Shown here: positions 1 to 64,000 of the stretch, piece by piece
Layout: every line of letters starts with the position of its first letter
Numbering within the stretch: position 1 is the stretch's first letter
From: Candidatus Hydrogenedens sp.
Lineage (GTDB): Bacteria; Hydrogenedentota; Hydrogenedentia; Hydrogenedentales; Hydrogenedentaceae
Direction: 5' to 3'
Length of the DNA: 64,000 bases
Assembly (NCBI GenBank): GCA_049968235.1
Contig: JBMFRC010000007.1
Location: 64,001 to 128,000 of the forward strand
Position numbers and translations under genes: made by a program
Notes under the pieces: generated by a model
The model's input: the letters and a program-made list of their open reading frames with translations, nothing else
What the model was told of the DNA's origin: nothing
The model's database searches: none

Positions 1-531
1 AGATAGGGATAAGGGAGGATGAATTAGAACAACCCATATATCAGAAATAGGAATTAATGCGTTTATATTTTCTCCTTTGCCAGTAACTGATTGGGTTCCC
101 CCTTTAAAAAAATAAGGGACATCAGAACCCAATCCTTTTGCAATATCCATTAAATTGCTCTCACTTAATCCTAAATTCCACAATTTATTTACTGCATATA
201 AAGTGCCTGCGGAATTAGCAGAACCTCCACCTAACCCCGCACATATAGGGATATGCTTTTGAATATGGACATGTATCCCTTTTTCTATTCCTGTAATATC
301 TTTTACTTTTTCTACTGTCTTATAAACAATATTTCGGTCATCCGTAGGCAATAATGTATCATTTGTTGTAACACAAACACCCCGGGGCATTTCAAAAAAA
401 GTAAGGGTATCCGATAAAGTTACCGTTTGAAAAATAGATTCAATTTTATGGAAACCATCGGGATATTTACCTATCACATCAAGATAAAGATTTATCTTCG
501 CATTTGTCCTTACTTTCATTAATGCAGGCAT
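1..531 (-). CDS. ispE: 4-diphosphocytidyl-2-C-methyl-D-erythritol kinase (GHMP kinase), 3' end outside window
   Basis: Hand translation of minus strand from ATG (complement of 529-531): MPALMKVRTNAKINLYLDVIGKYPDGFHKIESIFQTVTLSDTL...ICAGLGGGSANSAGTLYAVNKLW; N-terminal AKINLxLxV and GHMP glycine-rich loop typical of IspE. Not in ORF track because open-ended. Confidence 0.75.
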   Translation of the reverse strand, partial: MPALMKVRTNAKINLYLDVIGKYPDGFHKIESIFQTVTLSDTLTFFEMPRGVCVTTNDTLLPTDDRNIVYKTVEKVKDITGIEKGIHVHIQKHIPICAGLGGGSANSAGTLYAVNKLWNLGLSESNLMDIAKGLGSDVPYFFKGGTQSVTGKGENINALIPISDIWVVLIHPPLSLS

Positions 532-546
532 AAACAAATCCACTCC

Positions 547-2211
547 CTACATCTTTTTAGAGAACAATATAGAGATTATCAGATAGATAGCAAGAACCCC
601 TGCTACAGCGAATCCGATTGTACCTAAATTTTTAGTTGTCGATGACGTTGTTACTAAAAGACTTGAACCTACTATCAACGCTGAGGTTATCATACTTATT
701 GAAATGCGACTGCTTGATTTATCGAGGATATTTGCCAGTTTCTCTAAATATTCATGATGCACATGAAACTTCAATTCTCCAGATACTATTTGAGATGTAA
801 TATTCCGAATATCGTCAGGTAATTCGACAAAGAATTTCCAGAGTGAACTCAATTGCTGATTAATTTCACGAGAAAGGTTAGGAAGTTCATATTTTGACAA
901 GATAAACCGTTCAAAATAAGGCTGTATAATAGCGACAAAATCAATTTCCGAATCTAATTGTCTTCCAACACTTTCTATAGTTGCCAATGCTTTAAGTAAA
1001 AGGGTAAAACGAGATTCCAACTCCAAGCCGTGATTTCTTAATATTTCAATTGCCCTTTCAATTCCTTTTCCAACCTGTCCCGTGCTGATAATTAAATATG
1101 CCTCAAACGCAAGGAAATCGGAAATTTCGTTTTCAAGAGATTTTATTTCCTTAAAATCTGGCCGAGAACATAATGCCAATACTGCCTGAGTACATTGTTT
1201 TACATTTTGATGAAAAATGGACATAAGCAAATTAGTTATCAACATTACATCCTGATCATCCAGACTTCCCGCCATTCCCAAATCCAAAAACGCAATCTGA
1301 TTGTTATAAGTAATAAAAATGTTGCCGGGATGCGGGTCAGCGTGAAATAGTTTATCTTCACATATCATTTTACAAAGAATTTCACATCCCAGACGGGCAA
1401 TCGTTTTTCGGTCACAATTCCGAGATTCATATTGCTCAAATTGGTCAATTCGAACCCCATCTACCCATTCCATCGTCAGAATTTCCGGTGTTGTATATGC
1501 TTTAAACACTTTAGGGATAAGAACATTTTTTTGATTTATCATATTTTTACGAAACATTTGTATAACACGTGCCTCAATCAAGAAATTCAATTCTCTTCGT
1601 ATGGAACGAGCAAACTCATTAACAATACCTGAAGGTCTTAAAAAGGCGATATCCGGATGTCCTTCCAACCATAAAGCAATAGTTTTCATCAGTTCAATAT
1701 CGGAGGCAATAACCCGATCAATACCTGCCCTTTTTACCTTGACAGCAACGATTGTCCCATCTTTTAATATTGCTTTGTGAACTTGACTTAGTGAACCTGC
1801 AGCTACTGGATTACTATCAAAATTCGGATATATCTCATTTATGGGTTTATTGAAAGCACTTTCTATCGTTTTTAAAATCTCTTCATAAGGTAAAGGAGCC
1901 ACATGATCTTGCAATAAACTTAACTCTTGAGCAATAGATGACCCAACAAGGTCTGGACGGGTACTGAGTATTTGTCCCATCTTTACAAAAGTTGGACCCA
2001 GTTCTGTTAACACCCGTCTTAATCGTTCACCCCATGTTAATTCAATATCGGGGAAACCATCTTTAATTTGTCGGTACAAAGACCATGGAAGTCGTTGAAG
2101 TAAACCCAATCGTGATAGAAGGTCATAAAATCCATACTTTGCAAATACCTGAAATATCTCAAACAATCGAACTGTGTTCGTTGCTTGTCTTTGCCAGCGG
2201 GTGTATATCAC
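547..2211 (-). CDS. ubiB: UbiB/ABC1-family atypical protein kinase
   Basis: 554 aa; LGPTFVKMGQILSTRPDLV, AAGSLSQVHKA, HADPHPGNI motifs of ABC1/UbiB family; C-terminal TM helices. Confidence 0.85.
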   Translation of the reverse strand: MIYTRWQRQATNTVRLFEIFQVFAKYGFYDLLSRLGLLQRLPWSLYRQIKDGFPDIELTWGERLRRVLTELGPTFVKMGQILSTRPDLVGSSIAQELSLLQDHVAPLPYEEILKTIESAFNKPINEIYPNFDSNPVAAGSLSQVHKAILKDGTIVAVKVKRAGIDRVIASDIELMKTIALWLEGHPDIAFLRPSGIVNEFARSIRRELNFLIEARVIQMFRKNMINQKNVLIPKVFKAYTTPEILTMEWVDGVRIDQFEQYESRNCDRKTIARLGCEILCKMICEDKLFHADPHPGNIFITYNNQIAFLDLGMAGSLDDQDVMLITNLLMSIFHQNVKQCTQAVLALCSRPDFKEIKSLENEISDFLAFEAYLIISTGQVGKGIERAIEILRNHGLELESRFTLLLKALATIESVGRQLDSEIDFVAIIQPYFERFILSKYELPNLSREINQQLSSLWKFFVELPDDIRNITSQIVSGELKFHVHHEYLEKLANILDKSSSRISISMITSALIVGSSLLVTTSSTTKNLGTIGFAVAGVLAIYLIISILFSKKM

Positions 2212-2285
2212 AAAACCCCTTTTCTATGTTTAGTCAAAAATTTTCATTTGTAATATTTTATTACAAACAAAAAGATATTTAAACA

Positions 2286-4469
2286 TTAATCTACAATTAA
2301 TTCAACTCTTTCGGGCGTAGATTTAATTGAAATACTAACTATATTACTGGATAGTTTTACACTTTTAAGGGACTTCCCATCAATTAAAACCCTGTTTATT
2401 TTATACGATTCAGGTTTATAAATATATAAAGTTGCGGGAGATGTTATTGTCTCTTTAAATAAAACTTCTAATTTCTTTTCCTCATTTATCCATCGAGTAG
2501 AATTAATAAACTCCATCCCACACTGGTCTGCTGTTTTTACTCCAACTACGGATGGAATATCTGTCTTAACTATTAAACCAATATATTTTTCCTCCGGGTT
2601 ACCTTGAATAGTTTCACTATCCTCTATAAATTTCTCTCTTGCATAATCCCAGAAGAGGGCTTCATTATTTATGCTTTTCAATAATGACGCAGAGAAAGGT
2701 TCTACATTTTTTATAATATAAATAAGGGAATTATTAAAACTATCTTGAGTTGCATAACTCCGATAGTACCACACTGACGGCTGTTTTTTATTTGTATCAA
2801 AAGGTGTAAACATTACCTTTGTTTTAATGGTTAATTGAAGCATTTTCTTTGCAACATCTGAATTATTAAAATCACCTAACCACACTGCGGGTCCTGGGAA
2901 TGACTGAAGGAAAGTATTTGTCAAAAAGTTTTGAGTATTTACTAACTGATTGTTTATTTTTACAGGACTAATCCCTGTATTAAAACTTGATAAAGTTCCG
3001 CTAATTGCACAAAATGCAGTTAATTCTTGTTCCGAATTTATGATTACCTCAGAGGACTTTGGATATACTGGAATATTGCTGAAATAGTTGGAGAGTTCCT
3101 TTAACCCTTGAAACATTGCCTCTGTATAAGTTGCATGAATCTGTTCTAAAACTGTATCCGGGACAGAAATATCACAAACGATAAAGTCGGGATTCCATGA
3201 CAAAATTTTCTCCCACCGTTTCTTTGCTACTTCTAATCCATTTGGTGTATTAAATCTAACAAAAGCATACTCATCGGACACAGGTACTGAAAATTCACTT
3301 CCCACTGGAACTACCCATGGATTTAAAGACAAACCTACTTTCAATGCACTATGATTTTTCAATTGCTCAATTATAGGTTTCATATCTTTTGATAAGGTTT
3401 TTGTATTTCCCTTCAAAGACCCTAAAGGTTGTTCCCAGCCATTTGGAATGAGTATAGCATTTATACCGACACTGCTTGAAAAACTGGCAATTTTTGAGAG
3501 ATTCCCCAAGTTTACCTTCCCCGGGTCAACAGAAATCCAACCCCGAACAGGCTTTTCTATTACCATCTTAGAATAGGTCGGAGAAAGAGAGGAAAGAGCC
3601 CATATAAAGGTAGTATGAAGTTTATAAGCATCATTACTAAAGGAAACAAGTACTGGGTCACTTTCGATGGTTTCTCCAGCTGCAATTGTCAAAGAAGGTA
3701 AATATTCACATTCAACTGCCCCTGTCCAGTTATCACCGTCCCCTTCCGTAAATATCTTAGAATGAGATTTTCCTTGAGGACAGACTGCAAAAACAATTTT
3801 CTGACCTTTATTCGTAGTAAGTTCTAATATTTGGGATTCTTCTTCTGAGGTATAAGCCCAGTATCCGTTAATATTACCTACAGGTCTCCGTATTTTTTCA
3901 TTAGGAAGTCGTGTAATTAATCCTGCTACTGGAGGAAACACAAAAGGTTTAATCTTAGCAATAGTGATAGGGCTTGTTCCATTATTGGTTATAAGTGTAC
4001 TAAAAAGTACAAAACTACACTGCTTAAAACTGGTAACACGCTGTTGGATTAAAATATCATTTTTTATAGGGAATATAGCGGTAAAATGCGTAGCAGGACC
4101 AAAAACACTATCCACTGCTACTCGGTCCGTAAATGCATTACCCAATGACTCTGCGGAAATTTCTTCACCCGTTTTTAATTGTATCGAAGGACCATAACCT
4201 TCGATAATAGTCATCTCCGAATAATTATCGGGTACGGTATAAAAAATATGCCAATCTCCATTCATCTCATCAAAATCAATCCCCATATTTTCCCATGAAA
4301 AAGTATATCTATGGCGTAAAACCCAGGGAGATGAACGAGGTTGAGGCACTTCATCTTCAACTTTTTTCTTCTTTTTTGCCGCTGACCAGCCATCAATAGA
4401 AAGCAAAGCAATAAAAGTTAACAGGAGGAGAAAAATAACATAACGATTGGTTTTCTTTTTTACAAACAT
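2286..4469 (-). CDS. hypothetical secreted protein (727 aa), possible carbohydrate-active enzyme
   Basis: N-terminal signal peptide (MFVKKKTNRYVIFLLLLTFIALLSIDGWSA) followed by lysine run; no motif I can name confidently. Confidence 0.5.
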   Translation of the reverse strand: MFVKKKTNRYVIFLLLLTFIALLSIDGWSAAKKKKKVEDEVPQPRSSPWVLRHRYTFSWENMGIDFDEMNGDWHIFYTVPDNYSEMTIIEGYGPSIQLKTGEEISAESLGNAFTDRVAVDSVFGPATHFTAIFPIKNDILIQQRVTSFKQCSFVLFSTLITNNGTSPITIAKIKPFVFPPVAGLITRLPNEKIRRPVGNINGYWAYTSEEESQILELTTNKGQKIVFAVCPQGKSHSKIFTEGDGDNWTGAVECEYLPSLTIAAGETIESDPVLVSFSNDAYKLHTTFIWALSSLSPTYSKMVIEKPVRGWISVDPGKVNLGNLSKIASFSSSVGINAILIPNGWEQPLGSLKGNTKTLSKDMKPIIEQLKNHSALKVGLSLNPWVVPVGSEFSVPVSDEYAFVRFNTPNGLEVAKKRWEKILSWNPDFIVCDISVPDTVLEQIHATYTEAMFQGLKELSNYFSNIPVYPKSSEVIINSEQELTAFCAISGTLSSFNTGISPVKINNQLVNTQNFLTNTFLQSFPGPAVWLGDFNNSDVAKKMLQLTIKTKVMFTPFDTNKKQPSVWYYRSYATQDSFNNSLIYIIKNVEPFSASLLKSINNEALFWDYAREKFIEDSETIQGNPEEKYIGLIVKTDIPSVVGVKTADQCGMEFINSTRWINEEKKLEVLFKETITSPATLYIYKPESYKINRVLIDGKSLKSVKLSSNIVSISIKSTPERVELIVD

Positions 4470-4589
4470 AAAATTCCTTTCATGTATATTTTGGTATAAA
4501 CTATTACAATTAACGAAACAAATACCTACAACTATTCAAACACACCACTTATTCCTGATTTGTCATAATAAGTAACAATCATTCCCGTT

Positions 4590-5648
4590 GTGTTAAAATA
4601 CTTGGTAATATTATGGGATTTTTTTATGAGTTTTGGAAAGTTTATATTAAACTATAGAACCATGTCAATTCTGTGTAGACAACTTGCATCCGCTTATGAA
4701 GGAGGTATTCCTATTATTCAAGCACTACAAATTGTTGGAGATAATTTTCCATCTCGAAAGGTAAAAACGATTTTATACCATTGTGCAGATGACCTTATTC
4801 GTGGGGCAACGCTCAGTGAAGCATTATATCAGGTAGAAGTATTTCCTGATTTATTTGTGCAACTTGTATCTGCTGGTGAAAAATCCGGCAGGCTGGATAC
4901 AATACTAAGAGATTTAAGTTCGTATTACGAAGACTTGTGGAAAATGAAACGATCCACAATTGCTTCTTTAATATATCCGGCAACTCAACTGATTTTAGGT
5001 TGGTTTTTAGGTAGTTTTGCATTAGGAATCGTTCGTCATATTGGATTAGAAAAAACCTTTTCATTGCATACTTATTTTGCATCTTATATTTCATTTCAAA
5101 TTAAAGTAATTATCATTGTTATAGCCCTGATAACCATACTCATATTTTTGAAAAACTTAAAAGGTTTTCAGTCCATTTTATATAAAATATTCAGATATAT
5201 CTATCCATTCAGTTTTATAATTCACAAATTTTCATTAGCCCGTTTTTTCAAATCACTGGCATTACTTTATTCAAGTGGTATCCCTATTACAGAAGCCTTA
5301 CAGCAATCTTCTGAACTTTTACCTTCTTCAGATTATCAAAAGGATATACTTACAGTGGTTCACCTTATTCGAAATGGAAGTAATCTTGAAAAGTCATTTA
5401 AAACACTTCCATGGATAGGTCGATTAGGACAAGAAATGATAGCAGTAGGGGAACAATCCGGAAAACTGGATGAAACATTACAAAAAGTGGCAGAATTTTT
5501 TCTACTGGATGCACAGCAAGCACTTCAAGTTGCAAGCAAAATCTTTAACATATTAATCTTATTGGCTGTCGGAGCCATAATTGGATTTATTGTAATAAGT
5601 TTTTATACTCAACTTTATGGAAACATGTTTCAACAATTAGGAATATAA
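4590..5648 (+). CDS. type II secretion / type IV pilus platform protein F family (GspF/PilC-like), N-terminally short
   Basis: Two T2SSF repeats: LVSAGEKSGRLDTIL and AVGEQSGKLDETLQKV, 3 TM segments. Track start at 4590 is a GTG; the first ATG is 4626 (MSFGKF...). Confidence 0.75.
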   Translation: MLKYLVILWDFFMSFGKFILNYRTMSILCRQLASAYEGGIPIIQALQIVGDNFPSRKVKTILYHCADDLIRGATLSEALYQVEVFPDLFVQLVSAGEKSGRLDTILRDLSSYYEDLWKMKRSTIASLIYPATQLILGWFLGSFALGIVRHIGLEKTFSLHTYFASYISFQIKVIIIVIALITILIFLKNLKGFQSILYKIFRYIYPFSFIIHKFSLARFFKSLALLYSSGIPITEALQQSSELLPSSDYQKDILTVVHLIRNGSNLEKSFKTLPWIGRLGQEMIAVGEQSGKLDETLQKVAEFFLLDAQQALQVASKIFNILILLAVGAIIGFIVISFYTQLYGNMFQQLGI

Positions 5649-5672
5649 ATATAAAAGGAAATGGTATAAAGT

Positions 5673-6194
5673 ATGGCTGAGATGATATACAAAGATGACC
5701 TTCCCCCCGAAGAACCTAAAGATTGGACAAAATATATCTGGGGTGGAATAATTCTTCTTTTCGTCATTATGGTTGTGGTTATCTGGATGGCAGGACATAT
5801 AAAGCCTCGAATTTCGTATGTCCGCGCAAAGCATATACTCATTAAATTTTCTCCTAATGACCCCGCTGACCGACAAAGGGCTTTAGAATTTATAACGGAA
5901 TTAAGACAGCGTATTGCTCAGGGTGAAGCGTTTGAAAAACTTGCCAAAGAGTATTCAAACGACCCGGCAAGTGCAAGACGTGGTGGTGATTTAGGATATT
6001 ATGGGAAAAATTCCTTTGAACCTGCTTTTGAAAGTTATGTCTGGTCAGCACCCATTGGACAATTAAGCGATATAATTGAAACGAAGTTTGGTTTTCATAT
6101 CATCATTGTAACTGATAGGCACTTAACAGAAGTAGACCGTTATGAATTGGAGTTAGATGAAAAAGCACGCAAAAGCCTCGAAAAAAACAAATAG
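5673..6194 (+). CDS. parvulin-type peptidyl-prolyl cis-trans isomerase, membrane anchored
   Basis: N-terminal TM helix then PpiC rotamase domain (HILIKF...GGDLGYYGKNSFEPAFESYVW...GFHIIIVTD). Confidence 0.85.
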   Translation: MAEMIYKDDLPPEEPKDWTKYIWGGIILLFVIMVVVIWMAGHIKPRISYVRAKHILIKFSPNDPADRQRALEFITELRQRIAQGEAFEKLAKEYSNDPASARRGGDLGYYGKNSFEPAFESYVWSAPIGQLSDIIETKFGFHIIIVTDRHLTEVDRYELELDEKARKSLEKNK

Positions 6195-6238
6195 ATAAAA
6201 CAAACAGCAAAAATATATCCCAAAAGAGAAAGGAAAAT

Positions 6239-7432
6239 ATGATGTTAGAAAAATTTGAAATGGCACCTCCAGACCCCATTCTTGGATTAACAGAAGCATA
6301 CCTCAAAGATAGCAATCCTAACAAAATAAACCTGGGTGTGGGACTTTACAAAGATAATTCTAACAAAACTCCCATTTTTTATACGGTAAAAAAGGCAGAA
6401 AAATTTTTATTAGAAAAAGAACAGACAAAAAGTTATCTCCCTATCTCAGGCTCCCCTGAATTTTGTGAACATGTTCAGAACCTGGTCTTGGGAAAGAATA
6501 ATCCCTGTATATCGGATAAAAGAGTAGCAACGGTTCAGACCGTAGGCGGAACATCCGCTTTACGGGTTTTTGCGGATTTAATAAAAAAGAACATCGGAAG
6601 CAAAAAAATATGGATAAGTGATCCAACATGGGAAAATCATGCAAAAATATTTCAATTAGCAGGATTTGAAACCGCTACTTATCCTTACTATAACGCCCGT
6701 ACTCACGACCTTGACTGGGATAAAATGCTTTCTACCTTAGAGACTATTTCACAAGGCGATATTATTTTATTGCATGGTTGTTGTCATAATCCCACAGGAA
6801 TAGATTTAACCGAAGAACAGTGGAATACCGTTGCTAATGTGATAATGAAGAGAGGAATTCTTCCTTTGATTGATTTTGCATATCAAGGACTAGGAGATGG
6901 ATTAGAAGAAGATGCAAAAGGAGTTCGAATTATTACTAATAAAGTTCCCGAAGTTTTCATTTGTAGTTCCTTTTCCAAAAATTTCGGTCTGTATAATGAA
7001 CGATGTGGGGCATTAATAAATGTTTGTGCTGATAAAGAAATCTGCCAAAAAGTTCTAAGTCAGATGAAAGTAATTATTCGAACCAATTATTCTAATCCTC
7101 CTGCACACGGCGCTTATATTGTACATACAATTTTAAGTTCTCCGGAACTTCGCAGTGAATGGGAAAAAGAAGTTCAGGAAATGTGCAGTCGTATAAAAAA
7201 CATGCGGAAATTGTTCGTTGAAAAATTAAAAGAACTAGGAGTTAATCAGGACTTTGGTTTTATTGAAAAGCAAAAAGGAATGTTCTCCTTTTCGGGTTTA
7301 ACAAAAGAACAAGTTCTTCGACTGAGAGAAGAATTCTCCATATACATCGTTAACTCCGGTAGAATTAATGTCGCCGGAATTACAACCAGTAATATAGACC
7401 GCTTAGCGGAAGCCATCAGCAAAGTTTTATAA
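6239..7432 (+). CDS. aspC: aspartate/aromatic amino acid aminotransferase (class I)
   Basis: APPDPILGL, KINLGVGLYKD, SSFSKNFGLYNERCGAL closely parallel the E. coli AspC/TyrB signature. Confidence 0.9.
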   Translation: MMLEKFEMAPPDPILGLTEAYLKDSNPNKINLGVGLYKDNSNKTPIFYTVKKAEKFLLEKEQTKSYLPISGSPEFCEHVQNLVLGKNNPCISDKRVATVQTVGGTSALRVFADLIKKNIGSKKIWISDPTWENHAKIFQLAGFETATYPYYNARTHDLDWDKMLSTLETISQGDIILLHGCCHNPTGIDLTEEQWNTVANVIMKRGILPLIDFAYQGLGDGLEEDAKGVRIITNKVPEVFICSSFSKNFGLYNERCGALINVCADKEICQKVLSQMKVIIRTNYSNPPAHGAYIVHTILSSPELRSEWEKEVQEMCSRIKNMRKLFVEKLKELGVNQDFGFIEKQKGMFSFSGLTKEQVLRLREEFSIYIVNSGRINVAGITTSNIDRLAEAISKVL

Positions 7433-7446
7433 AAGAGCAACTATTA

Positions 7447-8094
7447 TCAGGAAGCGTTTTGGGCAAGGATATAAAGGTAGATACATATAAAATGAGTTAA
7501 ACTTCCTCCCATAACAAATAAATGCCATATCACATGATGAAAAGGTAATCGTTCCCACAAATAGAAAATAGTTCCTCCTGTATATAAGATACCCCCAATA
7601 AGCATAAGTAATAAAGCACCGGGGGGTATCATCTGAATAGCAGGTTTAATGGCAATGATGGCTATCCAACCCATAAGTATATAAATAAAAGTAGACAGAT
7701 GGTGCCATTTTCCTATAAAGAAAATTTTAAATATAAATCCTAACAAGGTAAGTATCCAGAGGGAAGCAAAAAGTGACCAACCCCACGGTCCACGCATATA
7801 TACCAACAGAAATGGGGTATAAGTACCTGCAATTAATACATAAATACAGGCATGGTCCATAAATTGAAAAAATCCTTTTATCCTTCCCGGTGGAAAAGAA
7901 TGATACAAAGTAGAACTCAAATATAACAGGATTAAAGCAATACCAAAAGTAATAACACCGGCAAGAGTCCACGGTTCTTCTTTCTGTACTGATAATATTA
8001 ACATTACCACAAAACCTGCTATACTTAATCCGGCAGCAAGTCCATGAGTAATGGCGTGGAATACTTCTTCAGTAGTTGTATATAATTTTTTCAT
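7447..8094 (-). CDS. hemolysin III / PAQR family membrane protein
   Basis: EEVFHAITHGLAAGLSIAGFVV N-terminus and 7 TM helices typical of the Hly-III family. Confidence 0.85.
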   Translation of the reverse strand: MKKLYTTTEEVFHAITHGLAAGLSIAGFVVMLILSVQKEEPWTLAGVITFGIALILLYLSSTLYHSFPPGRIKGFFQFMDHACIYVLIAGTYTPFLLVYMRGPWGWSLFASLWILTLLGFIFKIFFIGKWHHLSTFIYILMGWIAIIAIKPAIQMIPPGALLLMLIGGILYTGGTIFYLWERLPFHHVIWHLFVMGGSLTHFICIYLYILAQNAS

Positions 8095-8133
8095 GATTTA
8101 TACCCCTTCAATAATTTCATTTTATAAGGAAAT

Positions 8134-8949
8134 TTGATTATGCAAGTTATTATTCAGCCAACTTCAAATGACGCTGTTGAACTTGTTGCTTATATTATCG
8201 CAGAAAAACTAAGGAAAAAGCCACATTTAGTGCTGGGACTTGCCACAGGTAGAACTATGGTTCCTTTATATCAACGTTTAATAAAAATGCATAAACAGGA
8301 AAATCTTGATTTTTCACTCGCAGTAACCTTCAATTTAGACGAATACATTGGAATACCACCAGAGCATCCAGGATCTTATCATTATTTTATGTATAACACT
8401 TTCTTTCGCCATATAAACATTGATTTACGCAATACACATATTCCGAACGGTATGGCAGAAGATATAGAAAAAGAATGCAAAGAATACGAGGAAAAGATAA
8501 AAGACTTCGGAGGTATAGATTTACAATTATTAAGTATTGGAGAGTCAGGACATATTGGATTTAATGAACCTTTATCTTCTATGTTTTCAAGAACACGCGA
8601 AAAGGCATTATCCCCAATAACTATTGAGCAAAACAAACATCTATTCCCTAATCCAGAGGAAATACCTAAAAGAGCCATAACTATGGGAGTAGGAACCATC
8701 CTCGAAGCAAGCGAATGTTTAGTTCTGGTAACAGGGAAACATAAAAGTAAAATACTTGCAAAATCCGTTGAAGGGCCCTTTACTGCTATGATTTCTGCAA
8801 CGGCACTACAATTACATCCTGATTGTATTTTTGTAGCAGATGAAGAAGCAGGTTCTAACTTAAAACAAAAAGAATATTACCGCTGGATTTTTGAAAATGA
8901 ACCGGAATGGGAATTCTTCCGACAAAAAATGAAAAATAGGGAAAAATAA
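8134..8949 (+). CDS. nagB: glucosamine-6-phosphate deaminase
   Basis: LGLATGRTMVPLY, FNLDEYIGIPPEHPGSYHYFM, GIDLQLLSIGESGHIGFNEP are canonical NagB motifs. Confidence 0.9.
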   Translation: MIMQVIIQPTSNDAVELVAYIIAEKLRKKPHLVLGLATGRTMVPLYQRLIKMHKQENLDFSLAVTFNLDEYIGIPPEHPGSYHYFMYNTFFRHINIDLRNTHIPNGMAEDIEKECKEYEEKIKDFGGIDLQLLSIGESGHIGFNEPLSSMFSRTREKALSPITIEQNKHLFPNPEEIPKRAITMGVGTILEASECLVLVTGKHKSKILAKSVEGPFTAMISATALQLHPDCIFVADEEAGSNLKQKEYYRWIFENEPEWEFFRQKMKNREK

Positions 8950-8952
8950 TTT

Positions 8953-9750
8953 TTATCGTGAAGAATGCTCCTTTTCTTTCATAATATCATCCAGAATCAA
9001 TAATCGTTCAAACCAAATCATCAACATGGTACATAAGTATCTTCTTCCCATTTCACGAAGTTTCAGTTTGGACTGTCCCCATGTTCTTCCATACCATGCA
9101 ATTGGAATTTCCGCAATCTTATATCGACGAATCAACGCAGATAATGACATTTCTATGGTTATATTAAAATGAGCCGATTGTAAAGGACTAATTCCATCTA
9201 TAACATGACGACGATACACCTTGAATGCATTGGTTAAATCATTAAAACGGGTTAAAAAAAGTATCTGTAAAAATTTATTAACAATTCGATTCGCAATTAG
9301 TTTCCCTTTAGGGTAATGAGTAACAACACTTTCTCTCCGGAAACGAGAACCAAATACACAGTCATATCCTTCCTCAATCTTTCGATAACATCGAACAATA
9401 TCCTTCGGGTCATCGGAACGGTCTGCCATTACAATTGCAATTACATCTCCTTTTACATTTTTCAATCCAGTTCGAATTGCACGACCTAAACCACTGGGTA
9501 AAGGATTATCCACAGGGACAATCTCGGGATGTTGTTTACTCATTTCTTTTATTATCTGAAATGTATTGTCTGTACTATTATCGCTTACAATCACAATTTC
9601 AAAAGGAATATTTTCACTTCGCAATTCTTGAATCAGTTCTTCTACGGTAGTCGATATATTCTGTTCCTCGTTATGTGCAGGAATAATAATTGAGTATAGA
9701 AGGGAATTCTTCACCACCGGATATAAATCATATTCGGCCTTTGAGGCCAT
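8953..9750 (-). CDS. family 2 glycosyltransferase (polyprenyl-phosphate sugar transferase-like)
   Basis: IIIPAHNEE...[11 protein letters not shown]...DRSDDP: GT2 DxD-type fold; overlaps the next gene by 23 nt, consistent with an operon. Confidence 0.8.
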
Positions 9751-10789
9751 AATAAATCTCCTCTAATATCTTTTGTATATCGTATGTATACTTCCACTGT
9801 GGATAATGACTCTGAAACTTTCTCACATCACTAATCCACCAGATATGGTCACCTCTTCGGGGTTGGTCTAAATATATATAATTCATCTTCTTTCCTGTAA
9901 TTTTTTCACTCATCTTCATTGCTTCCAATAAAGAACAATTACTATGTCTACTCCCTCCAATATTATAAACCTCCGCGATACGAGGTGATTTATATACCTC
10001 CCAAAAGCATTCTACAAGGTCATTAGCATGGATATTATCCCGAACCTGTTTTCCTTTATACCCATATATTCTATATTCTCTACCTGTCATTGCACATTTC
10101 ATTAAATAAGCAAGAAAGCCATGCAATTCCGCTCCCGCATGTTGAGGACCGGTTAGACAGCCACCACGAAATATGGTCGTTTTCATCCCAAAATACCTGC
10201 CATATTCTTGTGTCATAACATCTGCAGAGACCTTCGATGCCCCGAAAATAGAATGCTGGCTCTGGTCAATACTCATAGTTTCATCAATTCCATATCTTGC
10301 CCAGGGATGGCTCGGCTCCACTTCCCAACGCGTCTCCTGTTCTACAAGGGGCAAAAAATTAGGAAGGTCTCCATACACTTTATTGGTGGAAGTAAAAATA
10401 AATACCGCATGCAGGGCATATTTTCGGGTTAATTCCAGCAAATTCAATGTTCCTAAAGCATTCACTCCAAAATCAGTAAATGGTTCCTTTGCTGCCCAAT
10501 CATGACTGGGTTGTGCAGCAGTATGTATAACTATAGATATATCTTTCTGATATTCGTTAAAAATCTTTTCTAGTTCACTATAGTCACGAATATCCACATT
10601 GTAATGATTATAATCAGGTATTTCTTCCTTTAGTTTTTCTACAGACCAGCGGGTACTTGCCTCTTCCCCAAAGAAATATGAACGAAAATCATTATCAATC
10701 CCAACTACTGTAAAATTCTCTTTTGCAAAACGCCGAACAGAAGCGGAACCTATCAATCCTCCCGAACCGGTTATAATTGCCACACTCAT
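9728..10789 (-). CDS. NAD-dependent sugar epimerase/dehydratase (SDR extended family)
   Basis: [13 protein letters not shown] Rossmann motif and a YxxxK region; nucleotide-sugar epimerase family. Forms an operon with the GT2 gene. Confidence 0.8.
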
Positions 10790-10950
10790 TTTATTTCCTT
10801 ATATGTTTTATTCTATCTATTCTGTGCAGTTAAGTTATATAAAGTTTTCATATTATAGAAGATATATAAGCAAAAGATAAAAATCATATAAATTCATAAA
10901 AATAGGTAATAATAAACACAATAGGAGTAATACAAATTTTTTATAAAAAA

Positions 10951-12066
10951 TTATTTAGATGGCACAGATTGTTGAAGTAATGTTAACATTTGTCTATCTA
11001 CTTTATGCCCCTCCCAATCCTCATACTCGACATCACTTCTACTCGAATCAATCGGACCAAAAGGTCCTACAAAATTCCACATTGACCAACCCCACCCTGC
11101 TTCATGGAATAAATTCAATGTATCTGCCAGCCATGCCATTACTGCCTTATGGGGTGTTTGATTAAATGCACCAAACTCTCCTACAAAAACAGGGACACCT
11201 TTATCCTCAAGAGCTTTCCATGGCTTTATTACTTGCTCACGAATACCTTCTTTGTCCCACAGAAATTCATCTTCTTTATAGGGATATTCAGGGATAGGCA
11301 CATTATCCCATACTCCTACCCACGATGCTTTATAGTGTGTAATTGCGAAGGGTTTATACATATGCAAGTTTGCAATAATCCCCAAATCAGAAAGTTCAAT
11401 CGGTGGAAAGGCTCCCCAAAATCTTCCATCACAATGAATAGGTCTTTCTTCATCTACATTACGGATAACCTCTACCAGTTTACCTATAACATTCTTATGT
11501 TTTTCTGGAGATATATTTCCAGGCTCATTCAAAAGATTAAAACTTAACTGCATGGGAGAAATATCTTTATATCGTTTTGCAAAAGTTTGCCAGTGATAAG
11601 TACAAATTTTTTGTGCTTCTTCATCATTCCACAAATTTATCGTCTCTTCAGGTTTCGCTACTGTCCAGCCCGGAGCACGGTGAAAATTCAAACAAACATG
11701 GATGTTATACTTTTTACCAAATTCAATAGTTTTGTCTATTTCCTTTAAATCCTCTTCCCGTATCTGATATAAAGATTCTTCATCGGTCCAGCACCGATAA
11801 TCCATAGGTAATCGCACAAAATTAAAGCCTAAACGATGAATAAGAGCAAATTCTTCCTCCTGAAATGGCTTTTTTCCATGAACCATAAAATAATTCAATA
11901 AATTAAAACCAAAAAATTTACCCCATATATTTTTCCCTTCATCTACTAACTTTTCATCAATCCTTTTTTCCCTTTGATTATCTACCCCACCTGATGAAAT
12001 CAATTTAGATATATGAAACATCGGATATGTAGAAAACAATTGTCTTAAAAAGGTTCTCCGCTCCAT
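10951..12066 (-). CDS. glycoside hydrolase family 5 (cellulase-like), TAT/Sec-exported
   Basis: FNFVRLPMDY, LLNEPG (acid/base), VGEFG (nucleophile). Start moved to MERRTFLRQ (complement of 12064-12066); the track's longer ORF reads through the hairpin repeat. Confidence 0.8.
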   Translation of the reverse strand: MERRTFLRQLFSTYPMFHISKLISSGGVDNQREKRIDEKLVDEGKNIWGKFFGFNLLNYFMVHGKKPFQEEEFALIHRLGFNFVRLPMDYRCWTDEESLYQIREEDLKEIDKTIEFGKKYNIHVCLNFHRAPGWTVAKPEETINLWNDEEAQKICTYHWQTFAKRYKDISPMQLSFNLLNEPGNISPEKHKNVIGKLVEVIRNVDEERPIHCDGRFWGAFPPIELSDLGIIANLHMYKPFAITHYKASWVGVWDNVPIPEYPYKEDEFLWDKEGIREQVIKPWKALEDKGVPVFVGEFGAFNQTPHKAVMAWLADTLNLFHEAGWGWSMWNFVGPFGPIDSSRSDVEYEDWEGHKVDRQMLTLLQQSVPSK

Positions 12067-12090
12067 AAAAATACCTCTAAAATTTAAAAA

Positions 12091-12122
12091 TAGCACATAG
12101 CGGAATTTTACGCTATGTGCTA
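12091..12122 (-). terminator. palindromic hairpin, 12-bp arms and 8-nt loop, followed by T-tract on the minus strand; copy 1 of an exact 39-bp direct repeat
   Basis: TAGCACATAGCG-GAATTTTA-CGCTATGTGCTA. Minus-strand reading gives hairpin then TTTTTAAATTTT. Identical copy at 12157-12188. Confidence 0.55.
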
Positions 12123-12156
12123 TCTTGATGAATGATATTAATTCAATTTTAAAAAA

Positions 12157-12188
12157 TAGCACATAGCGGAATTTTACGCTATGTGCTA
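12157..12188 (-). terminator. copy 2 of the same palindromic hairpin plus T-tract, 66 bp from copy 1
   Basis: The unit AAAAATAGCACATAGCGGAATTTTACGCTATGTGCTATC occurs at 12086-12124 and again at 12152-12190, 39/39 identical. Confidence 0.55.
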
Positions 12189-12207
12189 TCTATAAACTTT
12201 TGAATAA

Positions 12208-12330
12208 TTAATCTACGGGTTCTTTCCCTGTTAATGCAGAAAAGAAATCCGTTATAATTTTGCTTACAAAACCTACTAAATAATCAATAACTTTAACAAT
12301 GATATCTTTTAGCATTAAATTAAAATCCAT
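12208..12330 (-). CDS. small amphipathic peptide, 40 aa (MDFNLMLKDIIVKVIDYLVGFVSKIITDFFSALTGKEPVD)
   Basis: Hand-translated. Perfect SD (AAGGAGGG) 8 nt upstream of the ATG. Paralog of the adjacent 36-aa ORF. Below the ORF-track length cutoff. Confidence 0.5.
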   Translation of the reverse strand: MDFNLMLKDIIVKVIDYLVGFVSKIITDFFSALTGKEPVD

Positions 12331-12356
12331 ACTTTTACCCTCCTTTGGTTAGTTGT

Positions 12357-12467
12357 TTAGGCTGATGTTGTTAAACCAAAAAGCGCTAATAATTGGTCTG
12401 TCAGCCAACCGGCTAAAAACTTTACAAATACACTGACAATGATGTTTAGGATGTCTGCTAAAATCAT
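12357..12467 (-). CDS. small hydrophobic/amphipathic peptide, 36 aa (MILADILNIIVSVFVKFLAGWLTDQLLALFGLTTSA)
   Basis: Hand-translated. SD GAAAGGAG 7 nt upstream of the ATG. Candidate extended -10 box (TGTATAAT) about 90 nt upstream. Confidence 0.5.
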   Translation of the reverse strand: MILADILNIIVSVFVKFLAGWLTDQLLALFGLTTSA

Positions 12468-12906
12468 TACTTACTCCTTTCATGTTGTTTATTGGTACAA
12501 TAAATATAACCCCGTACATTGGAGTTATATATTTTTTATAAATATACAAGCAAAACCACCAATCGTTACACATTATACAAAAATATTATATAAAACTCAA
12601 AAAATATTTTTAAATTAAAATTCAAATAATATATGATTTTTAATCTTTTGTGTGCTAATTGCAAGTAATTTTATTCTCATTTATATACGCAAAAATTATG
12701 CCATTATACTTTTAAATATGTTGTTTAAATATTTGTGTTCAAAAATAATAATTTATGAATATATTCCCCTGAAAGTTCATATATATCTTTCCTTTTTGTA
12801 ATCATGTAGGATAAAAACAACATCTATGTATGGAACTTAGATAGAACTAACAAAGTCTTTATTTATAAATTTGTATAATATCTCTATAAACAAAAAGGAA
12901 TAAAAA

Positions 12907-14880
12907 ATGTTAAGAACAAAATTTATCGCTATATTAGGATTGCTTCTCCTATGGAAATGCACAGCAGAAGAACCTGTTCAAAAAGTTCAATATGAATTCA
13001 TAAATTTTCAAACAAACGCATCTATTTCTACTTCAACAGGTGTTTCTTTTAAGGACCCCATCTGGGAAATTGATTTTTCTAAAAACCTATCTGCTCGTTT
13101 TATTCATCCTTCTTTATCTATCTACGGAACACCCCAGAAATTTATCTTAAAACTTTGGGCAAGTTCCGCTGGTAGTGAAATTGAGATATTACTTGCCTCT
13201 CATTTTCAGTTCTTCCATAAGAAAATGGGGCCTCTTCAGTATGGAGAGCAAACAATTGAATTTAACGTACCTCCCGAAAACTGGGAATATCATTCGGGTG
13301 AAAATGATGGGAAAGTTCGAACCCCATTAAGATTTATAAGTCTTCAAATTAACAAAGCCAATTGTCCGAGCGATGTACTACAAATACAAATTCAATCCTT
13401 TATATGTGAAACAAACATATCTCCTCAACAAGAGTGTATTCTTGTTTCCACAACCCAAAAAGATAATAATGGAAGAATATATTCATCTTGTTCTTTTACA
13501 AATTTACTGGATAGGGAGGTTTCAGGCAATTTATCTATACAAATAAAAGATTGGGAACAAAATCTATTATCCACCTCTACCCAAAAATTACTTCTCCCTC
13601 CCTCAGCCCAAACTATCAATTTAGAAATTCCAATCGCCATTCCAGCAAATAAAAATTTCGTTGAAGTAGATTGGACATTTATCAGAAATGATGGGAATAC
13701 ATTTCCTGCTAATTCTACCTACACAAGAGAAATTGATTATCCATTAGATAGAACCTTAAACCCCAATTCTCCATGGGGAATGGGCTTATATTTCCTCCGC
13801 TATGGTTCAGACCAGAAAAGCAGAGAAAAAGCAGGGGAACTTGCCAGTCAGGCAGGGATTAAATGGACACGAGAAGATTTTGTTTGGGACATTATTGAAC
13901 CAGAACCCAGAAAATTTAATTTTGATTATTACGATAATCTTGTAAATACTTCTTTATCTTATGGTATCAGTGTTTATGGAATCCTATGTTATTGGGCTTC
14001 ATGGACTGAACCTTATACAATAAAAGGAATTGAAGATTTTGTCCGATACGCAGAAGCAACTGTAAATCATTTCAAAGATAGGGTTAAGCATTGGGAAATT
14101 TACAACGAACCCAATATCTTTTTCTGGCAGGGACCAAAAGAATTATATCCTGAATTAGTAAAAAGGTGTTATGAAGTTATTAAAAAGGTTGACCCAGAAG
14201 CACATGTTTTAGCCATTTCCACTTCGGGAATAGATTACAATTTCATTGATTTTTGTCTGCAAGCTAATACTCCTTTCGACATCCTTACTATCCATCCTTA
14301 CCGGCATAAACTTGATGACATTAAATTTATGGATGAATTAAAAAGGGCTGCACAGCAGGTACAAAATCGTCCTGTATGGATTACAGAAATGGGTTGGAGC
14401 AGTCATTTATGGAAAAATGGTGTAACGGAGCGCGAACAGGCACTATTATTAGCACGATGTTATTTATCCGCTATCGCTTCAGGTGCTGTCCAGAATATCA
14501 GTTGGTATGATTTTAGAAATGATGGTAAAGACCCCTTCTATTTCGAATCTAATTTTGGCATTATACGAGAAGACTTTTCTCAAAAACCTGCGTTACGAGC
14601 ATGTGCGAACATTTGTAGAAATTTACCCGATAAAAATATTCAAATTCGTAAAGATTTTGGAGAAGACATCATTGCTTTTCAACAAGGGAATATACTTGTT
14701 CTCTGGTCTGCCAATGAAGACAAATGTTTGAAAGTAAAAGTTACAGAATCCCCTGTTATAGTTCAAAACCTTATGAACGAAGTTCTCATGGAAAAAAATA
14801 AAAATAAATTTATACATCTTCCTCTAAAAAAAGGCTATCCCTTTTTTATTACCTCTGGTAAAATTAAAGGTATAAAATAA
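12907..14880 (+). CDS. secreted clan GH-A (TIM-barrel) glycoside hydrolase with unknown N-terminal domain
   Basis: Signal peptide; HWEIYNEPN (acid/base NEP) and VWITEMGWSS (nucleophile Glu) as in the GH5/GH39/GH30 superfamily. Confidence 0.65.
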   Translation: MLRTKFIAILGLLLLWKCTAEEPVQKVQYEFINFQTNASISTSTGVSFKDPIWEIDFSKNLSARFIHPSLSIYGTPQKFILKLWASSAGSEIEILLASHFQFFHKKMGPLQYGEQTIEFNVPPENWEYHSGENDGKVRTPLRFISLQINKANCPSDVLQIQIQSFICETNISPQQECILVSTTQKDNNGRIYSSCSFTNLLDREVSGNLSIQIKDWEQNLLSTSTQKLLLPPSAQTINLEIPIAIPANKNFVEVDWTFIRNDGNTFPANSTYTREIDYPLDRTLNPNSPWGMGLYFLRYGSDQKSREKAGELASQAGIKWTREDFVWDIIEPEPRKFNFDYYDNLVNTSLSYGISVYGILCYWASWTEPYTIKGIEDFVRYAEATVNHFKDRVKHWEIYNEPNIFFWQGPKELYPELVKRCYEVIKKVDPEAHVLAISTSGIDYNFIDFCLQANTPFDILTIHPYRHKLDDIKFMDELKRAAQQVQNRPVWITEMGWSSHLWKNGVTEREQALLLARCYLSAIASGAVQNISWYDFRNDGKDPFYFESNFGIIREDFSQKPALRACANICRNLPDKNIQIRKDFGEDIIAFQQGNILVLWSANEDKCLKVKVTESPVIVQNLMNEVLMEKNKNKFIHLPLKKGYPFFITSGKIKGIK

Positions 14881-14881
14881 A

Positions 14882-16813
14882 TTACAATTTAGCCTTTCGT
14901 AACTTTTCTAATTCTTTATCAATACTTTGAATTACAGGGAATCGAAAACCTGTTTTGGGGTCAAAATCAGGCTCCAACACCTTTAACGATACAGGATGTT
15001 GGTCTCGTTTCCACTGGTTAGCAACAAACCTTTTTGCAAAATCTTCTGTCCACTTTTTAAGTTGTTTGGATGAATATTCGGAAAATCGTAAACATAATAT
15101 CTTCCAGCAATCAACAAGGGAAAGTCGTTGTTTCGCAAATAAAAAAATCAATTCATCCAATACCCTATATGGCATAAGGTCACTTTCATCCGTCTGATTA
15201 GGAGCTAACTCCGCTGTTGGGGGTATCTTTAATATCATCTCCAGAGCACGAATTTTTCGTGTCTCCGCAAGATACTCTAACAGTGCGGAAATAACCGTTT
15301 TCGGAACATTGGCAATTGGGGAAAAGCCACCTTCATTATCACCTCCTGTGGTTGTGTAACCAACGGCTGACTCACTCAAATTAGAGGTAACCAGCAATAA
15401 CCCATTTACATTATTTGCCCAGTTCAGCATCATGGCACCACGAACTCGTGCCTGTAAATTTTGCCGTGTAAGGGCTTTAACATTCTCCTCTTTACCTACA
15501 ATCTCAACTGCCTTTTTATAAGCAATTTCTACTTCTTCCTGAATACTTACCACCTGAAAGGGTACTCCCAATTCTTGGGCTAATAATTCTGCCGCTTTTC
15601 TTGTATCTGAACTACTATAATCCTTATGGGGCAGATAAATACATGCCACTTTATCCTTATATTTATCCGGATATTTACCTTCCATTAAATTTTTTCCCGC
15701 TTCTACTGCAAGCAATAAACTTAAAGCACTATCCCTTCCGCCGGATAGTGCCACTAAAAACTTATCGAAAATACCTACCTTCTCAAAATAATCCCGAAGC
15801 CCCAATGATAACGCAGAAAACAACTGCTCAAAATAATTATTTTCTATTTGAATACCCTCTGACAATTTAGCATCAGGTATATAAAAACTTTGCGGTAATG
15901 TATTTACCCACTCTTTTAGTGGAGAAGGAACAAACTGAGGATAATCCACAACAACCTTTTTTGTTGTATTCTCCTTTTCCAACTGTAATGCCTCGGTTTT
16001 CCATGTAGAATTTTCTTTCCGTATTCGCGTTACTTCATTTAAATTGACTACCGTTGTAGTAAGTGTCCACCTTTTATTAGACAATATCTTACCACTAACA
16101 ATAGAACCTTCCGGAGTAGCAATAATCCCTCCTCCATCGAAAATAAGCCGACTGTTATCACATCCTAATAAATTAGAATAAATATAAACCACTTTAATCC
16201 TCATAGCATTGGTTAGTACCAATTGTTTCCGCAACTGATTTTTTAAAGGGCTAAATGGAGAGGCACTTAAATTACATATGATTTCCGCTCCATGTATGGC
16301 ACGGTCTGCTGATGGAGAATGCGAAGACCATATATCTTCACAAATTTCGGCAGAGACCAGACCGTAAGGCAATTCAAAAATAATATCCCCAGCGGGTATT
16401 CCATGAATTTCTGTAGTACCTCCCGCCCATGAAGACCAGTATCTACCTTCATAAAATACCTGATAAGTCGGCAAATATTTTTTCAAAATCAAACCATGTA
16501 TCTTTCGATTGCATACAAAAGCAGTTGCATTAAATAAATGCGATTCTTTCTGCACAGGAAGTCCTACAAAAACACCTATCCCTTCTGTATGCTCTGCAAT
16601 TTGTAGTAAGGATGTCCAACTATGCTCAATTATATCATCCCAAAAGAGACGGTCCTCTAAACTATAACCACTGATTGCCAATTCAGGAGTTACTAACAAA
16701 TGTACATTCTCTTTTCTCGCCGTATCGATAACTTCGCATAAGTTTTCAGTATTCCTTTGAAAATCTCCAACTTTTACTGAAACTGATGATGTTCCGACCT
16801 TAACAAGTCTCAT
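14882..16813 (-). CDS. nadE: glutamine-dependent NAD+ synthetase
   Basis: N-terminal carbon-nitrogen hydrolase domain plus C-terminal PP-loop (LSGGRDSALSL) NAD synthase domain. Confidence 0.9.
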   Translation of the reverse strand: MRLVKVGTSSVSVKVGDFQRNTENLCEVIDTARKENVHLLVTPELAISGYSLEDRLFWDDIIEHSWTSLLQIAEHTEGIGVFVGLPVQKESHLFNATAFVCNRKIHGLILKKYLPTYQVFYEGRYWSSWAGGTTEIHGIPAGDIIFELPYGLVSAEICEDIWSSHSPSADRAIHGAEIICNLSASPFSPLKNQLRKQLVLTNAMRIKVVYIYSNLLGCDNSRLIFDGGGIIATPEGSIVSGKILSNKRWTLTTTVVNLNEVTRIRKENSTWKTEALQLEKENTTKKVVVDYPQFVPSPLKEWVNTLPQSFYIPDAKLSEGIQIENNYFEQLFSALSLGLRDYFEKVGIFDKFLVALSGGRDSALSLLLAVEAGKNLMEGKYPDKYKDKVACIYLPHKDYSSSDTRKAAELLAQELGVPFQVVSIQEEVEIAYKKAVEIVGKEENVKALTRQNLQARVRGAMMLNWANNVNGLLLVTSNLSESAVGYTTTGGDNEGGFSPIANVPKTVISALLEYLAETRKIRALEMILKIPPTAELAPNQTDESDLMPYRVLDELIFLFAKQRLSLVDCWKILCLRFSEYSSKQLKKWTEDFAKRFVANQWKRDQHPVSLKVLEPDFDPKTGFRFPVIQSIDKELEKLRKAKL

Positions 16814-16823
16814 TGTTTATCTC

Positions 16824-18323
16824 CTATTGGAATACAATTCCCGCTTCCGGGTTTTGCCATATCTGATTTTTCAACTCTCCCAACCGAGGGGATAAAAATA
16901 TACGATATACTTCCGGATTACGAAGTCGCTTATATTCCTCCGAAAGTGAAAAAACCTGTTTTCGAACTCGTTCACGAATAGTCTGTACTGGTTCAAACGG
17001 TATTTGAACTCTTCCATCAGCAAATACTTCTTTTAATAAGGGTTTCGCATATATAGCCCCTTCTAATTTTTGGGGAATATGTGGAAACAATCGGGAACGT
17101 GTTGGAATAGTACCTTTTTCAGGATATTCTTCTCCTTCTAAATACATTACATCTCCCAATAAACTTCCATCTCCTGTATAATATCGTATTGGAACTTTTC
17201 GACCGGGGTCTGTGCTTTTTTCAATATTCCCGGTAATTTTAATCCGCGATTCCCAAACCCCATCTCTATATACCGCTACCAGTTTATATACGCCATTCAA
17301 AGCAGGACAATCATACGAAGTTATCAGGTGAGTACCAACTCCCCATGCATTAATTTTTGCACCCTGCCGTTTCAAATCTGCAATCAAATCTTCATTTAAA
17401 TCATTCGAGCCTATAATCATGGGGTCATCGAAACCTGCTTCTCTCATCATCCGATATGCTATCTTACTAATACGAGCCAGGTCCCCCGAATCAATCCTAA
17501 TAGCGGGTTTCACATCAATTCCCTCATCTCTCATTTCTTTAAACACCTGAACTGCATTCGGAATTCCACTTTTTATCGGGTCATAAGTATCCACCAATAA
17601 TACACACCGTTGTGGATAAAGTCTTGCAAAAGCACGAAATGCTTCCAATTCACTCTGATAACTCATAACCCAACTATGAGCATGAGTCCCTGTTACAGGA
17701 ATATCATATACCTTGCCTGCCATTACATTCGAAGTAGCCATACAGCCACCAATATATGCAGCACGAGACGCACTTATACCCCCATCCGGTCCATGTGCTC
17801 TGCGAAGTCCAAACTCTATCACAGGGTCCGGTTCCGCTGATAAACACACACGTGCTGATTTACTGGCTATTAATGTTTGATAATTCAACATATTCAGTAA
17901 TGCGGTCTCTACCAATTGGGCTTCTAACAGTGGACCCTCTATCTGCACCACAGGTTCAAACGGGAAAATTAAGGTCCCCTCGGGAACAGATTTTACTTTT
18001 AAGTGAATTTTAAAGTTTTTAAGAAATGCCAAAAAATCTTCTTCAAATATCTTCAAACTCTTCAAATATAAAATATCATCTTCTGTAAAATGTAAATTTT
18101 GCAGGTAATATAGAAACGACTCCAAACCTGCAAAAATAGCAAAACCTGAATGGGGTGGTAAACTACGAAAAAAATAATCAAATGTAACAGGAATTTGTCC
18201 CCGTCCTTCCTTAAAATATCCTGCCATCATTGTTAATTGATATAAATCAGTTAACAACGCAAGATTTTTTCTCTCAAACCATGGTTCTAATTCAAACTTT
18301 TGCATATATTCCCTTATCCACAA
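16824..18323 (-). CDS. pncB: nicotinate phosphoribosyltransferase
   Basis: ALLTDLYQLTMMAGYF N-terminal signature of NAPRTase; 499 aa. Confidence 0.9.
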   Translation of the reverse strand: MWIREYMQKFELEPWFERKNLALLTDLYQLTMMAGYFKEGRGQIPVTFDYFFRSLPPHSGFAIFAGLESFLYYLQNLHFTEDDILYLKSLKIFEEDFLAFLKNFKIHLKVKSVPEGTLIFPFEPVVQIEGPLLEAQLVETALLNMLNYQTLIASKSARVCLSAEPDPVIEFGLRRAHGPDGGISASRAAYIGGCMATSNVMAGKVYDIPVTGTHAHSWVMSYQSELEAFRAFARLYPQRCVLLVDTYDPIKSGIPNAVQVFKEMRDEGIDVKPAIRIDSGDLARISKIAYRMMREAGFDDPMIIGSNDLNEDLIADLKRQGAKINAWGVGTHLITSYDCPALNGVYKLVAVYRDGVWESRIKITGNIEKSTDPGRKVPIRYYTGDGSLLGDVMYLEGEEYPEKGTIPTRSRLFPHIPQKLEGAIYAKPLLKEVFADGRVQIPFEPVQTIRERVRKQVFSLSEEYKRLRNPEVYRIFLSPRLGELKNQIWQNPEAGIVFQ

Positions 18324-18337
18324 AAAAGATTTTCATC

Positions 18338-18820
18338 CTAAATATGTTTTTCTAACCACTCAATTGCACAATCCATTATTTCAGCATGGTCAAATGCTAA
18401 TTCTGGAAGATTATCTATTGAAAACCATTGAACTTCTTTTGCGTCATCATTGGCATGTATTTCCACATCCTGATTGTTTAATATTCCAACAAAAGCCACC
18501 CCAATTGTTCTACCCCGAGGGTCCCTATATGGATTACTAAAAGCCTTTAATTGTTGTAATTTAACTCCCTTCAATGAAGTTTCCTCAAAAAGCTCCCGTT
18601 CTACTGCCTGTTCCAATGTTTCATGCTCATCAATAAAACCACCCGGTAAAGCCCAATATCCCTCAAAAGGGGCATTCATCCGTTTTATCAACAGAACTTC
18701 CCAATCTCTACCTGTTTTCCTGAACACAACCGCATCCACAGTTACAGCAGGACGTGGATATTCATATATGTATGGTCCTTTATGTTTCACCGTTATCTCC
18801 TTTAATTCTTTCTTTTTCAT
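18338..18820 (-). CDS. NUDIX hydrolase (ADP-ribose pyrophosphatase-like)
   Basis: Nudix box GGFIDEHETLEQAVERELFEETSL. Confidence 0.85.
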   Translation of the reverse strand: MKKKELKEITVKHKGPYIYEYPRPAVTVDAVVFRKTGRDWEVLLIKRMNAPFEGYWALPGGFIDEHETLEQAVERELFEETSLKGVKLQQLKAFSNPYRDPRGRTIGVAFVGILNNQDVEIHANDDAKEVQWFSIDNLPELAFDHAEIMDCAIEWLEKHI

Positions 18821-18880
18821 GTGTTATACTACACCTCAATCTTTCCATTATTCTATTTTAATCTACTAAAGGAATTTATC

Positions 18881-20218
18881 ATGAAATCTTCTATCTTAAA
18901 ACGAACATTAAAATGGACATTATATAGTATATCAATCTTTATTGTCCTGATTTTAATTGCTTTCCTGTTCCTTTTCCGTAATGCGATATATAATCGCTAT
19001 GTAGAATTCCCTCGTGAAAAAAAAGCGTGGGAAGAACTCCGAAGACAATATCAGCCACCCTCTTATGATGATGGTTGGAATGATTATGCGGGCGTTTGTC
19101 ATAGTCATTCCGAATTATCCCACGATAGTCAGGTACCATTTGAAGAAATTCTGAGAGCACTAAAACAAGAAAAACGGCAATTTATTTGCATGTCAGACCA
19201 TTGTGATGAGGGCAAAGCAGACTATTCCAAACAATGGCGGGGTGAACATGACGGTGTCCTTTTCATACCAGGCTATGAGATGAATTACGGTTTTATGCCA
19301 TGGGGACTACCTCCTGAAACTGTTCTGGATTGCAATAAGGACCCCGAAAACCTTGCCCGGGAAATTCATGAAAAAGGTGGATTATTATTCTTTGCTCATT
19401 CGGAAGAACCACGCGAATGGCAATTACCTGAACTTAACGGTATGGAAATCTACAATATTCACACAAACTTTAAAAGCCTTGATAAACAATTTATACTTTA
19501 CAAATTAGCACCCAATATAATCCTTAATATAAATAAATACCATGAACAACTTTTAAGAAGCATTTTCAGCCCGTTAACAGAAGTTATAAAAAGATGGGAT
19601 GAAATGAATATAAGTAGAAAGATAGTCGGAATATCCGCCAATGATTGCCACCAGAATACGGGCTTTGTTGGCAAAATAACTCCTCAAGGAACCCTCTACA
19701 TTGAAGATACCAGTCCACGTAAAATAGGCGAATATAAATTAAATCTCCTTTCCCGTCTCCTATTGCGTATTCTTTTTGGAAAACTGGAACCAGGAAAAAC
19801 CCTATTTCATGTTCAATTAGACCCTTATCCCCTTATGGTTCGTTATGTCTCCACCCATGTTTTAGCCCATGATTTATCCGAACAATCTATTCTGGAATCT
19901 CTAAAAGAAGGTCGTGTCTTCGTAGGGTTTGAAATGCTTGCGGAAACAACAGGTTTTGTTTTCTTCGCTGATGATGGAAATGTAAAAGCAGTTTGTGGAG
20001 AAAAAATTCCTTTAACTCCGAACCTATCGCTAAAAATGGCTTCTCCTTATCCCTGTAAATTTATCATCTATCGTCATGGAATTGTTCTTCAGGAACATGA
20101 AGGTAGAGATTTTGAATGGAAACCCACAGAACAGGGTAAATATCGTGTGGAAGCACAATTATATTTAAATAAAAAATGGGTCCCCTGGGTTTATACAAAT
20201 CCGATTGAAATATTTTAG
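18881..20218 (+). CDS. membrane-anchored PHP-domain phosphoesterase
   Basis: Start moved to MKSSILKRTL (SD AAAGGA upstream). N-terminal TM helix; CHSHSELSHDS and ICMSDHCDE His/Asp clusters of the PHP fold. Confidence 0.6.
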   Translation: MKSSILKRTLKWTLYSISIFIVLILIAFLFLFRNAIYNRYVEFPREKKAWEELRRQYQPPSYDDGWNDYAGVCHSHSELSHDSQVPFEEILRALKQEKRQFICMSDHCDEGKADYSKQWRGEHDGVLFIPGYEMNYGFMPWGLPPETVLDCNKDPENLAREIHEKGGLLFFAHSEEPREWQLPELNGMEIYNIHTNFKSLDKQFILYKLAPNIILNINKYHEQLLRSIFSPLTEVIKRWDEMNISRKIVGISANDCHQNTGFVGKITPQGTLYIEDTSPRKIGEYKLNLLSRLLLRILFGKLEPGKTLFHVQLDPYPLMVRYVSTHVLAHDLSEQSILESLKEGRVFVGFEMLAETTGFVFFADDGNVKAVCGEKIPLTPNLSLKMASPYPCKFIIYRHGIVLQEHEGRDFEWKPTEQGKYRVEAQLYLNKKWVPWVYTNPIEIF

Positions 20219-20231
20219 TTCGTGTTAATAA

Positions 20232-20263
20232 GAAAGCCCACTCGTTTATGAGTGGGCTTTTTA
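20232..20263. terminator. bidirectional rho-independent terminator between convergent genes
   Basis: AAAGCCCACTC-GTTTAT-GAGTGGGCTTTTT, with an A-rich stretch on the other side. Confidence 0.7.
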
Positions 20264-20283
20264 CATCTCTGTTTAACACACTA

Positions 20284-21000
20284 TTATAAAGTAATACTTT
20301 TTAACGCTTTTACATTTTTTGCAACCTGTTCCCAATTCACAACATTCCACCAGGCTTTTACATATTCGCCACGATTATTTTGATATTTCAAGTAGTATGC
20401 ATGTTCCCATACATCTATACCCAATACCGGGAACACACCCCACGGCGATAGTTTATGCTGGTTTTCTGCTTGAAGTACAATCAATTTTCCATCCGTTGGA
20501 CGATAATGTAATAAAGCCCAGCCTCCTCCTTCTACCGCATTTGCTGCAGCAGAGAAGTGGTTCTGAAACGCATCGAAGGAACCAAAATCTCTTTCAATAA
20601 GTTCCAACAATTCACCGGAAGGTTTGCCTCCCCCACCATTATTCGGAGGTGCCATAATTTTCCAAAACATACTATGCAAGAAATGTCCTCCGCCATGAAA
20701 TGCGGATTGTTTTGACCAATGTTGTACCAAAGCGAAATCATTCTTAGCTCGTGCTTCTTCAAGAGCCTTTTCTGCTGTATTTAGCCCTTTTACATACGCC
20801 GCATGATGTTTGGAATGATGCAACTCCATAGTTCGCGCATCAATATAAGGCTCCAGTGCATCATACGCATAAGGCAACTCCGGAAGTTTGTGTTCCTGAC
20901 TTCCATTTCCGGTCTGACCGAATACCGGTGCTCCAATAATTGAACTCGCGGTTATTATGGAACTACTTGCTAATAAAAATTCTCTGCGTGAAGTATTCAT
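20284..21000 (-). CDS. sodA: Fe/Mn superoxide dismutase with twin-arginine signal peptide
   Basis: SRREFLLASSSI TAT motif, then LPELPYAYDALEPYID...HHSKHH SOD N-terminal domain. Confidence 0.9.
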   Translation of the reverse strand: MNTSRREFLLASSSIITASSIIGAPVFGQTGNGSQEHKLPELPYAYDALEPYIDARTMELHHSKHHAAYVKGLNTAEKALEEARAKNDFALVQHWSKQSAFHGGGHFLHSMFWKIMAPPNNGGGGKPSGELLELIERDFGSFDAFQNHFSAAANAVEGGGWALLHYRPTDGKLIVLQAENQHKLSPWGVFPVLGIDVWEHAYYLKYQNNRGEYVKAWWNVVNWEQVAKNVKALKSITL

Positions 21001-21215
21001 TGTTTTCTCCTTCGTTTTATTGTTGAATTACTTGTTTTCAATTTCGATTTACATAACACAAAGTACCTTCTCAATATTCCCTAAAAAAACTCTTCAATAA
21101 ATCCCAAATAAGATTTTGTTGTTGGAAAACCAAAACTAATAAGAGTCATTTGCATGAAGATTAAAAATTAGAAAGAAAACAATAAAATATAAAGGAGGGA
21201 CAGTGGATAAAAATA

Positions 21216-22634
21216 TTACTCTTGAGCAGAGGAATAAGGGGGTATGGCTGAAACATGAACGGGGATTAGGAAATGTATAAATATTACGGAACAAATTCCT
21301 ATAACGCCGGAAATAATCATTACCAAATCGAGCCCTGTAATCTGTATTATTGGAGCAAAAAATAATCGTAAAGGTATCCGCATAAAATGTAAATATGTAC
21401 TTAAAGGAATCTGTAATACAGTTCCGTATTCTGCAATATAACCTGCTAAAATAGGGGCTATTCCTGCAACCAAACCGTTCAAGGAACTATTTAGAGCTAA
21501 GGGTGCTGTAGCTTTACCACGAGGAGTTGTAGAAAAAATAAGATTCGTAAGGCACAAATTAATTCCTGCCACACAAATGCCAGAAATAACATGAAGGAAC
21601 AATATTAAATACCATTGAATAATATCATTTTTCAATTCTGCAGATATAAACCATGAAAAAACCGTAGCAAAGAAAATAGGAATACATAGGTATAGTAAAG
21701 AACGATTTCCATACCTTGTAGAGAATTTTTTCCAGTAGGCAAAAGAAATGACATTAGCAAATTGGTTCAAAACGGTTAAACAGATAATAATCAATAAGGA
21801 ATAACCAATTCGTTTCATTAGAAAAACCGGTAAAAAAGGATTGGCAAAATTAAAAATAGCGTTCCAGATGATACAAAATATCATTGTCTTACGAAAGTAA
21901 GTATTTTTTAAAGATTCTTTGAATGGTTTCCAGAAAGAGTAGCTCTGATGCGAAGAACGACTTTGTTCATAAAAAGGATTGTACAAATCTCGAACATTAT
22001 GTATTGCGATCGATGAACCTAATCCCAAAATTCCTGCAAGGGTAAATACTCCCGAATAGCCAAAAAGCATGTATTGCGAATGATTATTTTTTATAAATTC
22101 CAGACCCAAGGCACCGATAAAACTCGCAACCGCTCCTAATAAAGTGGCAAAGATAAACCGTTGAGTTAATACCTGGTAAAAGGTCTCGGGATTGAAGAAA
22201 TCGCGAAACCATGTGCTAAAAGCACAACCACCCACATTTGCCGATGATACATAGATAACATATAAAACGAAGAATATAGGAAGAACCTGGCTTTTGATAA
22301 AAAAGATAGGAATAAGTCCACAAAATAATACTGCTACTCTACTTAAAGTTAGAGCAAATAAAGCAATAAATTTTCTTTTAGGGTATCTTTCCACTAAGAA
22401 TGTCGCTGGTATTTGTAAAATTTGAGCCAGTGGAATAAGTGCATTTAACAGCCCAACAACAACATAACTTGCTCCGAGATATAAAGCAAAAGCACTTAGA
22501 AAGGCTCCCGTGCTAAGGCTTGTCATACCTTGTGCTAAGGTTGCATCAATAACAAAAAAATTTTTATTTTTATCAATATAATTGCTATTGATATCCTGTA
22601 AATCTTTCTGATTTGTAGAAACAAGAATACTCAT
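21216..22634 (-). CDS. MFS-type transporter
   Basis: 472 aa, about 12 predicted TM helices with an internal duplication pattern. Confidence 0.7.
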   Translation of the reverse strand: MSILVSTNQKDLQDINSNYIDKNKNFFVIDATLAQGMTSLSTGAFLSAFALYLGASYVVVGLLNALIPLAQILQIPATFLVERYPKRKFIALFALTLSRVAVLFCGLIPIFFIKSQVLPIFFVLYVIYVSSANVGGCAFSTWFRDFFNPETFYQVLTQRFIFATLLGAVASFIGALGLEFIKNNHSQYMLFGYSGVFTLAGILGLGSSIAIHNVRDLYNPFYEQSRSSHQSYSFWKPFKESLKNTYFRKTMIFCIIWNAIFNFANPFLPVFLMKRIGYSLLIIICLTVLNQFANVISFAYWKKFSTRYGNRSLLYLCIPIFFATVFSWFISAELKNDIIQWYLILFLHVISGICVAGINLCLTNLIFSTTPRGKATAPLALNSSLNGLVAGIAPILAGYIAEYGTVLQIPLSTYLHFMRIPLRLFFAPIIQITGLDLVMIISGVIGICSVIFIHFLIPVHVSAIPPYSSAQE

Positions 22635-22712
22635 TTGTCAATATATAGTAGTAGTTTTGCTATTATACAATATGTTGTTATTAAAAAATAAAAAAAATTA
22701 GAATATAAAAAA

Positions 22713-22734
22713 TAGTGCATCCTTAGATGCACTA
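22713..22734. promoter_or_regulatory. perfect 9-4-9 inverted repeat TAGTGCATC-CTTA-GATGCACTA flanked by A-tract and T-tract in a divergent promoter region
   Basis: Seen directly. Lies between the MFS (minus) and recF (plus) starts; candidate operator or small hairpin. Confidence 0.3.
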
Positions 22735-22868
22735 CAATATTATCTTTATTTTTTGTTTATGTGTTTACTTTCGTAATATTATACCACAAACATTAGAAAA
22801 AGTTACATTTATTTCATAATAATCCTCAAAAAAGTAAAAAAGTTTCACTCTTCGTAAAAATTAAAGAT

Positions 22869-23951
22869 ATGTACTTGAAAAATTTTTATGCACGGTCTTT
22901 CCGATGTATTACGGATTTAAATGTAGAATTTCATCCGGAGATGAATATTATTATAGGAGCCAATGCACAGGGCAAAACTTCTTTATTGGAGGCAGTCCAT
23001 TTCTTATCATTAGCTCGTAGTTTAAGGACAAATAATGAAAGGGAATTGGTGCAATATGAAAAGGATGGTTTTTTACTTAAAGGGGAAGTTATATCTGATG
23101 AGAAAATAACGGAGTCAATATTCATTGATATGAAATGGGTAAAAGGAGATAAGAGGATTCATGTCAATGGTATTGGTCTTGAAAGAGTAAGCGAATTAAT
23201 TGGAAAGATGCGTATAGTATTCCTGACAAGTGATTTTTCCGACCTTGTAAGTGAAGGGGCAAGTCATCGCAGGCGGTTTATGGACGTCCAACTTTCCCAG
23301 ATGGATAGTGGATACCTTCATGCACTGCAAGGGTACCAGCGAGCGCTTCGTCAAAGGAATGAATTACTTCGCAAACCCGATGTAAAACAAGATGAATTAT
23401 GGGTTTGGGAATTACAAATGGCTGAATTTGCCAGAACGCTTATTGGTAAGCGGAGTAGTTTTATAAAAAGTATCAAACCTTTTGCATCGGATATTCACAC
23501 CCAGATTATATCAGATGAAAAATTAGAAATTTGTTATTTACCGGATGTTGCGGAAGAAGTATTTTTGAAGAAATTAGAAGAGAATCGTAATACAGATATT
23601 CAGAGAGGGCAAACAATTCATGGTCCACATAGAGACGATATAGAAGTAAGGATTAATGGCTATCCTGTTCGTCAATATGCATCACAAGGGCAGAAAAAAA
23701 CCTGTGCCTATGCAATACGTATTTCAGAAATTTATCTAAGTAAAGAGGGGAAGAAAGATTGTCCCATCGTGCTTGCAGATGAATTATTTTCAGACATTGA
23801 CCCACAACGAGGGAAAAAATTTTTAGAAACAATTCCGGAAGGAGTGCAGGTTATAATAACAGCAGTAGATGAAATTTTTTGTCGGAATTTAGAAAGAAAT
23901 TTTGATATGTATCGAATAAGGAGAGGTAGTCTTGAAAGGTCACAGGAGTAA
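22869..23951 (+). CDS. recF: DNA replication and repair protein RecF
   Basis: Walker A GANAQGKTSLLEAV at the N-terminus; RecF-family length and C-terminal signature region. Confidence 0.9.
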   Translation: MYLKNFYARSFRCITDLNVEFHPEMNIIIGANAQGKTSLLEAVHFLSLARSLRTNNERELVQYEKDGFLLKGEVISDEKITESIFIDMKWVKGDKRIHVNGIGLERVSELIGKMRIVFLTSDFSDLVSEGASHRRRFMDVQLSQMDSGYLHALQGYQRALRQRNELLRKPDVKQDELWVWELQMAEFARTLIGKRSSFIKSIKPFASDIHTQIISDEKLEICYLPDVAEEVFLKKLEENRNTDIQRGQTIHGPHRDDIEVRINGYPVRQYASQGQKKTCAYAIRISEIYLSKEGKKDCPIVLADELFSDIDPQRGKKFLETIPEGVQVIITAVDEIFCRNLERNFDMYRIRRGSLERSQE

Positions 23952-24243
23952 ACCTAAAAAAATATCAGAAATAATTTCAAATATTAAAAACTCAGAGGCT
24001 CTTAAATTAAGTTTTGAATTAGTTCCCATATGGAATCAATGGAAACAGATTGTGGGTGAAGAATTTTCATCGCTGTCAGAACCATCCGGATACCGACGGG
24101 GAAAACTTCACATAAAAGTGAAGAATACCACTGTTATGCACCGATTAACCTTTGAGAAGGAACAGATATTAAGAAAGATAAAAGAAATTCTTCCAAAGGA
24201 TGTTGTTAAAGATTTATTCTTTGAACTGGATGAAAAAGAATAG
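23932..24243 (+). CDS. DUF721-family protein commonly found downstream of recF
   Basis: 103 aa, overlaps recF by 20 nt; KLHIKVKNTTVMHRL...ILRKIKEIL pattern typical of DUF721. Confidence 0.65.
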   Translation: MKGHRSKPKKISEIISNIKNSEALKLSFELVPIWNQWKQIVGEEFSSLSEPSGYRRGKLHIKVKNTTVMHRLTFEKEQILRKIKEILPKDVVKDLFFELDEKE

Positions 24244-24268
24244 TAAAAATTTTTTGTGGTTTCGTTTT

Positions 24269-26803
24269 TTATTCCGAATTTTGCTCGTTTTCAGGGGTAT
24301 TTTCAAACAAGTCACCCGTTTCATCTTCATTTTCTTCTTCGGTGTAAGAACCTTCGGGTAATTCTCCTTCCGCGTCACTTTTTTTAATGGCTTTATCGGC
24401 GGAAGCAATTTTTGCTCCTTCACGTAGGTTCATTAATTGCACACCTTTGGTATTTCGACCAATCACGCGGATACTTTTAACGGGTATACGAAGCATTTTC
24501 CCATCCGTGGCAACAACTACAATATCTTCATCATCACTCACGGTGAGCATGGTAACTACATTACCATTACGTTCCTGCGTCTGTATGTTGATAATACCCT
24601 TTCCTCCACGATGCTGAATACGGTATTCCTTTACTTCTGTCCGCTTACCATAACCGTTTTCTGTAACGGTAAGAACGGTTAAATTATCTTTGGCAACAGA
24701 TACACCTACGACATAGTCATCTTTATCAAGACGAATACCTACTACTCCCTGAGCAGTTCTACCCATAGGACGAACATCTTTTTCAGGGAATCTTATTGCA
24801 AGACCTCTATGAGTTGCTAAAAGGACATTATCTATTCCGGAGGTAACAAGAACATCCATGAGTTCGTCACCTTGTTCTAAAGTAATTGCCTGGATACCTG
24901 TGGAACGAGGTTTGCTATAAGCGAATAATGGCGTTTTCTTGACGAGTCCTTTCCTAGTTACCATAAAGAGGAATTTACTTTCATCTTTTAGATTTTTTAT
25001 CGAAAGGAAAGCGGTAACTTTTTCCTTATCCCCAAGAGCAAGCAAATTCTTGATATTCCTTCCTCTTGCTGTTCTACCTGCTTCAGGAATCTCATGTACT
25101 TTTCGCCAATAAACACGCCCTTCATTGGTGAAAAACATGAGGTATTCATGAGCGGTAGCAGTAAAAACATGTTTTACAAAGTCATCTTCGGGAGTTTCCA
25201 TTCCCATAACCCCCTGACCTCTTCGTCGTTGTTTGCGAGATGTTGTCTGAGGCATGCGTTTAATATATCCCTGATTGGATACCGTTATAATCATGGCTTC
25301 GTCGGCAATAAGGTCTTCAATATCAAAATCTTCTATTGTCTCTAAAATCTCGGTTTTTCTCTCATCTCCATATTTTTCACGAATTTTCTCCACTTCTTTC
25401 CGAACTTCAGCAAGAATGTTCTCACGACTGGAAAGTATGTGCTTAAGCCGTTTAATTTCTTTAAGCAGGTTGTCGTATTCTTCCTGTAATTCTTTTCGTT
25501 CTAATCCGGTTAATCTCCGTAGAGGCATGGCAAGAATGGCTTTCGCCTGTTCAACAGAAATGTCTAATTTCTTACATAATTTTGTTTGTGCTTCTTCTGC
25601 GTTTGCAGATTTCCGTATTAAATTAATTACTTCGTCAATCTGGTCAATGGCTTTTAATAAGCCTTCAAGGATATGTGCACGTCTTTCTGCCTGTTCTAAA
25701 TCAAAACGAGTTCTTCGTTCTACAATTTCAGATCTATACTGGACATAGTGTTGAATCATGTCTTTCAGATTTAATACGCGAGGGATATTATTTACTAATG
25801 CTAAAAAATGGATTCGTGATGTATTTTGTAATTGTGTATGCTGGTATAGTTGATTTAGGACAACCTGAGGATTGGCATCACTTTTGAGTTCAATAATTAA
25901 ACGCATACCTTCACGGTCAGACTCATCACGGAGGTCAGTTATACCGGATACTTTATTATTTTCTACCGCCTTTGCAATAGATTCAATAACGGTTTGTTTT
26001 GTAACCTGATATGGAATTTCTTCAACAAGCAAACTTTTCTTTTTCGTCTTTTCTTGAGAAACAACTTTAATTCTTGCCCGAAGTTTTACCTGGCCCGTTC
26101 CAGTTTTATAGGCACGGCGAATCCCTTCCTTACCGCAGATAATAGCCCCAGTGGGGAAATCGGGTCCCGGAACAATTTCCATAAATTCTTCTACAGGAGC
26201 GGAGGGATTATCTATGTAGTAAATAATTGCATTACAGATTTCTGTTAAATTATGCGGGGGACAGTCTGTAGCCATGCCAACAGCAATACCATAAGACCCG
26301 TTTACAAGGAGGTTCGGGAAACCGGAAGGTAAAACAGTGGGTTCATCGAGACGACCATCGAAATTGGGACGCATCTCAACAGTATTTTTTTCTATATCCG
26401 TCAACATTTCTAAAGCAATGGGTGTTAACCTTGCTTCGGTATATCGATATGCTGCTGGACTGTCTCCATCAATAGAACCAAAGTTCCCCTGTCCATCAAC
26501 CATCGGATAACGCATGTTCCAATCTTGTGCTAATCGAACAAGAGCATCATAAACTGCCTGGTCCCCGTGTGGATGATATTTTCCGAGACATTCACCGACA
26601 ATAGTAGCACACTTGCGGTATGGACGATTGGGTGTTAATCCTAATTGATGCATAACAAAGAGTATTCGTCTTTGAACCGGTTTCAGCCCATCACGAATAT
26701 CGGGCAATGCACGGCTTACAATTACACTCATGGAATAATCGAGGAAAGCGGTTTGCATTTCCTGTTCAATAGGGACTGGCTTTATATTCTGATTCACCGC
26801 CAT
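24269..26803 (-). CDS. gyrA: DNA gyrase subunit A
   Basis: AFLDYSMSVIVSRALPDIRDGLKPVQRRIL, active-site Tyr region, C-terminal beta-pinwheel repeats and an acidic tail. Confidence 0.95.
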   Translation of the reverse strand: MAVNQNIKPVPIEQEMQTAFLDYSMSVIVSRALPDIRDGLKPVQRRILFVMHQLGLTPNRPYRKCATIVGECLGKYHPHGDQAVYDALVRLAQDWNMRYPMVDGQGNFGSIDGDSPAAYRYTEARLTPIALEMLTDIEKNTVEMRPNFDGRLDEPTVLPSGFPNLLVNGSYGIAVGMATDCPPHNLTEICNAIIYYIDNPSAPVEEFMEIVPGPDFPTGAIICGKEGIRRAYKTGTGQVKLRARIKVVSQEKTKKKSLLVEEIPYQVTKQTVIESIAKAVENNKVSGITDLRDESDREGMRLIIELKSDANPQVVLNQLYQHTQLQNTSRIHFLALVNNIPRVLNLKDMIQHYVQYRSEIVERRTRFDLEQAERRAHILEGLLKAIDQIDEVINLIRKSANAEEAQTKLCKKLDISVEQAKAILAMPLRRLTGLERKELQEEYDNLLKEIKRLKHILSSRENILAEVRKEVEKIREKYGDERKTEILETIEDFDIEDLIADEAMIITVSNQGYIKRMPQTTSRKQRRRGQGVMGMETPEDDFVKHVFTATAHEYLMFFTNEGRVYWRKVHEIPEAGRTARGRNIKNLLALGDKEKVTAFLSIKNLKDESKFLFMVTRKGLVKKTPLFAYSKPRSTGIQAITLEQGDELMDVLVTSGIDNVLLATHRGLAIRFPEKDVRPMGRTAQGVVGIRLDKDDYVVGVSVAKDNLTVLTVTENGYGKRTEVKEYRIQHRGGKGIINIQTQERNGNVVTMLTVSDDEDIVVVATDGKMLRIPVKSIRVIGRNTKGVQLMNLREGAKIASADKAIKKSDAEGELPEGSYTEEENEDETGDLFENTPENEQNSE

Positions 26804-26840
26804 GTTTTTCTCCTAAGGTGTTTTATGTATCTATTAGAAA

Positions 26841-29315
<2,475 letters not shown>

Positions 29316-29473
29316 TTACAAGGGAAGGAATTAAGTAAGTTTATTATATCAAATTACGATAATAAAGGGCAATAAAAAATACTTAAAAATAAATACTTAA
29401 TTGAAGAAAAATATAATTCATTAGAGGAGAAATTGTTTGCAAATAAGAATCAATCAATAATTTAGAAAAAAAA

Positions 29474-29550
29474 TGGTGGGCGATACTGGACTTGAACCAG
29501 TGACCCCTTGCATGTCAAGCAAGTACTCTAACCACCTGAGCTAATCGCCC
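29474..29550 (-). tRNA. tRNA-Val (anticodon GAC)
   Basis: Minus-strand read GGGCGAT-TA-GCTC-AGGTGGTTA-GAGT-A-CTTGC-TTGACAT-GCAAG-GGGTC-ACTGG-TTCAAGT-CCAGT-ATCGCCC-ACCA folds as a cloverleaf with 7/7 acceptor pairs and CCA encoded. Confidence 0.85.
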
Positions 29551-29650
29551 ACTCAATATAATGTGGATATAAATTATAACAATCTATTGATGTATTGTCA
29601 AATTATTAAATATTAAGACATTGGGTGTTGTGGTGTGTTGGTTTGAAATA

Positions 29651-30979
29651 TTATATATTTGGATTGAATGGATATTTGTTCTCGGGTAGAACTTTCATTT
29701 GTGTACAAATACTATACGGATTTCCAAAGGAACCAGGAAAACGGACTTCAATGTAGTATGCACTCCAGCCAGTTCTAGGTTCGCTTAATTTTGCTTTGGC
29801 TTTTCCCTTTCCTTTTAAGGGTGCACTTTCCCATTTGGAGTTTCTAAAATCACGGTTATTAGAATCGGCTTTCCAGAGATAGGCAGTTCCTTCCGGGTTG
29901 TCCCATTTTACTGTAATTACATTTCTTTTTGAAACTTCCCATGAGATAGAAGGAAATGATTTTTTTTCTTTTATTTTTAGGAAAAATTCTGCTAATGTTG
30001 CAATACCTGATGGAGATACATCATGACCTGTATTGGGTTGGTAACATAAATATTTTGGAGCAGGAAGACCAGGGAAGTATAAATTGGCAGAATCCACAGT
30101 CCAATAGGGGTCATTGGTGCCAAGGATAATTAATTTGGGTAGAGTGAGTGAATTCCTGTAACTATAGGGGTCAACAATACTTAATAATTGTTCTCCTTTA
30201 GGTGAATGCATCCTTTGCGGGATTTTAAGACGGGTATAATCTTCAATCTCACTGCTGAAAGTTCCATAACACTCTAATTGATGAAGCATTTGTTGCTTCA
30301 TATTTAGCACATCAATCACAACGGGAGCAATAGCAACCACTCGAGGGTCACCCGTGGCTGAGGTTAGCCATGTGGTCCAACCTCTTTTGGAGCCACCTGT
30401 AAGAACAAATCGTTTGATTTCGTGATTATCTGTATCCTTCTGAACGGACTGGATGGTATCCATAGCACGAACAGCACTCTTTACCATAGGTAATAATAAA
30501 GGCCATTCGTCACCTTCGCCATTAAGATACTTATCATAGGTGTATGAAATAATTTCATCCTCATTTCTACCGTCAAAAAGGGGTTGATTGGGAACTTGAG
30601 AAAGAACTGCTATAACGGAATTTGTTTTTTTTGCAACTGTGAGAGCAATTTTAAATTCTATAGAATTAATATTGGGCTCTTTTTGTTTATTTGAACCGCC
30701 ACTAATGACAAGCATGGATATATCAGAATTCTTTATTTCAGGTGGGCATAGCAGAACGAGCCAATGTGTCCATACTATATTTTGCCATGTCTGTGATGTT
30801 AACTGAACGATCTTTACTTTGCAACCTTCAACATCTTTCGTATCCATAATTTCATAAGAATAGGTCGGGTCGGGTTTGCTCACATAATTTTTTAAGTCAG
30901 CATGAGTAATAGAAGAGATAAATAAAAAATTTAAAAATAAAGGAAAGATGAACACAATAAATAACCTATGCTTTTTCAT
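29651..30979 (-). CDS. secreted protein, probable alpha/beta-hydrolase fold
   Basis: Signal peptide; VLTGGSKRGWTTW elbow-like motif. Family assignment uncertain. Confidence 0.45.
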   Translation of the reverse strand: MKKHRLFIVFIFPLFLNFLFISSITHADLKNYVSKPDPTYSYEIMDTKDVEGCKVKIVQLTSQTWQNIVWTHWLVLLCPPEIKNSDISMLVISGGSNKQKEPNINSIEFKIALTVAKKTNSVIAVLSQVPNQPLFDGRNEDEIISYTYDKYLNGEGDEWPLLLPMVKSAVRAMDTIQSVQKDTDNHEIKRFVLTGGSKRGWTTWLTSATGDPRVVAIAPVVIDVLNMKQQMLHQLECYGTFSSEIEDYTRLKIPQRMHSPKGEQLLSIVDPYSYRNSLTLPKLIILGTNDPYWTVDSANLYFPGLPAPKYLCYQPNTGHDVSPSGIATLAEFFLKIKEKKSFPSISWEVSKRNVITVKWDNPEGTAYLWKADSNNRDFRNSKWESAPLKGKGKAKAKLSEPRTGWSAYYIEVRFPGSFGNPYSICTQMKVLPENKYPFNPNI

Positions 30980-31033
30980 AAAAAGTCTCCTATTAAAGGG
31001 TTTAATAAAAACTATTTATATTAAGACACACCA

Positions 31034-32185
31034 TTATTTAAAACGGTTTCTCTTCTGAAAATGAGAAAGGTCATGAGGTAAGATATCTTCTTTTCTTATT
31101 CTTCCGGGGGAAATGCCATCTTGTTCAATACTTTTTCGAATCCGTAGATAAGATTCATAGCGGATAATGGATATTTCTCCTCTTTTAATTGCTTCACGGA
31201 CGGCGCAGTTAGGTTCATGAACGTGGGAACAGTCATTAAAACGGCACATTTCAGAAAATCGGGATATTTCCGGAAAGTAATAATCAAGGGAACGCGGGTC
31301 TATATCCCAGAAACCTAAGGAACGGATACCAGGAGTATCAATTAATTTGCCACCATTGGATAAGCAGTAAAGATGTGTATTGGTAGTAGCATGTTTCCCT
31401 TTTTCCGTTTTTTGACTGATTTCAAGTGTTACTGCATCTACATCGGGACAAATACATCGAAGAAGGGAAGTTTTACCTACACCGCTATGTCCTGCTAACA
31501 CACCTATTTTATTTTCTAATAGTTTTATAATTTCTCCAATTCCTTGTTTCTTCACACAACTGGTAAAGATTGTTTTTAATCCGAGATTTTGATAAATTTT
31601 AACTTCTTCAGGTAGGGTATCTATAAGGTCTATTTTATTGATAACAATTACAGGTTCCACATTCCCATTTTCAGCGACGATAAGAAATCGGTCTATAAGC
31701 CCGGATTTAAATGTAGGCTGTTTTACAGATGCGACAATGAATAGAATGTCTACATTGGCGGAGATAACTTGTTCGGGTGGTCCTTCACGGTCAACAGAAA
31801 GCCTGCTTAATTTCGATTTACGTGGTGCAATTCCTCGAATAATAGGTTCTCCATCTTCCTGATAATCAACAAGTACGCGGTCACCCGGTGCAATAAGACT
31901 GGACTCTTTTTCGCGTAGTCGTTCATCTATTTTACATTGGAGTTCTTCCTTGTTTATTGAATTGTCAAGAAGAACAAAAGCCCATTTCTTACTATGGGAA
32001 ACTACAATGGCATTGGGTTCAAATGTCTCAGGAAGATAGGGGTTGTGTTGTGGATTTTCTGGAAGATGAACTTCTGCTCGTCTGAGACGAGACGAATCCT
32101 TTGAGAACGCTTCATCATAGCGATTTTCCCAGTTTTTTATACGAGTTTCCGACCTTTTGCTTTTTTCTAATTTTTTCTTTTTCAC
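31034..32185 (-). CDS. rsgA: ribosome small-subunit-dependent GTPase A
   Basis: Circularly permuted GTPase (GHSGVGKTSLL) and C-terminal zinc-binding CRFNDCSHVHEPNCAV; about 90-aa lysine-rich N-terminal extension. Confidence 0.85.
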   Translation of the reverse strand: MKKKKLEKSKRSETRIKNWENRYDEAFSKDSSRLRRAEVHLPENPQHNPYLPETFEPNAIVVSHSKKWAFVLLDNSINKEELQCKIDERLREKESSLIAPGDRVLVDYQEDGEPIIRGIAPRKSKLSRLSVDREGPPEQVISANVDILFIVASVKQPTFKSGLIDRFLIVAENGNVEPVIVINKIDLIDTLPEEVKIYQNLGLKTIFTSCVKKQGIGEIIKLLENKIGVLAGHSGVGKTSLLRCICPDVDAVTLEISQKTEKGKHATTNTHLYCLSNGGKLIDTPGIRSLGFWDIDPRSLDYYFPEISRFSEMCRFNDCSHVHEPNCAVREAIKRGEISIIRYESYLRIRKSIEQDGISPGRIRKEDILPHDLSHFQKRNRFK

Positions 32186-32261
32186 AATCCTGTAAATTCA
32201 AATAAGGTTATTTTATATAAATTGAAAAGATTATACATGTTCTATGAATTGTTTTAAAGTT

Positions 32262-32774
32262 TTATTTCACTTTTGATTTATTTGTCTTCCGTGTAGTTAT
32301 CCTCTGCTTTGGGGAAGTATAAAGATAGGCACATACAGATTTCATTTTACAGTTAACAAAAGGCAGAAGGTCTTCGTCCGGTAGTGGTTTTTGAATTATT
32401 TTGTCTAATGTCCATTTTCTAAGTGTAGCAGTAAGTGCCAAACGGACTTCATACATGGCTTTATGAAAAGCACATACATGTTCCATATCATCTATGTCTT
32501 TGCAGTAATCCCCTAAAATTTTCCCTTCACATGCTTCTACAATTTCAAGGAGTGTAATTTGCTCCGGAGGAAGATTTAAAGAAAAACCTCCAGAAGGTCC
32601 TCTGTGCGCATTAAGAATTCGTGATTTGGTAAGAAGTGTCATAATTTTGGAAAGGTAAGAAGTAGAAATATGAATGTGTTTTGTAAGTTCAAGATGTGAA
32701 ATAGTTTTTTTTTCTTTATGAAGAGCTATAAATGTTAGTGCCTGTATAGCAGTGATTGTTGTATTGCTGAACAT
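32262..32774 (-). CDS. Rrf2-family transcriptional regulator (NsrR/IscR-like)
   Basis: wHTH (ISHLELTKHIHISTSYLSKIMTLL...GPSGGFSL) and 3 Cys in the C-terminal half (C-x6-C plus a distal C). Start moved to MFSNTTITAIQ. Confidence 0.8.
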   Translation of the reverse strand: MFSNTTITAIQALTFIALHKEKKTISHLELTKHIHISTSYLSKIMTLLTKSRILNAHRGPSGGFSLNLPPEQITLLEIVEACEGKILGDYCKDIDDMEHVCAFHKAMYEVRLALTATLRKWTLDKIIQKPLPDEDLLPFVNCKMKSVCAYLYTSPKQRITTRKTNKSKVK

Positions 32775-32846
32775 AAAAAGAATCCTACTATCTTGTAATG
32801 TACTTGGGGAACAGATATAGGACAATCTGTTCCCCTTTATTTGTAA

Positions 32847-34157
32847 TTATGACACAACTTGTAGAATTTGTTTCACTTCTTCAGAGGCATTTGTGCCGAT
32901 AGGTTTTAAGTCATATTTCTCCTGTAAAATTTTTAGCACATTAGGAGTAATAAACGCTGGTAAAGCAGGACCTAACCGGATGCCTTTTACACCTAACGAT
33001 AATAAAGTTAATAACACAGCAACGGCTTTTTGTTCAAACCAACTGACAACAAGGGTTAAGGGTAAATCGTTCACTCCACAATTAAAGACCTTTGCCAGAG
33101 CAAGGGCGGTCTGAATAGCACCGTAAGAATCATTACATTGCCCCATATCTAATAAACGAGGAATTCCCTCCACATCCCCGTATTCATAATTACGGATACG
33201 GTATTTACCGCAACCTAATGTGAGAATAAGCGACTCTTTAGGGGTATTCTGTGCAAAATCAGCAAAGTAGTTACGACCGGGTTCAGCACCATCACAACCA
33301 CCAATAAGGAATATATGCTTAATTTTTCCTGCCTTGATTAACTCTATAAGTTTATCCGCAATGGAAAGGATATAGGTCCAATGAAAGCCAATAGTACTTT
33401 CTTTTATTTCGGTAGGTTGTAATGGACCTATTTCAAGTGCTTTTTTAATAACAGGTGAGAAATCACCATCGTTAAGACGAGGTGCACCCGGTACACCTGT
33501 GCAATGAAGTGTAAATAAACGATCAAGATAAGTATTATGACTTGCCGGGATAAGAACGCAGTTTGTAGTAACAACTATAGGACCACCAAATCTTTCAAAT
33601 TCCTTCCGCTGAAGTTGCCATGCACCGCCATAATGACCAGCAAAATGCGAATATTCCCGTAATTTCGGATACATATGAGCAGGTAACATTTCTCCATGCG
33701 TATAGACTTTAATCCCTGTGCCCTTTGTTTGTTCCAGTAATTGTTTCAAATCTAAAAGGTCATGTCCGGTAATGAGAATGCCGGGACCTTCTTGAATTCC
33801 TTCCTTGACCCTTACTGGGGATGGATTCCCGAAAGTTTCTACATGTGCAATGTTTAGTAACTCCATCGTTTTTAAGTTCATCTTGCCACATTCAAGAACT
33901 AATTCCAGAAGGTGCGTCATGTCAAAGTTCACATTGGTCATGGTCGCAAATAAGGCACGCTCAATAAATTCTTCAATTTCCGGGTCCGTTTTCCCTAAAC
34001 GGCGGGCATGATGTTTGTATGCAGACATTCCTTTCAATCCATAGAGTAGTGTCTTCTGTAAAGACTCCATATCTGCATCTTTACCACAGACACCTTTCTG
34101 TGTACAACCGGTACCATTAAAGGTTTGTTCACATTGGTCGCAAAACATATTTGCCAT
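32847..34157 (-). CDS. hcp: hybrid-cluster protein (hydroxylamine reductase), short form
   Basis: N-terminus MFCDQCEQTFNGTGCTQKGVCGK is the canonical Hcp Cys cluster; 436 aa, shorter than class-1 Hcp. Confidence 0.8.
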   Translation of the reverse strand: MANMFCDQCEQTFNGTGCTQKGVCGKDADMESLQKTLLYGLKGMSAYKHHARRLGKTDPEIEEFIERALFATMTNVNFDMTHLLELVLECGKMNLKTMELLNIAHVETFGNPSPVRVKEGIQEGPGILITGHDLLDLKQLLEQTKGTGIKVYTHGEMLPAHMYPKLREYSHFAGHYGGAWQLQRKEFERFGGPIVVTTNCVLIPASHNTYLDRLFTLHCTGVPGAPRLNDGDFSPVIKKALEIGPLQPTEIKESTIGFHWTYILSIADKLIELIKAGKIKHIFLIGGCDGAEPGRNYFADFAQNTPKESLILTLGCGKYRIRNYEYGDVEGIPRLLDMGQCNDSYGAIQTALALAKVFNCGVNDLPLTLVVSWFEQKAVAVLLTLLSLGVKGIRLGPALPAFITPNVLKILQEKYDLKPIGTNASEEVKQILQVVS

Positions 34158-34222
34158 AAATTTTTCTCCTACATTTAAGGTTAATATTTTGGAAAATATA
34201 TATTATAGATATATTATATCTA

Positions 34223-34238
34223 ATATATATATATATAT
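34223..34238. repeat. (TA)8 dinucleotide tract inside a 680-bp AT-rich region upstream of hcp
   Basis: ctaATATATATATATATATgtc, seen directly; the surrounding region 34158-34837 has no long ORF. Confidence 0.5.
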
Positions 34239-34837
34239 GTCAAATCAAATAGTTTGTCGATTGTGATTAGATACAAATGGTAGTAAACAAATATAAAGAG
34301 TAATGAAAGACCCTATCTGAAATTTTTCTTCCTGTAAGAATACATCTGCTACATCTCAGACATATTGTTATTGGAGTAACTAATTTTCGCCCATTCATCA
34401 TAGCAGTAGCGGACTTGTTTCCTTGTAGATATTTTTCAAACAAACACTACTTTCTTGAATAATTGTTTTCCGGAAAATACAGAATTTCTCTTGCAAGGAT
34501 ATATAACATGCAGATTTGTTTGTGTCTAACTCAATAGATATTCTATGTGTTTTATTCAAAATATCTTAATATACTGTCCTTTCATGTTTTTCCAAAAAAT
34601 TCTTTAGAAATGAATTGCTTTCTCATTTGTATCGTCTTTTAAAGCAGTTAATACAAATCACTCGAGAAAGGATACGACAATGAAAATGAAACACATGACA
34701 ACAATCACTAAGGGACAAAATCATCCCAAAACGGCATCTTCCGCGGAAGCACTATTTTTCTATTTATATTTCACTGTAATTTCTGTTATGTTATCTGCTG
34801 CATTTGCCGAAAAAGGTAACTAATATCTATAACGGTT

Positions 34838-35821
34838 CTATTTACCTTTAACTGCCTCTATAACTGTATCCATTTGTTCCCCATGAATCTTAAAATGAAC
34901 ATTTTTGAACCCTGCCTGATTTAAATCCTCTTTAATCTCCTCAAAGGTATATGTGCCTCCTCCTTGCGTCCCTACTAACATATTAATTGCAAATAATGCC
35001 CCAGTCTTCGGATGTGTCCTATCTTCGGACATTACATAATCTCGTATCCACAAAACACCTCCTGTTTCCAGAGCAGACATGCATTTCTTATATAGATTTA
35101 CATTTTGTTTCCGGCTGTTCTGATGTATTATTGCCGATAACCACAAAAAATCATATCCACACGGTAATTCATCCTTATAAAAATCTCCGGCATAAAAATC
35201 TATCCTGTCTTTATAGGGAGAATTTTTCAATCGTTCTCTGGCTATATCTATAACTGGGGGTAAGTCAAATATTGTTGCCTGTAATTGAGGATTCATCTCG
35301 ATAAAGGCTTCAGAATAAGTTCCTGACGCTCCTCCTACATCTAACATTTTTTTATAAGGGATAGTCCCTAATTTTTTTAACAACGGTCTGGATGCTCTCT
35401 GGGCAAGCACATGCATACCTAAAATAAACGCCTTCAACTGGTCTGAACTCATCTGTTCAACAGGTTTTATTGTAATTGTTTTTCCTCTTACTATATCTGT
35501 AAGTTGAGACCAGCGATGCCATAAATTTGCATAATGTTCTAACATAGGCAACATACATTCGGGACCTTTTTTACTTAAAAAAGGAACTACTTCTATAGAA
35601 GTTTTATATTTTCCCTCTTTCTTTTCCAGCAATTTCATAGCAGACATCGCATCCAGTAAATACTGTGTTGCCCTTTCTTCGGAATGTAATTCTTTACATA
35701 TTTCCTGCAAATCCATCTCTTTCTCTGACAGCAATGTAAAAATATTCAGTTCAACACCTGTAAGTAAAACCCGTGCTTCACGAAACTTAATAGCAATTTC
35801 TACCAATTTAGGGAAGTCCAT
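34838..35821 (-). CDS. class I SAM-dependent O-methyltransferase (family 2 type with dimerisation domain)
   Basis: MLDVGGASGTYSEAF SAM motif I; overall O-MT architecture. Confidence 0.75.
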   Translation of the reverse strand: MDFPKLVEIAIKFREARVLLTGVELNIFTLLSEKEMDLQEICKELHSEERATQYLLDAMSAMKLLEKKEGKYKTSIEVVPFLSKKGPECMLPMLEHYANLWHRWSQLTDIVRGKTITIKPVEQMSSDQLKAFILGMHVLAQRASRPLLKKLGTIPYKKMLDVGGASGTYSEAFIEMNPQLQATIFDLPPVIDIARERLKNSPYKDRIDFYAGDFYKDELPCGYDFLWLSAIIHQNSRKQNVNLYKKCMSALETGGVLWIRDYVMSEDRTHPKTGALFAINMLVGTQGGGTYTFEEIKEDLNQAGFKNVHFKIHGEQMDTVIEAVKGK

Positions 35822-35838
35822 ATATTTACCTTTCTCAT

Positions 35839-36672
35839 TTATCTATTAAAAAAGGAACATAACAGAAAGTTTACCATATCTGCCTTCTGATAGTTTACTG
35901 CATGTGTCCCACCTTTTATGGCATGTAAAGTAAGCCATGGAATCCATTCTGTTATTTGCTTACTTAAATAAAACGGCACAACATTATCTTCCTCTCCCCA
36001 TATCAGATACCCTTCTCGTTTCTGTCTTCCTAATTGAATATACACCTCTTCCATATCGCATATAGGACCATACTTTAATGTTGACAATATGGCTTCTCTA
36101 TATCCCGGGATTTTCATCTGTTCTTCATAAATCTTTTGCATATAAATTTTATCTTCAATAGAGTCTCCAATCGTTTCCTGAACACCCTTAATTAAAGCCT
36201 TTTTACCAAAAACTTCATAAAGGATTTCTCCAATTCCAGATATACCCATTAACTTCATTCCCCATGTGCGTTTTAATAAACCTGCAGGTGCAATTAATAC
36301 AACTCTATCTACCATTTCAGGATAACGCACTGTGAAATAACTTACAATAGCACCTCCCATACTTAACCCTACAAGGTTTACAGGTAAAGGAAGTGATAAA
36401 CTATTTATTAGTTCATATAACTGAGTAATAAACAAATCTGAATCATAACGAACCAGAGGACGAGCAGAATAACCTCTACCATAAAGGTCATATCGAATAA
36501 CACAACAATAATTAGACAACTCATAGACATTTTTATCCCAGATACACATTGGTGAAGACAGACCATGTACAAATACTACAACAGTTCGTGAAACATCCCC
36601 CAACTTTTCAAAACACGTTTTCCCTTTGCTAAGTTCTATATATTGATATTCTTTATCCCTCATAAAATTCAT
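35839..36672 (-). CDS. alpha/beta-fold hydrolase
   Basis: VVFVHGLSSP oxyanion region and LVGLSMGGAIV nucleophile elbow. Confidence 0.8.
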   Translation of the reverse strand: MNFMRDKEYQYIELSKGKTCFEKLGDVSRTVVVFVHGLSSPMCIWDKNVYELSNYCCVIRYDLYGRGYSARPLVRYDSDLFITQLYELINSLSLPLPVNLVGLSMGGAIVSYFTVRYPEMVDRVVLIAPAGLLKRTWGMKLMGISGIGEILYEVFGKKALIKGVQETIGDSIEDKIYMQKIYEEQMKIPGYREAILSTLKYGPICDMEEVYIQLGRQKREGYLIWGEEDNVVPFYLSKQITEWIPWLTLHAIKGGTHAVNYQKADMVNFLLCSFFNR

Positions 36673-36682
36673 CTATCATATC

Positions 36683-37273
36683 CTATAAAAAAGACTTTAG
36701 TGGATGAAAAACATTATCTTCTGTAATAATCCAATCAACGGGAACATCCCAGTTCCTGCGAGGACATAACATTACTATCTGGAAACTATAACAAAAACCC
36801 ACAGAAACGCATTGTCTATTATTACCTAAAAATCGGTCATAAAATCCTTTCCCATATCCAATCCGATAACCACGACGGTCAAAAACAATCCCCGGGACAA
36901 TGCACACTGTATTCTCTTTTATATTATCCGTAGATGGTTCCCAATCATCCGGAGGTTCTAATATACCCCGAGAACTAATCTCTAATTTTTTTATTTTCTC
37001 TTCATTAATTAGATACCATGCCAGATTATGACCTTTTACACGGGGTATCCACACCTTTTTCCCTCTTTCAAGCAGTGAACAAATAACAGATTTTGTTTCC
37101 ACTTCTCCCCGTTCATCAGACATATATACAAAAAAATTTTCTTTTGAATCCCACCAATCTAATGAAAAAAACAACTTTTTTATTCTTTCACTTTTCTCTT
37201 TTACTTCGTCAGGTAAAAGTAACCTCCTACAAAATAATACCTTCTTCCGTAACTCTTCTTTAGATATATTCAT
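36683..37273 (-). CDS. 5-formyltetrahydrofolate cyclo-ligase family protein
   Basis: GYRIGYGKGFYDRFL matches the MTHFS family GxGxGYYDR motif. Confidence 0.75.
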   Translation of the reverse strand: MNISKEELRKKVLFCRRLLLPDEVKEKSERIKKLFFSLDWWDSKENFFVYMSDERGEVETKSVICSLLERGKKVWIPRVKGHNLAWYLINEEKIKKLEISSRGILEPPDDWEPSTDNIKENTVCIVPGIVFDRRGYRIGYGKGFYDRFLGNNRQCVSVGFCYSFQIVMLCPRRNWDVPVDWIITEDNVFHPLKSFL

Positions 37274-37301
37274 TTCTTTCTATCTAATACTTGCTGATAA
37301 A

Positions 37302-37712
37302 TTAATAAAAAACCACATGGAAGAGAGCATCATTCGATGCTTTTATCTTGAACTGAACAGGAACTTCTTTATCTTGCGGTGCCAAAATTTGACCGATTAA
37401 AGAAGAAATCACATAAAACCGTATTTCTATTTGTTCTGGATAACTTTCTGCTATCGATACGGTTTTTCCGAGATAAAAACATAACTGATTTGGAAATACA
37501 AATTTCCCTGAAAAGTTCCATTCTTCCATATCAACACTCTCTTTTGTAATTGTCCCTGTAAAGCCCAGAGGACCCTCAACTCTATAACCAAATTCTGTGG
37601 ACAATAATGTCAATTCTCCTTCTCCAAAAGGCTTACAGATACATCCCGAAAATCCAATAATTAAAAATAAAGCAATAATAATCGGCATTGTTTTTTTCAT
37701 CAGATTCTTCAT
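37302..37712 (-). CDS. small exported/lipoprotein-like hypothetical protein
   Basis: Signal peptide with lipobox-like FSGC; 136 aa. Confidence 0.5.
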   Translation of the reverse strand: MKNLMKKTMPIIIALFLIIGFSGCICKPFGEGELTLLSTEFGYRVEGPLGFTGTITKESVDMEEWNFSGKFVFPNQLCFYLGKTVSIAESYPEQIEIRFYVISSLIGQILAPQDKEVPVQFKIKASNDALFHVVFY

Positions 37713-37825
37713 TATCTTTTTCTCCTCAAATAAAATTATAAATTACTTTTGAATATTACAAATTCTAATGAAACCCAGATGTCTTTCAATCTGTCTCTAT
37801 ATATGGTAATAAACATACTACGCGC

Positions 37826-38842
37826 GTGGCAAAAAACAAAACCAGAAAGGATATGCGTATGTTAAAAAAGAAAGGATTTACTTTAATTGAGTTGTTGGTT
37901 GTAATTGCTATTATTGGTATACTTGCAGCCATCTTGCTACCTGCCCTTGCCCGTGCACGCGAAGCGGCTCGCCGTTCCAGTTGTCAAAACAATCTGAAAC
38001 AATGGGGACTTGTCCTTAAAATGTATTCCAACGAAGCAAGAGGAGAACGATTTCCTCCTGTTCAATTTGGTGCCTATCCACAAATTAACGGAAATATCGA
38101 AGTTCGTGCCGACCTTTGTCCCAGTACCTTCTTAATCTATCCTGAATATCTCAACGACCCTATGATAGCCTTTTGTCCATCGGACTCCGACTATCGTCAA
38201 ACAATTACTCGTGCCAAATATCCTGACCGTGATGATTGGTGTATAAATGTATATGCCAGTGATACAGTATCCTGTGCCTCTGCTATGGATTCAAGTTATA
38301 TTTACTTAGGATTGGTCATGGACCGTATAGGCGATGAATGGCCTATGGTAGATATTACCCCTATGGTAAATGTTTTGAATTCACTTGGAGCAGGTCCTGT
38401 ATCCGGTTCAGGGAATGCCCCCGCACAGTTAGTTTACGGATTAATGGCATTGGCAAAACCGGAACTCATTACTGCTGTTAATACAAAAGATAATGCAGGT
38501 ATTATGCGCGTCGTTGATGCAGACATAACAAGTTCTATACTTGATGGCTATGGTAATGGAGGAACCAATACCGTTTACCGGTTGCGTGAAGGGATTGAAA
38601 GATTTCTCATCACAGATATTAATAATCCCGCATCCAGTTCAAAAGCACAGAGTAGTCTACCTATCATGTTCGATAAAGTATCAACTGATGCTTCAAACTT
38701 TAACCATATTCCAGGAGGGTCGAATGTCCTTTATCTTGATGGACATGTCGAATTTCTCCGTTACCAACCGACGGGCGGAACTGCTCCTGTAACACAAGCA
38801 GTAGCAGTTGTCATCGGAGTTCTTGTTTCCGCATTGACATAA
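37826..38842 (+). CDS. DUF1559 (H-X9-DG) protein with prepilin-type N-terminal cleavage/methylation domain
   Basis: [43 protein letters not shown] at the N-terminus and [17 protein letters not shown] near the C-terminus; hallmark of Planctomycetota-type genomes. Confidence 0.85.
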
Positions 38843-38875
38843 AATACTACATCTCTCAATTGATGTATTTTGCAT

Positions 38876-38920
38876 AAATAGGCAGAAAACTTAATATAGT
38901 GTTTCTGCCTATTTTTATTT
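38876..38920 (+). terminator. rho-independent terminator
   Basis: AAATAGGCAGAAAC-ttaatatagt-GTTTCTGCCTATTTTTATTT. Confidence 0.65.
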
Positions 38921-39007
38921 ATGTAAAAGAAACCTTTTTCTCTTTTTTAAGTATAATAAAAGAAAAAATTTTTTAAATAATTTTCACTAACAATTCAGGA
39001 TTTTACT

Positions 39008-40003
39008 ATGAACCCAAAACCGATTATTGCTATAACAATGGGAGATATTAATGGTATTGGTCCCGAAATAATTGGCAAAGTTTTAATAAATAAAGAAATC
39101 TTAAAAATCTGTACCCCCATAATACTCGGAAACATACAGGCATATCAGTACTATTGCAGTAAATTAAAAAACTATTTGGAACCCATCAAAATTGATACCC
39201 CCGAAGAAGCCCTGCATCTGAAAAACAAAGTCGGCATCATTGAACTGGAATATCAAAATTTAAAAATAAGACCAGGAATCATTGACCCAAAAAATAGCAT
39301 CTCTGCAACCGCATGGATTCACCAGGCAGTTAAATGGTGTATTGAAAAAAGATGTGATGCCATTGTAACCTGTCCCATAACGAAAGAAGGGTTAGCCCGA
39401 GCAAAAATCCCCTATGATGGACATACTACTATGTTAGCAGACTGGACAAAAACAAAAAATTATCGGATGTCTCTATTCGCAGGAAATATGCGAGTTGTTC
39501 ATCATACCGCTCACAAATCACTACTAAATGCTATTCAGAGTCTTAACAAAAAAGACTTGATAAAAACTATTGAAATTGGATACAACGCATTAAAAACAAT
39601 TTGCACGCACACATTTCATATAGGTGTTGCGGGACTGAACCCCCATGCAGGGGAACAGGGACTTTTCGGAAATGAAGAATTAGATATTATTTCACCAGCC
39701 ATCAATACATGCAAGAAGAAAGGAATTCCCTGTTCAGGACCTTATCCCCCGGATACCATTTTCCGAAGAATGTTCCGGGGGGAATTTGATATGATTATTG
39801 CTATGTATCACGACCAGGGACACATCCCTATGAAACTCATAGCCATGGACAAAGGCGTCAATGTTACATTAGGATTACCCATCATAAGAACATCCGTTGA
39901 CCATGGGACTGCATTTGATATTGCAGGTAAAGGGATTGCTTGCGAACAAAGTCTATATCACGCCATAAAACTCGCTATCCAATTCACAAAAAAGAAAGAT
40001 TGA
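39008..40003 (+). CDS. pdxA: 4-hydroxythreonine-4-phosphate dehydrogenase family (PdxA-like)
   Basis: IAITMGDINGIGPEI N-terminus and the metal-binding His region (MYHDQGH). Confidence 0.8.
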   Translation: MNPKPIIAITMGDINGIGPEIIGKVLINKEILKICTPIILGNIQAYQYYCSKLKNYLEPIKIDTPEEALHLKNKVGIIELEYQNLKIRPGIIDPKNSISATAWIHQAVKWCIEKRCDAIVTCPITKEGLARAKIPYDGHTTMLADWTKTKNYRMSLFAGNMRVVHHTAHKSLLNAIQSLNKKDLIKTIEIGYNALKTICTHTFHIGVAGLNPHAGEQGLFGNEELDIISPAINTCKKKGIPCSGPYPPDTIFRRMFRGEFDMIIAMYHDQGHIPMKLIAMDKGVNVTLGLPIIRTSVDHGTAFDIAGKGIACEQSLYHAIKLAIQFTKKKD

Positions 40004-40008
40004 TTTAC

Positions 40009-41283
40009 ATGATACCTTACTTCAACAAATCATTATACATGCTCTTTCCTCTATTGTTTTTATTAACTACTTTTGCATATTCCCAGACCTTTTCTCTTTA
40101 TCCTCAATTCTTACAAGTAGGTCCTAATCCTTATTCAATTGCTATTGCCGACATTAATGGAGACGAAATAGTGGACATTGTTACTGCAGACCGTGGTGAA
40201 ATGCGAAATCCTCGTGAAGAAAAACCTGCAAACGATGAATTATCTATCCTGCTATCTCAAGGAATTTTAAATTACATAAAATTACATCCTTCTTTAAAAA
40301 CCGATTTTGCTCCCTACGCCATCGCTATCGCCAATATGGACTCTCTCAAATGGCCGGATATTGTTGTTGCAAATTTCCTCGCTAAAAAAAATCAAGATAT
40401 CCAGATATTCCATAACTTAAAGGAAGAAAACATTTTTACGGTTACCTCTATAAAAATCCCGGACGATAGTTTAAAATATGCACGATTTCTTGATGGAGAC
40501 GAGCAACCTCTTTTTACAACTCCAGGTTTAACATCTCTGGTAATTACCGATATAAATAAGGACGGATTAAATGATGTAATCACAACAGGTTGGAGTAGCG
40601 ATATCGTAGCAGTCTTGCTCGGAGATTCAAAAGAATCCTTAATCCTGCATCAAATTCTCCCTACTCCGGGAGGACCTCGGTCAATTGCAACAAATGACTT
40701 TGATAATGACAAATTAACCGATATTGTTGTAACAATGTATAATTCTGGCGAACTTTTATTCTTGAAAGGGAATGAAGAATACAATTTTTATGAACACTCA
40801 CGAATCCTCACACGAGGTGCTCAACCCAATCGTATATTCCTTGCTGATTTCAATGCTGATGGGAAAACAGACATTGTAATTACTCACAGAAAAGTTAACC
40901 AACCCCTCGAAATCTTATACGGTGACACCGTTCCTTTCTCTTTCCGTTTATCGGATACTTTCTATTTTAATACTTCAGACCCTGAGGTAAACACGGAAAT
41001 GATGGACATTACTGTATCTGACTTCAACAATGACCGACTTCCTGATATTGCAATTGCTGACAGAAAAGGACAACAACTTATTGTTATGATAAACAAAGGT
41101 GCAAACCCCAAAAAAGACACCACCCAACCTACCTCATTTACACCAGAAAAATATCCAATAAAATCAGGAAAACCAGTAGCCATTAACTCTGCGGACCTAA
41201 ATCAAGATGGTTTTGTAGATATAATTATCAGCACACAGGATACCAATGAAGTCTTATTTTTCTTGAACAATAAGAAAAAATAA
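40009..41283 (+). CDS. secreted FG-GAP/VCBS repeat beta-propeller protein
   Basis: Signal peptide; at least 6 Ca-binding-like D-x-N-x-D-G-x-x-D repeats (DINGDEIVDI, DINKDGLNDV, DFDNDKLTDI, DFNADGKTDI, DFNNDRLPDI, DLNQDGFVDI). Confidence 0.75.
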   Translation: MIPYFNKSLYMLFPLLFLLTTFAYSQTFSLYPQFLQVGPNPYSIAIADINGDEIVDIVTADRGEMRNPREEKPANDELSILLSQGILNYIKLHPSLKTDFAPYAIAIANMDSLKWPDIVVANFLAKKNQDIQIFHNLKEENIFTVTSIKIPDDSLKYARFLDGDEQPLFTTPGLTSLVITDINKDGLNDVITTGWSSDIVAVLLGDSKESLILHQILPTPGGPRSIATNDFDNDKLTDIVVTMYNSGELLFLKGNEEYNFYEHSRILTRGAQPNRIFLADFNADGKTDIVITHRKVNQPLEILYGDTVPFSFRLSDTFYFNTSDPEVNTEMMDITVSDFNNDRLPDIAIADRKGQQLIVMINKGANPKKDTTQPTSFTPEKYPIKSGKPVAINSADLNQDGFVDIIISTQDTNEVLFFLNNKKK

Positions 41284-41306
41284 TTTTTGCTTTAATGCAT
41301 TAAATT

Positions 41307-43544
41307 TTACTGGCTAATATTCTCTTTCCAGTATTTCTTATTACGCCATTCCCTTATCCTTCCCCACCAATACATTTTTTTCTTTTCATCCCATGGCTTA
41401 TTTCCAAACCGTATTAAATTATACTCCTCTAAAAAAGTCTGAATTTCATTATACAATAAAGGAATTCTGCCCGGTAGTTCTCGCTCTATCTCCTCAACAG
41501 TTAAATTCTGAATCTTCCAGTTATTTCTCGCAAACAAAATTTCCAGTTTTTTAAATAATTGTTTTGCTTCATACTGGTCCTTAGTTAGAGAAATTTTTCT
41601 TGTTTTAACTTGATAAATACGAAATACCCTCCACAATATCTGCCATATCAATCCTAAAAGATAAAGAATACTAAGAAATATTAAAAGGATTACTATAGTC
41701 CCCACCGAAGGAACCGTTATCTTTCCACCCGGATTAATGTAATCATCCAGACTTTTTATAAAACCAAACTTTTCAAGTCCAAAACTAGGCAATTGAAATC
41801 CACGGTCAAATCCTACAACCTGTTGATACCAGAACATTCGTGTACGTAACATCCAACGCGTTAATTGCATTATAATCTGGTTCCTCATAAAATAATTAGA
41901 ATCAGGTAATGGGGATGGGTCAAAAGGGACCCAGCCATAGTTAAGAAATAAGACCTCCACCCATAGATGAGCCATCCCCTCTCGTACAAGATAAGAACGG
42001 CTTTGTGTGTCCCATTCTCCTCCTACATATCCTGAAACTACACGAGCAGGTATCCCCAAACTTCGTACAGCAAGAGCCATTGCACTGGCAAACAGTTCAC
42101 AATGTCCACGACGAATCTGCAAAAAAAAGGCATTCATCGGATGGTCTCCTGGCAATGGAGGTATATCCAACGTATATTGAAATTCCGGACCTGATAGCCA
42201 ATCTTCTATCGCAAGAACTTTATCATACACAGTTGCTTTCCCTTCCACAACCCTCTGGATTCGTGCTTGCACCTCCGGTGATAAATCATGTTGCGTTAAT
42301 AAATCATAATCCCGCTGAGACATAATTTCTTTATAATTATCCGGAGCCGTCCTCAATTTTGTTCCATCCCACTGAATAAGATCTGAAACCACACGATAAA
42401 CCAATCTCCGTGCATTATTAGAAGAAAACGATACTGTATAATCCTTTGTAGAATCCCAATTTAATGAAACCTGACTTCCTGATTCCCTCACACGAAATTC
42501 CCTCACACGGTCTAACACAGGAATACCATCTTCTGGAATATTGTCAAGATATATCTCCTGCACAACCTGAGTAGAAGGCATCTCCCTTTCTCTATCTAAG
42601 ATAACCGTATTTCTTCCTCCATTTTTTTGCACTTGAATGGCTCGTAATAATCCCATAAAAGAAATAGAACCACTTGTAGGTTCATACGAATCCTCCAGAG
42701 GCCATCTACGCCATTGTATTCCAAGATAAGTAGGTAAACTTGTAATGCGCCAATATAATTGATTCTGTGGTATCGGTGGATTTATACCTGCTGAAGGAAT
42801 GAAAACACTCATTACTGGTATATAAGAGATAGCAATAGTCTGCCCTCCCCTCAATGAGACACTGGTTGCAATCCCTGTTCTCGAAATGGCTCCTAAATCA
42901 CGACCAAAAATCCCTGCTTCCATACGAGGCATAAATAAAAATCCGGAAATGATAAAAGCCCAACCTATAACAATATTCAATAAAACAAAAACGACCAGAT
43001 AAAACCGATACGCAGGAAATATCCGCTTCAAATGAACCCATGGAACAGAAATACTCCTTCCCTGTTTATCTTTTCCATAAACCACTGTAACAACTGGCAA
43101 TAAAATAAAAACACAACATACAAACAAAATAAACGAAATACCTACAATAAATTCAGGAGCCTGAACCCCTGCTCCCAATAGTAGGAAAAAACTCATCAAA
43201 ATAATATACAGATACTCTTTCATTCCCTTAGGTCGCACTACCAATGTTAACTGTATCATGCCCGTCAGTAAAAGCACCGTATCCAATATCCCCAATACCA
43301 TTATTAACACCGGTAAAGCAATGCTCACTACCCACAATGGAATTTGAACCCAAAACGGATATCCGGGATACTTCTCTACAATTTTTTCAACAAAAAAACT
43401 TAATATCAACGGCACTATCGGAATAAATAGCACTACCATCCCATAGGACCGAACTGCTGTTAACGCCAGGTATGCAGACATTACTGCAATCAATACTGAT
43501 AGTTTTAATATCAAATTATGTCTATCTTCCTGCAGAAATAACAT
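41307..43544 (-). CDS. transglutaminase-like membrane protein (TgpA-like)
   Basis: Multi-TM N-terminal region, then transglutaminase core RRGHCELFASAMALAVRSLGIPARVVSGY (catalytic Cys). Confidence 0.8.
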   Translation of the reverse strand: MLFLQEDRHNLILKLSVLIAVMSAYLALTAVRSYGMVVLFIPIVPLILSFFVEKIVEKYPGYPFWVQIPLWVVSIALPVLIMVLGILDTVLLLTGMIQLTLVVRPKGMKEYLYIILMSFFLLLGAGVQAPEFIVGISFILFVCCVFILLPVVTVVYGKDKQGRSISVPWVHLKRIFPAYRFYLVVFVLLNIVIGWAFIISGFLFMPRMEAGIFGRDLGAISRTGIATSVSLRGGQTIAISYIPVMSVFIPSAGINPPIPQNQLYWRITSLPTYLGIQWRRWPLEDSYEPTSGSISFMGLLRAIQVQKNGGRNTVILDREREMPSTQVVQEIYLDNIPEDGIPVLDRVREFRVRESGSQVSLNWDSTKDYTVSFSSNNARRLVYRVVSDLIQWDGTKLRTAPDNYKEIMSQRDYDLLTQHDLSPEVQARIQRVVEGKATVYDKVLAIEDWLSGPEFQYTLDIPPLPGDHPMNAFFLQIRRGHCELFASAMALAVRSLGIPARVVSGYVGGEWDTQSRSYLVREGMAHLWVEVLFLNYGWVPFDPSPLPDSNYFMRNQIIMQLTRWMLRTRMFWYQQVVGFDRGFQLPSFGLEKFGFIKSLDDYINPGGKITVPSVGTIVILLIFLSILYLLGLIWQILWRVFRIYQVKTRKISLTKDQYEAKQLFKKLEILFARNNWKIQNLTVEEIERELPGRIPLLYNEIQTFLEEYNLIRFGNKPWDEKKKMYWWGRIREWRNKKYWKENISQ

Positions 43545-44619
43545 CAGGATTTACCACCCTCATACCAGTTGATAGTATTTGTCCCCATAATTCGGGATTA
43601 ATAGACAAAAGTAACAATCTTGAACTCCTACCTTCCTGGACAAAACGATTCCATAGTTTCTCATTTATTTCTTCATTGTCAACAGGTTGCAGTAAGGCAA
43701 GTCTCTTCAGTATCAAATTTAATTGTCCTACCCCATGTCCGGGAGGTATCTTATCCTCATCTGTCCATATACCCACTCGAAATTGTTTCATAAGAAGAGA
43801 GAACGCCAGAGAAGCGACAAAATCCATCATTTCTTCAAAAATCTCCTCATTATTTTCTCCATTAGGTCTTCTTAAATCCAGGTAAATCAAATATTGATTG
43901 GGTAAACTCAATGCCCATTCTCGAACTAACCACACACCCAAACGAGCACTTATTTTCCATGCGATATATCGTAAATCATCCCCCGGTTGGTATTCTCGAA
44001 TAGAGTAATAATCCCCCGATTCGGAAATAAGTGTCCGTGTCGGGACGCGACTCCCTCCAGCAAAATTCCCCAATGATTGCACCTTAAGAAATTGTGTTTT
44101 AGGCACTACCAACACATCCGCCTCTACTTGATACCATGCCTCTCTTTCTATAATTCCCAATGGAAATTCTGACCGTATCACTACCTCTCTTACTCGAACA
44201 CGACCCCGCTTCGGAAATTTCTGTTCTAATGAAAACTCAATATATTGATTTACAGGTAAAACAGGTATCTTTTTCCAGAATATTCTCGTCCTTATCCCAT
44301 GTGTATCCTCAATTACACCTTCTACAGAAACACCGAACAAAGGTGTACACTTTTTCTTATTCTCTAAGCGTATCCATATATTAGCCTCACTCCCTCTTGT
44401 AACCTGTTCCGGCACTAATATTTCAAGATGAGGTGGTTTAAAATTCCATTTCGAAAATACTTCCGCACATACCGCAACAGAGAAACAGATAGAGAAAGCC
44501 AGATATAAAATATTATTACCACTATTCCATGCAGAAAGTAATAAAAGAATGGTAAAAAATACTTCCCCCCACCAATAAGTTCGTATCGTCTTCGTTCGTG
44601 TAGGTAATCCTGAAATCAT
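43522..44619 (-). CDS. DUF58 (vWA-like) protein
   Basis: Position between the MoxR ATPase and the transglutaminase gene, the classic three-gene arrangement; N-terminal TM helices. Confidence 0.7.
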   Translation of the reverse strand: MISGLPTRTKTIRTYWWGEVFFTILLLLSAWNSGNNILYLAFSICFSVAVCAEVFSKWNFKPPHLEILVPEQVTRGSEANIWIRLENKKKCTPLFGVSVEGVIEDTHGIRTRIFWKKIPVLPVNQYIEFSLEQKFPKRGRVRVREVVIRSEFPLGIIEREAWYQVEADVLVVPKTQFLKVQSLGNFAGGSRVPTRTLISESGDYYSIREYQPGDDLRYIAWKISARLGVWLVREWALSLPNQYLIYLDLRRPNGENNEEIFEEMMDFVASLAFSLLMKQFRVGIWTDEDKIPPGHGVGQLNLILKRLALLQPVDNEEINEKLWNRFVQEGRSSRLLLLSINPELWGQILSTGMRVVNPDVISAGR

Positions 44620-44621
44620 AA

Positions 44622-45569
44622 TCAGCGTGGAATAGGAACTCTTTGGAGAATATCCTGAATAATTTTTTTCCGTTCTTCGGCTATATGTATGAGATTAAAA
44701 GACCTCGATTTTGAAATCAGCCGATGAGACAATACAGGTTCTGCCACCTCTCGAACATCCTGCGGAGTTGCAAAATCTCTCCCATTAATGAGTGCCCATG
44801 CCTGAGTTGCTACATACAAACTCTGGGTCCCTCTGGGGCTTATTCCCAACTCCACCTGCTCATGGTTCCGTGTCTGTTCAATAATCTGCAAAATATAATC
44901 CATTATTGACTCATCAACAAATATTTTCTTCGTCTGCTCCTGTAATTCTGTAACTTCTTCCGAGGTTATTACAGGCGGTAATTCACTTATCTCTTTCACC
45001 ACCTCTCTTTTTTTCATTATAACAAGTTCTTCCTCTGCCGGAGGATAACCTATTTCCAACCGAATTAAAAATCTATCTAACTGTGATTCCGGCAAACTAT
45101 ATGTGCCTTCATACTCAATAGGATTTTGTGTTGCTATCACAATGAAAGGTTGGGGTAAAGGATAGGTATTGCCGTCAACAGACACCTGATTTTCACTCAT
45201 GGCTTCTAACAAAGCACTTTGCGTTTTGGGTGGAGTTCGATTGATTTCATCCGCAAGCACTATATTGGCAAAAATAGGTCCTCTACGAAACTCAAAATCC
45301 GTTGTCCGTGGATTTAATATAGATACCCCCAAAATATCTGATGGCAACATATCGCTGGTAAATTGAATACGATGAAAAACACAATTCATGGAACGGGCTA
45401 ATACTTGTGCCAGTGTTGTTTTACCCATTCCCGGAACATCCTCGATAAGAATATGTCCCCGCGAAAGTATCCCCGTTACACAAAGTTTGATAGCATGTGT
45501 TTTACCTAAAAAAACACGTTCTACATTCTGAATTAACTTATCAATTTTATTCTTATAAATTTCAATCAT
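44622..45569 (-). CDS. MoxR-family AAA+ ATPase
   Basis: Walker A GMGKTTLA and FHRIQFTSDMLPSDILG typical of MoxR. Confidence 0.9.
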   Translation of the reverse strand: MIEIYKNKIDKLIQNVERVFLGKTHAIKLCVTGILSRGHILIEDVPGMGKTTLAQVLARSMNCVFHRIQFTSDMLPSDILGVSILNPRTTDFEFRRGPIFANIVLADEINRTPPKTQSALLEAMSENQVSVDGNTYPLPQPFIVIATQNPIEYEGTYSLPESQLDRFLIRLEIGYPPAEEELVIMKKREVVKEISELPPVITSEEVTELQEQTKKIFVDESIMDYILQIIEQTRNHEQVELGISPRGTQSLYVATQAWALINGRDFATPQDVREVAEPVLSHRLISKSRSFNLIHIAEERKKIIQDILQRVPIPR

Positions 45570-45625
45570 ATTAGCAAAACAATCTCTCTATATGTTTAAT
45601 TCCTATATATAAAAACTTTACTTTA

Positions 45626-46642
45626 TCAAAGCCATTCGGCAAACCAATCTTCAATAACAGGTAACAAGGAACTTTTGAAGTTTTTTGTCTTTCTTTGAAC
45701 AACCTGCAATGCCTCTGGCATTCCCAATAAATCATATATTCGCTCTGCAGATTTAATATATGGAATACTGGTTTTCCCTTTAGGAGTAATCTCCCCTTCT
45801 CCGGAAGGATTTATAATCATTACCGCACTTGTAGCACAAAGAGCAAGTATGTGTTCAATATCAAAAGTCTCTTTTCCCTCTTCTATCTCTTTACGAAGTT
45901 CTGGGATTAAATTATTTTTACATTGGAAAAGCCAGTTATTCTTATTCCTTTTATCCTTCCATGAGGACAAAGGACCTATTGCCACACATGCCTGAATAGA
46001 TGGCTCTATTGCCGTTAAAAGTATTGCTTGTAGAGCACCGAAACCTTTACCCAGGACACCAATACTTGTAATATCAGTTGTAAACCATGTTCCAAAAACA
46101 CGAAACCCCGCAAGATAATCCATTATTAGTTTCCCTTGATATACCACTTTAGAGAACTTTGAATCCTGTGATTTTGCTCCCCCTTTAATTTGTTTCGGTT
46201 CCGTTCGTTCCCCAAAGTATAAGCAATCCGGAACCATAGTAATATAGCCAGAATATGCAAGTTCTCGGGCAATTGCATAATTAGGGTCCCCTTCGATACC
46301 TGCAAACTCATCCTTCCCTTGAGGAATATAATCATGGCAACAGAGAACAGCGGGTTTAGATTCCTTCTTATTCCGTTCCGGGGCAAAAACCCATGCGGTA
46401 ATCCGTTCATCCTCATGAACAGAATACTCTATCTTATACCTCCGAATGTCATCTTCTCCTATCTCATCGATAATCTTTGTGTGTGGGACAAAAATACTGG
46501 AACGGTCTTCTTCTATTTCATCGTAAAGAGGGTCACTCAATATCAATATCTCTTCACCAAGATAATGCAAAAACCGCTTCTTTAACTCTTCTCTCTGTTC
46601 TCGCCATACCTCTGCTGATTTTATTTTCGATAAATCTATCAT
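45626..46642 (-). CDS. alpha/beta-hydrolase-fold protein (acetyl-esterase/dienelactone-hydrolase-like), possibly lacking the canonical nucleophile
   Basis: Fold-like segments; elbow reads GVLGKGFGA rather than GxSxG or GxCxG. Confidence 0.45.
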   Translation of the reverse strand: MIDLSKIKSAEVWREQREELKKRFLHYLGEEILILSDPLYDEIEEDRSSIFVPHTKIIDEIGEDDIRRYKIEYSVHEDERITAWVFAPERNKKESKPAVLCCHDYIPQGKDEFAGIEGDPNYAIARELAYSGYITMVPDCLYFGERTEPKQIKGGAKSQDSKFSKVVYQGKLIMDYLAGFRVFGTWFTTDITSIGVLGKGFGALQAILLTAIEPSIQACVAIGPLSSWKDKRNKNNWLFQCKNNLIPELRKEIEEGKETFDIEHILALCATSAVMIINPSGEGEITPKGKTSIPYIKSAERIYDLLGMPEALQVVQRKTKNFKSSLLPVIEDWFAEWL

Positions 46643-46767
46643 AATTTCTTGCCTTCTAATTTAAAATAACATATTCTTTTATAATTCCTGATTATTATTT
46701 AATGGGAAGAATTATAATCATAACATTACTTACAAATAGGGTTGCAATTTTCCATTTTTTTCTTACA

Positions 46768-47615
46768 TTATTTTTCTTTCTTCAAACGATATAAATATAC
46801 ACAATCTCGAGCTGTAACAAGAAATTCATCTCCATTTTTCCCTCCAAAAGCACAATTAGCAGGATGTTTTGGAACCTTAATAATATCTATCCTCTCCCCT
46901 TTACTATTAAACACAATTACTCCTTCCGATGATGTAACCCAAAGATTATCCTGCTTATCTATTTTTATCCCATCCGGAGACGCCACATCGCAAAATTTCA
47001 TACCCTCTATTGGATATTCTTTTCCTTCATATAAAAACTTAAAAACGGCATCCTGTCCTGTATCAGCAACGAATAAAACTTTCTCATCTCTTGACAATGC
47101 TATTCCGTTAGGTCTCTTTAAGTTTTTATTAATAAGTCTAATATCTCCTTTGGGAGTAATTTCATAAATTCCACAAAAATCAAGTTCTGCATTCGGTCCA
47201 TCCAAACCACCCGGCAAACCATAAGGAGGGTCCGTAAAAAATATAGTACCATCTGAACGAACTACCAAATCATTAGGACTATTAAAACGCTTTCCCTGAT
47301 ACTTTTCTATAACAACATCAATAGTCCTATCATTACGCAACCTTGAAATTCTTCGATTTCCATGTTCTGCCAAAAGAATATTTCCTTCCTTATCCAGTCC
47401 CAGACCATTTGAGTTCCCACTGGGAGTTAAACAAACCTCATGATTAGCTAATTTGTAAACCGTATTTGCAGGTATATCGCTAAATATCCAACCCAATTCT
47501 TCCACCCACAAAGGCCCTTCTGTAAATTTAAAGCCACAAACTTCTATTACCGGTTGTTCCTGGGCTAATAATGTTGTAAAAAAAGACAATTGATAAAGCA
47601 AAATAAAAAAACTCA
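46768..47615 (-). CDS. secreted SMP-30/gluconolactonase/LRE-like (SGL) beta-propeller protein
   Basis: FTEGPLW and repeated propeller segments. Start moved to MSFFILLYQ (SD GGAGATG upstream) with a signal peptide. Confidence 0.7.
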
Positions 47616-47679
47616 TTTCGCATCTCCTAATATATTCATTTTTTATCCTCCTGTTAATTAGCATATCATAATAAAATTT

Positions 47680-48609
47680 ATGATGAAAGTTTATAAAACA
47701 TGTTGGGAGATGTTTTTCATGCAACAAAAAATCCCCTGGTTTTTTTCCATGCACGGTGGACACAGTAAAGAATTTTGCGACCATGCAGAAAGCGGTATTG
47801 AAGATATAGTTATTCGTGCTATTGAATTAAATATGCCTGTTTACGGCTTTTCGGAGCACGCCCCGCGAAAATATGAAAAATACCTCTACCCTGAAGAAAT
47901 AGAATTAAAAAAAACACCCCGGGACCTTATTCATAATTTCTATGCCTACTGTAAAACTCTTGATAAACTTCAAGAAAAATATGCTTCAAAAATTACACTA
48001 TTAAAAGGTTTGGAAATTGAAGTAGTACCCCCGGGTGAATATATTTCCTTTAACCAACAATTAATAAAAGAAGGGAATATCGAATATGTAGTTGGCTCAG
48101 TCCATTGGGTTAATGAACAAATGACAGATTTTTCTTCTCAGACCTTTTATAAAGCGGTTGAGACGCATCACGGCTTAGAAAACTTAATGATTGCTTATTA
48201 TCAGACTTTAAAAAATATGGTCATTTCTATAAAACCAGATATTGTAGCCCATTTTGATTTAATTACCTGCTTTTTAAAACCTGAAGAACTGCCCAACTAC
48301 TCTTCTAAATTAATCAACACTATAGAAGAAACCCTAGAAGAAGTGAAAAAGAACGACTGTATTCTTGAACTCAATACCAGCGGTCTAAGAAAACCTATAC
48401 AACGCATATTCCCCGATACTTTTATTATCCAGAAATCTGCCAAATTGGGAATCCCCTTCACTTTTGCAGATGATTCCCATAATACCCAACAGGTCGGATA
48501 CAAATTAGAAAAAGCAAGAGAATTATTATTAAATCAAGGTATCACATACATCACCCGACTTAATAAATATCAACAAAAAATAATTCGCGAACAAATTACA
48601 CTCATTTAA
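47680..48609 (+). CDS. PHP-family histidinol-phosphatase-like protein
   Basis: FSMHGGHSKEFCDHA and GFSEHAPR His clusters of HisJ/K-type PHP phosphatases. Confidence 0.7.
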   Translation: MMKVYKTCWEMFFMQQKIPWFFSMHGGHSKEFCDHAESGIEDIVIRAIELNMPVYGFSEHAPRKYEKYLYPEEIELKKTPRDLIHNFYAYCKTLDKLQEKYASKITLLKGLEIEVVPPGEYISFNQQLIKEGNIEYVVGSVHWVNEQMTDFSSQTFYKAVETHHGLENLMIAYYQTLKNMVISIKPDIVAHFDLITCFLKPEELPNYSSKLINTIEETLEEVKKNDCILELNTSGLRKPIQRIFPDTFIIQKSAKLGIPFTFADDSHNTQQVGYKLEKARELLLNQGITYITRLNKYQQKIIREQITLI

Positions 48610-48757
48610 TTCTTCGCAACATATTACCTGATAAATTCTTTATATAAAATTAGATACATTAATAACACTTTTCTTCAACAAACTTCGTGTAAACATTTCC
48701 ACTACTCTTAACTATTGAATCGCAAGTAATTCATATTGATTCTTTATACTACTAAAA

Positions 48758-49906
48758 CTATTTCTTTATTTTTGACCTGCAAAATTCTCTGAAATCATCC
48801 TTACCACACTTCAACATAAGAATATCCGTTTGTTTCAACATACCGATTATCCATGGGTAATCCCTCGTAATGGGACTGCTGTAATAACATATATAAATAT
48901 TTTCTCCACGCATAGCAACCCCACCATATGCCGTATCACCTGCACTGGGAAAATCTGTCAACCATTTTAATCCTTCGAGTTCTACATACCACAAAGATGT
49001 TCTTTTCCTATTTAAAATACTCCCCATATACCAGAGAGGACCTGTATTATTGTAATCCCTCCTTCCTATCGCAAAAACTTTTCCATCAAAAGCGAATAAA
49101 CAGGGACCATCCAATCGTGTTTTTTTATCCCGTATCTTACTCCACTCTTTATAAGGAGGTTTCGCTGTTGCCACTAAAGTGCTCCCCTCAGGATGACCCA
49201 GCCATGAATCCGAGTATTCCAGTCTTGCAGTGCAAATAATTGTATTATCCGGTAAAAATTCAAAATCCGTCTCATCATTTCTGTCCCCTTCATGAATTAT
49301 AGATACCAACTCCCAGTTAATCCCATCTCTTGAACGAAACAATGCAGATTTGCCATGTTCATTCCAATATCCTGTAACATACCAATTGATAAAATCCCTC
49401 GTTTTGGGTCTCCATAAAAGCCAACCTTCCGCATCACCTTTCAATGGTTCAAAGGGTGTCCAGTTTCTCCCATCCATGGACCTCGCATATAAAGTACGAT
49501 ATGGCTCTGCAAAAAAATTCCTATTAACAAGCACATATAAAAACAACTGTCCATTAATTTCTGCAAATTTCGGGTCACGTATATCTTCTCCCGGCGAATT
49601 AAACTCCCTTATTTTTTCCCATTTAACCCCATCATCAGATTTCCACAACCATAATTTACAATGAGTACTCCCTAAATGAAACGGAGAATTGGCGTGAATT
49701 AAATAAAACACCCCTCGCCAACAGATCATATCCGAATTGGAATTATGCAATCCATTAGAATACATAACATCGAGACTATATCGAAATGATTGGTCTACCT
49801 CTACTTTATTTGTCCGATAAATTGACCAAATAACAATTGAAAAAAGAATACCTACTACTAATAAAACTACAATAAAAAATATTTGAATATATCTTTTACC
49901 TGTCAT
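48758..49906 (-). CDS. membrane-anchored BNR/Asp-box repeat protein (sialidase-like beta-propeller)
   Basis: N-terminal TM helix; Asp-boxes SDDGVKW, SMDGRNW, SRDGINW. Confidence 0.6.
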   Translation of the reverse strand: MTGKRYIQIFFIVVLLVVGILFSIVIWSIYRTNKVEVDQSFRYSLDVMYSNGLHNSNSDMICWRGVFYLIHANSPFHLGSTHCKLWLWKSDDGVKWEKIREFNSPGEDIRDPKFAEINGQLFLYVLVNRNFFAEPYRTLYARSMDGRNWTPFEPLKGDAEGWLLWRPKTRDFINWYVTGYWNEHGKSALFRSRDGINWELVSIIHEGDRNDETDFEFLPDNTIICTARLEYSDSWLGHPEGSTLVATAKPPYKEWSKIRDKKTRLDGPCLFAFDGKVFAIGRRDYNNTGPLWYMGSILNRKRTSLWYVELEGLKWLTDFPSAGDTAYGGVAMRGENIYICYYSSPITRDYPWIIGMLKQTDILMLKCGKDDFREFCRSKIKK

Positions 49907-50023
49907 TATTATATCCCTGTACTTATTTATTTTATAATTTCAATTGACTTTATTGATTATATTTATGATAATAATATAATACTATATTCGCAATAAATTT
50001 TTAATAATATAGGAGAAAGTAAA

Positions 50024-51364
50024 ATGAATAATCCCCCGAAAGAAAAAGGACGTAGAGAATTTCTGAAAACCACAGCCACTATCGGCTCCGCAGTTTACTT
50101 AGGAAGTCAGGTAAAAGCAACTGCTCAAACAACCTCTGAGACCTTAAAAAAAGAAACTTTAGCAATTAATGGAGGTTCTCCCGCAGTAACATCCCATCCC
50201 TCAGATGCAACAAAATGGCCCATCTACGGCGATGAGGAAATTCAATTGGTCTCAGAATTAATCAAAAATCCCAGTTATGCACCCATTACTGAGTTTGAAG
50301 AAGCATGGAAAAAGCACTTCGATTGTCCTTTTGTTAAAGCCCACTGCAACGGAACCAGTGCATTGACCTCTATACTATTCGCTCTTGACTTACCTCCCGG
50401 CAGTGAAATACTTGTTCCCGACTATAGCACATGGTTCCCGGTAGTTCCCATGCGTTTTCTTAAATATGTTCCCGTATTTGTTGATGTTAATCCCAAAACC
50501 ATGAACATAGATGTTGAAGATTGTAAAAAACGACTTTCTCCAAAAACGCGTGCTATCCTCCCTGTTCATTGGTATGGCGTCCCCTGTGATATGGATTTAA
50601 TTAATGATTTTGCGAAAGAACACGGACTGGAAGTTGTTGAAGATGCCAGTCATGCACACGGTGCGAAGTTAAAGGATATTTATATTGGCAAATGGGGACG
50701 AATGGCAGGCTTTAGTCTTCAAACGACGAAACCCTTGCCTGCTATTGAAGGTGGAATAGCAATGTATAGAGACATTCGTGACTATGAGCGTTCCGTAACC
50801 TTTGGAAACTATGACCTACCTAAAACATTTCCAGAAGATAGCCCTTACCGAAAATATCAAGGCACAGCCTTTGGCAGTAAATTAAGGATACATCCCATTG
50901 CCGCTATCCTTGCAAATGTTCAGTTAAAAACATTGACAGAAAGAAATATAAAAGGTGTCTCTCAAATGAAAAAACTGAATAACGCCATCACACAACTTCC
51001 AGGGCTTTCCGCTCAATATGTCCGTCCTGACGCAGAAAGAGTTTACTATTCCAGAAACTTAATGTTTATAGACGAAAAAAAAGCAGGAGCATCCCGTTCC
51101 GCAATTGTTAAAGCGTTAAAGGCGGAAGGTGTAGATGTAGTTGAATATCAGTGGACATTACTTCATACCTATCCTATCTTTAGTGAAAATAAATGGTGGG
51201 ACTACATGCCCGTTCTTCCGAAAGAAGGTACTCCAAAGGGATGTGAAGAAGCCAATCGTACCGCCATATCTTTGCCGTACTTTACCACCGAACAACCTGA
51301 ACTTGTAGAACAATACATTCACGCTTTCCAGAAAGTCTGGTCAAATATAGACAAACTCAGTTAA
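50024..51364 (+). CDS. DegT/DnrJ/EryC1/StrS-family PLP-dependent aminotransferase with twin-arginine signal
   Basis: RREFLKTTATIGSAVYLGSQVKATAQT TAT signal, then an aspartate aminotransferase-fold sugar aminotransferase domain. Confidence 0.75.
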   Translation: MNNPPKEKGRREFLKTTATIGSAVYLGSQVKATAQTTSETLKKETLAINGGSPAVTSHPSDATKWPIYGDEEIQLVSELIKNPSYAPITEFEEAWKKHFDCPFVKAHCNGTSALTSILFALDLPPGSEILVPDYSTWFPVVPMRFLKYVPVFVDVNPKTMNIDVEDCKKRLSPKTRAILPVHWYGVPCDMDLINDFAKEHGLEVVEDASHAHGAKLKDIYIGKWGRMAGFSLQTTKPLPAIEGGIAMYRDIRDYERSVTFGNYDLPKTFPEDSPYRKYQGTAFGSKLRIHPIAAILANVQLKTLTERNIKGVSQMKKLNNAITQLPGLSAQYVRPDAERVYYSRNLMFIDEKKAGASRSAIVKALKAEGVDVVEYQWTLLHTYPIFSENKWWDYMPVLPKEGTPKGCEEANRTAISLPYFTTEQPELVEQYIHAFQKVWSNIDKLS

Positions 51365-51439
51365 AACATAGCAGAAACATTTTCACTTAAAAACAGTCTA
51401 ATCAAATAAAACAAATACACCGACAGAAGGAGCGTATTT

Positions 51440-53020
51440 ATGGCTACATCTCTATCAACGCCACCCATAGTAGAAGTTAAAAATCCAAAAACGGGTGAAC
51501 TGCTATATTCCTTTCAGGAAATTACCGAATTTGATGTCGAAAAAATGTATGACACAGCAAAAAAAGCATTTGCAGTTATTCGTTCCATGTCGGTTCGAGA
51601 TCGACTTAATGAACTGGATAAAATTAAACAATACATCATCAAACATAGAGAAGAAATCGCCGAATTTATAACCCGTGAAACGGGCAAATGTATAACAGAT
51701 GCACTACTTCTCGAAGTTTTTCCTTCTGTAGACCAGATTGACTATTATCAGAAATACGCAGAGAGAATCCTTCGTGACCAAAAAGTCCCAACTCCTCTGT
51801 TACTCATAGGTAAGAAATCAAAAGTTGTTTATGACCCCTTAGGTATTATTCTTATAATTTCCCCATGGAATTATCCCTTTCATCTTTCATTTGTTCCCTT
51901 CGTTTGTGCTTTCACGGCAGGAAATGCGGTAATAATAAAACCTTCGCGTATCACTCCTCTAAAAGGACTTTATGAAAGAATTATTGAAGAATCAGGCTTT
52001 ATGAAAGGAGCCTTACAAATCGCCTACGCAAGTCGTAAAACCGCCAATCTGCTCATTGAAAAGAAACCCGATAAAATCCATTTCACAGGTAGTGTCGATG
52101 TCGGTAAAATCATTATGAAACAATCCGCAGAACACCTTATTCCCGTTGAATTAGAATTAGGCGGAAAAGACCCTATGATTGTATTTGAAGATGTAAACTT
52201 AGAAAGAACAGTAACCGGCGCCATCTGGGGAAGTTTTACCAACTGTGGACAAACTTGCACTTCTGTCGAACGCATATTTGTTCAGGAAAAAATATTTGAA
52301 CCCTTTGTGAACTTAATGGTCGAAAAAGTGAAAAAGTTAAGAACTCTTGCAAATACTCCAAATCCATCTGACGAAAAGGAATTGGATGTCGGATGTATGA
52401 CCGCTAACTTCCAGATTGAAGAAATTGAATCCCAACTCGAAGAAGCAAAACAAAAAGGAGCAAAAATCCTTTGTGGAGGAGAAAGACAAAAGGGAAGTCA
52501 CGCTTTCCCACCTACCATCATTACAAATGTAGGTAGAGATTATCGCATACAATACCATGAATCCTTTGGACCGGTTGTTACAATTACCCCATTCAAAACA
52601 GAAGAAGAAGTCATTCAAATGGCAAACGACTCTCCCTATGGTCTTTCCGCAAGTGTCTGGTCTGCAGATAAAAAACGCGCAGAGCGCGTTGCACGACAAA
52701 TTGTAACCGGAAATGTCTCTATCAACAATGTCCTTGCTACTCAAGCAAATTCTGCATTGCCTTTCGGCGGTATTAAAGAAAGTGGCTTCGGAAGGTACCG
52801 GGGTGCACAGGGATTACATGCTTTCTCTAACATCAAAAGTATTTTAATAGACCATCAATGGAACCGTATGGAAGCCTATTGGCATCCCTATTCCCGCAAA
52901 AAATTTGAACTGTTCTCTCAGGTCTTTGAAAGTGTATTCAAACGCGGAATACTACCTTTTCTTAAAACTGCATGGATTGGATTAAAATTAGAATTACTAG
53001 CACGAAAAGAGCGACTCTGA
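51440..53020 (+). CDS. NAD(P)-dependent aldehyde dehydrogenase
   Basis: ELGGKDP and catalytic Cys FTNCGQTCTSVER. Confidence 0.9.
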   Translation: MATSLSTPPIVEVKNPKTGELLYSFQEITEFDVEKMYDTAKKAFAVIRSMSVRDRLNELDKIKQYIIKHREEIAEFITRETGKCITDALLLEVFPSVDQIDYYQKYAERILRDQKVPTPLLLIGKKSKVVYDPLGIILIISPWNYPFHLSFVPFVCAFTAGNAVIIKPSRITPLKGLYERIIEESGFMKGALQIAYASRKTANLLIEKKPDKIHFTGSVDVGKIIMKQSAEHLIPVELELGGKDPMIVFEDVNLERTVTGAIWGSFTNCGQTCTSVERIFVQEKIFEPFVNLMVEKVKKLRTLANTPNPSDEKELDVGCMTANFQIEEIESQLEEAKQKGAKILCGGERQKGSHAFPPTIITNVGRDYRIQYHESFGPVVTITPFKTEEEVIQMANDSPYGLSASVWSADKKRAERVARQIVTGNVSINNVLATQANSALPFGGIKESGFGRYRGAQGLHAFSNIKSILIDHQWNRMEAYWHPYSRKKFELFSQVFESVFKRGILPFLKTAWIGLKLELLARKERL

Positions 53021-53038
53021 TAACTTTGAGATAATAAT

Positions 53039-53380
53039 ATGATTGAAATGACTAAAAAGGAAGAATTTGATAGTTTATTAAAAAATTCAAACGATATAAT
53101 TTTAATCATCTTCAAACATAGTAACCGTTGTCCTATCTCATGGAATGCCAAAAAAGAAATCGATACTTTTCTTGAAAAATATACAGAATACAATAACAAT
53201 ACCTATCTCATTAATGTCATTGATTCACGTCCTCTATCAAATTATATCGCTGAAACACTTCATGTAGAACATCAATCACCACAAATTATTATCCTGAAAA
53301 ATGGCGCCGTTGTGAAGCATATCTCTCATTTAACCATAACTGAAAAAAATCTAGAAAATATCCTCCAACCCTTAAAATAA
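53039..53380 (+). CDS. YtxJ-like (DUF2847) thioredoxin-fold protein
   Basis: FKHSNRCPISWNA matches the conserved KHSxxCPIS motif of YtxJ/monothiol bacilliredoxin-like proteins. Confidence 0.7.
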   Translation: MIEMTKKEEFDSLLKNSNDIILIIFKHSNRCPISWNAKKEIDTFLEKYTEYNNNTYLINVIDSRPLSNYIAETLHVEHQSPQIIILKNGAVVKHISHLTITEKNLENILQPLK

Positions 53381-53501
53381 TCAAAAAATTTTTTGATTAT
53401 TTATTTCCATTTACTTATTATATATAGTATTATATACACAATATAAATACTATATAATGTATTTTTCATTTATTAAAAATTTATGTTTGGAGGAAAGAAA
53501 A

Positions 53502-55268
53502 GTGCGAATTGGAAATCGTTCAAGACTCTTCTGGACACAAGGAAAGTCTATCTTTAATAAAAAAAATTCCCCTGATTCTTTAGATGATTCCGTAAAAAAT
53601 GAAGAGAAAGAGGCTCTGTTATCAAAAACAGATGTAGATAACAAAGAAGAAATAATCGAAACAACAAACCACGATGTAGATGCAATTGAATTTGGAAAAA
53701 AAATTTCTCCGTTATTAACAAACCTTAGAAAAGTTATTGAAGAAGGAAAATTATTTCCGAACTCTCGTGAATGGGTTGATTCTGCATTACCTATATTAGG
53801 TAATTGTATCGAAGTCGCCTCTCAAAATAGACGAAAAGATTTAGAGCAATTATTTGTAGATATTGCGAGAATTATTTATTCCTCGGATAGGGTTGGAAAA
53901 TCCCATCTTTCTATCGAACCATCTCTTGAATTATATTCCCTTTTATGCTGTGTTGTTGCTGACTATATGCGAGGAAAAACCAACAAACTTACCTTTGAAC
54001 AATGGACAAAGTCCTATCAGAAAGTTGCAACCGATTTTGTTAATTCAGGCATCCGTCTAGTAACTGATAATGAGGAACCTATAACAATCTCTGTATCAGA
54101 AACAGAAAATACCTATTCTTCTTTAGAAGATATATCTGCTCCCACATCTGTGGACCATACCCCATCTCAAGACATCCTTCCCTCAGTGGAAGAAATTCCT
54201 CCTCCCTTACCTGAAGTCGAAAACATAGAAATATCTCATACAGATAATCTAACAGAAGAAAAAAAATACGTCAAAAATACCACAGAAAGAACAGACAATA
54301 ATGACCCAATATTACAGGATAGTTCATCTTCATACACAGTTAAAACCTTATATTCAGAAACAATAGAAGAAACTCCTCCAGATACAAATCCATCACCAGA
54401 AACAAATGAAATTATAATTGAAAATAATGTCTCAATTACTAATATGGAAGAAGAAAATCCACAGGAACCTGAACCCATTATATCTACAACAGAACAACCC
54501 CCTGATATTGACATTTCAACTTTCCTCCAGCAAATCAGCCAATTACCTCAAAACGAAGTGAAGGAAATTTTATTAGATACATTAAAAGCTATTGTCAATG
54601 GAACACCAGAAACCGCAAAAACAAAAGCCATCGAACTTGCCCGAGAAATGGCAAAATTAGAAGTTGAAAAAGTAAAAACTGAGTATCGAGGGACAGAATA
54701 TCAGATAGAAAGTTTAAGTTCAGAGATACACCAGGTTGAAGAACAACTTAATATTTGTCAGAATGAAATCAAAACAATAGAAGAAGAATTAAAAGAACAA
54801 CAATCTATCATTCAAAAAACAGAGAAAGAAAAAAACACTTTAGAAAGGCATATTGAAAATACTCAAAACAAAATTGCAGATATCGAAAAAAGAATTTTAG
54901 AACTTCAACAACAAAAAGAAACAGAACTTACAAATCTAAACCAATACAATGAGCAACTTTCCACTACCGAAAAAAATATTGAATATCTCAATCAGTCCAT
55001 ATCCTCTCTCAAAGAATCTATTAGCGATTTTGAAAATCAAGCTATGACTCTACTCAAAAGAATGGATTCGCTTGAACTAACCAAATCTCAGAAAGAAACA
55101 CAGTTGGAACAACTCCAAAAACAGATAAAAGAAAGAGAATCTACAGTCCGCCGATTAGAAGAAACTTTATGGTTTCTCCAATCAGCAGAAAACAAATCCA
55201 TAAAGAATAACCCATCAAATCATCTAAATACACAAAACACCATAGACCTCTTTGACGGGAAGGTATAA
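53502..55268 (+). CDS. long coiled-coil protein with acidic/Pro-rich linker
   Basis: Probable GTG start 8 nt after GGAGG (the track ATG at 53457 sits inside a TATAAT-like box). Globular N-terminal domain, E/P/T-rich linker, about 200-aa heptad-rich coiled coil. Overlaps ftsA by 17 nt. Confidence 0.55.
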   Translation: MRIGNRSRLFWTQGKSIFNKKNSPDSLDDSVKNEEKEALLSKTDVDNKEEIIETTNHDVDAIEFGKKISPLLTNLRKVIEEGKLFPNSREWVDSALPILGNCIEVASQNRRKDLEQLFVDIARIIYSSDRVGKSHLSIEPSLELYSLLCCVVADYMRGKTNKLTFEQWTKSYQKVATDFVNSGIRLVTDNEEPITISVSETENTYSSLEDISAPTSVDHTPSQDILPSVEEIPPPLPEVENIEISHTDNLTEEKKYVKNTTERTDNNDPILQDSSSSYTVKTLYSETIEETPPDTNPSPETNEIIIENNVSITNMEEENPQEPEPIISTTEQPPDIDISTFLQQISQLPQNEVKEILLDTLKAIVNGTPETAKTKAIELAREMAKLEVEKVKTEYRGTEYQIESLSSEIHQVEEQLNICQNEIKTIEEELKEQQSIIQKTEKEKNTLERHIENTQNKIADIEKRILELQQQKETELTNLNQYNEQLSTTEKNIEYLNQSISSLKESISDFENQAMTLLKRMDSLELTKSQKETQLEQLQKQIKERESTVRRLEETLWFLQSAENKSIKNNPSNHLNTQNTIDLFDGKV

Positions 55269-56625
55269 AGCCTTGTTTAACAAAAGAATACAAATCATCG
55301 CCATAGATTTTGGTTCAAATAATATACGCGTTCTCATCGGAGAACAAACAAAAGATGGCAACATCTCCATTATTGGACATGGAACAGCCCCTTCCTCAGG
55401 CGCTATATCCAGGGGGCTAATACAAGAAATGGACTCCGCACGTCATGCCCTTCACGAAGCATTATCTATGGCTCAACAAAAAACTTACTCCATTTCGCCC
55501 AAATTAATTGCTATCGGCATTAATACGCCCCGTGCTGAAACATACACAAAAGAAGGCACTCTGGACCTGAAAAATGAAGAAATTTCTTTTGAACACCTCC
55601 AAAAGGTATTTACCATTGCTCAACAACAAGTTCCCAAATCTGATAAAGACCTATTAAACTCTCTTTACTCCTTCGAATGGTATATTGACAATTTTTTAGT
55701 GAAATATCCCTTAGGAATGAAAGCAGAACAACTTAAAATTCGTGTCCACTTTACCATTATCCCCAAAGTCATCATTGAGAACTTAAAATCTTGCGCAGAC
55801 AGTGAATTACATCCTTCCTATTCCGTCATGGAATATTTCGTATATAATCCCATTGCAACTGCTATAGGTTCATTAACTCCCGAAGAAATGGAGTTAGGAA
55901 CTTTACTGATAGATATCGGAAAAACTACAACAAACCTCACCCTGTTTTCAGGACATAAACTCATATATGCATCTACTTTCGATTTCGGAACCATATTCAT
56001 ATCGAGAGATGTTTCTTCTGTATTTAAAATAGACTTCGAGGAAGCACACAAACTCATCTGCGATTACGGGATTTCCGAAGAACTGATTAACAAATATATA
56101 AAATCAAATCTACCTATTGGGAACATTCCCCTCTCCCCTTCTTTAATCTCAAATGAACTAAGGGGAAAACCCATCTCCCTTCAAACTGTTTTAGATGGTT
56201 TTAATAAAAATGTATCCAAAATCGAACTGGAAGGCGTTATTTTCGCCCGTGTTCAAGAAATGATTACAACCTTAAAAAAAGAAATTGAAAAAAAAGATTT
56301 GACACAATCTTTACTTCGGGGTATTGTTCTCGCAGGGGGTGGTGCTAATTTGCAAAATATGAATATCCTCATAGAAAAAATATTTAACACACCTGTGCGA
56401 ATAGCAAAACCTCAATATGCCATCCCTAATATACCTCAATCTATTAATAACCCGGAATTTGCCACTGTTGTAGGAATACTTCGCGATGGGTTTTCTTATT
56501 ACCACGCAAACAAAAAAAGACAGGTATTCCAGAATAAAAAAATCATTAGTCAACTATGGATTACTTTAATTTCACCCTTCAAAAAACAAAAAGGGGCTAA
56601 AACGACTTCTACAAAATCGAATTAG
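55252..56625 (+). CDS. ftsA: cell division protein FtsA (actin-like ATPase)
   Basis: IIAIDFGSNNIRVLIGE, LLIDIGKTTTNLTLF, GIVLAGGGANLQNMNILIEKIFNTPVRIAKP parallel E. coli FtsA phosphate-1, phosphate-2 and adenosine motifs; basic C-terminal tail. Confidence 0.75.
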   Translation: MTGRYKALFNKRIQIIAIDFGSNNIRVLIGEQTKDGNISIIGHGTAPSSGAISRGLIQEMDSARHALHEALSMAQQKTYSISPKLIAIGINTPRAETYTKEGTLDLKNEEISFEHLQKVFTIAQQQVPKSDKDLLNSLYSFEWYIDNFLVKYPLGMKAEQLKIRVHFTIIPKVIIENLKSCADSELHPSYSVMEYFVYNPIATAIGSLTPEEMELGTLLIDIGKTTTNLTLFSGHKLIYASTFDFGTIFISRDVSSVFKIDFEEAHKLICDYGISEELINKYIKSNLPIGNIPLSPSLISNELRGKPISLQTVLDGFNKNVSKIELEGVIFARVQEMITTLKKEIEKKDLTQSLLRGIVLAGGGANLQNMNILIEKIFNTPVRIAKPQYAIPNIPQSINNPEFATVVGILRDGFSYYHANKKRQVFQNKKIISQLWITLISPFKKQKGAKTTSTKSN

Positions 56626-56777
56626 CCCTACGGGGAACAGAAGAAAAAGGAATTTAAAAATAAGACTTACATTCTCTTTTTTAAGTTTCATCCATTGGAT
56701 AAAAAACTTAATAAAGATTTAAAATAACTACAATTTTTTATTTATCTTTTTCGCTGTAAATATCACAGGAGCAAAAA

Positions 56778-58220
56778 ATGACAAAAAAAACTATTGAACC
56801 TCGTTTACTCAAAGGTTTTCAAGACCACCTACCACCAAAAAGTAAAATTCGACAGGAGATAAAAGAAAAAATTATTTCCGTCTATGAAAAATATGGTTTT
56901 GCATTCATCGAAACACCCGCAATTGAATTGAAAGAAATCTTACTCGGTCCCGGAGGAGAAAATATCAATAAAGAAATTTTCTTCTTAGAAACACCCGAAG
57001 GGGAACAATCCTGTCTTCGATTTGACCATACAGTTCCCTTTGCCCGCGTCATTGCCCAATATCCTGAAAAAATAAAAATCCCTTTCCGTAGATACACCAT
57101 TGGGTCTGTATGGCGTGCCGATAAACCCGGTGTGGGGAGATACCGTGAATTCGTCCAGATGGATATTGATATTGCCGGAACACCTAACACCGCTGCTGAT
57201 GCAGAAATCATTGCCATCATGGTAGAAGTTATGAAAATCCTCGGATTTAATAATTTTCAATCACAAATCAACAATAGAAAATTAATTGACGCTCTATTAA
57301 TACAAAATGGTATTAAAGATATAGATACACAAAAACACATCCTGCGAGTTATTGATAAACTGCAAAAAATAGGTATCGATAATATTCGTAAAGAACTCGG
57401 AGAAGGTCGTATAGATGATTCCGGTGACCCTATCAAAGGCGTCGGATTACCGAATAGTATTATTGAAAAAATTATTAGTTTCATAACTATAACCGGCAAA
57501 ACACGCAAAGAAACTATTCAGAATATCAAACAATACTTATCAGACCAAACAGAATCTCAACAGGCAATCTTTACTATGGAAGAACTTGACCAATATCTAT
57601 CCGCTCTTGATATATCTGATACGGAAGCATCCTTTTCCACTTCACTTACCCGAGGACTGGACTACTATTCCGGACCTGTTTTTGAAATGATACTCAAAAA
57701 TGCTCCTCATATCGGCTCGGTTATGGGCGGTGGAAGGTATGACGGACTCATTTCACGATTTACAGACAAAACTATCCCCTGCACAGGAATGTCAATCGGT
57801 ATAGATAGACTTATAAATGCTATGGAAGAATTAAAACTAATAGATACACAAAAACCAATATATGATGTCATTATTACTCGAGTAGGAAAAGTTCCTATAA
57901 CGGAAGCACTTTCTATAGCAAAAGAATTGCGCAATCACGATTTAAAGGTCAGCGTCTATCTCGGGAAAAAAACAAAAGAAACTTTAGGCGAACAATTATC
58001 ACATGCAGACCACTACAACATACCCATTGCTGTTATATTGGGTGAAGATGAACTCAAAAAAGGGGAAATCTGTGTAAAAGATTTATACTATGGAGAAAAA
58101 GCTCGTAAGGATATAAAAGATAGAAATCAATACCGTGAAGCAGGAACAGTAAGTCAGGTTACTATCTCACGGGAAAAATTGGTAGAAACAATCTTTTCAT
58201 TTCTCAATAAAAATTATTGA
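56778..58220 (+). CDS. hisS: histidine--tRNA ligase
   Basis: Class II motif 2 (FRRYTIGSVWRAD...GRYREFVQMDIDIAG), motif 3/His-binding GGGRYDGL, plus C-terminal anticodon-binding domain (rules out HisZ). Confidence 0.8.
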   Translation: MTKKTIEPRLLKGFQDHLPPKSKIRQEIKEKIISVYEKYGFAFIETPAIELKEILLGPGGENINKEIFFLETPEGEQSCLRFDHTVPFARVIAQYPEKIKIPFRRYTIGSVWRADKPGVGRYREFVQMDIDIAGTPNTAADAEIIAIMVEVMKILGFNNFQSQINNRKLIDALLIQNGIKDIDTQKHILRVIDKLQKIGIDNIRKELGEGRIDDSGDPIKGVGLPNSIIEKIISFITITGKTRKETIQNIKQYLSDQTESQQAIFTMEELDQYLSALDISDTEASFSTSLTRGLDYYSGPVFEMILKNAPHIGSVMGGGRYDGLISRFTDKTIPCTGMSIGIDRLINAMEELKLIDTQKPIYDVIITRVGKVPITEALSIAKELRNHDLKVSVYLGKKTKETLGEQLSHADHYNIPIAVILGEDELKKGEICVKDLYYGEKARKDIKDRNQYREAGTVSQVTISREKLVETIFSFLNKNY

Positions 58221-58687
58221 GGGTCACCAATTACAGGGTCATTATTTGATGGTAATTGACTCTCATTGTAGCGAATAATTCCTGTATGGTCTATACGGAA
58301 ATACCTATTCCCCGAATAACCTATTGTCTGAGGTGAAGCATAACATATAAACTGGACATTTGTTACTTGTGGCATAGAATATACATACCCCTGACGGATA
58401 CAGCCTTCACCCCATGATTCATCCAAATACCGCGTCGTCAGATTGGGAGATGAATTTACAAGGCTGTTAAAATCACCATAAGTATTATTTGCAGAATGAT
58501 ATGACACCTGTGCAGTACAAATAGCCCTTAAATTCCAGATAGTAGATGCCTCATTAGAATGAATTCGTGAACGTATTAATGTCGGAATAGTTATCGCAGA
58601 TATTATTGCGATTACTGCTACTACTACCATCATCTCTATAAGTGTAAACCCTTTTTGCCTTGTTCTCCACTGACGCCATTTATTCAT
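58214..58687 (-). CDS. prepilin-type pilin/pseudopilin
   Basis: KGFTLIEMMVVVAVIAIISAITIP class III signal; C-terminal SGNRYFRIDHTGIIRYN shared with the neighbouring paralog. Confidence 0.8.
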   Translation of the reverse strand: MNKWRQWRTRQKGFTLIEMMVVVAVIAIISAITIPTLIRSRIHSNEASTIWNLRAICTAQVSYHSANNTYGDFNSLVNSSPNLTTRYLDESWGEGCIRQGYVYSMPQVTNVQFICYASPQTIGYSGNRYFRIDHTGIIRYNESQLPSNNDPVIGDPQ

Positions 58688-58707
58688 CGTTCACATCCTT
58701 TGTTATT

Positions 58708-58761
58708 TTAGAATGTAAAACAAAAAGGCATGATGGCGGTCACCGGGTTCCGCCATCATGC
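58708..58761 (-). terminator. rho-independent terminator downstream of the major pilin gene
   Basis: Minus-strand GCATGATGGCGG-aacccggtga-CCGCCATCATGC then CTTTTTGTTTT. Confidence 0.7.
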
Positions 58762-58812
58762 ACTCAGCACCAACACAACCCACTGATTAGCGGGTTAATG
58801 GCTAAACTACGA

Positions 58813-59244
58813 TTATTGTTCTCCGATGGGCGGGTCACCAGCGCCAGCCTGTCCACCTGTATTGAAGCGGATTACACCACTGGCATCTGTGTAGAAATAA
58901 CGATTACCACTTACACCAACTTCACTCGGGTCTGCATTGCAGGTAAAGTTATTTGGTCCCGGAGAAGCCAGAGTAAATGTATAACCTTGCTTAATACCAG
59001 CCCAGTTTCCTTCTAAGAATGGAGGGGTTGCCCCTGTTAGGTCTGCAAAATCACCCGTATAAGAACCATTTGCAGAGTTATAGGCAACTTCAGCACCAAC
59101 AATGGCTTTTAAGTTGCTGATTGCAGCAGATTCATTGGACTGCAATCTGGAACGAAGCAGGTTGGGAATCGCAATTGCTGCGATAATAGCGATGATTGCT
59201 ACCACAATCATCAATTCAATGAGTGTGAAACCTTTATTTTTCAT
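58813..59244 (-). CDS. type IV pilin-like protein (prepilin N-terminal methylation domain)
   Basis: [30 protein letters not shown]; SD AAGGAG 8 nt upstream; own terminator downstream, suggesting the highly expressed major subunit. Confidence 0.85.
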   Translation of the reverse strand: MKNKGFTLIELMIVVAIIAIIAAIAIPNLLRSRLQSNESAAISNLKAIVGAEVAYNSANGSYTGDFADLTGATPPFLEGNWAGIKQGYTFTLASPGPNNFTCNADPSEVGVSGNRYFYTDASGVIRFNTGGQAGAGDPPIGEQ

Positions 59245-59519
59245 ACTACATCTCCTTGTTAGGTTTTTAGTTTAGTTAAACTCCTACCTTGACACCCGGT
59301 TATCAAGGCACTTTATTAAATTGTTGTTGATTTATTTATAACAAATATCATGCCAATATAATTAAAAAAGAAAAATCACAACAAAATATTCATAAGTATC
59401 TATACATCAAATATATATTAAGAATATAACAGTTGTTATCATTTTTCTTATGAGAAGATATAAATAAATTAGTGACAAAAATTGTCATTTGAAGACAAAA
59501 TTGGTCTATTTTTATTATC

Positions 59520-61013
59520 TTATTTCCCTCGCCAAAAAGAAGGAAAAAACAAAACCAGTATTGAATATATCTCTAATCGCCCCATCAGCATCAACATACA
59601 TAACACCCCTTTACCTAAAATTGGAATCGTAGAAAAATCTTCGACACCCCCAACATATTCTAACCCTGGACCACAACCATTTAATGCTGCAGCAACAGAA
59701 GATATTGAAGTTACTATCGGTAACCCAATCCAACATAAAATAAGACTACCTATAATAAAAACCGTTACATACAAAGCAAAATAACTCAATACAGATTTTT
59801 GAACGACATCATCTATTGCCTGCTCTCCCAAATGAATCGCCCTTATTACTCGTGGTTGAAAAATAAATTGTATCCTATTTATTAAAAACTTAAATAAAAT
59901 AACTACACGAATTATTTTTAATCCTCCGGATGTTGACCCGGCGGAACCACCCATTATCATTAATATCACGAGAGACCATCTTGCGAAATGAGGCCATAAG
60001 TCATAATCTTCCGTAACAAAACCCGTATCTGTCATTAGGGAAGTAACTGTAAAAGCCACACTCCTAAGGGCTTTTCCAAAAGAGTACTGCACAAATTCAC
60101 TTTTGTCCAAAGAGAAAGTCCCATGATACCCCATTACACAAATAGTTAAAAATACAATAGAGAAAAACCAGATAGATATATAAGCCCGCCATTCTATATT
60201 TTGGAAGAAAGCCCGAACATTCCTCTGATAAAGAAGAAAGAACAATCCAAAGTTTGTTCCTGCACAAAGCATAAAAACGATAGTGATTATTTCTATGGGT
60301 AAACTACGGTAGGCACCAATACTCATCTGCCGTGTCGAAAATCCTCCACTGGCTAATGTTGCAAAGGCATGACATATTGCATCAAAAAAACTCATTCCAA
60401 ATAGCATTAAAAGAATACATTGAATAGCTGTTAATGATATATATACCATCAACAACTGTTTCAAAGTCTCCTTTACCCGGGGTCTAATAAATTTCACATC
60501 AGGCGCAAACGATTCTGATTTCAGAAGCAAACGACCTCCTGCACCTAAGTAAGGAAGCACCGCAATAAACATAACCACAATTCCCATACCACCTAAAAAA
60601 TGCGTAAATGCTCGCCAAAAAAGCAATGTTTTCGGAAAGGCCTCTATATCTCTCACTACTGTCGAACCTGTTGTCGTAAATCCGGATACAGACTCAAAAA
60701 TAGCATCCATTAAAGAAAGATGCCCAGACAAATAAAATGGGAAAGAGCCAAAAAAAGTAATCAATACCCATCCCAATCCCACAAGGGCTAATGATTCTTT
60801 AATTAAAAAACTATCCTCCTCCACTTTACTCCTTTGAAAAGTAGATACAATTCCTAACACACCGGTTAATATTACATACATAAAAGATTCTAAAATAGAA
60901 GGAATGATACTTGTTTCATGATAGGCTATAGCAGGCACCAACAATAATAAAAATATAAGGGCATACCCAATTAAAAGCCTTCCCAAATAATTAATCAATT
61001 GAAAATAATTCAT
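59520..61013 (-). CDS. trkH: Trk/Ktr-type potassium transporter membrane subunit
   Basis: Multiple M1-P-M2 repeats with TGF/GGS-like selectivity segments (GFTTTGSTV, GGSAGSTSGGLK). Confidence 0.85.
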   Translation of the reverse strand: MNYFQLINYLGRLLIGYALIFLLLLVPAIAYHETSIIPSILESFMYVILTGVLGIVSTFQRSKVEEDSFLIKESLALVGLGWVLITFFGSFPFYLSGHLSLMDAIFESVSGFTTTGSTVVRDIEAFPKTLLFWRAFTHFLGGMGIVVMFIAVLPYLGAGGRLLLKSESFAPDVKFIRPRVKETLKQLLMVYISLTAIQCILLMLFGMSFFDAICHAFATLASGGFSTRQMSIGAYRSLPIEIITIVFMLCAGTNFGLFFLLYQRNVRAFFQNIEWRAYISIWFFSIVFLTICVMGYHGTFSLDKSEFVQYSFGKALRSVAFTVTSLMTDTGFVTEDYDLWPHFARWSLVILMIMGGSAGSTSGGLKIIRVVILFKFLINRIQFIFQPRVIRAIHLGEQAIDDVVQKSVLSYFALYVTVFIIGSLILCWIGLPIVTSISSVAAALNGCGPGLEYVGGVEDFSTIPILGKGVLCMLMLMGRLEIYSILVLFFPSFWRGK

Positions 61014-61067
61014 TGTGAATTACCATTTTTACACAATTTTTCAATTCCCTATTAAACAAGGTATTTA

Positions 61068-62399
61068 TTATTTAAATAATTTACTTACATCATTAAATTT
61101 GTCAGCTTTCGTTACAATGACGACCCGGTCACCTTCTTCCATGGCATCTTCGCCTTTTGGAATTATTGCTTGTTCTTCACGAATTATCCCTGCTACAACA
61201 AAACTAATTTCAAATCGTATATCTTTAAGTGCACGATTAAGAAACTTAAAAGACTTTTTAATCTCATATTCCGCTATTTCAATGCCTCGAATGTTCAACA
61301 GATGTTTTACTGTATTTTGATATACGATTCGTAATACCTTATTAACAAAACTATAATACGGAATTACCGAATAATCAATTCCAAAACGGTCTACTAATTC
61401 ACCAAACTGTTTATTATATATAACACTTACTACATAAGGAATACCTATATCCTTTGCTAAGGAAGCTGCAACAACATTACGCTCATCATCATGGGTTGGT
61501 GCAATAAACACATCAAAATCTTTAACCGCCATTAATTGAGAACGATTGCTTAATGGGTCATCATTTACAATATCTACTTTATATTTTGAAAGTATTTGCG
61601 ATAATTCCTCTGCCCTCTCTTTGTCCTTTTCAAATAATTTAATCACAGAAACTTTATCTTTTAATGCCCGAATAATCTGAACACTTATAGGTGTCCCACC
61701 TAAAATAATAACTCTTTTCTTCTTATCCCAATCCCCTGTAAATATTTTTACCGCACGAGCCATACCGTCGCGTCTTCCAAAAATTCCTAAAATATCTCCG
61801 CACTTTATCCGCGTTTCACCCGTAGGCACATCCACCTGCTTCCCTGATTTTATATAGCCAATAACTACCTTTTCTTTAATTACATCCATCACCTCTTTCA
61901 AGGTCTTTCCATTCTCCTTAAATTGGTTCCAGACCCTTAATTCATAAAATTGGATACGGTCATTTCCATATTCTTCAGAAACCAACAAGCCTGGCGACTC
62001 AGAAAAACTCGCAATATCCGTTGCAGTCAACTGCTCCGGTGATAAAAAATAATCAATTCCCAGAATACTCTCATATAAAAAGGCATTATTAATATAAACC
62101 ATATCTGAAACCAGAGCAGATACACTCTCTGCCCCTAAATTCTTTGCACAACTACTCGCAATTATATTTGCTCTATCATCCCCCAAAGTTGCAATGAAAA
62201 GGTCACATCCACCACTCATTACCTCCTGTAATAGTGAAGGGTCCTGGGCATCGCCCAGCCGAATACCAACATCTACCTTTCCTGTTAAATCGTCAAGTAC
62301 CGATTTATCGTAATCCAATACTGTTACATCATTATCTTTGTAAAGCATCTCCGCTAACAGCGAACCTGCTCTACCTGCACCTGCAATCACAATTTTCAT
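61068..62399 (-). CDS. trkA: Trk system NAD-binding regulatory subunit
   Basis: Two RCK_N Rossmann domains (MKIVIAGAGRAGSLLA; VIILGGTPISVQII). Confidence 0.9.
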   Translation of the reverse strand: MKIVIAGAGRAGSLLAEMLYKDNDVTVLDYDKSVLDDLTGKVDVGIRLGDAQDPSLLQEVMSGGCDLFIATLGDDRANIIASSCAKNLGAESVSALVSDMVYINNAFLYESILGIDYFLSPEQLTATDIASFSESPGLLVSEEYGNDRIQFYELRVWNQFKENGKTLKEVMDVIKEKVVIGYIKSGKQVDVPTGETRIKCGDILGIFGRRDGMARAVKIFTGDWDKKKRVIILGGTPISVQIIRALKDKVSVIKLFEKDKERAEELSQILSKYKVDIVNDDPLSNRSQLMAVKDFDVFIAPTHDDERNVVAASLAKDIGIPYVVSVIYNKQFGELVDRFGIDYSVIPYYSFVNKVLRIVYQNTVKHLLNIRGIEIAEYEIKKSFKFLNRALKDIRFEISFVVAGIIREEQAIIPKGEDAMEEGDRVVIVTKADKFNDVSKLFK

Positions 62400-62540
62400 A
62401 CCTTTTATTCCAATATATAAATATTCCTTTTCAATATTCCCTTACGCCTTACCTCTATCGCTCATTACTTATTTTACCTACTTATTATTGGAAGTGATAT
62501 TATATCACAATGCAAACCATGAAATAAAAAAGGAAAGAAC

Positions 62541-64000
62541 ATGAAAAACATATTATCACAAAAAAGCAAACAAACTTTCTTGCTTCTGCTTATCTCCATT
62601 GTATTACTATCCATCTCAGGATTCCCGCAAGAAGAGCATAAAACGGTTCTGGGATTAAATGTGGATTTCAACAAAATTCTTATAAACACCTCTCACGATA
62701 GACTCATCAAAGAAAGGTTTTCAATAGATAAAGGATTATTGGCTCAAACAGAAGAGGGGAAGGCAGCTCTCCAATGGGCAAAGGAACTCCTTCAGGAGCA
62801 AACAACAATTCCGCCAACACCCTATACCCTCTACAGAGAGTATAAAAGAACAGGAGACCGAAAAAAATATGAACAACCTTATTTCCTGAAACGGTCTATG
62901 CTTTCCGCAACTACTTTACTTATTTATTTTGAAAACGATGATTCTTTACTTCCCCTTCTTAACGACCTCATCTGGAATATTTGCGAGGAAACTTCCTGGG
63001 TCCTTCCTGCTCATGAACGACAAGAAAAATATACCTATGTTGACCTGTTTTCCGCCGAAACCGCAACTCAATTAGCCCACACATTCCTCTTCTTAGAAGA
63101 TAAACTTCCTGATGAAATCAAAAAAAGAATTCGCTATGAAGTTAAAAGGAGAGTTATGCAACCTTACCTTTTTTATTCTGAAAATAAATACGGCTGGGTT
63201 AGTGGACGGAATAACTGGACAGGTGTTTGTGCCGGGTCCATCGGTGAATGCTTTATCATACTGGAAGAAAACGAACAAATTCTCCGTAAAGCCATTACTC
63301 TCGTTACAAACCAATTAGCACGGTTCTTGAAAAATGGTTTTGCGGAAGATGGTGGTTGTCTGGAAGGCATCTCTTACTGGAACTATGGACTTACGCATTA
63401 TGTCAGTTTTGGCGAACTACTTTATGAAGCAACCGATGGGAATGTGAATATCATGCAGAACCCGCGTCTTTACCAGATTGCCTTCTACCCTTATGTCGTT
63501 TACTTAGGAAATGGACAATTTGCCAGTTTCTCCGATGCCCCATCGCAATTTTATCCTCACGCTTTCATCACACATCGGTTAGCAGATCGTTTCTCCGCTT
63601 ATGACCGACTTTCTTCTACATCTCATCCTTTCATTTACCATAAATTGGGAAAACGACTAAATGTAGATTACCTGCATGCACTCGCTAATCCTTCACCAAT
63701 ACACTGGCATTTTGGAGATATTATCCGCAATATCCTCTGGTCCTACCCTTATTCTCAACAGGCTAAACAAGAAATCCCCATTAAAAGCACTTGTTTGCCT
63801 AAATCCGGTATTGCAAGATTTGTCTCAAAAGATAATCATGGAAATACACATATTGTTATTTGTAAAGCGGGTAGTAATAATGAACCCCACAATCATAACG
63901 ATGTTGGAAGTTTTGTATATGCTGTCAATAATACTATATTTCTAACAGACCCCGGTGCTGGTCTTTATTCCCGCGAATATTTCAGTGCTAAACGATATGA
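62541..64000 (+). CDS. secreted heparinase II/III-like (polysaccharide lyase-like) protein, 3' end outside window
   Basis: Hand-translated open frame from ATG 62541 (SD AAGGAAAG) to the window end. Signal peptide MKNILSQKSKQTFLLLLISIVLLSISGF; EPHNHNDVGSFVY matches the H-x-H-x-D-x-GSF signature of the family. Not in the ORF track (no stop in window). Confidence 0.7.
   Translation, partial: MKNILSQKSKQTFLLLLISIVLLSISGFPQEEHKTVLGLNVDFNKILINTSHDRLIKERFSIDKGLLAQTEEGKAALQWAKELLQEQTTIPPTPYTLYREYKRTGDRKKYEQPYFLKRSMLSATTLLIYFENDDSLLPLLNDLIWNICEETSWVLPAHERQEKYTYVDLFSAETATQLAHTFLFLEDKLPDEIKKRIRYEVKRRVMQPYLFYSENKYGWVSGRNNWTGVCAGSIGECFIILEENEQILRKAITLVTNQLARFLKNGFAEDGGCLEGISYWNYGLTHYVSFGELLYEATDGNVNIMQNPRLYQIAFYPYVVYLGNGQFASFSDAPSQFYPHAFITHRLADRFSAYDRLSSTSHPFIYHKLGKRLNVDYLHALANPSPIHWHFGDIIRNILWSYPYSQQAKQEIPIKSTCLPKSGIARFVSKDNHGNTHIVICKAGSNNEPHNHNDVGSFVYAVNNTIFLTDPGAGLYSREYFSAKRY

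What the first reader, a model, noticed from the sequence alone, without database searches (positions are those of the whole stretch)
12086..12190. Exact 39-bp duplicated palindromic hairpin units between the peptide genes and the GH5 start codon
Seen in sequence: AAAAATAGCACATAGCGGAATTTTACGCTATGTGCTATC occurs twice (12086-12124 and 12152-12190), 66 bp apart. Each unit is a perfect 12-bp-arm inverted repeat with an 8-nt loop. On the minus strand each is followed by a T-tract, so they read as two tandem intrinsic terminators after the peptide operon. Copy 1 ends only 25 nt upstream of the GH5 start codon (12066), leaving no room for an independent GH5 promoter. GH5 expression would then require read-through of two terminators, an attenuator- or antiterminator-like arrangement. 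Alternatively the 66-bp spacing (about 6 helical turns) fits a pair of operator sites for a dimeric regulator. A third reading is a small dispersed REP/MITE-like repeat.
Basis: partly seen in the sequence, partly recalled or inferred. Interest (0 to 1): 0.7.

Follow-up and report, generated by a model that had tools for sequence, protein, structure and literature searches.

The report
Duplicated terminator hairpin before GH5 gene
The two identical stem-loops between a pair of small peptide genes and a cellulase-family gene look like ordinary transcription-terminator hairpins; relatives carry one structurally conserved hairpin at the same spot, and this species has gained a second copy.

Summary
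The 39-mer occurs exactly twice, 66 bp apart (12086-12124 and 12152-12190). Each copy is a perfect 13-bp stem (not 12) with an 8-nt loop, followed by a U-tract on the minus (coding) strand.

The window comes from a Candidatus Hydrogenedens species. Ten diverged lineages (GH5 52-82% identical) share the order promoter, pep1, pep2, GH5. Eight of them have a strong hairpin between the pep2 stop and the GH5 ribosome-binding site. It is single in every lineage except the window species. The stem keeps pairing through compensatory changes.

The best reading is an intra-operon intrinsic terminator. It closes a short, probably abundant peptide transcript and lets a fraction of polymerases read through into GH5. 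The only conserved strong promoter lies upstream of pep1. The second copy is a recent, species-specific addition that makes a tandem terminator.

Three readings are not supported:
- A regulated attenuator: there is no alternative antiterminator pairing and no Rfam family.
- An operator pair: relatives have one site, arm spacing varies, and pairing rather than sequence is conserved.
- A dispersed REP/MITE: no other copy was found, and the site is orthologous across lineages.

One point remains unexplained: the spacer between the copies is not derived from the flanks. Overall this is an ordinary feature of low interest.

The parts
12152..12190 (-). Hairpin B, transcribed first. Stem 12189-12177 / loop 12176-12169 / stem 12168-12156, then U-tract 12155-12151. 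It starts 18 nt after the pep2 stop codon.
   Evidence: Exact repeat. 13-14 bp stem at about -19.6 to -21.2 kcal/mol plus T-tract. Its 5' flank is homologous to the 5' flank of the single hairpin in L014 and L026.
12086..12124 (-). Hairpin A, proximal to GH5. Stem 12123-12111 / loop 12110-12103 / stem 12102-12090, then UUUU AAA UUUU at 12089-12079.
   Evidence: Exact repeat. Reported by the terminator scan. Its 3' flank, including the GH5 SD, is homologous to the 3' flank of the single hairpin in relatives.
12125..12151 (-). 27-nt A/T-rich spacer between the two 39-mers. Its origin is unknown.
   Evidence: No significant similarity to either flank in either orientation (p 0.34-0.74). Found only in the same-species loci L012 and L013. 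No viral match.
12208..12330 (-). pep2, a 40-aa amphipathic peptide gene with SD AAGGAGGG.
   Evidence: ORF. Called in public assemblies. Purifying selection, pS 0.33-0.76 against pN 0.02-0.17. Orphan family.
12357..12467 (-). pep1, a 36-aa peptide gene, apparently a paralogue of pep2 (by-eye alignment only), with SD AAGGAG.
   Evidence: ORF. Conserved in relatives with pS 0.38-0.93 against pN 0.05-0.22.
12572..12600 (-). Candidate operon promoter, TTGAGT-17-TATAAT, preceded by a conserved A/T-rich tract.
   Evidence: Promoter scan, 10/12. The orthologous site scores 10-12/12 in most relatives, and it is the only conserved strong promoter-like site upstream of GH5.
12504..12530 (-). Sequence-conserved stem-loop in the 5' UTR of pep1: ATATAACTCC-N7-GGGGTTATAT.
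   Evidence: 93% of cells paired but no covariation.
10951..12066 (-). GH5 (cellulase family) gene with a twin-arginine-type N-terminus MERRTFL. SD AGAGGT at 12078-12073.
   Evidence: Pfam PF00150, E 5e-28. Orthologues at 52-82% identity are always preceded by the peptide genes.

Best explanation
The hairpins are Rho-independent (intrinsic) transcription terminators inside an operon.

Proposed mechanism: a strong sigma-70-type promoter upstream of pep1 drives a short transcript encoding two small conserved peptides. Most polymerases stop at the hairpin plus U-tract just after pep2. This gives a short, hairpin-protected and probably abundant peptide mRNA. A minority read through into GH5 and the genes behind it. 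The GH5 ribosome-binding site starts right after the U-tract, and no promoter of its own is detectable. The hairpin therefore sets a fixed high peptide-to-enzyme ratio rather than acting as a switch.

This single-hairpin design is ancestral in the Candidatus Hydrogenedens clade. In the species of the window the 43-nt hairpin unit was recently copied once. The resulting tandem terminator should lower read-through further, roughly to the square of the single-terminator read-through.

Shown here: the anatomy, the conservation, the covariation, the single copy in relatives, and the lack of alternative pairing. Inferred: actual termination, its leakiness, and the dependence of GH5 on read-through.
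For: - Anatomy: a 13-bp perfect stem with 6 G-C pairs, an 8-nt loop, and 4-5 U immediately 3' on the coding strand, 18 nt after the pep2 stop.
- The same window contains other canonical hairpin-plus-T terminators at gene ends with similar energies and scores, so this organism appears to use the signal.
- Ten lineages share pep1-pep2-GH5. Eight have a strong hairpin (-17.8 to -21.7 kcal/mol) at the same place, with the U-tract running into the GH5 SD 20-23 nt before the start codon.
- Among six alignable hairpin sequences (five lineages; the window contributes both copies), 97.4% of cells pair and 3 of 13 pairs show double (compensatory) changes, with G-U intermediates. Partner-slid controls give 17-54% pairing. 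RNAalifold recovers the same helix independently.
- L019, L029 and L030 carry hairpins of different sequence at the same position.
- The best promoter-like site (9-12 of 12; 10-12 in six of the eight lineages with upstream sequence, including a perfect TTGACA-17-TATAAT in L029) lies upstream of pep1. Only non-orthologous 8/12 matches occur between pep2 and GH5.
- The duplication is derived. The window species (window, L012, L013) has two copies. Its nearest relatives L014 and L026 (81-82% GH5 identity) and all others have one. The pep2-to-GH5 spacer is 141 nt against 75 nt, exactly 66 nt longer than in L014.
- Internal terminators behind small structural-peptide genes are documented elsewhere, for example sagA and lsbB (PMC4786598). 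Internal terminators that lower downstream coverage without stopping it are mapped in E. coli (PMC4161252).
Against: - There are no transcript data, so termination and read-through are inferred.
- The U-tracts are short and interrupted by A. Classical d-scores are only marginally positive (3 and 8) and slightly negative in two relatives.
- L031 lacks a hairpin and L017 has only a weak one, so the element is not indispensable.
- The promoter consensus of this phylum is unverified. A weak 8/12 site with its -10 in the loop of hairpin A exists.
- The spacer between the copies is not flank-derived, so the mechanism of duplication is unexplained.
Confidence: 0.68

Rival explanations
1. The hairpins are efficient, full terminators, and GH5 is transcribed separately from a promoter that overlaps the last hairpin or its U-tract. 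The peptide genes and GH5 would then be independent units.
For: Weak promoter-like matches (8/12) have their -10 in the hairpin loop in the window (TTCATC-16-TAAAAT) and in L014. The 3' arm plus tail reads TGCTATTTT, loosely like an extended -10 (read from the sequence).
Against: These matches are not orthologous or conserved across lineages, and they fall below the scan threshold. 8/12 matches are common in 31% GC DNA. The synteny pep1-pep2-hairpin-SD-GH5, with 20-23 nt between stem and start codon, is kept across 52-82% GH5 identity, which fits co-transcription.
Confidence: 0.15
2. The hairpin acts mainly after transcription. It would be a 3' stabiliser that blocks 3'-5' exonucleases after processing of a full-length operon mRNA, giving a stable peptide segment and an unstable GH5 segment. 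In the duplicated form, the two identical palindromes could refold into one long duplex that RNase III cuts.
For: The two copies can pair with each other: the nested duplex is -53.3 kcal/mol against -50.6 for two local hairpins. The output (more peptide than GH5) would be the same as for partial termination. Intercistronic stabilising hairpins are established elsewhere (own knowledge: malE-malF REP, puf operon).
Against: The conserved U-tract directly after the stem on the coding strand in most lineages is the hallmark of termination and is not needed for a stabiliser. The nested fold exists only in the one species with two copies. Co-transcriptional folding favours the local hairpins (inference).
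Confidence: 0.12
3. A regulated attenuator. A trans-acting RNA-binding antiterminator, or ribosome behaviour on pep2, would decide whether polymerase passes the hairpins into GH5 in response to substrate.
For: A terminator directly upstream of a glycoside hydrolase gene recalls the BglG/SacY/LicT systems (own knowledge). The loops are A/U-rich in most lineages.
Against: There is no alternative antiterminator pairing: 0 to -3.2 kcal/mol in six lineages. No Rfam family reaches its gathering score, and the sub-threshold hits are mostly to long stem-loop families such as miRNA precursors (plus the trpB motif and some sRNAs). The pep2 stop lies 18-24 nt before the stem, too far for a terminating ribosome to cover it (inference). 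The peptides are under purifying selection along their whole length, unlike leader peptides. Loop sequences are not conserved.
Confidence: 0.06
4. A small dispersed palindromic element (REP/MITE-like) that has inserted a second time next to an existing copy.
For: Only the 43-nt hairpin unit is duplicated, at 42/43 identity, while the spacer is unrelated to the flanks. A plain tandem duplication does not predict this.
Against: No other copy or half-copy exists in 64 kb. The hairpin sits at an orthologous site in at least 8 lineages and evolves in place by compensatory change. In JGI metagenomes the relatives' version occurs only at this locus. There are no hits in viral contigs. The hits in 185,579 reference genomes are 11 single hairpins in unrelated taxa, about the number expected by chance for this pattern (my estimate).
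Confidence: 0.05
5. Two double-stranded DNA operator sites, 66 bp apart, for a dimeric repressor of GH5.
For: Perfect palindromes with a phase of about 6.3 helical turns (sequence).
Against: Relatives have one site. Changes in the arms are compensatory, so pairing rather than sequence is conserved. The distance between the shared outer arms ATAGCACA/TGTGCTAT is 18 nt in the window and 5 nt in L030. The site lies about 400-500 bp downstream of the only conserved promoter.
Confidence: 0.02

Closest known systems
Intrinsic terminator placed directly behind a small structural-peptide gene inside an operon (sagA in the streptolysin S cluster; lsbB leaderless bacteriocin), as summarised in PMC4786598
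   Same: A single upstream promoter. Small peptide gene(s) come first. A rho-independent hairpin follows right after them. The larger downstream genes have no evident promoter of their own. The expected result is an excess of peptide transcript.
   Different: The downstream genes here are a Tat-signal GH5 and other secreted proteins, not modification, export or immunity genes. The peptides are net-anionic orphans with no bacteriocin family match. Nothing has been tested experimentally.
Internal (partial) terminators in bacterial operons mapped by RNA-seq or Term-seq, e.g. E. coli sdhCDAB-sucABCD (PMC4161252), and archaeal internal termination sites (PMC10450193)
   Same: A terminator within a co-directional gene string that lowers, but need not abolish, downstream transcription.
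   Different: Here the evidence is comparative sequence only.
Tandem terminators such as rrnB T1-T2 and engineered double terminators (own knowledge)
   Same: Two intrinsic terminators in series within about 70 nt.
   Different: Those sit at the end of a unit to ensure full stop. Here the pair precedes a gene that apparently needs read-through. The two copies are identical, so they can also pair with each other.
REP/BIME and other dispersed palindromic repeats
   Same: Palindromic units of about 35-40 nt in intergenic DNA, sometimes in pairs, and sometimes acting as terminators or mRNA stabilisers.
   Different: REPs are imperfect palindromes present in tens to hundreds of copies. Here only this locus carries the sequence in every data set that could be searched.

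Membership tests
Rho-independent (intrinsic) terminator | G+C-containing stem-loop, typically 5-14 bp with a loop of 3-8 nt | tested here: met
   13 perfect pairs (6 G-C), 8-nt loop, -19.6 kcal/mol for the bare hairpin.
Rho-independent (intrinsic) terminator | U-rich tract immediately 3' of the stem on the transcribed strand | tested here: met
   UUUUUAAAA (B) and UUUUAAAUUUU (A). Hairpin A passes the scan's criterion of 5 T in 8. The tracts are short, which suggests incomplete efficiency.
Rho-independent (intrinsic) terminator | Located just downstream of a stop codon, in the orientation of the gene | tested here: met
   Hairpin B starts 18 nt after the pep2 TAA. The distance is 18-24 nt in relatives.
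Rho-independent (intrinsic) terminator | Pairing maintained in evolution | tested here: met
   97.4% of cells paired, 3 of 13 pairs with compensatory double changes, slid controls 17-54%. RNAalifold gives the same helix. Non-homologous hairpins sit at the same site in L019, L029 and L030.
Rho-independent (intrinsic) terminator | RNA 3' ends map to the U-tract | not testable with these tools
   No transcriptome of this organism was available.
Regulated transcription attenuator (leader-peptide, riboswitch or protein-mediated antitermination) | Alternative antiterminator structure competing for the terminator's 5' arm | tested here: not met
   Allowing the 5' arm to pair with the 100 nt upstream gains 0 to -3.2 kcal/mol in six lineages.
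Regulated transcription attenuator (leader-peptide, riboswitch or protein-mediated antitermination) | Match to a described cis-regulatory RNA family | tested here: not met
   Nothing reaches an Rfam gathering score. The sub-threshold hits are mostly to long stem-loop families such as miRNA precursors (plus the trpB motif and some sRNAs).
REP/MITE-like dispersed repeat | Many copies at unrelated sites in the same genome | tested here: inconclusive
   No other copy or half-copy in the 64-kb window. Relatives' hairpins occur only at this locus in metagenomes. The rest of this species' genome was not available.
REP/MITE-like dispersed repeat | Presence or absence polymorphism rather than orthologous conservation | tested here: not met
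   One hairpin is orthologous and evolving in place in at least 5 alignable lineages. Only the second copy is lineage-specific.
Paired operator sites for a dimeric DNA-binding regulator | Conserved half-site sequence and spacing, at or near a promoter | tested here: not met
   Single site in relatives. Compensatory rather than sequence conservation. Outer-arm spacing is 18 nt against 5 nt. The site lies about 400-500 bp downstream of the conserved promoter.
CRISPR mini-array (repeat-spacer-repeat) | Repeats flanking a spacer of foreign origin, with repeats not orthologous to a single-copy terminator | tested here: not met
   The spacer has no match in viral contigs. Relatives carry a single orthologous hairpin at the site.

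The most novel reading that the evidence does not exclude
The 43-nt hairpin was copied as a discrete module without its flanks. This could mean that terminator hairpins in this lineage spread by a dedicated mechanism, such as a low-copy mobile palindrome or hairpin-templated insertion. Alternatively, the two identical palindromes could form a conformational switch in read-through RNA: two local terminators versus one nested long duplex, only 2.7 kcal/mol apart. That switch would control processing and expression of the secreted GH5 relative to an orphan family of abundant amphipathic peptides.
Probability: 0.06. Interest if true: 0.5.

Novelty: new member of a known kind. Interest (0 to 1): 0.2.

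Why it matters
The result mainly helps annotation. It shows that pep1-pep2-GH5 in Candidatus Hydrogenedens is probably one transcription unit with an internal terminator. That explains why GH5 has no promoter and predicts a large excess of peptide transcript over enzyme transcript. The species-specific doubling is a small natural example of how terminator strength inside an operon can be changed by copying a hairpin. The more interesting biology is likely the orphan peptide pair that is always linked to the secreted GH5, not the hairpins themselves.

Tried and rejected
- Genome-wide copy search. The stem pattern in 185,579 reference genomes gave 11 single hairpins in unrelated taxa and not the source genome. 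A degenerate stem pattern in JGI metagenomes found only the relatives' orthologous locus, plus one unrelated terminator in a Firmicute-like contig (L027).
- Viral contigs gave no hit for the hairpin or the spacer. This, together with the single orthologous hairpin in relatives, rejects a CRISPR-like mini-array.
- Rfam gave no hit at its gathering thresholds.
- Exact-protein look-ups of the window GH5 and of P0005 returned nothing.
- The spacer was tested as a flank-derived duplication product and showed no significant similarity.
- The longer GTG ORF starting at 12162, which would put the hairpins inside GH5, was rejected. The SD and the conserved twin-arginine N-terminus sit at the ATG at 12066, and the extension is not conserved in relatives.
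- The 5' UTR hairpin showed no covariation.
- pep1 is too short for the homologue search.
- Literature searches for tandem or leaky terminators gave only general parallels.

Full report
**Observation**

The 39-mer AAAAATAGCACATAGCGGAATTTTACGCTATGTGCTATC is present exactly twice, at 12086-12124 and 12152-12190. No other match appears in the 64 kb even with three mismatches, and none appeared in 100 shuffles. The repeat finder extends the unit to 43 nt with one mismatch, at a period of 66.

Each unit is a perfect inverted repeat with 13-bp arms (ATAGCACATAGCG / CGCTATGTGCTAT) around an 8-nt loop.

All neighbouring genes are on the minus strand. Their order there is:
- pep1 (12467-12357, 36 aa)
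- pep2 (12330-12208, 40 aa)
- hairpin B (12190-12152)
- a 27-nt spacer
- hairpin A (12124-12086)
- the SD AGAGGT (12078-12073)
- the GH5 start codon at 12066

On that strand the stems are followed by UUUUUAAAA (B) and UUUUAAAUUUU (A). Each hairpin folds at about -19.6 to -21.2 kcal/mol, which places both among the three strongest hairpin-plus-T structures in the window.

Two independent MAG assemblies of the same species (L012 and L013) carry the identical double arrangement, with 1 SNP in 941 nt. The duplication is therefore real.

**Source organism and relatives**

The GH5 protein's nearest database relative (reported at 100% identity; an exact-sequence look-up found no identical record) is annotated Candidatus Hydrogenedens sp.. 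Exact-protein look-ups and one metagenome scan retrieved the homologous locus from nine further lineages. Their GH5 identity to the window is:
- L014/L015/L025/L028: 82%
- L026: 81%
- L016 and L022: 74%
- L017/L018: 69%
- L019-L021: 68%
- L029: 58%
- L030: 53%
- L031: 52%

In all of them small peptide gene(s) immediately precede GH5 on the same strand: the pep1/pep2 pair in most lineages, two unrelated small ORFs (42 and 59 aa) in L029, and only pep2 visible on the truncated L030 contig. What follows GH5 differs between lineages.

**A single hairpin is ancestral**

The distance from the pep2 stop to the GH5 start is 141 nt in the window. It is 75 nt in L014, which is exactly 66 nt shorter, and 61-102 nt elsewhere. 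Reading the sequences shows one hairpin at that position in L014, L026, L016, L022, L019, L029 and L030. L017 has a weak imperfect hairpin and L031 has none.

The 5' flank of window hairpin B and the 3' flank of window hairpin A, including the GH5 SD, are homologous to the two flanks of the single hairpin in L014 and L026. The window species is sister to L014 plus L026, and all outgroups have one copy. One copy is therefore ancestral, and the second is a gain specific to this species.

**Selection acts on pairing, not on sequence**

The alignment holds the two window copies with L014, L026, L016 and L022.
- 97.4% of the 78 cells across the 13 stem pairs form standard pairs.
- Three pairs show changes on both sides: A-U to G-C; A-U, G-C, G-U and U-G; and U-A to C-G with a U-G intermediate.
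- Sliding the 3' partners by 1-3 columns gives only 17-54% pairing and no double changes.
- RNAalifold predicts the same helix without being told it.

L019 and L029 have hairpins of unrelated sequence at the same place. L030 shares only the outer arm ATAGCACA/TGTGCTAT, closed by a 5-nt loop.

Synonymous divergence between the window and L014 in the adjacent peptide genes is 0.33-0.38. By contrast, the stems differ at 4 of 26 positions, all of which preserve pairing.

A U-rich tail follows the stem in most lineages. It runs straight into the GH5 SD, 20-23 nt before the start codon.

**Promoters**

The best sigma-70-like site in the region lies upstream of pep1: TTGAGT-17-TATAAT at 12600-12572 in the window. 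Orthologous sites score 9-12 of 12 in the eight lineages whose upstream sequence was available (10-12 in six of them), including a perfect TTGACA-17-TATAAT in L029. A conserved A/T-rich tract lies upstream of it.

Between pep2 and GH5 there are only scattered, non-orthologous 8/12 matches. Any transcript that starts at the conserved promoter must pass the hairpin(s) to reach GH5.

**No evidence for a switch**

When the terminator's 5' arm is allowed to pair with the 100 nt upstream, it gains only 0 to -3.2 kcal/mol in six lineages. The terminator helix itself is about -20 kcal/mol. No Rfam family reaches its gathering score. The sub-threshold hits are mostly to long stem-loop families such as miRNA precursors (plus the trpB motif and some sRNAs), and reflect the long nested fold the two palindromes can form together.

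The peptides are not mere leader peptides. Both have strong SDs and are under purifying selection over their whole length (pS 0.33-0.93 against pN 0.02-0.22).

**Best explanation**

The element is an intra-operon intrinsic terminator. It ends a short peptide transcript and lets a fraction of polymerases continue into GH5, fixing a high peptide-to-enzyme ratio.

Documented parallels include:
- the rho-independent terminator behind sagA in a single-promoter cluster (PMC4786598)
- the terminator-dependent expression of the leaderless bacteriocin LsbB (PMC4786598)
- internal terminators that reduce but do not interrupt downstream coverage in E. coli operons (PMC4161252)

In the window species the terminator is doubled, which should reduce read-through further. 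Termination, leakiness and the dependence of GH5 on read-through are inferences, because no transcript data were available. The short, A-interrupted U-tracts and marginal classical scores fit partial efficiency but do not prove it.

**Rivals**

- A separate GH5 promoter overlapping the last hairpin cannot be excluded, because this phylum's promoter rules are unverified. Nothing conserved supports it.
- A purely post-transcriptional stabiliser role would give the same output but does not explain the conserved U-tract.
- The operator reading fails on four counts: single copy in relatives, compensatory evolution, variable arm spacing, and distance from the promoter.
- The REP/MITE reading fails on orthology and on the absence of other copies wherever a search was possible. 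The rest of this species' genome could not be scanned.
- A CRISPR-like repeat-spacer-repeat was considered and rejected (together with the orthologous single hairpins).

**What remains unexplained**

A plain tandem duplication should leave a spacer made of flank sequence. The 27-nt spacer has no significant similarity to either flank in either orientation (p 0.34-0.74). It occurs only in the same-species loci. The two hairpin units, meanwhile, are 42/43 identical. How the hairpin was copied as a module is open.

The two copies can also pair with each other. The nested fold is -53.3 kcal/mol against -50.6 for two local hairpins. This is probably only a thermodynamic curiosity, since the first hairpin forms during transcription.

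**Verdict**

The attenuator-switch, operator and dispersed-repeat readings are not. This is a new instance of a known kind of element with a small lineage-specific twist, and it is of low interest.

Noticed in passing
window 12208-12330 (-) and 12357-12467 (-): pep1 (36 aa) and pep2 (40 aa) appear paralogous by eye (no alignment was run), are amphipathic and net-anionic, and have strong SDs. They are under clear purifying selection. They have no Pfam or NCBIfam match, and pep2 falls in a single 50%-identity cluster among 1.84 billion representatives. pep2 is always found just upstream of a Tat-signal GH5 in Candidatus Hydrogenedens relatives, with pep1 before it wherever the contig extends that far. 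Their function is unknown and probably more interesting than the hairpins.
   Followed up: partly
window 12504-12530 (-), with promoter at 12572-12600 (-): The pep1 5' UTR contains a sequence-conserved stem-loop, ATATAACTCC-N7-GGGGTTATAT, in six lineages (93% paired, no covariation). Its 5' arm ACUCC is also complementary to the pep1 SD GGAGU. It could be a 5' stabiliser or an SD decoy. The promoter TTGAGT-17-TATAAT and an upstream A/T-rich tract are also conserved.
   Followed up: partly
L027 1984-2028: An unrelated metagenome contig (acidic lipoprotein and cupin genes, Firmicute-like) ends a gene with AAAAATAGCACATGGTG-N9-CACCATGTGCTATTTTT. Its arms are nearly identical to the Hydrogenedens hairpin. 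This is presumably a chance or convergent terminator.
   Followed up: partly
window 12060-12215 (-): Because the two palindromes are identical, read-through RNA can fold either as two local hairpins (-50.6 kcal/mol) or as one nested long duplex (-53.3 kcal/mol). The nested fold explains the spurious sub-threshold miRNA-precursor hits in Rfam.
   Followed up: yes
L017, L019, L022, L030, L031 downstream of GH5: In the more distant lineages GH5 is followed about 50 nt later by two proteins of about 660-860 aa, some with Rax2/DUF5122/Flg_new_2 hits. In the window, L014 and L016 it is followed instead by an epimerase and a family-2 glycosyltransferase. Only peptide(s)-GH5 (pep1-pep2-GH5 in most lineages), together with the divergently oriented 657-aa glycosidase where upstream sequence is available, forms the conserved core.
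   Followed up: no
window 12125-12151: The 27-nt spacer between the hairpin copies is unrelated to the flanks, to the rest of the window, to viral contigs and to relatives' loci. Its source is unknown.
   Followed up: yes

Follow-up and report, generated by a model that had tools for sequence, protein, structure and literature searches.

Two short open reading frames (ORFs), here called pep1 and pep2, lie on the minus strand in the spacer between two secreted glycoside hydrolase genes, raising the question of whether they are genes at all and, if so, what kind of small protein they encode. A preliminary description of the locus had assigned it to a Planctomycetota-like host; sequence comparison corrects this to Candidatus Hydrogenedens (Hydrogenedentota). 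Direct reading of the window (the whole 64,000-nucleotide stretch analyzed) recovered both ORFs exactly as they had been described, together with the near-perfect Shine-Dalgarno (SD) site before each start codon (Table 1). The flanking genes also agreed with that account: a GH5 enzyme with a twin-arginine signal lies downstream of the pair, and a GH39/GH42-like enzyme with a Sec-type N terminus lies upstream. ORFs of 25 to 60 amino acids are common in this AT-rich region, so the presence of the two frames alone proves nothing; the proof lies in their conservation.

Table 1. Features of the pep1-pep2 locus, in window coordinates
Feature	Position	Strand	Description and basis
Promoter	12572..12640	minus	A/T-rich block ~12640..12601; -35 TTGAGT 12600..12595; 17-nt spacer; extended -10 TGTATAAT 12579..12572; consensus scan 10/12; function predicted
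5'-UTR stem-loop	12504..12530	minus	ATATAACTCC-loop-GGGGTTATAT; hairpin scan; ~35 nt past the inferred transcription start
pep1 Shine-Dalgarno	12481..12474	minus	GAAAGGAG; 6 nt before ATG
pep1 gene	12467..12357	minus	36 aa, MILADILNIIVSVFVKFLAGWLTDQLLALFGLTTSA; ORF read directly
pep2 Shine-Dalgarno	12345..12338	minus	AAGGAGGG; 7 nt before ATG
pep2 gene	12330..12208	minus	40 aa, MDFNLMLKDIIVKVIDYLVGFVSKIITDFFSALTGKEPVD; ORF read directly
Intrinsic terminator, copy 1	~12190..12151	minus	GC-containing stem, 8-nt loop, T6; read directly
Intrinsic terminator, copy 2	~12126..12083	minus	16 pairs, 6 GC; terminator scan; ends ~17 nt before the GH5 start codon
GH5 endoglucanase/mannanase-like gene	10951..12066	minus	Pfam Cellulase, E = 5e-28; twin-arginine signal MERRTFLRQL
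GH39/GH42-like hydrolase gene	upstream	divergent	Sec-type N terminus

The pair was found in about 15 Hydrogenedentota lineages with its order unchanged, and each related locus carried a single pep1 and, after it, a single pep2, including those of a high-GC clade. Both frames stay open across these ~15 lineages, one of which has a very different GC content. Substitutions pile up at third codon positions, with three-base periodicity in both ORFs (variable alignment columns at codon positions 1, 2, and 3: 6, 5, and 26 for pep1; 19, 7, and 31 for pep2). Synonymous divergence was near saturation (pS = 0.48 to 1.1 for pep1 and 0.43 to 0.80 for pep2; 0.43 to 1.1 overall), whereas nonsynonymous divergence was about one-tenth as high for both ORFs (pN = 0.03 to 0.15 and 0.06 to 0.20, respectively; 0.03 to 0.20 overall), and purifying selection spanned the full length of each. 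Open frames with synonymous-biased substitution are what the preliminary description had proposed to look for. It had also asked about the SD sites: AAAGGAG of the pep1 site is invariant in eight aligned lineages, and AGGAG of the pep2 site is invariant in six but is replaced by weaker variants farther off (e.g., L022 and L025). An overlapping 74-amino-acid ORF (12573..12349) was rejected because variation by codon position fits the frame of pep1. That the region is simply a 5' UTR or small RNA with chance ORFs might be argued from the frequency of short ORFs in an AT-rich spacer and from the exact pep1 of the window, which had no match among 15 billion predicted proteins; set against three-base periodicity, a pN/pS of ~0.1, and frames open in ~15 lineages, this explanation is effectively refuted and deserves almost no credence. 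The substitution patterns indicate that pep1 and pep2 are genuine, translated small genes; the two are probably paralogous.

Gene order around the pair differed between clades. In every low-GC lineage, GH5 lies directly 3' of the pair with a covarying terminator between them, while GH5 identity falls to as low as 51%, and the syntenic position of the pair is fixed, adjoining NAD-synthesis and glycan genes. The high-GC clade (57.6% GC; L015 to L017) keeps the pair with its own terminator among entirely different neighbors, without GH5 and without the C-terminal TGKEPVD tail of pep2. A metagenome scan found further lineages, all with the same arrangement. For the high-GC clade, DUF6786 was considered as a possible conserved partner and rejected, since the peptide pair is missing from two related DUF6786 loci. 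The Tat-signal GH5, which among solved structures is closest to 1vjz and 3w0k, is the only conserved operon partner and is absent from clade L015. By comparison across these loci, the pair is the conserved unit, and the family appears to be restricted to Hydrogenedentota. The ten neighbors in the window encode GH5, the GH39-like hydrolase, an epimerase, a GT2, NAD synthase, NAPRTase, a NUDIX protein, HlyIII, an aminotransferase, and a glucosamine-6-phosphate isomerase-like protein. No ABC transporter, immunity gene, protease, or processing gene was found among them, and related loci give the same picture.

The expression signals around the pair are conserved. An extended -10 box had been placed about 90 nt upstream; the box is there, but it lies ~105 nt from the pep1 ATG. 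The TTGAG(T/A)-17-TATAAT layout, with the upstream block TTTGAATTTTAATTTAAAAATATTTTTTGAG, occurs in seven lineages (the window, L005, L007, L008, L019, L021, and L031); we read it as a near-consensus sigma-70-type promoter whose function and strength are predicted. The stem-loop is the sole consensus element of the 5' UTR across eight lineages, with ten pairs kept and only one of them compensatory; it may serve as a stabilizer, an attenuator, or a binding site. The SD sites of both ORFs are strong and open. The hairpins and T tracts reported 3' of the pair are indeed present, as two copies in the window that form a 43-nt direct repeat at a spacing of 66 nt; this duplication is lineage specific, with a single copy in all other lineages. 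The orthologous terminator hairpin has compensatory changes in 8 of its 12 pairs across nine sequences. Its stem begins ~18 nt past the pep2 stop codon, and only ~20 to 30 nt separate the terminator from the GH5 ATG across lineages. This gap leaves no room for a separate promoter, so GH5 expression probably depends on transcripts that start at the peptide promoter and pass the terminator. Taken together, promoter, SD sites, and terminator predict that a short mRNA covering the two peptide genes is abundant. At gathering thresholds, a search of the whole window against Rfam returned only one tRNA, located elsewhere. Sub-threshold miRNA and trpB-motif matches from a permissive Rfam search of the locus were dismissed as products of the duplicated palindrome.

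The same architecture could be taken to mean that the ORFs are cis-acting leader peptides that control the terminator and GH5 by attenuation or nascent-peptide arrest. They stand immediately before a conserved terminator, the gap ahead of GH5 is too short for a separate promoter, and the hydrophilic tail TGKEPVD, the would-be arrest motif, is invariant in its amino acids while its codons vary in all low-GC lineages but one (L026, with TGKEPEKE). We consider this improbable: selection acts along the whole length of both peptides rather than on a few regulatory codons, attenuation has no need of two paralogous ORFs with strong SD sites, and the fold showed no alternative antiterminator pairing. 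The pair and its own terminator, moreover, persist in L015 to L017, where both GH5 and the TGKEPVD tail are missing. From ribosome footprints, a stem that begins ~18 nt past the stop codon is also beyond the reach of a terminating ribosome.

The mutual similarity of the two peptides, asserted in the preliminary description, is real but modest (31% ungapped identity; hhalign E = 0.0016). They have length, register, and motifs in common, and composition-preserving shuffles gave p = 0.001 to 0.1 within genomes and p = 0.0002 to 0.0004 across clades. Neither peptide had a significant match in Pfam, NCBIfam, PADLOC, or PHROGs. The best library matches, to Vma12 (E = 0.06) and phrog_38566 (E = 0.009), were judged to be chance, as was the lone match of a profile search of solved structures in the PDB (a capsid protein, E = 0.043). 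In a profile search of 1.84 billion representative proteins, small-ORF relatives were the sole real family; WLTGWLAD-type repeat proteins from the same search were rejected as low-complexity artifacts. NCBI has an identical pep2 protein from Candidatus Hydrogenedens sp., annotated as hypothetical. Viral contigs yielded no relatives, and ideas of a phage, holin, or coat protein were abandoned as a result. By these profile and library searches, pep1 and pep2 form a new small-protein family without known homologues.

Both peptides lack a leader and a Gly-Gly site, in keeping with the original account; they also lack a lipobox, and the predicted helix begins at residue 2 or 3. AlphaFold2 (AF2) modeled pep1 as one continuous helix (residues 2 to 35; pLDDT 88) and pep2 as one helix with a 6-residue nonhelical tail (residues 3 to 34; pLDDT 84), from shallow alignments of 5 to 8 sequences and for a composition at which nearly any peptide would be modeled as helical. 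Hydropathy and these models bear out the hydrophobic core with periodic polar residues that had been described: polar residues recur along the predicted helix and form a stripe. Net charge was -1 for pep1 and -2 for pep2, and every family member examined fell between -1 and -5. In hydropathy plots, a 19-residue window above ~1.6 suggests a membrane span. The best such Kyte-Doolittle window of pep1 reached 2.18 (1.75 to 2.34 in orthologues), with a GRAVY of 1.53, a mean hydrophobicity of 0.56, and a hydrophobic moment of 0.42; pep1 is thus predicted to be hydrophobic enough to span a membrane. The best window of pep2 was 1.53 (family range, 1.37 to 1.74), which is borderline for a span, and its hydrophobic moment was 0.57 (18-residue window). 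As calculated here, pep2 is amphipathic and by itself not hydrophobic enough for a span. Conserved buried charges in pep1 comprise D5, K/R16, and an acidic or polar residue at position 24, the conserved Lys/Arg sitting mid-helix, and both peptides lack the positive flanking charges usual for membrane anchors. A split TatA was also considered, in that the C-terminal LLALFG of pep1 resembles the hinge of TatA and the gene that follows encodes a Tat substrate. The amphipathic helix of TatA is basic. Because neither peptide matched the TatA family in Pfam at E <= 10 and pep2 is acidic, this idea was set aside.

We tentatively favor a reading in which pep1 and pep2 are cotranscribed, leaderless, helical membrane microproteins that act together and are abundantly expressed, with GH5 made by read-through. 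A near-consensus sigma-70-type promoter would drive a ~100-nt leader containing the conserved stem-loop, followed by the two ORFs, both with a strong ribosome-binding site of their own. The strong intrinsic terminator would halt most transcripts, and the Tat-exported GH5 would be made from the minority that pass it. Made without leader or processing, each peptide would form one continuous helix of ~32 to 34 residues, and the paralogues would insert into or lie on the cytoplasmic membrane of the producer itself, where they may work as a hetero-oligomeric helical microprotein complex. In the cell envelope, such a complex could have a structural, channel-like, or regulatory role, like those of other bacterial proteins under 50 amino acids. 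The pair is probably not a secreted weapon: its fixed synteny, its anionic charge, the lack of a transporter, immunity, or protease gene nearby, and the lack of phage links all argue for a housekeeping role within the cell. Hydrogenedentota are presumably two-membraned, so a leaderless peptide would have to cross two membranes to exit. The mid-helix Lys/Arg of pep1, the missing positive flanks, and the weak hydrophobicity of pep2 alone form a counterpoint to membrane placement.

The closest parallels for such microproteins are CydX, AcrZ, KdpF, and MgtS, bacterial small membrane proteins of under 50 amino acids. pep1 and pep2 resemble them in size, in the lack of a cleavable signal, in forming a single helix, and in sharing an operon with a larger gene, membrane placement being predicted. 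The hydrophobicity of pep1 fits a span like those of small membrane proteins, and the hydrophilic C-terminal tail of pep2 recalls CydX and AcrZ. Unlike these proteins, pep1 and pep2 are a paralogous pair whose operon partner is an exported soluble hydrolase and not a membrane complex; they carry charges inside the hydrophobic stretch, lack positive-inside flanks, and have unusually strong expression signals. The membrane microprotein reading leaves the conserved link to the Tat-exported GH5 unexplained. One way to connect the two, which we regard as a long shot, is that a new class of anionic, leaderless, hetero-oligomeric, membrane-active peptides, coupled in function to the downstream enzyme gene and in large excess over GH5, perturbs the outer membrane or drives vesicle formation, allowing the periplasmic glycanase to reach extracellular polysaccharide.

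If the peptides do act on the membrane of the producer, they might instead permeabilize it under particular conditions, acting as a pair in the manner of a type I toxin, a holin, or a pore former. Both are small, hydrophobic peptides with a predicted helix and no leader, and their polar stripes could line an oligomeric pore. This seems rather improbable. Translation of type I toxins is usually tightly repressed, whereas the SD sites here are strong and exposed behind a strong predicted promoter, and Rfam searches gave neither an antisense RNA nor an RNA family at the locus. A positively charged C-terminal tail is typical of holins and is missing here, as are a phage context and any significant PHROG match.

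The preliminary description had also compared the pair with leaderless bacteriocins, antimicrobial peptides that would act as a pair without processing. The comparison has a basis, since enterocin L50A/B, enterocin DD14, and the 7A/7B peptides likewise comprise two similar leaderless peptides of ~40 amino acids (36 and 40 here) whose genes are adjacent and which are produced in their final form (PMC6131525). It fails on anionic charge, gene context, and core-genome conservation, and we consider it very improbable. Most leaderless bacteriocins are highly cationic (PMC6131525), whereas the net charge in this family is -1 to -5, and pep1 is far more hydrophobic, with a GRAVY of 1.53 against 0.15 to 0.69 in part of the table of PMC6131525. 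No immunity or ABC-transporter gene occurs among the ten neighbors, and a single straight helix is predicted rather than a saposin-like fold (AF2, shallow alignments). Leaderless bacteriocins may alternatively form an LsbB-like helix with a disordered tail, and the model of pep2 has a nonhelical tail of 6 residues. The conserved chromosomal position and a pN of roughly one-tenth of pS are likewise unlike strain-variable bacteriocin loci.

A more serious alternative, although still an unlikely one, is that the peptides are secreted surfactants or cytolysins resembling phenol-soluble modulins (PSMs), leaving the cell as N-formylated primary products via an exporter encoded elsewhere. Outside, they could structure biofilms, aid spreading, release vesicles, kill competitors, or help to release periplasmic GH5. 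PSMs have no signal peptide, their primary translation product is the final peptide, and those of staphylococci are core-genome encoded, leaderless, and arranged in tandem, with the exporter encoded elsewhere (PMC5442197). This last point means that a missing adjacent transporter is compatible with secretion. [quoted passage not shown] PSM-beta peptides and PSM-mec are likewise noncationic (PSM-beta1 and PSM-mec are net negative), output would be very high judging by the promoter, SD sites, and terminator, and the hydrophobic moment of pep2 (0.57) is comparable to those of PSM-alpha3 (0.60) and PSM-beta1 (0.48).

Homology to PSMs found no support. Pfam gave no PSM or delta-lysin family match even at E <= 10, and the best pairwise p value (0.002 among 45 comparisons) was not significant after correction. 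An N-terminal MDF...SII motif common to pep2 and PSM-mec was pursued as a lead and likewise lost significance after multiple testing. Melittin scores equally well; the resemblance reflects a shared helix pattern and not homology. pep1 (GRAVY 1.53; moment 0.42) is far more hydrophobic and less amphipathic than alpha-type PSMs and delta-toxin (GRAVY of the PSMs compared, 0.15 to 1.10), and is membrane-span-like where they are amphipathic. The predicted helices of pep1 and pep2 are continuous over 32 to 34 residues, their secretion and surfactant activity are hypothetical, and the pair is tied via a terminator to a Tat-exported hydrolase in an uncultured phylum that we take to be two-membraned. 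PSM export also needs dedicated transporters, such as the ABC exporter Pmt (PMC9974410; PMC5442197), none of which occurs among the ten neighbors.

If the peptides are secreted or membrane active, they would extend PSM-like biology beyond staphylococci and offer unusual anionic helical peptides for biophysics; if the outer-membrane or vesicle reading is true, they would represent a PSM-like release mechanism outside Firmicutes. If they are envelope microproteins, they would be one more useful, if unexceptional, entry in a catalogue that is already growing. The exact pep1 of the window is absent from the 15-billion-protein collection and pep2 is listed only as a "hypothetical protein," which shows how such genes escape annotation. 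The operon layout offers a concrete case of how an anaerobe that degrades polysaccharides may tune the genes of a single transcription unit to very different levels of expression. With this pair, a candidate phylum known solely through metagenomes gains a small-protein family under strong selection.

The whole peptide locus is housed in a minus-strand 750-nt spacer that runs from GH5, a twin-arginine-signal endoglucanase/mannanase-like gene, to a divergent GH39-like hydrolase gene. Direct reading of the window located every sequence feature given in the preliminary description of the tandem small ORFs, pep1 and pep2; the distance from the −10 box to the pep1 start, put there at about 90 nt, measured ~105 nt.

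Features of the peptide locus (window positions)
Feature	Position	Strand	Details
A/T-rich block		minus	first element of the spacer, before TTGAGT
Candidate promoter	12600..12572	minus	TTGAGT, 17-nt spacer, TGTATAAT
5′-UTR stem-loop	12530..12504	minus	ATATAACTCC-N7-GGGGTTATAT
Shine-Dalgarno (SD) site of pep1		minus	GAAAGGAG, 6 nt ahead of pep1
pep1 ORF	12467..12357	minus	36 aa
pep1-pep2 gap		minus	26 nt, holds AAGGAGGG
pep2 ORF	12330..12208	minus	40 aa
Long hairpin and T-tract	~12190..12151 and 12126..12083	minus	2 copies, 66 nt apart
GH5 start	12066	minus	ATG, ~17 nt past second hairpin/T-tract copy

Because short ORFs are frequent in AT-rich DNA such as this (ORF listing), the status of pep1 and pep2 as genes was settled by comparison with relatives. 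A word-indexed search with pep2 returned four 40-aa relatives, a combined pep1-pep2 profile returned eleven, and HMMER, run in full against 1.84 billion representative proteins, returned five small-ORF representatives, one of them already among the eleven; the remaining HMMER matches were rejected as low-complexity false positives. Taken together, contig look-ups and scans of metagenomes and of 185,579 species genomes placed the family in ~15 distinct lineages. Every peptide-bearing locus, leaving out those cut by a contig end, holds a single pep1 with a single pep2 after it (family HMM, six-frame ORFs), and the same HMM detected no further copy among all six-frame ORFs of the 64-kb window. 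The synonymous substitution pattern proposed as a check on the ORFs is clearly present in both frames (pS far above pN); with the distribution of variable columns over codon positions, it demonstrates that both frames are translated and under strong purifying selection and makes a noncoding region hardly credible.

Properties of the two peptides
Property	pep1	pep2
pS (pairwise Nei-Gojobori)	0.48-1.1	0.43-0.80
pN (pairwise Nei-Gojobori)	0.03-0.15	0.06-0.20
Variable alignment columns, codon positions 1/2/3	6/5/26	19/7/31
GRAVY	1.53	0.72
Best 19-residue hydropathy window	2.18	1.53
Hydrophobic moment, 18-residue window	0.42	0.57
Net charge	−1	−2
AF2 helix (shallow alignments)	residues 2-35, pLDDT 88	residues 3-34, pLDDT 84

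At the related locus L031 (positions 1001 to 1120), the pep1 stop TAA has become GAA, adding four residues (ETTN) before a TGA that overlaps the pep2 SD site; evidently, pep1 tolerates variation at its C-terminal tail. Another minus-strand frame overlapping pep1 is open for 74 aa (window 12349 to 12573), as it is in the related locus L005 (69 aa). It was rejected as a gene, the codon-position pattern tracking the pep1 frame, and is probably a by-product of composition.

The host had been labeled Planctomycetota-like, which is wrong: the nearest genome is Candidatus Hydrogenedens terephthalaticus (pep2 95% identical), NCBI already lists the exact window pep2 as a hypothetical protein from Candidatus Hydrogenedens sp., and the other carriers are Hydrogenedentota MAGs. 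Among 185,579 species representatives, the family occurs in only 7. Two related loci, L023 (CAZZMK010000116.1) and L025 (CAZJTZ010000024.1), bear the submitters' title "uncultured Nitrospirales bacterium" and hold the Hydrogenedens-type locus in full, with NAD synthase, the GH39-like gene, pep1, pep2, and GH5; the labels or the binning of these MAGs are probably wrong. A divergent clade of 57.6% GC (L015 to L017, the high-GC clade) likewise has the pair, with peptides of 39 aa (MVVLDLIFMVLKIVVDFFATWAGDELVGLIEGLFGGETA) and 37 aa (MDFSALISDIISAVVGYFIDLLSSGILDFFHALLGIE). The top named relative of its neighboring gene is a Hydrogenedentes bacterium (76% identity), with Phycisphaerae next, so the phylum of this clade is probable, not certain. 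The small-protein family is real, previously uncharacterized, and taxonomically narrow.

By sequence reading, pep1 and pep2 have no Cys, leader, Gly-Gly site, or lipobox. The AF2 models, built on shallow alignments, say little past helical propensity. pep2 ends in TGKEPVD, encoded by differing codons, in all low-GC lineages except L026 (TGKEPEKE), and each peptide of the high-GC pair has a net charge of −5. The two peptides align without gaps at a four-residue offset (31% identity) and have in common the pattern xLxDI...F...TD...AL.G. Profile-profile comparison gave E = 0.0016, yet a probability of only 16%, and composition-preserving shuffles gave p = 0.001 to 0.10 within genomes and p = 0.0002 to 0.0004 across clades. 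Judged from these alignments, a common origin is likely, if not proven.

No recognized match to either peptide was returned from Pfam, NCBIfam, PADLOC, PHROGs, PDB sequences, or Rfam, and no viral relatives were found. We conclude that the leaderless peptides are probably helical membrane or membrane-active microproteins; a toxin or pore is improbable. The main rival explanation, which we regard as unlikely, is that they are secreted peptides resembling phenol-soluble modulins (PSMs). Tandem leaderless ORFs and a core-genome site are common to both, as is, for pep2, a strongly amphipathic helix; PSMs have their exporter encoded elsewhere (PMC5442197; PMC9974410), and pep2 opens MDF...II as does PSM-mec (sequence confirmed in PMC10886032). 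However, pep1 is much too hydrophobic for a typical PSM, and shuffle tests over 45 comparisons gave nothing above a level that melittin also reaches. Leaderless bacteriocins, a class suggested in the preliminary description, are described as highly cationic and far less hydrophobic; they often adopt a saposin fold, and their genes come with others for immunity and transport (PMC6131525). The peptides differ from them in charge and hydrophobicity, the shallow-alignment AF2 models give each a single helix, and the ten neighboring genes encode no transporter, immunity protein, or peptidase, making this assignment very improbable; what stands of that description is the observation itself and, of its interpretations, a PSM-like peptide or a small membrane regulator as candidates.

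In all low-GC lineages, the window's included, Tat-signal GH5 directly follows the pair on the same strand, at GH5 identities down to 51%. Its nearest structural likeness is to Thermotoga maritima endoglucanase 1vjz and endomannanase/endoglucanase 3w0k. The longest-ORF call begins at GTG 12162 and spans both terminators; the true start is almost certainly the ATG, from which the protein opens with the twin-arginine signal MERRTFLRQL, as do all orthologues. Longest-ORF annotation would misplace the N terminus and mask the Tat signal. Most lineages have the GH39-like gene as the upstream neighbor, L010 a Glug-repeat protein, and 3′ of GH5 lie an epimerase and GT2, or a large Flg_new_2 protein, by lineage. 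Since both flanks vary, pep1-pep2-GH5 is the conserved unit within the low-GC clade. In H. terephthalaticus (L019; AWNW01000001.1, 750 to 7850), four extra genes (438, 433, 540, and 419 aa) separate the GH39-like gene from the peptide promoter, which are adjacent in the window, so the region immediately 5′ of the peptides is polymorphic by insertion or deletion. A gene for a haemolysin-III family (PF03006) membrane protein (window 7447 to 8094) lies 4 kb from the peptides and is also found in L007.

The high-GC pair has its own SD sites and terminator without GH5, indicating that the pair is an autonomous module; GH5 linkage is clade-wide, not universal. DUF6786, the convergent neighbor there, was rejected as a conserved partner by related-locus comparison. 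Both the clade without GH5 and the amino-acid selection along the whole peptide length argue against a cis-regulatory leader controlling GH5 by attenuation or an arrest peptide, which we consider quite improbable.

A terminator structure lies between pep2 and GH5: compensatory changes in 8 of 12 hairpin pairs (nine sequences) establish a real RNA structure. The hairpin is followed by T6 to T8 and, 20 to 30 nt on, by the GH5 start codon, leaving no room for a separate GH5 promoter. We infer one promoter, plentiful short pep1-pep2 transcripts, and limited read-through to GH5. Hairpins are weaker or different in the distant lineages L010, L025, and L022. The terminator module is duplicated in the window's lineage only (12083 to 12191; two 43-nt copies, 98% identical) and single in all others; the two palindromes can pair mutually into one long hairpin (thermodynamic fold), hence spurious sub-threshold Rfam matches to miRNA precursors. 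TTGAG(T/A)-17-TATAAT and the A/T-rich upstream block, kept in seven lineages, would make a strong promoter. The 5′-UTR stem-loop is kept in eight lineages with only one compensatory pair. The first ~25 nt of the putative 5′ UTR (window 12540 to 12566; GTAACAATTGGTGGTTTTGTTTGTAA) are strongly conserved with no predicted pairing, at matching positions of L005, L007, L008, L019, and L021, and may serve to bind a protein or an RNA.

There is a slim chance that an anionic PSM-like pair aids release of a periplasmic glycanase in this presumably two-membrane candidate phylum. We tentatively favor a pair of leaderless helical microproteins, made in abundance and acting together in or on the producer's own membrane: pep1 would be embedded and pep2 interfacial, their polar stripes possibly facing one another, and read-through of the terminator would give low-level cotranscription of GH5.

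What the first reader, a model, noticed from the sequence alone, without database searches (positions are those of the whole stretch)
53457..56625. FtsA encoded apart from any dcw neighbours, translationally coupled to a long coiled-coil protein
The 55252-56625 product aligns motif-by-motif with FtsA, yet it is not flanked by ftsQ or ftsZ and is followed by hisS. Immediately upstream, overlapping by 17 nt, is a roughly 590-aa protein with a globular head, an acidic E/P/T-rich disordered linker and a roughly 200-aa coiled coil. FtsZ-less PVC lineages are known, and how (or whether) FtsA works there is unclear. A dedicated coiled-coil partner for an actin-like ATPase could represent an alternative division or cytoskeletal module.
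Basis: partly seen in the sequence, partly recalled or inferred. Interest (0 to 1): 0.6.

Follow-up and report, generated by a model that had tools for sequence, protein, structure and literature searches.

The report
FtsA with phylum-specific coiled-coil partner
In the uncultured phylum Hydrogenedentota the cell-division protein FtsA is encoded away from ftsZ and always directly after a previously undescribed, very acidic coiled-coil protein, which is probably its lineage-specific partner; relatives do carry FtsZ, so this is not FtsZ-less division.

Summary
The coiled-coil gene (CC) most likely starts at GTG 53502 and encodes 588 aa. ftsA most likely starts at TTG 55273, 4 nt after the CC stop, so the 17-nt overlap is an ORF-calling artefact.

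The window is from a Candidatus Hydrogenedens MAG, which NCBI places in the FCB group, not PVC. The 450-aa product passes NCBI's FtsA equivalog cut-off. It has the SHS2/1C domain and a C-terminal amphipathic helix.

CC belongs to a family with no Pfam or NCBIfam model. An exhaustive HMMER search found 78 representatives, and nearly every named member is Hydrogenedentota. Its parts are a basic N-terminal peptide, a five-helix head with a CheA-P1-like fold but no conserved His, an acidic disordered linker, a roughly 200-residue coiled-coil hairpin, and a conserved acidic C-terminal "LLF"-type motif.

In every informative locus, ftsA lies immediately downstream of CC. This includes 22 of 22 metagenome loci, with G+C from 36 to 68%. 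The flanking genes vary, and ftsZ or ftsQ is never nearby.

A published table lists FtsZ in all five Hydrogenedentes genomes surveyed and no SepF. It lists one FtsA in four of them, usually on a different contig from FtsZ. Best reading: a bona fide but divergent divisome FtsA with a dedicated, co-inherited partner. The mechanism is inferred.

The parts
53489..53494 (+). Shine-Dalgarno sequence (GGAGGA) for the coiled-coil gene
   Evidence: Read directly from the sequence. It lies 7 nt upstream of GTG 53502.
53502..55268 (+). Coiled-coil partner gene (CC), 588 aa, GTG start. The longest ORF begins at ATG 53457.
   Evidence: ORF. Start revised from the SD sequence and from the family N-terminus M-R-[FI]-G. 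No Pfam or NCBIfam family covers it. Net charge is -43 and there is no transmembrane segment.
53502..53564 (+). Conserved basic N-terminal peptide (MRIGNRSRLFWTQGKSIFNKK; family consensus MRFGKRxK...GRRLFG)
   Evidence: Conserved across the family. Disordered in the AF2 models.
53601..53624 (+). Short conserved helix EEKEALLS (family motif VA[ST]EER[SN]ALL)
   Evidence: E35 and L39 are at least 90% conserved. AF2 gives a helix at 33-40 with low confidence.
53661..54044 (+). Five-helix-bundle head domain (aa 54-181)
54045..54512 (+). Acidic, E/P/T/S-rich disordered linker (aa 182-337); variable in length and sequence across the family
   Evidence: pLDDT is below 50. Composition. Poorly conserved in the alignments.
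54513..54599 (+). Conserved helix pair at the base of the coiled coil (aa 338-366; family motif LLxTAQxAxAxG...AKxLAL)
   Evidence: A363 and A372 are invariant; G367, K373 and A376 are at least 90% conserved in 50 sequences. AF2 gives helices at 338-346 and 351-366.
54606..55205 (+). Coiled coil: two helices of about 95-100 residues (aa 369-462 and 469-568), predicted as an antiparallel hairpin with a conserved apex (I465, L468)
   Evidence: AF2 model. Heptad periodicity without Pro or Gly. Sub-threshold matches to SMC and Rad50 arms. Foldseek matches to SMC arms and a chemoreceptor hairpin, none significant.
55239..55253 (+). Conserved C-terminal motif T-I-D-L-F (family: acidic tail ending in [LMF]-L-F at the C-terminus)
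   Evidence: Invariant in 11 genus-level homologues. L583 and F584 are at least 90% conserved in 50 diverse members. Tail survey. The motif lies upstream of the ftsA SD, so its conservation is at the protein level.
55257..55263 (+). Shine-Dalgarno sequence (GGGAAGG) for ftsA, inside the last codons of CC. The CC stop TAA is at 55266-55268.
   Evidence: Read directly from the sequence.
55273..56625 (+). ftsA (450 aa, TTG start). The longest ORF begins at TTG 55252.
   Evidence: TIGR01174 223.8 bits against a cut-off of 175.85, plus Pfam FtsA and SHS2_FTSA. 100% identical to NCBI 'cell division protein FtsA [Candidatus Hydrogenedens sp.]'. Best PDB relatives are FtsA structures.
55537..55752 (+). 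FtsA subdomain 1C (SHS2 insert)
   Evidence: Pfam PF02491, 29.8 bits against a cut-off of 25.4.
56077..56172 (+). Clade-specific insertion in FtsA subdomain 2B (about 32 aa, against 7-11 aa in canonical FtsA)
   Evidence: Alignments. Present in all 24 Hydrogenedentota FtsAs at 23-36 aa.
56530..56583 (+). C-terminal amphipathic helix of FtsA (putative membrane-targeting sequence)
   Evidence: Hydrophobic moment peaks at ISQLWITLISPFKK. The equivalent C-terminal amphipathic segments in high-G+C relatives end in ...KYFF.

Best explanation
This is the organism's bona fide, though divergent, divisome FtsA. In the phylum Hydrogenedentota its gene has left the ftsQ-ftsA-ftsZ arrangement. It is now inherited and co-expressed as a two-gene unit with a phylum-specific, cytoplasmic, strongly acidic coiled-coil protein (CC).

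Shown:
- FtsA identity.
- The CC architecture.
- Strict CC-then-ftsA adjacency across the phylum in changing neighbourhoods.
- Clade-specific changes in FtsA.

From the literature: FtsZ is present and SepF absent in relatives, with one FtsA per genome where FtsA was found.

Inferred mechanism:
1. FtsA still tethers FtsZ to the membrane through its C-terminal amphipathic helix.
2. CC binds FtsA directly. The contact is probably one of its conserved short terminal motifs. One candidate is the basic N-terminal MRFGKR peptide, which would act like the N-terminal peptides of FtsN or PilN that dock on FtsA or PilM. The other is the acidic C-terminal ...LLF tail, which would act like the FtsZ C-terminal peptide that docks on subdomain 2B.
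3. The five-helix head, the long flexible acidic linker and the coiled-coil hairpin then scaffold, space or regulate FtsA oligomers at the division site. In model bacteria accessory proteins such as ZipA, EzrA or ZapA/ZapB fill this kind of role.
For: FtsA identity:
- TIGR01174 above the equivalog cut-off in the window and in five of six distant relatives.
- SHS2/1C domain.
- Full-length match to solved FtsA structures.
- C-terminal amphipathic helix retained.

Co-conservation of CC and ftsA:
- Genus-level loci L001-L013.
- Distant members L014-L018, whose heads are 22-40% identical to the window's.
- 22 of 22 informative metagenome loci with G+C of 0.46-0.68.
- The most divergent branches, L053-L055.

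Variable flanks: BrxC/HisS, sulfatase, DUF892, APS kinase, GlgP, GH38, BON, URO-D, RuvA, DUF6600 and RND efflux genes. No dcw genes and no FtsZ appear within about 10 kb.

Tight linkage: the gap is 2-316 nt, and 3-4 nt in the genus Hydrogenedens with the SD inside CC.

Co-occurring FtsA peculiarities in all 24 sequences: DFGS in phosphate-1, a K/R/H plus S/T in place of the GG of DIGGGT in phosphate-2 in 23 of the 24, and a 23-36-aa segment in 2B.

Genome content of relatives: Pende et al. 2021, Supplementary Data 2, lists FtsZ in five of five Hydrogenedentes genomes and SepF in none. It lists a single FtsA in four, on a different contig from FtsZ in three. FtsA is therefore the only known FtsZ anchor available.

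Restriction to the phylum: CC has no Pfam or NCBIfam model. All but one of the named members are Hydrogenedentota.
Against: - No physical or localisation evidence exists. The interaction between CC and FtsA is inferred from gene order alone.
- The complete genome of this MAG could not be searched. FtsZ, and the absence of a second FtsA, are shown only for relatives and through a published table.
- The altered phosphate-2 loop, the 2B insertion and only about 25% identity to canonical FtsA could mean that FtsA's biochemistry or partners have changed.
None of the candidate contact motifs has been tested.
- One 'Hydrogenedentes' genome in the table (CG1_02_42_14) has adjacent ftsZ and ftsA. Whether it has CC is unknown.
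Confidence: 0.6

Rival explanations
1. FtsA has been repurposed. Together with CC it forms a membrane-associated cytoskeletal module that works independently of FtsZ, or competes with it. In this reading CC's acidic ...LLF tail occupies the pocket on subdomain 2B that normally takes the FtsZ C-terminal peptide, and the coiled coil cross-links FtsA filaments.
For: - ftsA is uncoupled from ftsZ in three of the four Hydrogenedentes genomes that have both, and ftsZ is absent from all loci examined here.
- FtsA is very divergent, at about 23-25% identity to canonical FtsA. Its phosphate-2 loop is changed, and it has a 15-25-residue insertion in 2B, the subdomain that binds FtsZ in T. maritima (the T. 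maritima point is from my own knowledge of PDB 4A2A).
- Some CC tails end in ...E-G-x-L-L, resembling the T. maritima FtsZ C-terminus. This is recalled from memory and was not tested.
Against: - FtsZ is present and SepF absent in all five surveyed genomes, with only one FtsA listed per genome. FtsZ would then have no known membrane anchor.
- The FtsA equivalog score, the 1C domain and the membrane-targeting helix are all retained.
- The CC tail motif does not match the FtsZ C-terminal consensus D-I-P-x-F-L.
Confidence: 0.15
2. CC is not an FtsA-binding protein. It has a separate function that only needs to be co-expressed with division. Examples are chromosome or nucleoid organisation, or acting as a Ter or origin linker like ZapB-MatP or an SMC-like protein. 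The operon link would then reflect timing, not contact.
For: - Its only database similarities are coiled-coil arms of SMC and Rad50.
- The basic N-terminal peptide could bind nucleic acid.
- In L017, scpB lies a few genes downstream.
Against: - The SMC and Rad50 scores are far below their cut-offs, and CC has no ATPase head.
- Strict immediate adjacency through a G+C range of 36-68% and many rearrangements is typical of physically interacting pairs.
- A net charge of -43 argues against DNA binding by the bulk of the protein.
Confidence: 0.15
3. The actin-like gene is really a PilM-type pilus or secretion ATPase-fold protein, and CC is its PilN-like partner. The pilin-like genes nearby would then be part of the same system.
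For: - Prepilin-type genes lie downstream of hisS in the window.
- There are weak PilM_2 and TIGR01175 matches.
- PilM does bind the N-terminal peptide of a neighbouring gene's product (established knowledge).
Against: - pilM scores 39 bits against a cut-off of 133, whereas ftsA scores 224 bits against 176.
- The pilin genes are absent from the neighbourhood in most clades.
- CC has no transmembrane segment and lies upstream, not downstream.
- FtsA's C-terminal amphipathic helix is present.
Confidence: 0.03

Closest known systems
Canonical FtsA of the dcw cluster (E. coli, Vibrio maritimus, T. maritima; PDB 7Q6D, 7Q6F, 4A2A)
   Same: - Actin fold with a 1C (SHS2) subdomain.
- Score above the TIGR01174 cut-off.
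- C-terminal amphipathic helix.
- Single copy per genome in relatives.
   Different: - Not next to ftsQ or ftsZ.
- About 23-25% identity.
- Phosphate-2 loop D-[IM]-G-[KRH]-[ST]-x-T instead of DIGGGT.
- A 15-25-residue insertion in subdomain 2B.
- Always preceded by the CC gene.
FtsA- and FtsZ-associated scaffolds of model bacteria: ZipA, EzrA, ZapA/ZapB, SepF
   Same: - Lineage-restricted accessory proteins built from long linkers or coiled coils.
- They organise the early divisome.
- Several act through short peptide motifs.
   Different: - No sequence or domain homology.
- CC has no transmembrane anchor, unlike ZipA and EzrA.
- It has a five-helix HPt-like head and a very acidic linker.
- It is operon-linked to ftsA rather than scattered in the genome.
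PilM-PilN and FtsA-FtsN peptide docking
   Same: An FtsA-fold protein binds a short N-terminal peptide of a partner. PilN is encoded next to pilM. The cytoplasmic peptide of FtsN is basic, like CC's MRFGKR N-terminus.
   Different: - PilN and FtsN are bitopic membrane proteins; CC is soluble.
- The motif sequences are unrelated.
- The interaction is only hypothesised here.
MamJ-MamK (magnetosome chain) and other actin-like-protein-plus-adaptor pairs such as ParR-ParM
   Same: An acidic, partly disordered adaptor is encoded beside an actin-like ATPase and links its filament to something else.
   Different: - MamK and ParM are not FtsA.
- There is no homology to CC.
- No cargo is evident here.
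CheA P1 / HPt five-helix bundle
   Different: - 6-15% identity.
- No conserved phospho-accepting histidine.

Membership tests
FtsA (NCBIfam TIGR01174; Pfam PF14450 + PF02491) | Whole-protein score above the curated equivalog cut-off | tested here: met
   223.8 bits against 175.85. Five of six distant Hydrogenedentota orthologues are also above the cut-off; L015 scores 110 bits.
FtsA (NCBIfam TIGR01174; Pfam PF14450 + PF02491) | Actin-like fold with a 1C (SHS2) subdomain in place of 1B | tested here: met
   PF02491 at 29.8 bits against 25.4. The alignment to FtsA structures 7Q6F and 7Q6D covers query positions 8-407.
FtsA (NCBIfam TIGR01174; Pfam PF14450 + PF02491) | C-terminal amphipathic membrane-targeting helix | tested here: met
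   The sequence ISQLWITLISPFKK has the highest hydrophobic moment. Homologous ...KYFF tails are present in relatives. Membrane binding itself was not tested.
FtsA (NCBIfam TIGR01174; Pfam PF14450 + PF02491) | Canonical nucleotide-binding motifs (phosphate-1 DxGT, phosphate-2 DxGGGT, adenosine GGG) | tested here: inconclusive
   Phosphate-1 is DFGS and the adenosine motif GGGA is present. Phosphate-2 is DIGKTTT instead of DIGGGT, and 23 of the 24 clade members carry K/R/H at that position. The effect on ATP binding is unknown.
FtsA (NCBIfam TIGR01174; Pfam PF14450 + PF02491) | Location in the dcw cluster next to ftsQ and ftsZ (typical, not obligatory) | tested here: not met
   No ftsZ or ftsQ in the window or within about 10 kb in any of 55 loci.
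FtsA (NCBIfam TIGR01174; Pfam PF14450 + PF02491) | Binds the FtsZ C-terminal peptide and recruits the late divisome | not testable with these tools
   Needs biochemistry. No Hydrogenedentota FtsZ sequence could be retrieved.
PilM (TIGR01175 / PF11104) | Score above the family cut-off | tested here: not met
   39.3 bits against 133. The Pfam PilM_2 match is partial, covering residues 194-267.
SMC / Rad50 (for CC) | ABC-type ATPase head domains flanking the coiled coil, and a score above the cut-off | tested here: not met
   Only the coiled-coil arms match, at 16-40 bits against cut-offs of 567-1087. There is no ATPase domain.
HPt / CheA P1 phosphotransfer domain (for the CC head) | Conserved solvent-exposed phospho-accepting histidine on the helical bundle | tested here: not met
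EzrA / ZipA-type membrane-anchored Z-ring scaffolds (for CC) | N-terminal transmembrane anchor | tested here: not met
Crescentin / intermediate-filament-like (for CC) | Rod-domain match above the Pfam cut-off | tested here: not met
   PF19220 at 16.6 bits against 100.

The most novel reading that the evidence does not exclude
CC and FtsA form a self-contained cytoskeletal unit. CC's acidic C-terminal ...LLF peptide occupies the FtsZ-tail pocket on the enlarged 2B subdomain, or its basic N-terminal peptide docks like FtsN's. CC's coiled-coil hairpins bundle FtsA filaments on the membrane. FtsA's link to FtsZ would then be replaced, gated or made indirect. That would be a new way to organise an actin-like division protein, evolved once in a whole phylum.
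Probability: 0.15. Interest if true: 0.8.

Novelty: new variant of a known kind. Interest (0 to 1): 0.55.

Why it matters
The pairing of ftsA and ftsZ is one of the most conserved gene orders in bacteria. In the first part of Pende et al.'s table, about 57 of 63 genomes that have both genes keep them adjacent or within four genes (my hand count).

Hydrogenedentota break this rule as a phylum. They replace it with an equally strict pairing of ftsA with an undescribed protein family, and FtsA itself has changed in its ATP loop and in subdomain 2B.

That gives a concrete, testable candidate for a new FtsA regulator or adaptor. Both proteins can be expressed recombinantly, so the uncultured status of the phylum is not a barrier. 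It also offers a natural experiment on how FtsA oligomerisation and FtsZ tethering can be rewired.

The finding does not show FtsZ-independent division.

Tried and rejected
- **Genome scan with the genus-level FtsA alignment.** It returned only five loci, all Candidatus Hydrogenedens or close relatives.
- **Third word-indexed protein search with the head alignment.** It gave only six short hits.
- **Metagenome scan with the diverse alignment A4.** It failed because no stretch was conserved enough. It was repeated with a narrower alignment, A6.
- **Direct search for ftsZ.** No tool gave access to the rest of the MAG, so the presence of FtsZ rests on a published supplement for relatives.
- **AF2 'pseudo-complex'.** The afdb50 fold library was unavailable.
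- **Promoter and terminator scan.** Counts were at chance level, so it was uninformative.
- **Literature searches.** Searches for Hydrogenedentes or Hydrogenedentota with FtsZ, FtsA or cell division found nothing on this pair. Supplements of two Hydrogenedentota genomics papers hold no fts data.
- **Readings considered and rejected.** SMC or Rad50 relative, true HPt domain, EzrA or ZipA homologue, PilM-PilN system, and β-clamp-binding motif. For the last, TIDLF resembles QLxLF, but the family consensus [DE]-L-L-F lacks the Gln and the register.
Full report
**What is in the sequence**

The downstream product is FtsA by every sequence test available.
- It scores 223.8 bits on NCBIfam TIGR01174, against an equivalog cut-off of 175.85.
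- It matches Pfam FtsA (89 bits) and SHS2_FTSA (29.8 bits).
- A profile of its close homologues hits the solved FtsA structures of Vibrio, Xenorhabdus, E. coli, Staphylococcus and Thermotoga, and only weakly MreB or PilM.
- PilM scores far below its cut-off (39 against 133 bits).

hisS follows at 56778-58220, and a ytxJ/brxC bacilliredoxin gene precedes the pair. Pfam annotation of the larger ORFs across the window found recF, gyrA, gyrB and many metabolic genes, but no dcw gene. tblastn with FtsZ found nothing.

**Corrected gene starts**

The identical protein in NCBI is 450 aa long and is named 'cell division protein FtsA [Candidatus Hydrogenedens sp.]'. That length corresponds to a TTG start at 55273. 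This start is preceded by GGGAAGG at 55257-55263, and the upstream gene's stop is TAA at 55266-55268. The genes are therefore 4 nt apart. The 17-nt overlap arises from taking the first in-frame TTG.

The coiled-coil gene (CC) has a strong GGAGGA at 53489-53494, 7 nt before GTG 53502. All family members begin M-R-[FI]-G at that point. CC is therefore 588 aa long and starts at 53502. Termination-reinitiation coupling remains plausible in this genus, where the gaps are 3-4 nt. It is not a family feature, since the gaps range from 2 to 316 nt.

**Organism**

The window is from a Candidatus Hydrogenedens MAG. NCBI places the phylum Hydrogenedentota in the FCB group, not PVC.

**Anatomy of CC**

AF2 with a 25-sequence head alignment gives a confident five-helix bundle, with pLDDT above 90 for residues of about 56-190. 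The full-length model, built with 50 sequences, shows the following:
- the head at 54-181;
- a disordered segment at 182-337;
- short conserved helices at 338-366;
- two long helices at 369-462 and 469-568, separated by a short break.

Confidence is high on both long helices, which is the signature of an antiparallel hairpin. Foldseek accordingly pairs the model with SMC arms and a chemoreceptor hairpin, though none of these matches is significant. A heptad scan agrees with a coiled coil from about 379 to 560 without Pro or Gly. The linker is rich in E, D, P, T and S. The protein has a net charge of -43 and no transmembrane segment.

**The CC family**

The word-indexed search found only 11 genus-level homologues. 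An exhaustive HMMER search with the head (aa 1-215) against 1.84 billion representatives found 78 proteins. Nearly all are 590-840 aa long with the head at the N-terminus. They share these features:
- a basic N-terminal peptide (MRFGKRxK...GRRLFG);
- a VA[ST]EER[SN]ALL helix;
- the head;
- a variable acidic linker;
- a conserved helix pair (LLxTAQxAxAxG...AKxLAL);
- the coiled coil, with a conserved apex (I465, L468);
- a DIExTI motif;
- an acidic tail that ends in [LMF]-L-F at the C-terminus. In the genus Hydrogenedens this is T-I-D-L-F followed by four more residues.

TIDLF lies upstream of the ftsA Shine-Dalgarno sequence, so its invariance is selection on the protein. Members that carry a source name are Candidatus Hydrogenedentes or Hydrogenedentota. 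The one exception is a 276-aa fragment on a 1.1-kb contig labelled Hyphomonas.

**Co-conservation with ftsA**

This is the main result. Genus-level relatives show the same block, BrxC-CC-FtsA-HisS, but there the whole neighbourhood is syntenic. Distant members decide the question.
- **L014-L018:** CC heads only 22-40% identical to the window's are each followed by ftsA. The flanks are sulfatase and GlgP, APS kinase and GlgP, or RuvA.
- **Metagenome loci:** a scan with a head alignment returned 34 loci with G+C of 0.46-0.68. A local hmmsearch showed ftsA immediately downstream, on the same strand, in all 22 loci where the contig continues past CC. The other 12 end inside or right at CC.
- **Most divergent branches:** P0082/P0132 and P0116 show the same arrangement.

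Flanking genes differ widely and include none from the dcw cluster. FtsZ was not detected in any locus. The CC-ftsA pair is the only conserved unit.

**FtsA in this clade**

Across 24 non-redundant Hydrogenedentota FtsAs:
- the phosphate-1 motif is DFGS, against D[IL]GT in canonical FtsA;
- the phosphate-2 loop is D-[IM]-G-[KRH]-[ST]-x-T, against DIGGGT;
- the 2B segment after YGI[SN] is 23-36 residues, against 7-11;
- the C-terminus keeps an amphipathic helix, ending in ...KYFF in high-G+C clades.

Identity to canonical FtsA is 23-25%, and it is only 30-34% between the window and high-G+C clade members. In the alignment to V. maritimus FtsA, the insertion falls between residues 279 and 284. 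From memory, this is the 2B loop that contains E. coli R286, the FtsA* position at the FtsA-FtsA interface, and it lies near the FtsZ-tail site. That mapping is an inference, not a test.

**Is FtsZ present, and is there a second FtsA?**

I could not read the rest of this MAG. Pende et al. 2021 (PMC8178401), Supplementary Data 2, has columns for FtsZ, SepF and FtsA (header seen). It lists five Hydrogenedentes genomes.
- All five have FtsZ and none has SepF.
- Four have exactly one FtsA.
- In UBA2224, UBA6118 and the SAG JGI 0000039-J10, FtsZ and FtsA are on different contigs.
- Only CG1_02_42_14 has adjacent accessions.

In the first part of the same table, by my hand count, about 57 of 63 genomes with both genes have them adjacent or within four genes. 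So the phylum is not FtsZ-less. Its FtsA appears to be single-copy, and the separation from ftsZ is a real and unusual phylum-level trait.

**Interpretation**

The best-supported reading is a bona fide divisome FtsA that acquired a dedicated partner. Three observations make a direct physical complex the most economical explanation:
- strict adjacency through extensive rearrangement and a twofold G+C range;
- tight spacing between the two genes;
- concurrent lineage-specific changes in FtsA.

FtsZ is present and neither SepF nor ZipA is known in the phylum, so FtsA most likely still anchors FtsZ.

How CC acts is inferred. Its conserved terminal short motifs are the likeliest contact points. The basic N-terminus would act by analogy with the FtsN and PilN peptides, and the acidic ...LLF tail by analogy with the FtsZ C-terminal peptide. 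The head, the long acidic linker and the roughly 14-nm hairpin would serve as scaffold or spacer.

Rivals are listed separately with their evidence:
- an FtsZ-independent or FtsZ-competing FtsA-CC module;
- a co-expressed but non-interacting function such as nucleoid organisation;
- a PilM-like system, which is disfavoured by the family scores.

**Novelty and score**

No paper in the searchable library mentions this pair or FtsA in Hydrogenedentota. The non-adjacency is visible, but not remarked on, in a published supplement. CC is an undescribed family. I rate the finding as a new variant of a known kind: an FtsA-based divisome with a new operon partner and a modified FtsA. It is of moderate to good interest because it yields a concrete in-vitro test. 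The more exciting FtsZ-less premise is not supported.

Noticed in passing
window 22869-29550: recF (+), gyrA (-), gyrB (-) and tRNA-Val(GAC) cluster here. This might suggest a region near the replication origin, yet cumulative GC skew falls monotonically across the whole 64 kb with no switch.
   Followed up: no
window 37826-38842, 58214-58687, 58813-59244: Several prepilin-type (N_methyl, one with DUF1559) pilin-like genes. Two lie just downstream of hisS. They neighbour the CC-ftsA block only in the low-G+C clade and in L022, so they are not part of the conserved unit.
   Followed up: partly
window 53039-53380: A ytxJ/brxC monothiol bacilliredoxin gene (TIGR04019, 109 bits) sits immediately upstream of CC in the window, L001, L003 and L015. 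It is absent there in high-G+C clades. It hints at a bacillithiol-type redox system in this lineage.
   Followed up: partly
window 55918-55938 (FtsA phosphate-2 loop) and all 24 orthologues: The GG of the actin-fold phosphate-2 motif DIGGGT is replaced by a basic residue plus Ser or Thr (DIGKTTT, DMGRSTT) in 23 of the 24 Hydrogenedentota FtsAs (L018 has NLGASST). This is unusual for FtsA, and its effect on nucleotide handling is unknown.
   Followed up: partly
window 2286-4469 (-) and 18821-20218 (+): Two large ORFs (727 aa and 465 aa) have no Pfam match at E of 1e-5 or better.
   Followed up: no
P0093 (941 aa; NCBI contig of 118 kb): A weak match to the CC head lies at the C-terminus (residues 786-929, E = 5e-5) of a protein with a different N-terminal architecture. 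It could be a second context for the head fold, or noise.
   Followed up: no
CC family C-termini (e.g. P0054, P0080, P0090, P0097): Some members end in ...E-G-x-L-L rather than ...L-L-F. From memory, this resembles the T. maritima FtsZ C-terminus (...GLEGLL), whose terminal carboxylate docks on FtsA 2B in PDB 4A2A. It is a lead for the contact site and was not tested.
   Followed up: no
Pende et al. 2021 Supplementary Data 2: Candidatus Aerophobetes also show FtsZ and FtsA on different contigs in two genomes. One 'Hydrogenedentes' genome (CG1_02_42_14) keeps them adjacent. Whether these lineages have or lack a CC-like gene is unknown.
   Followed up: no
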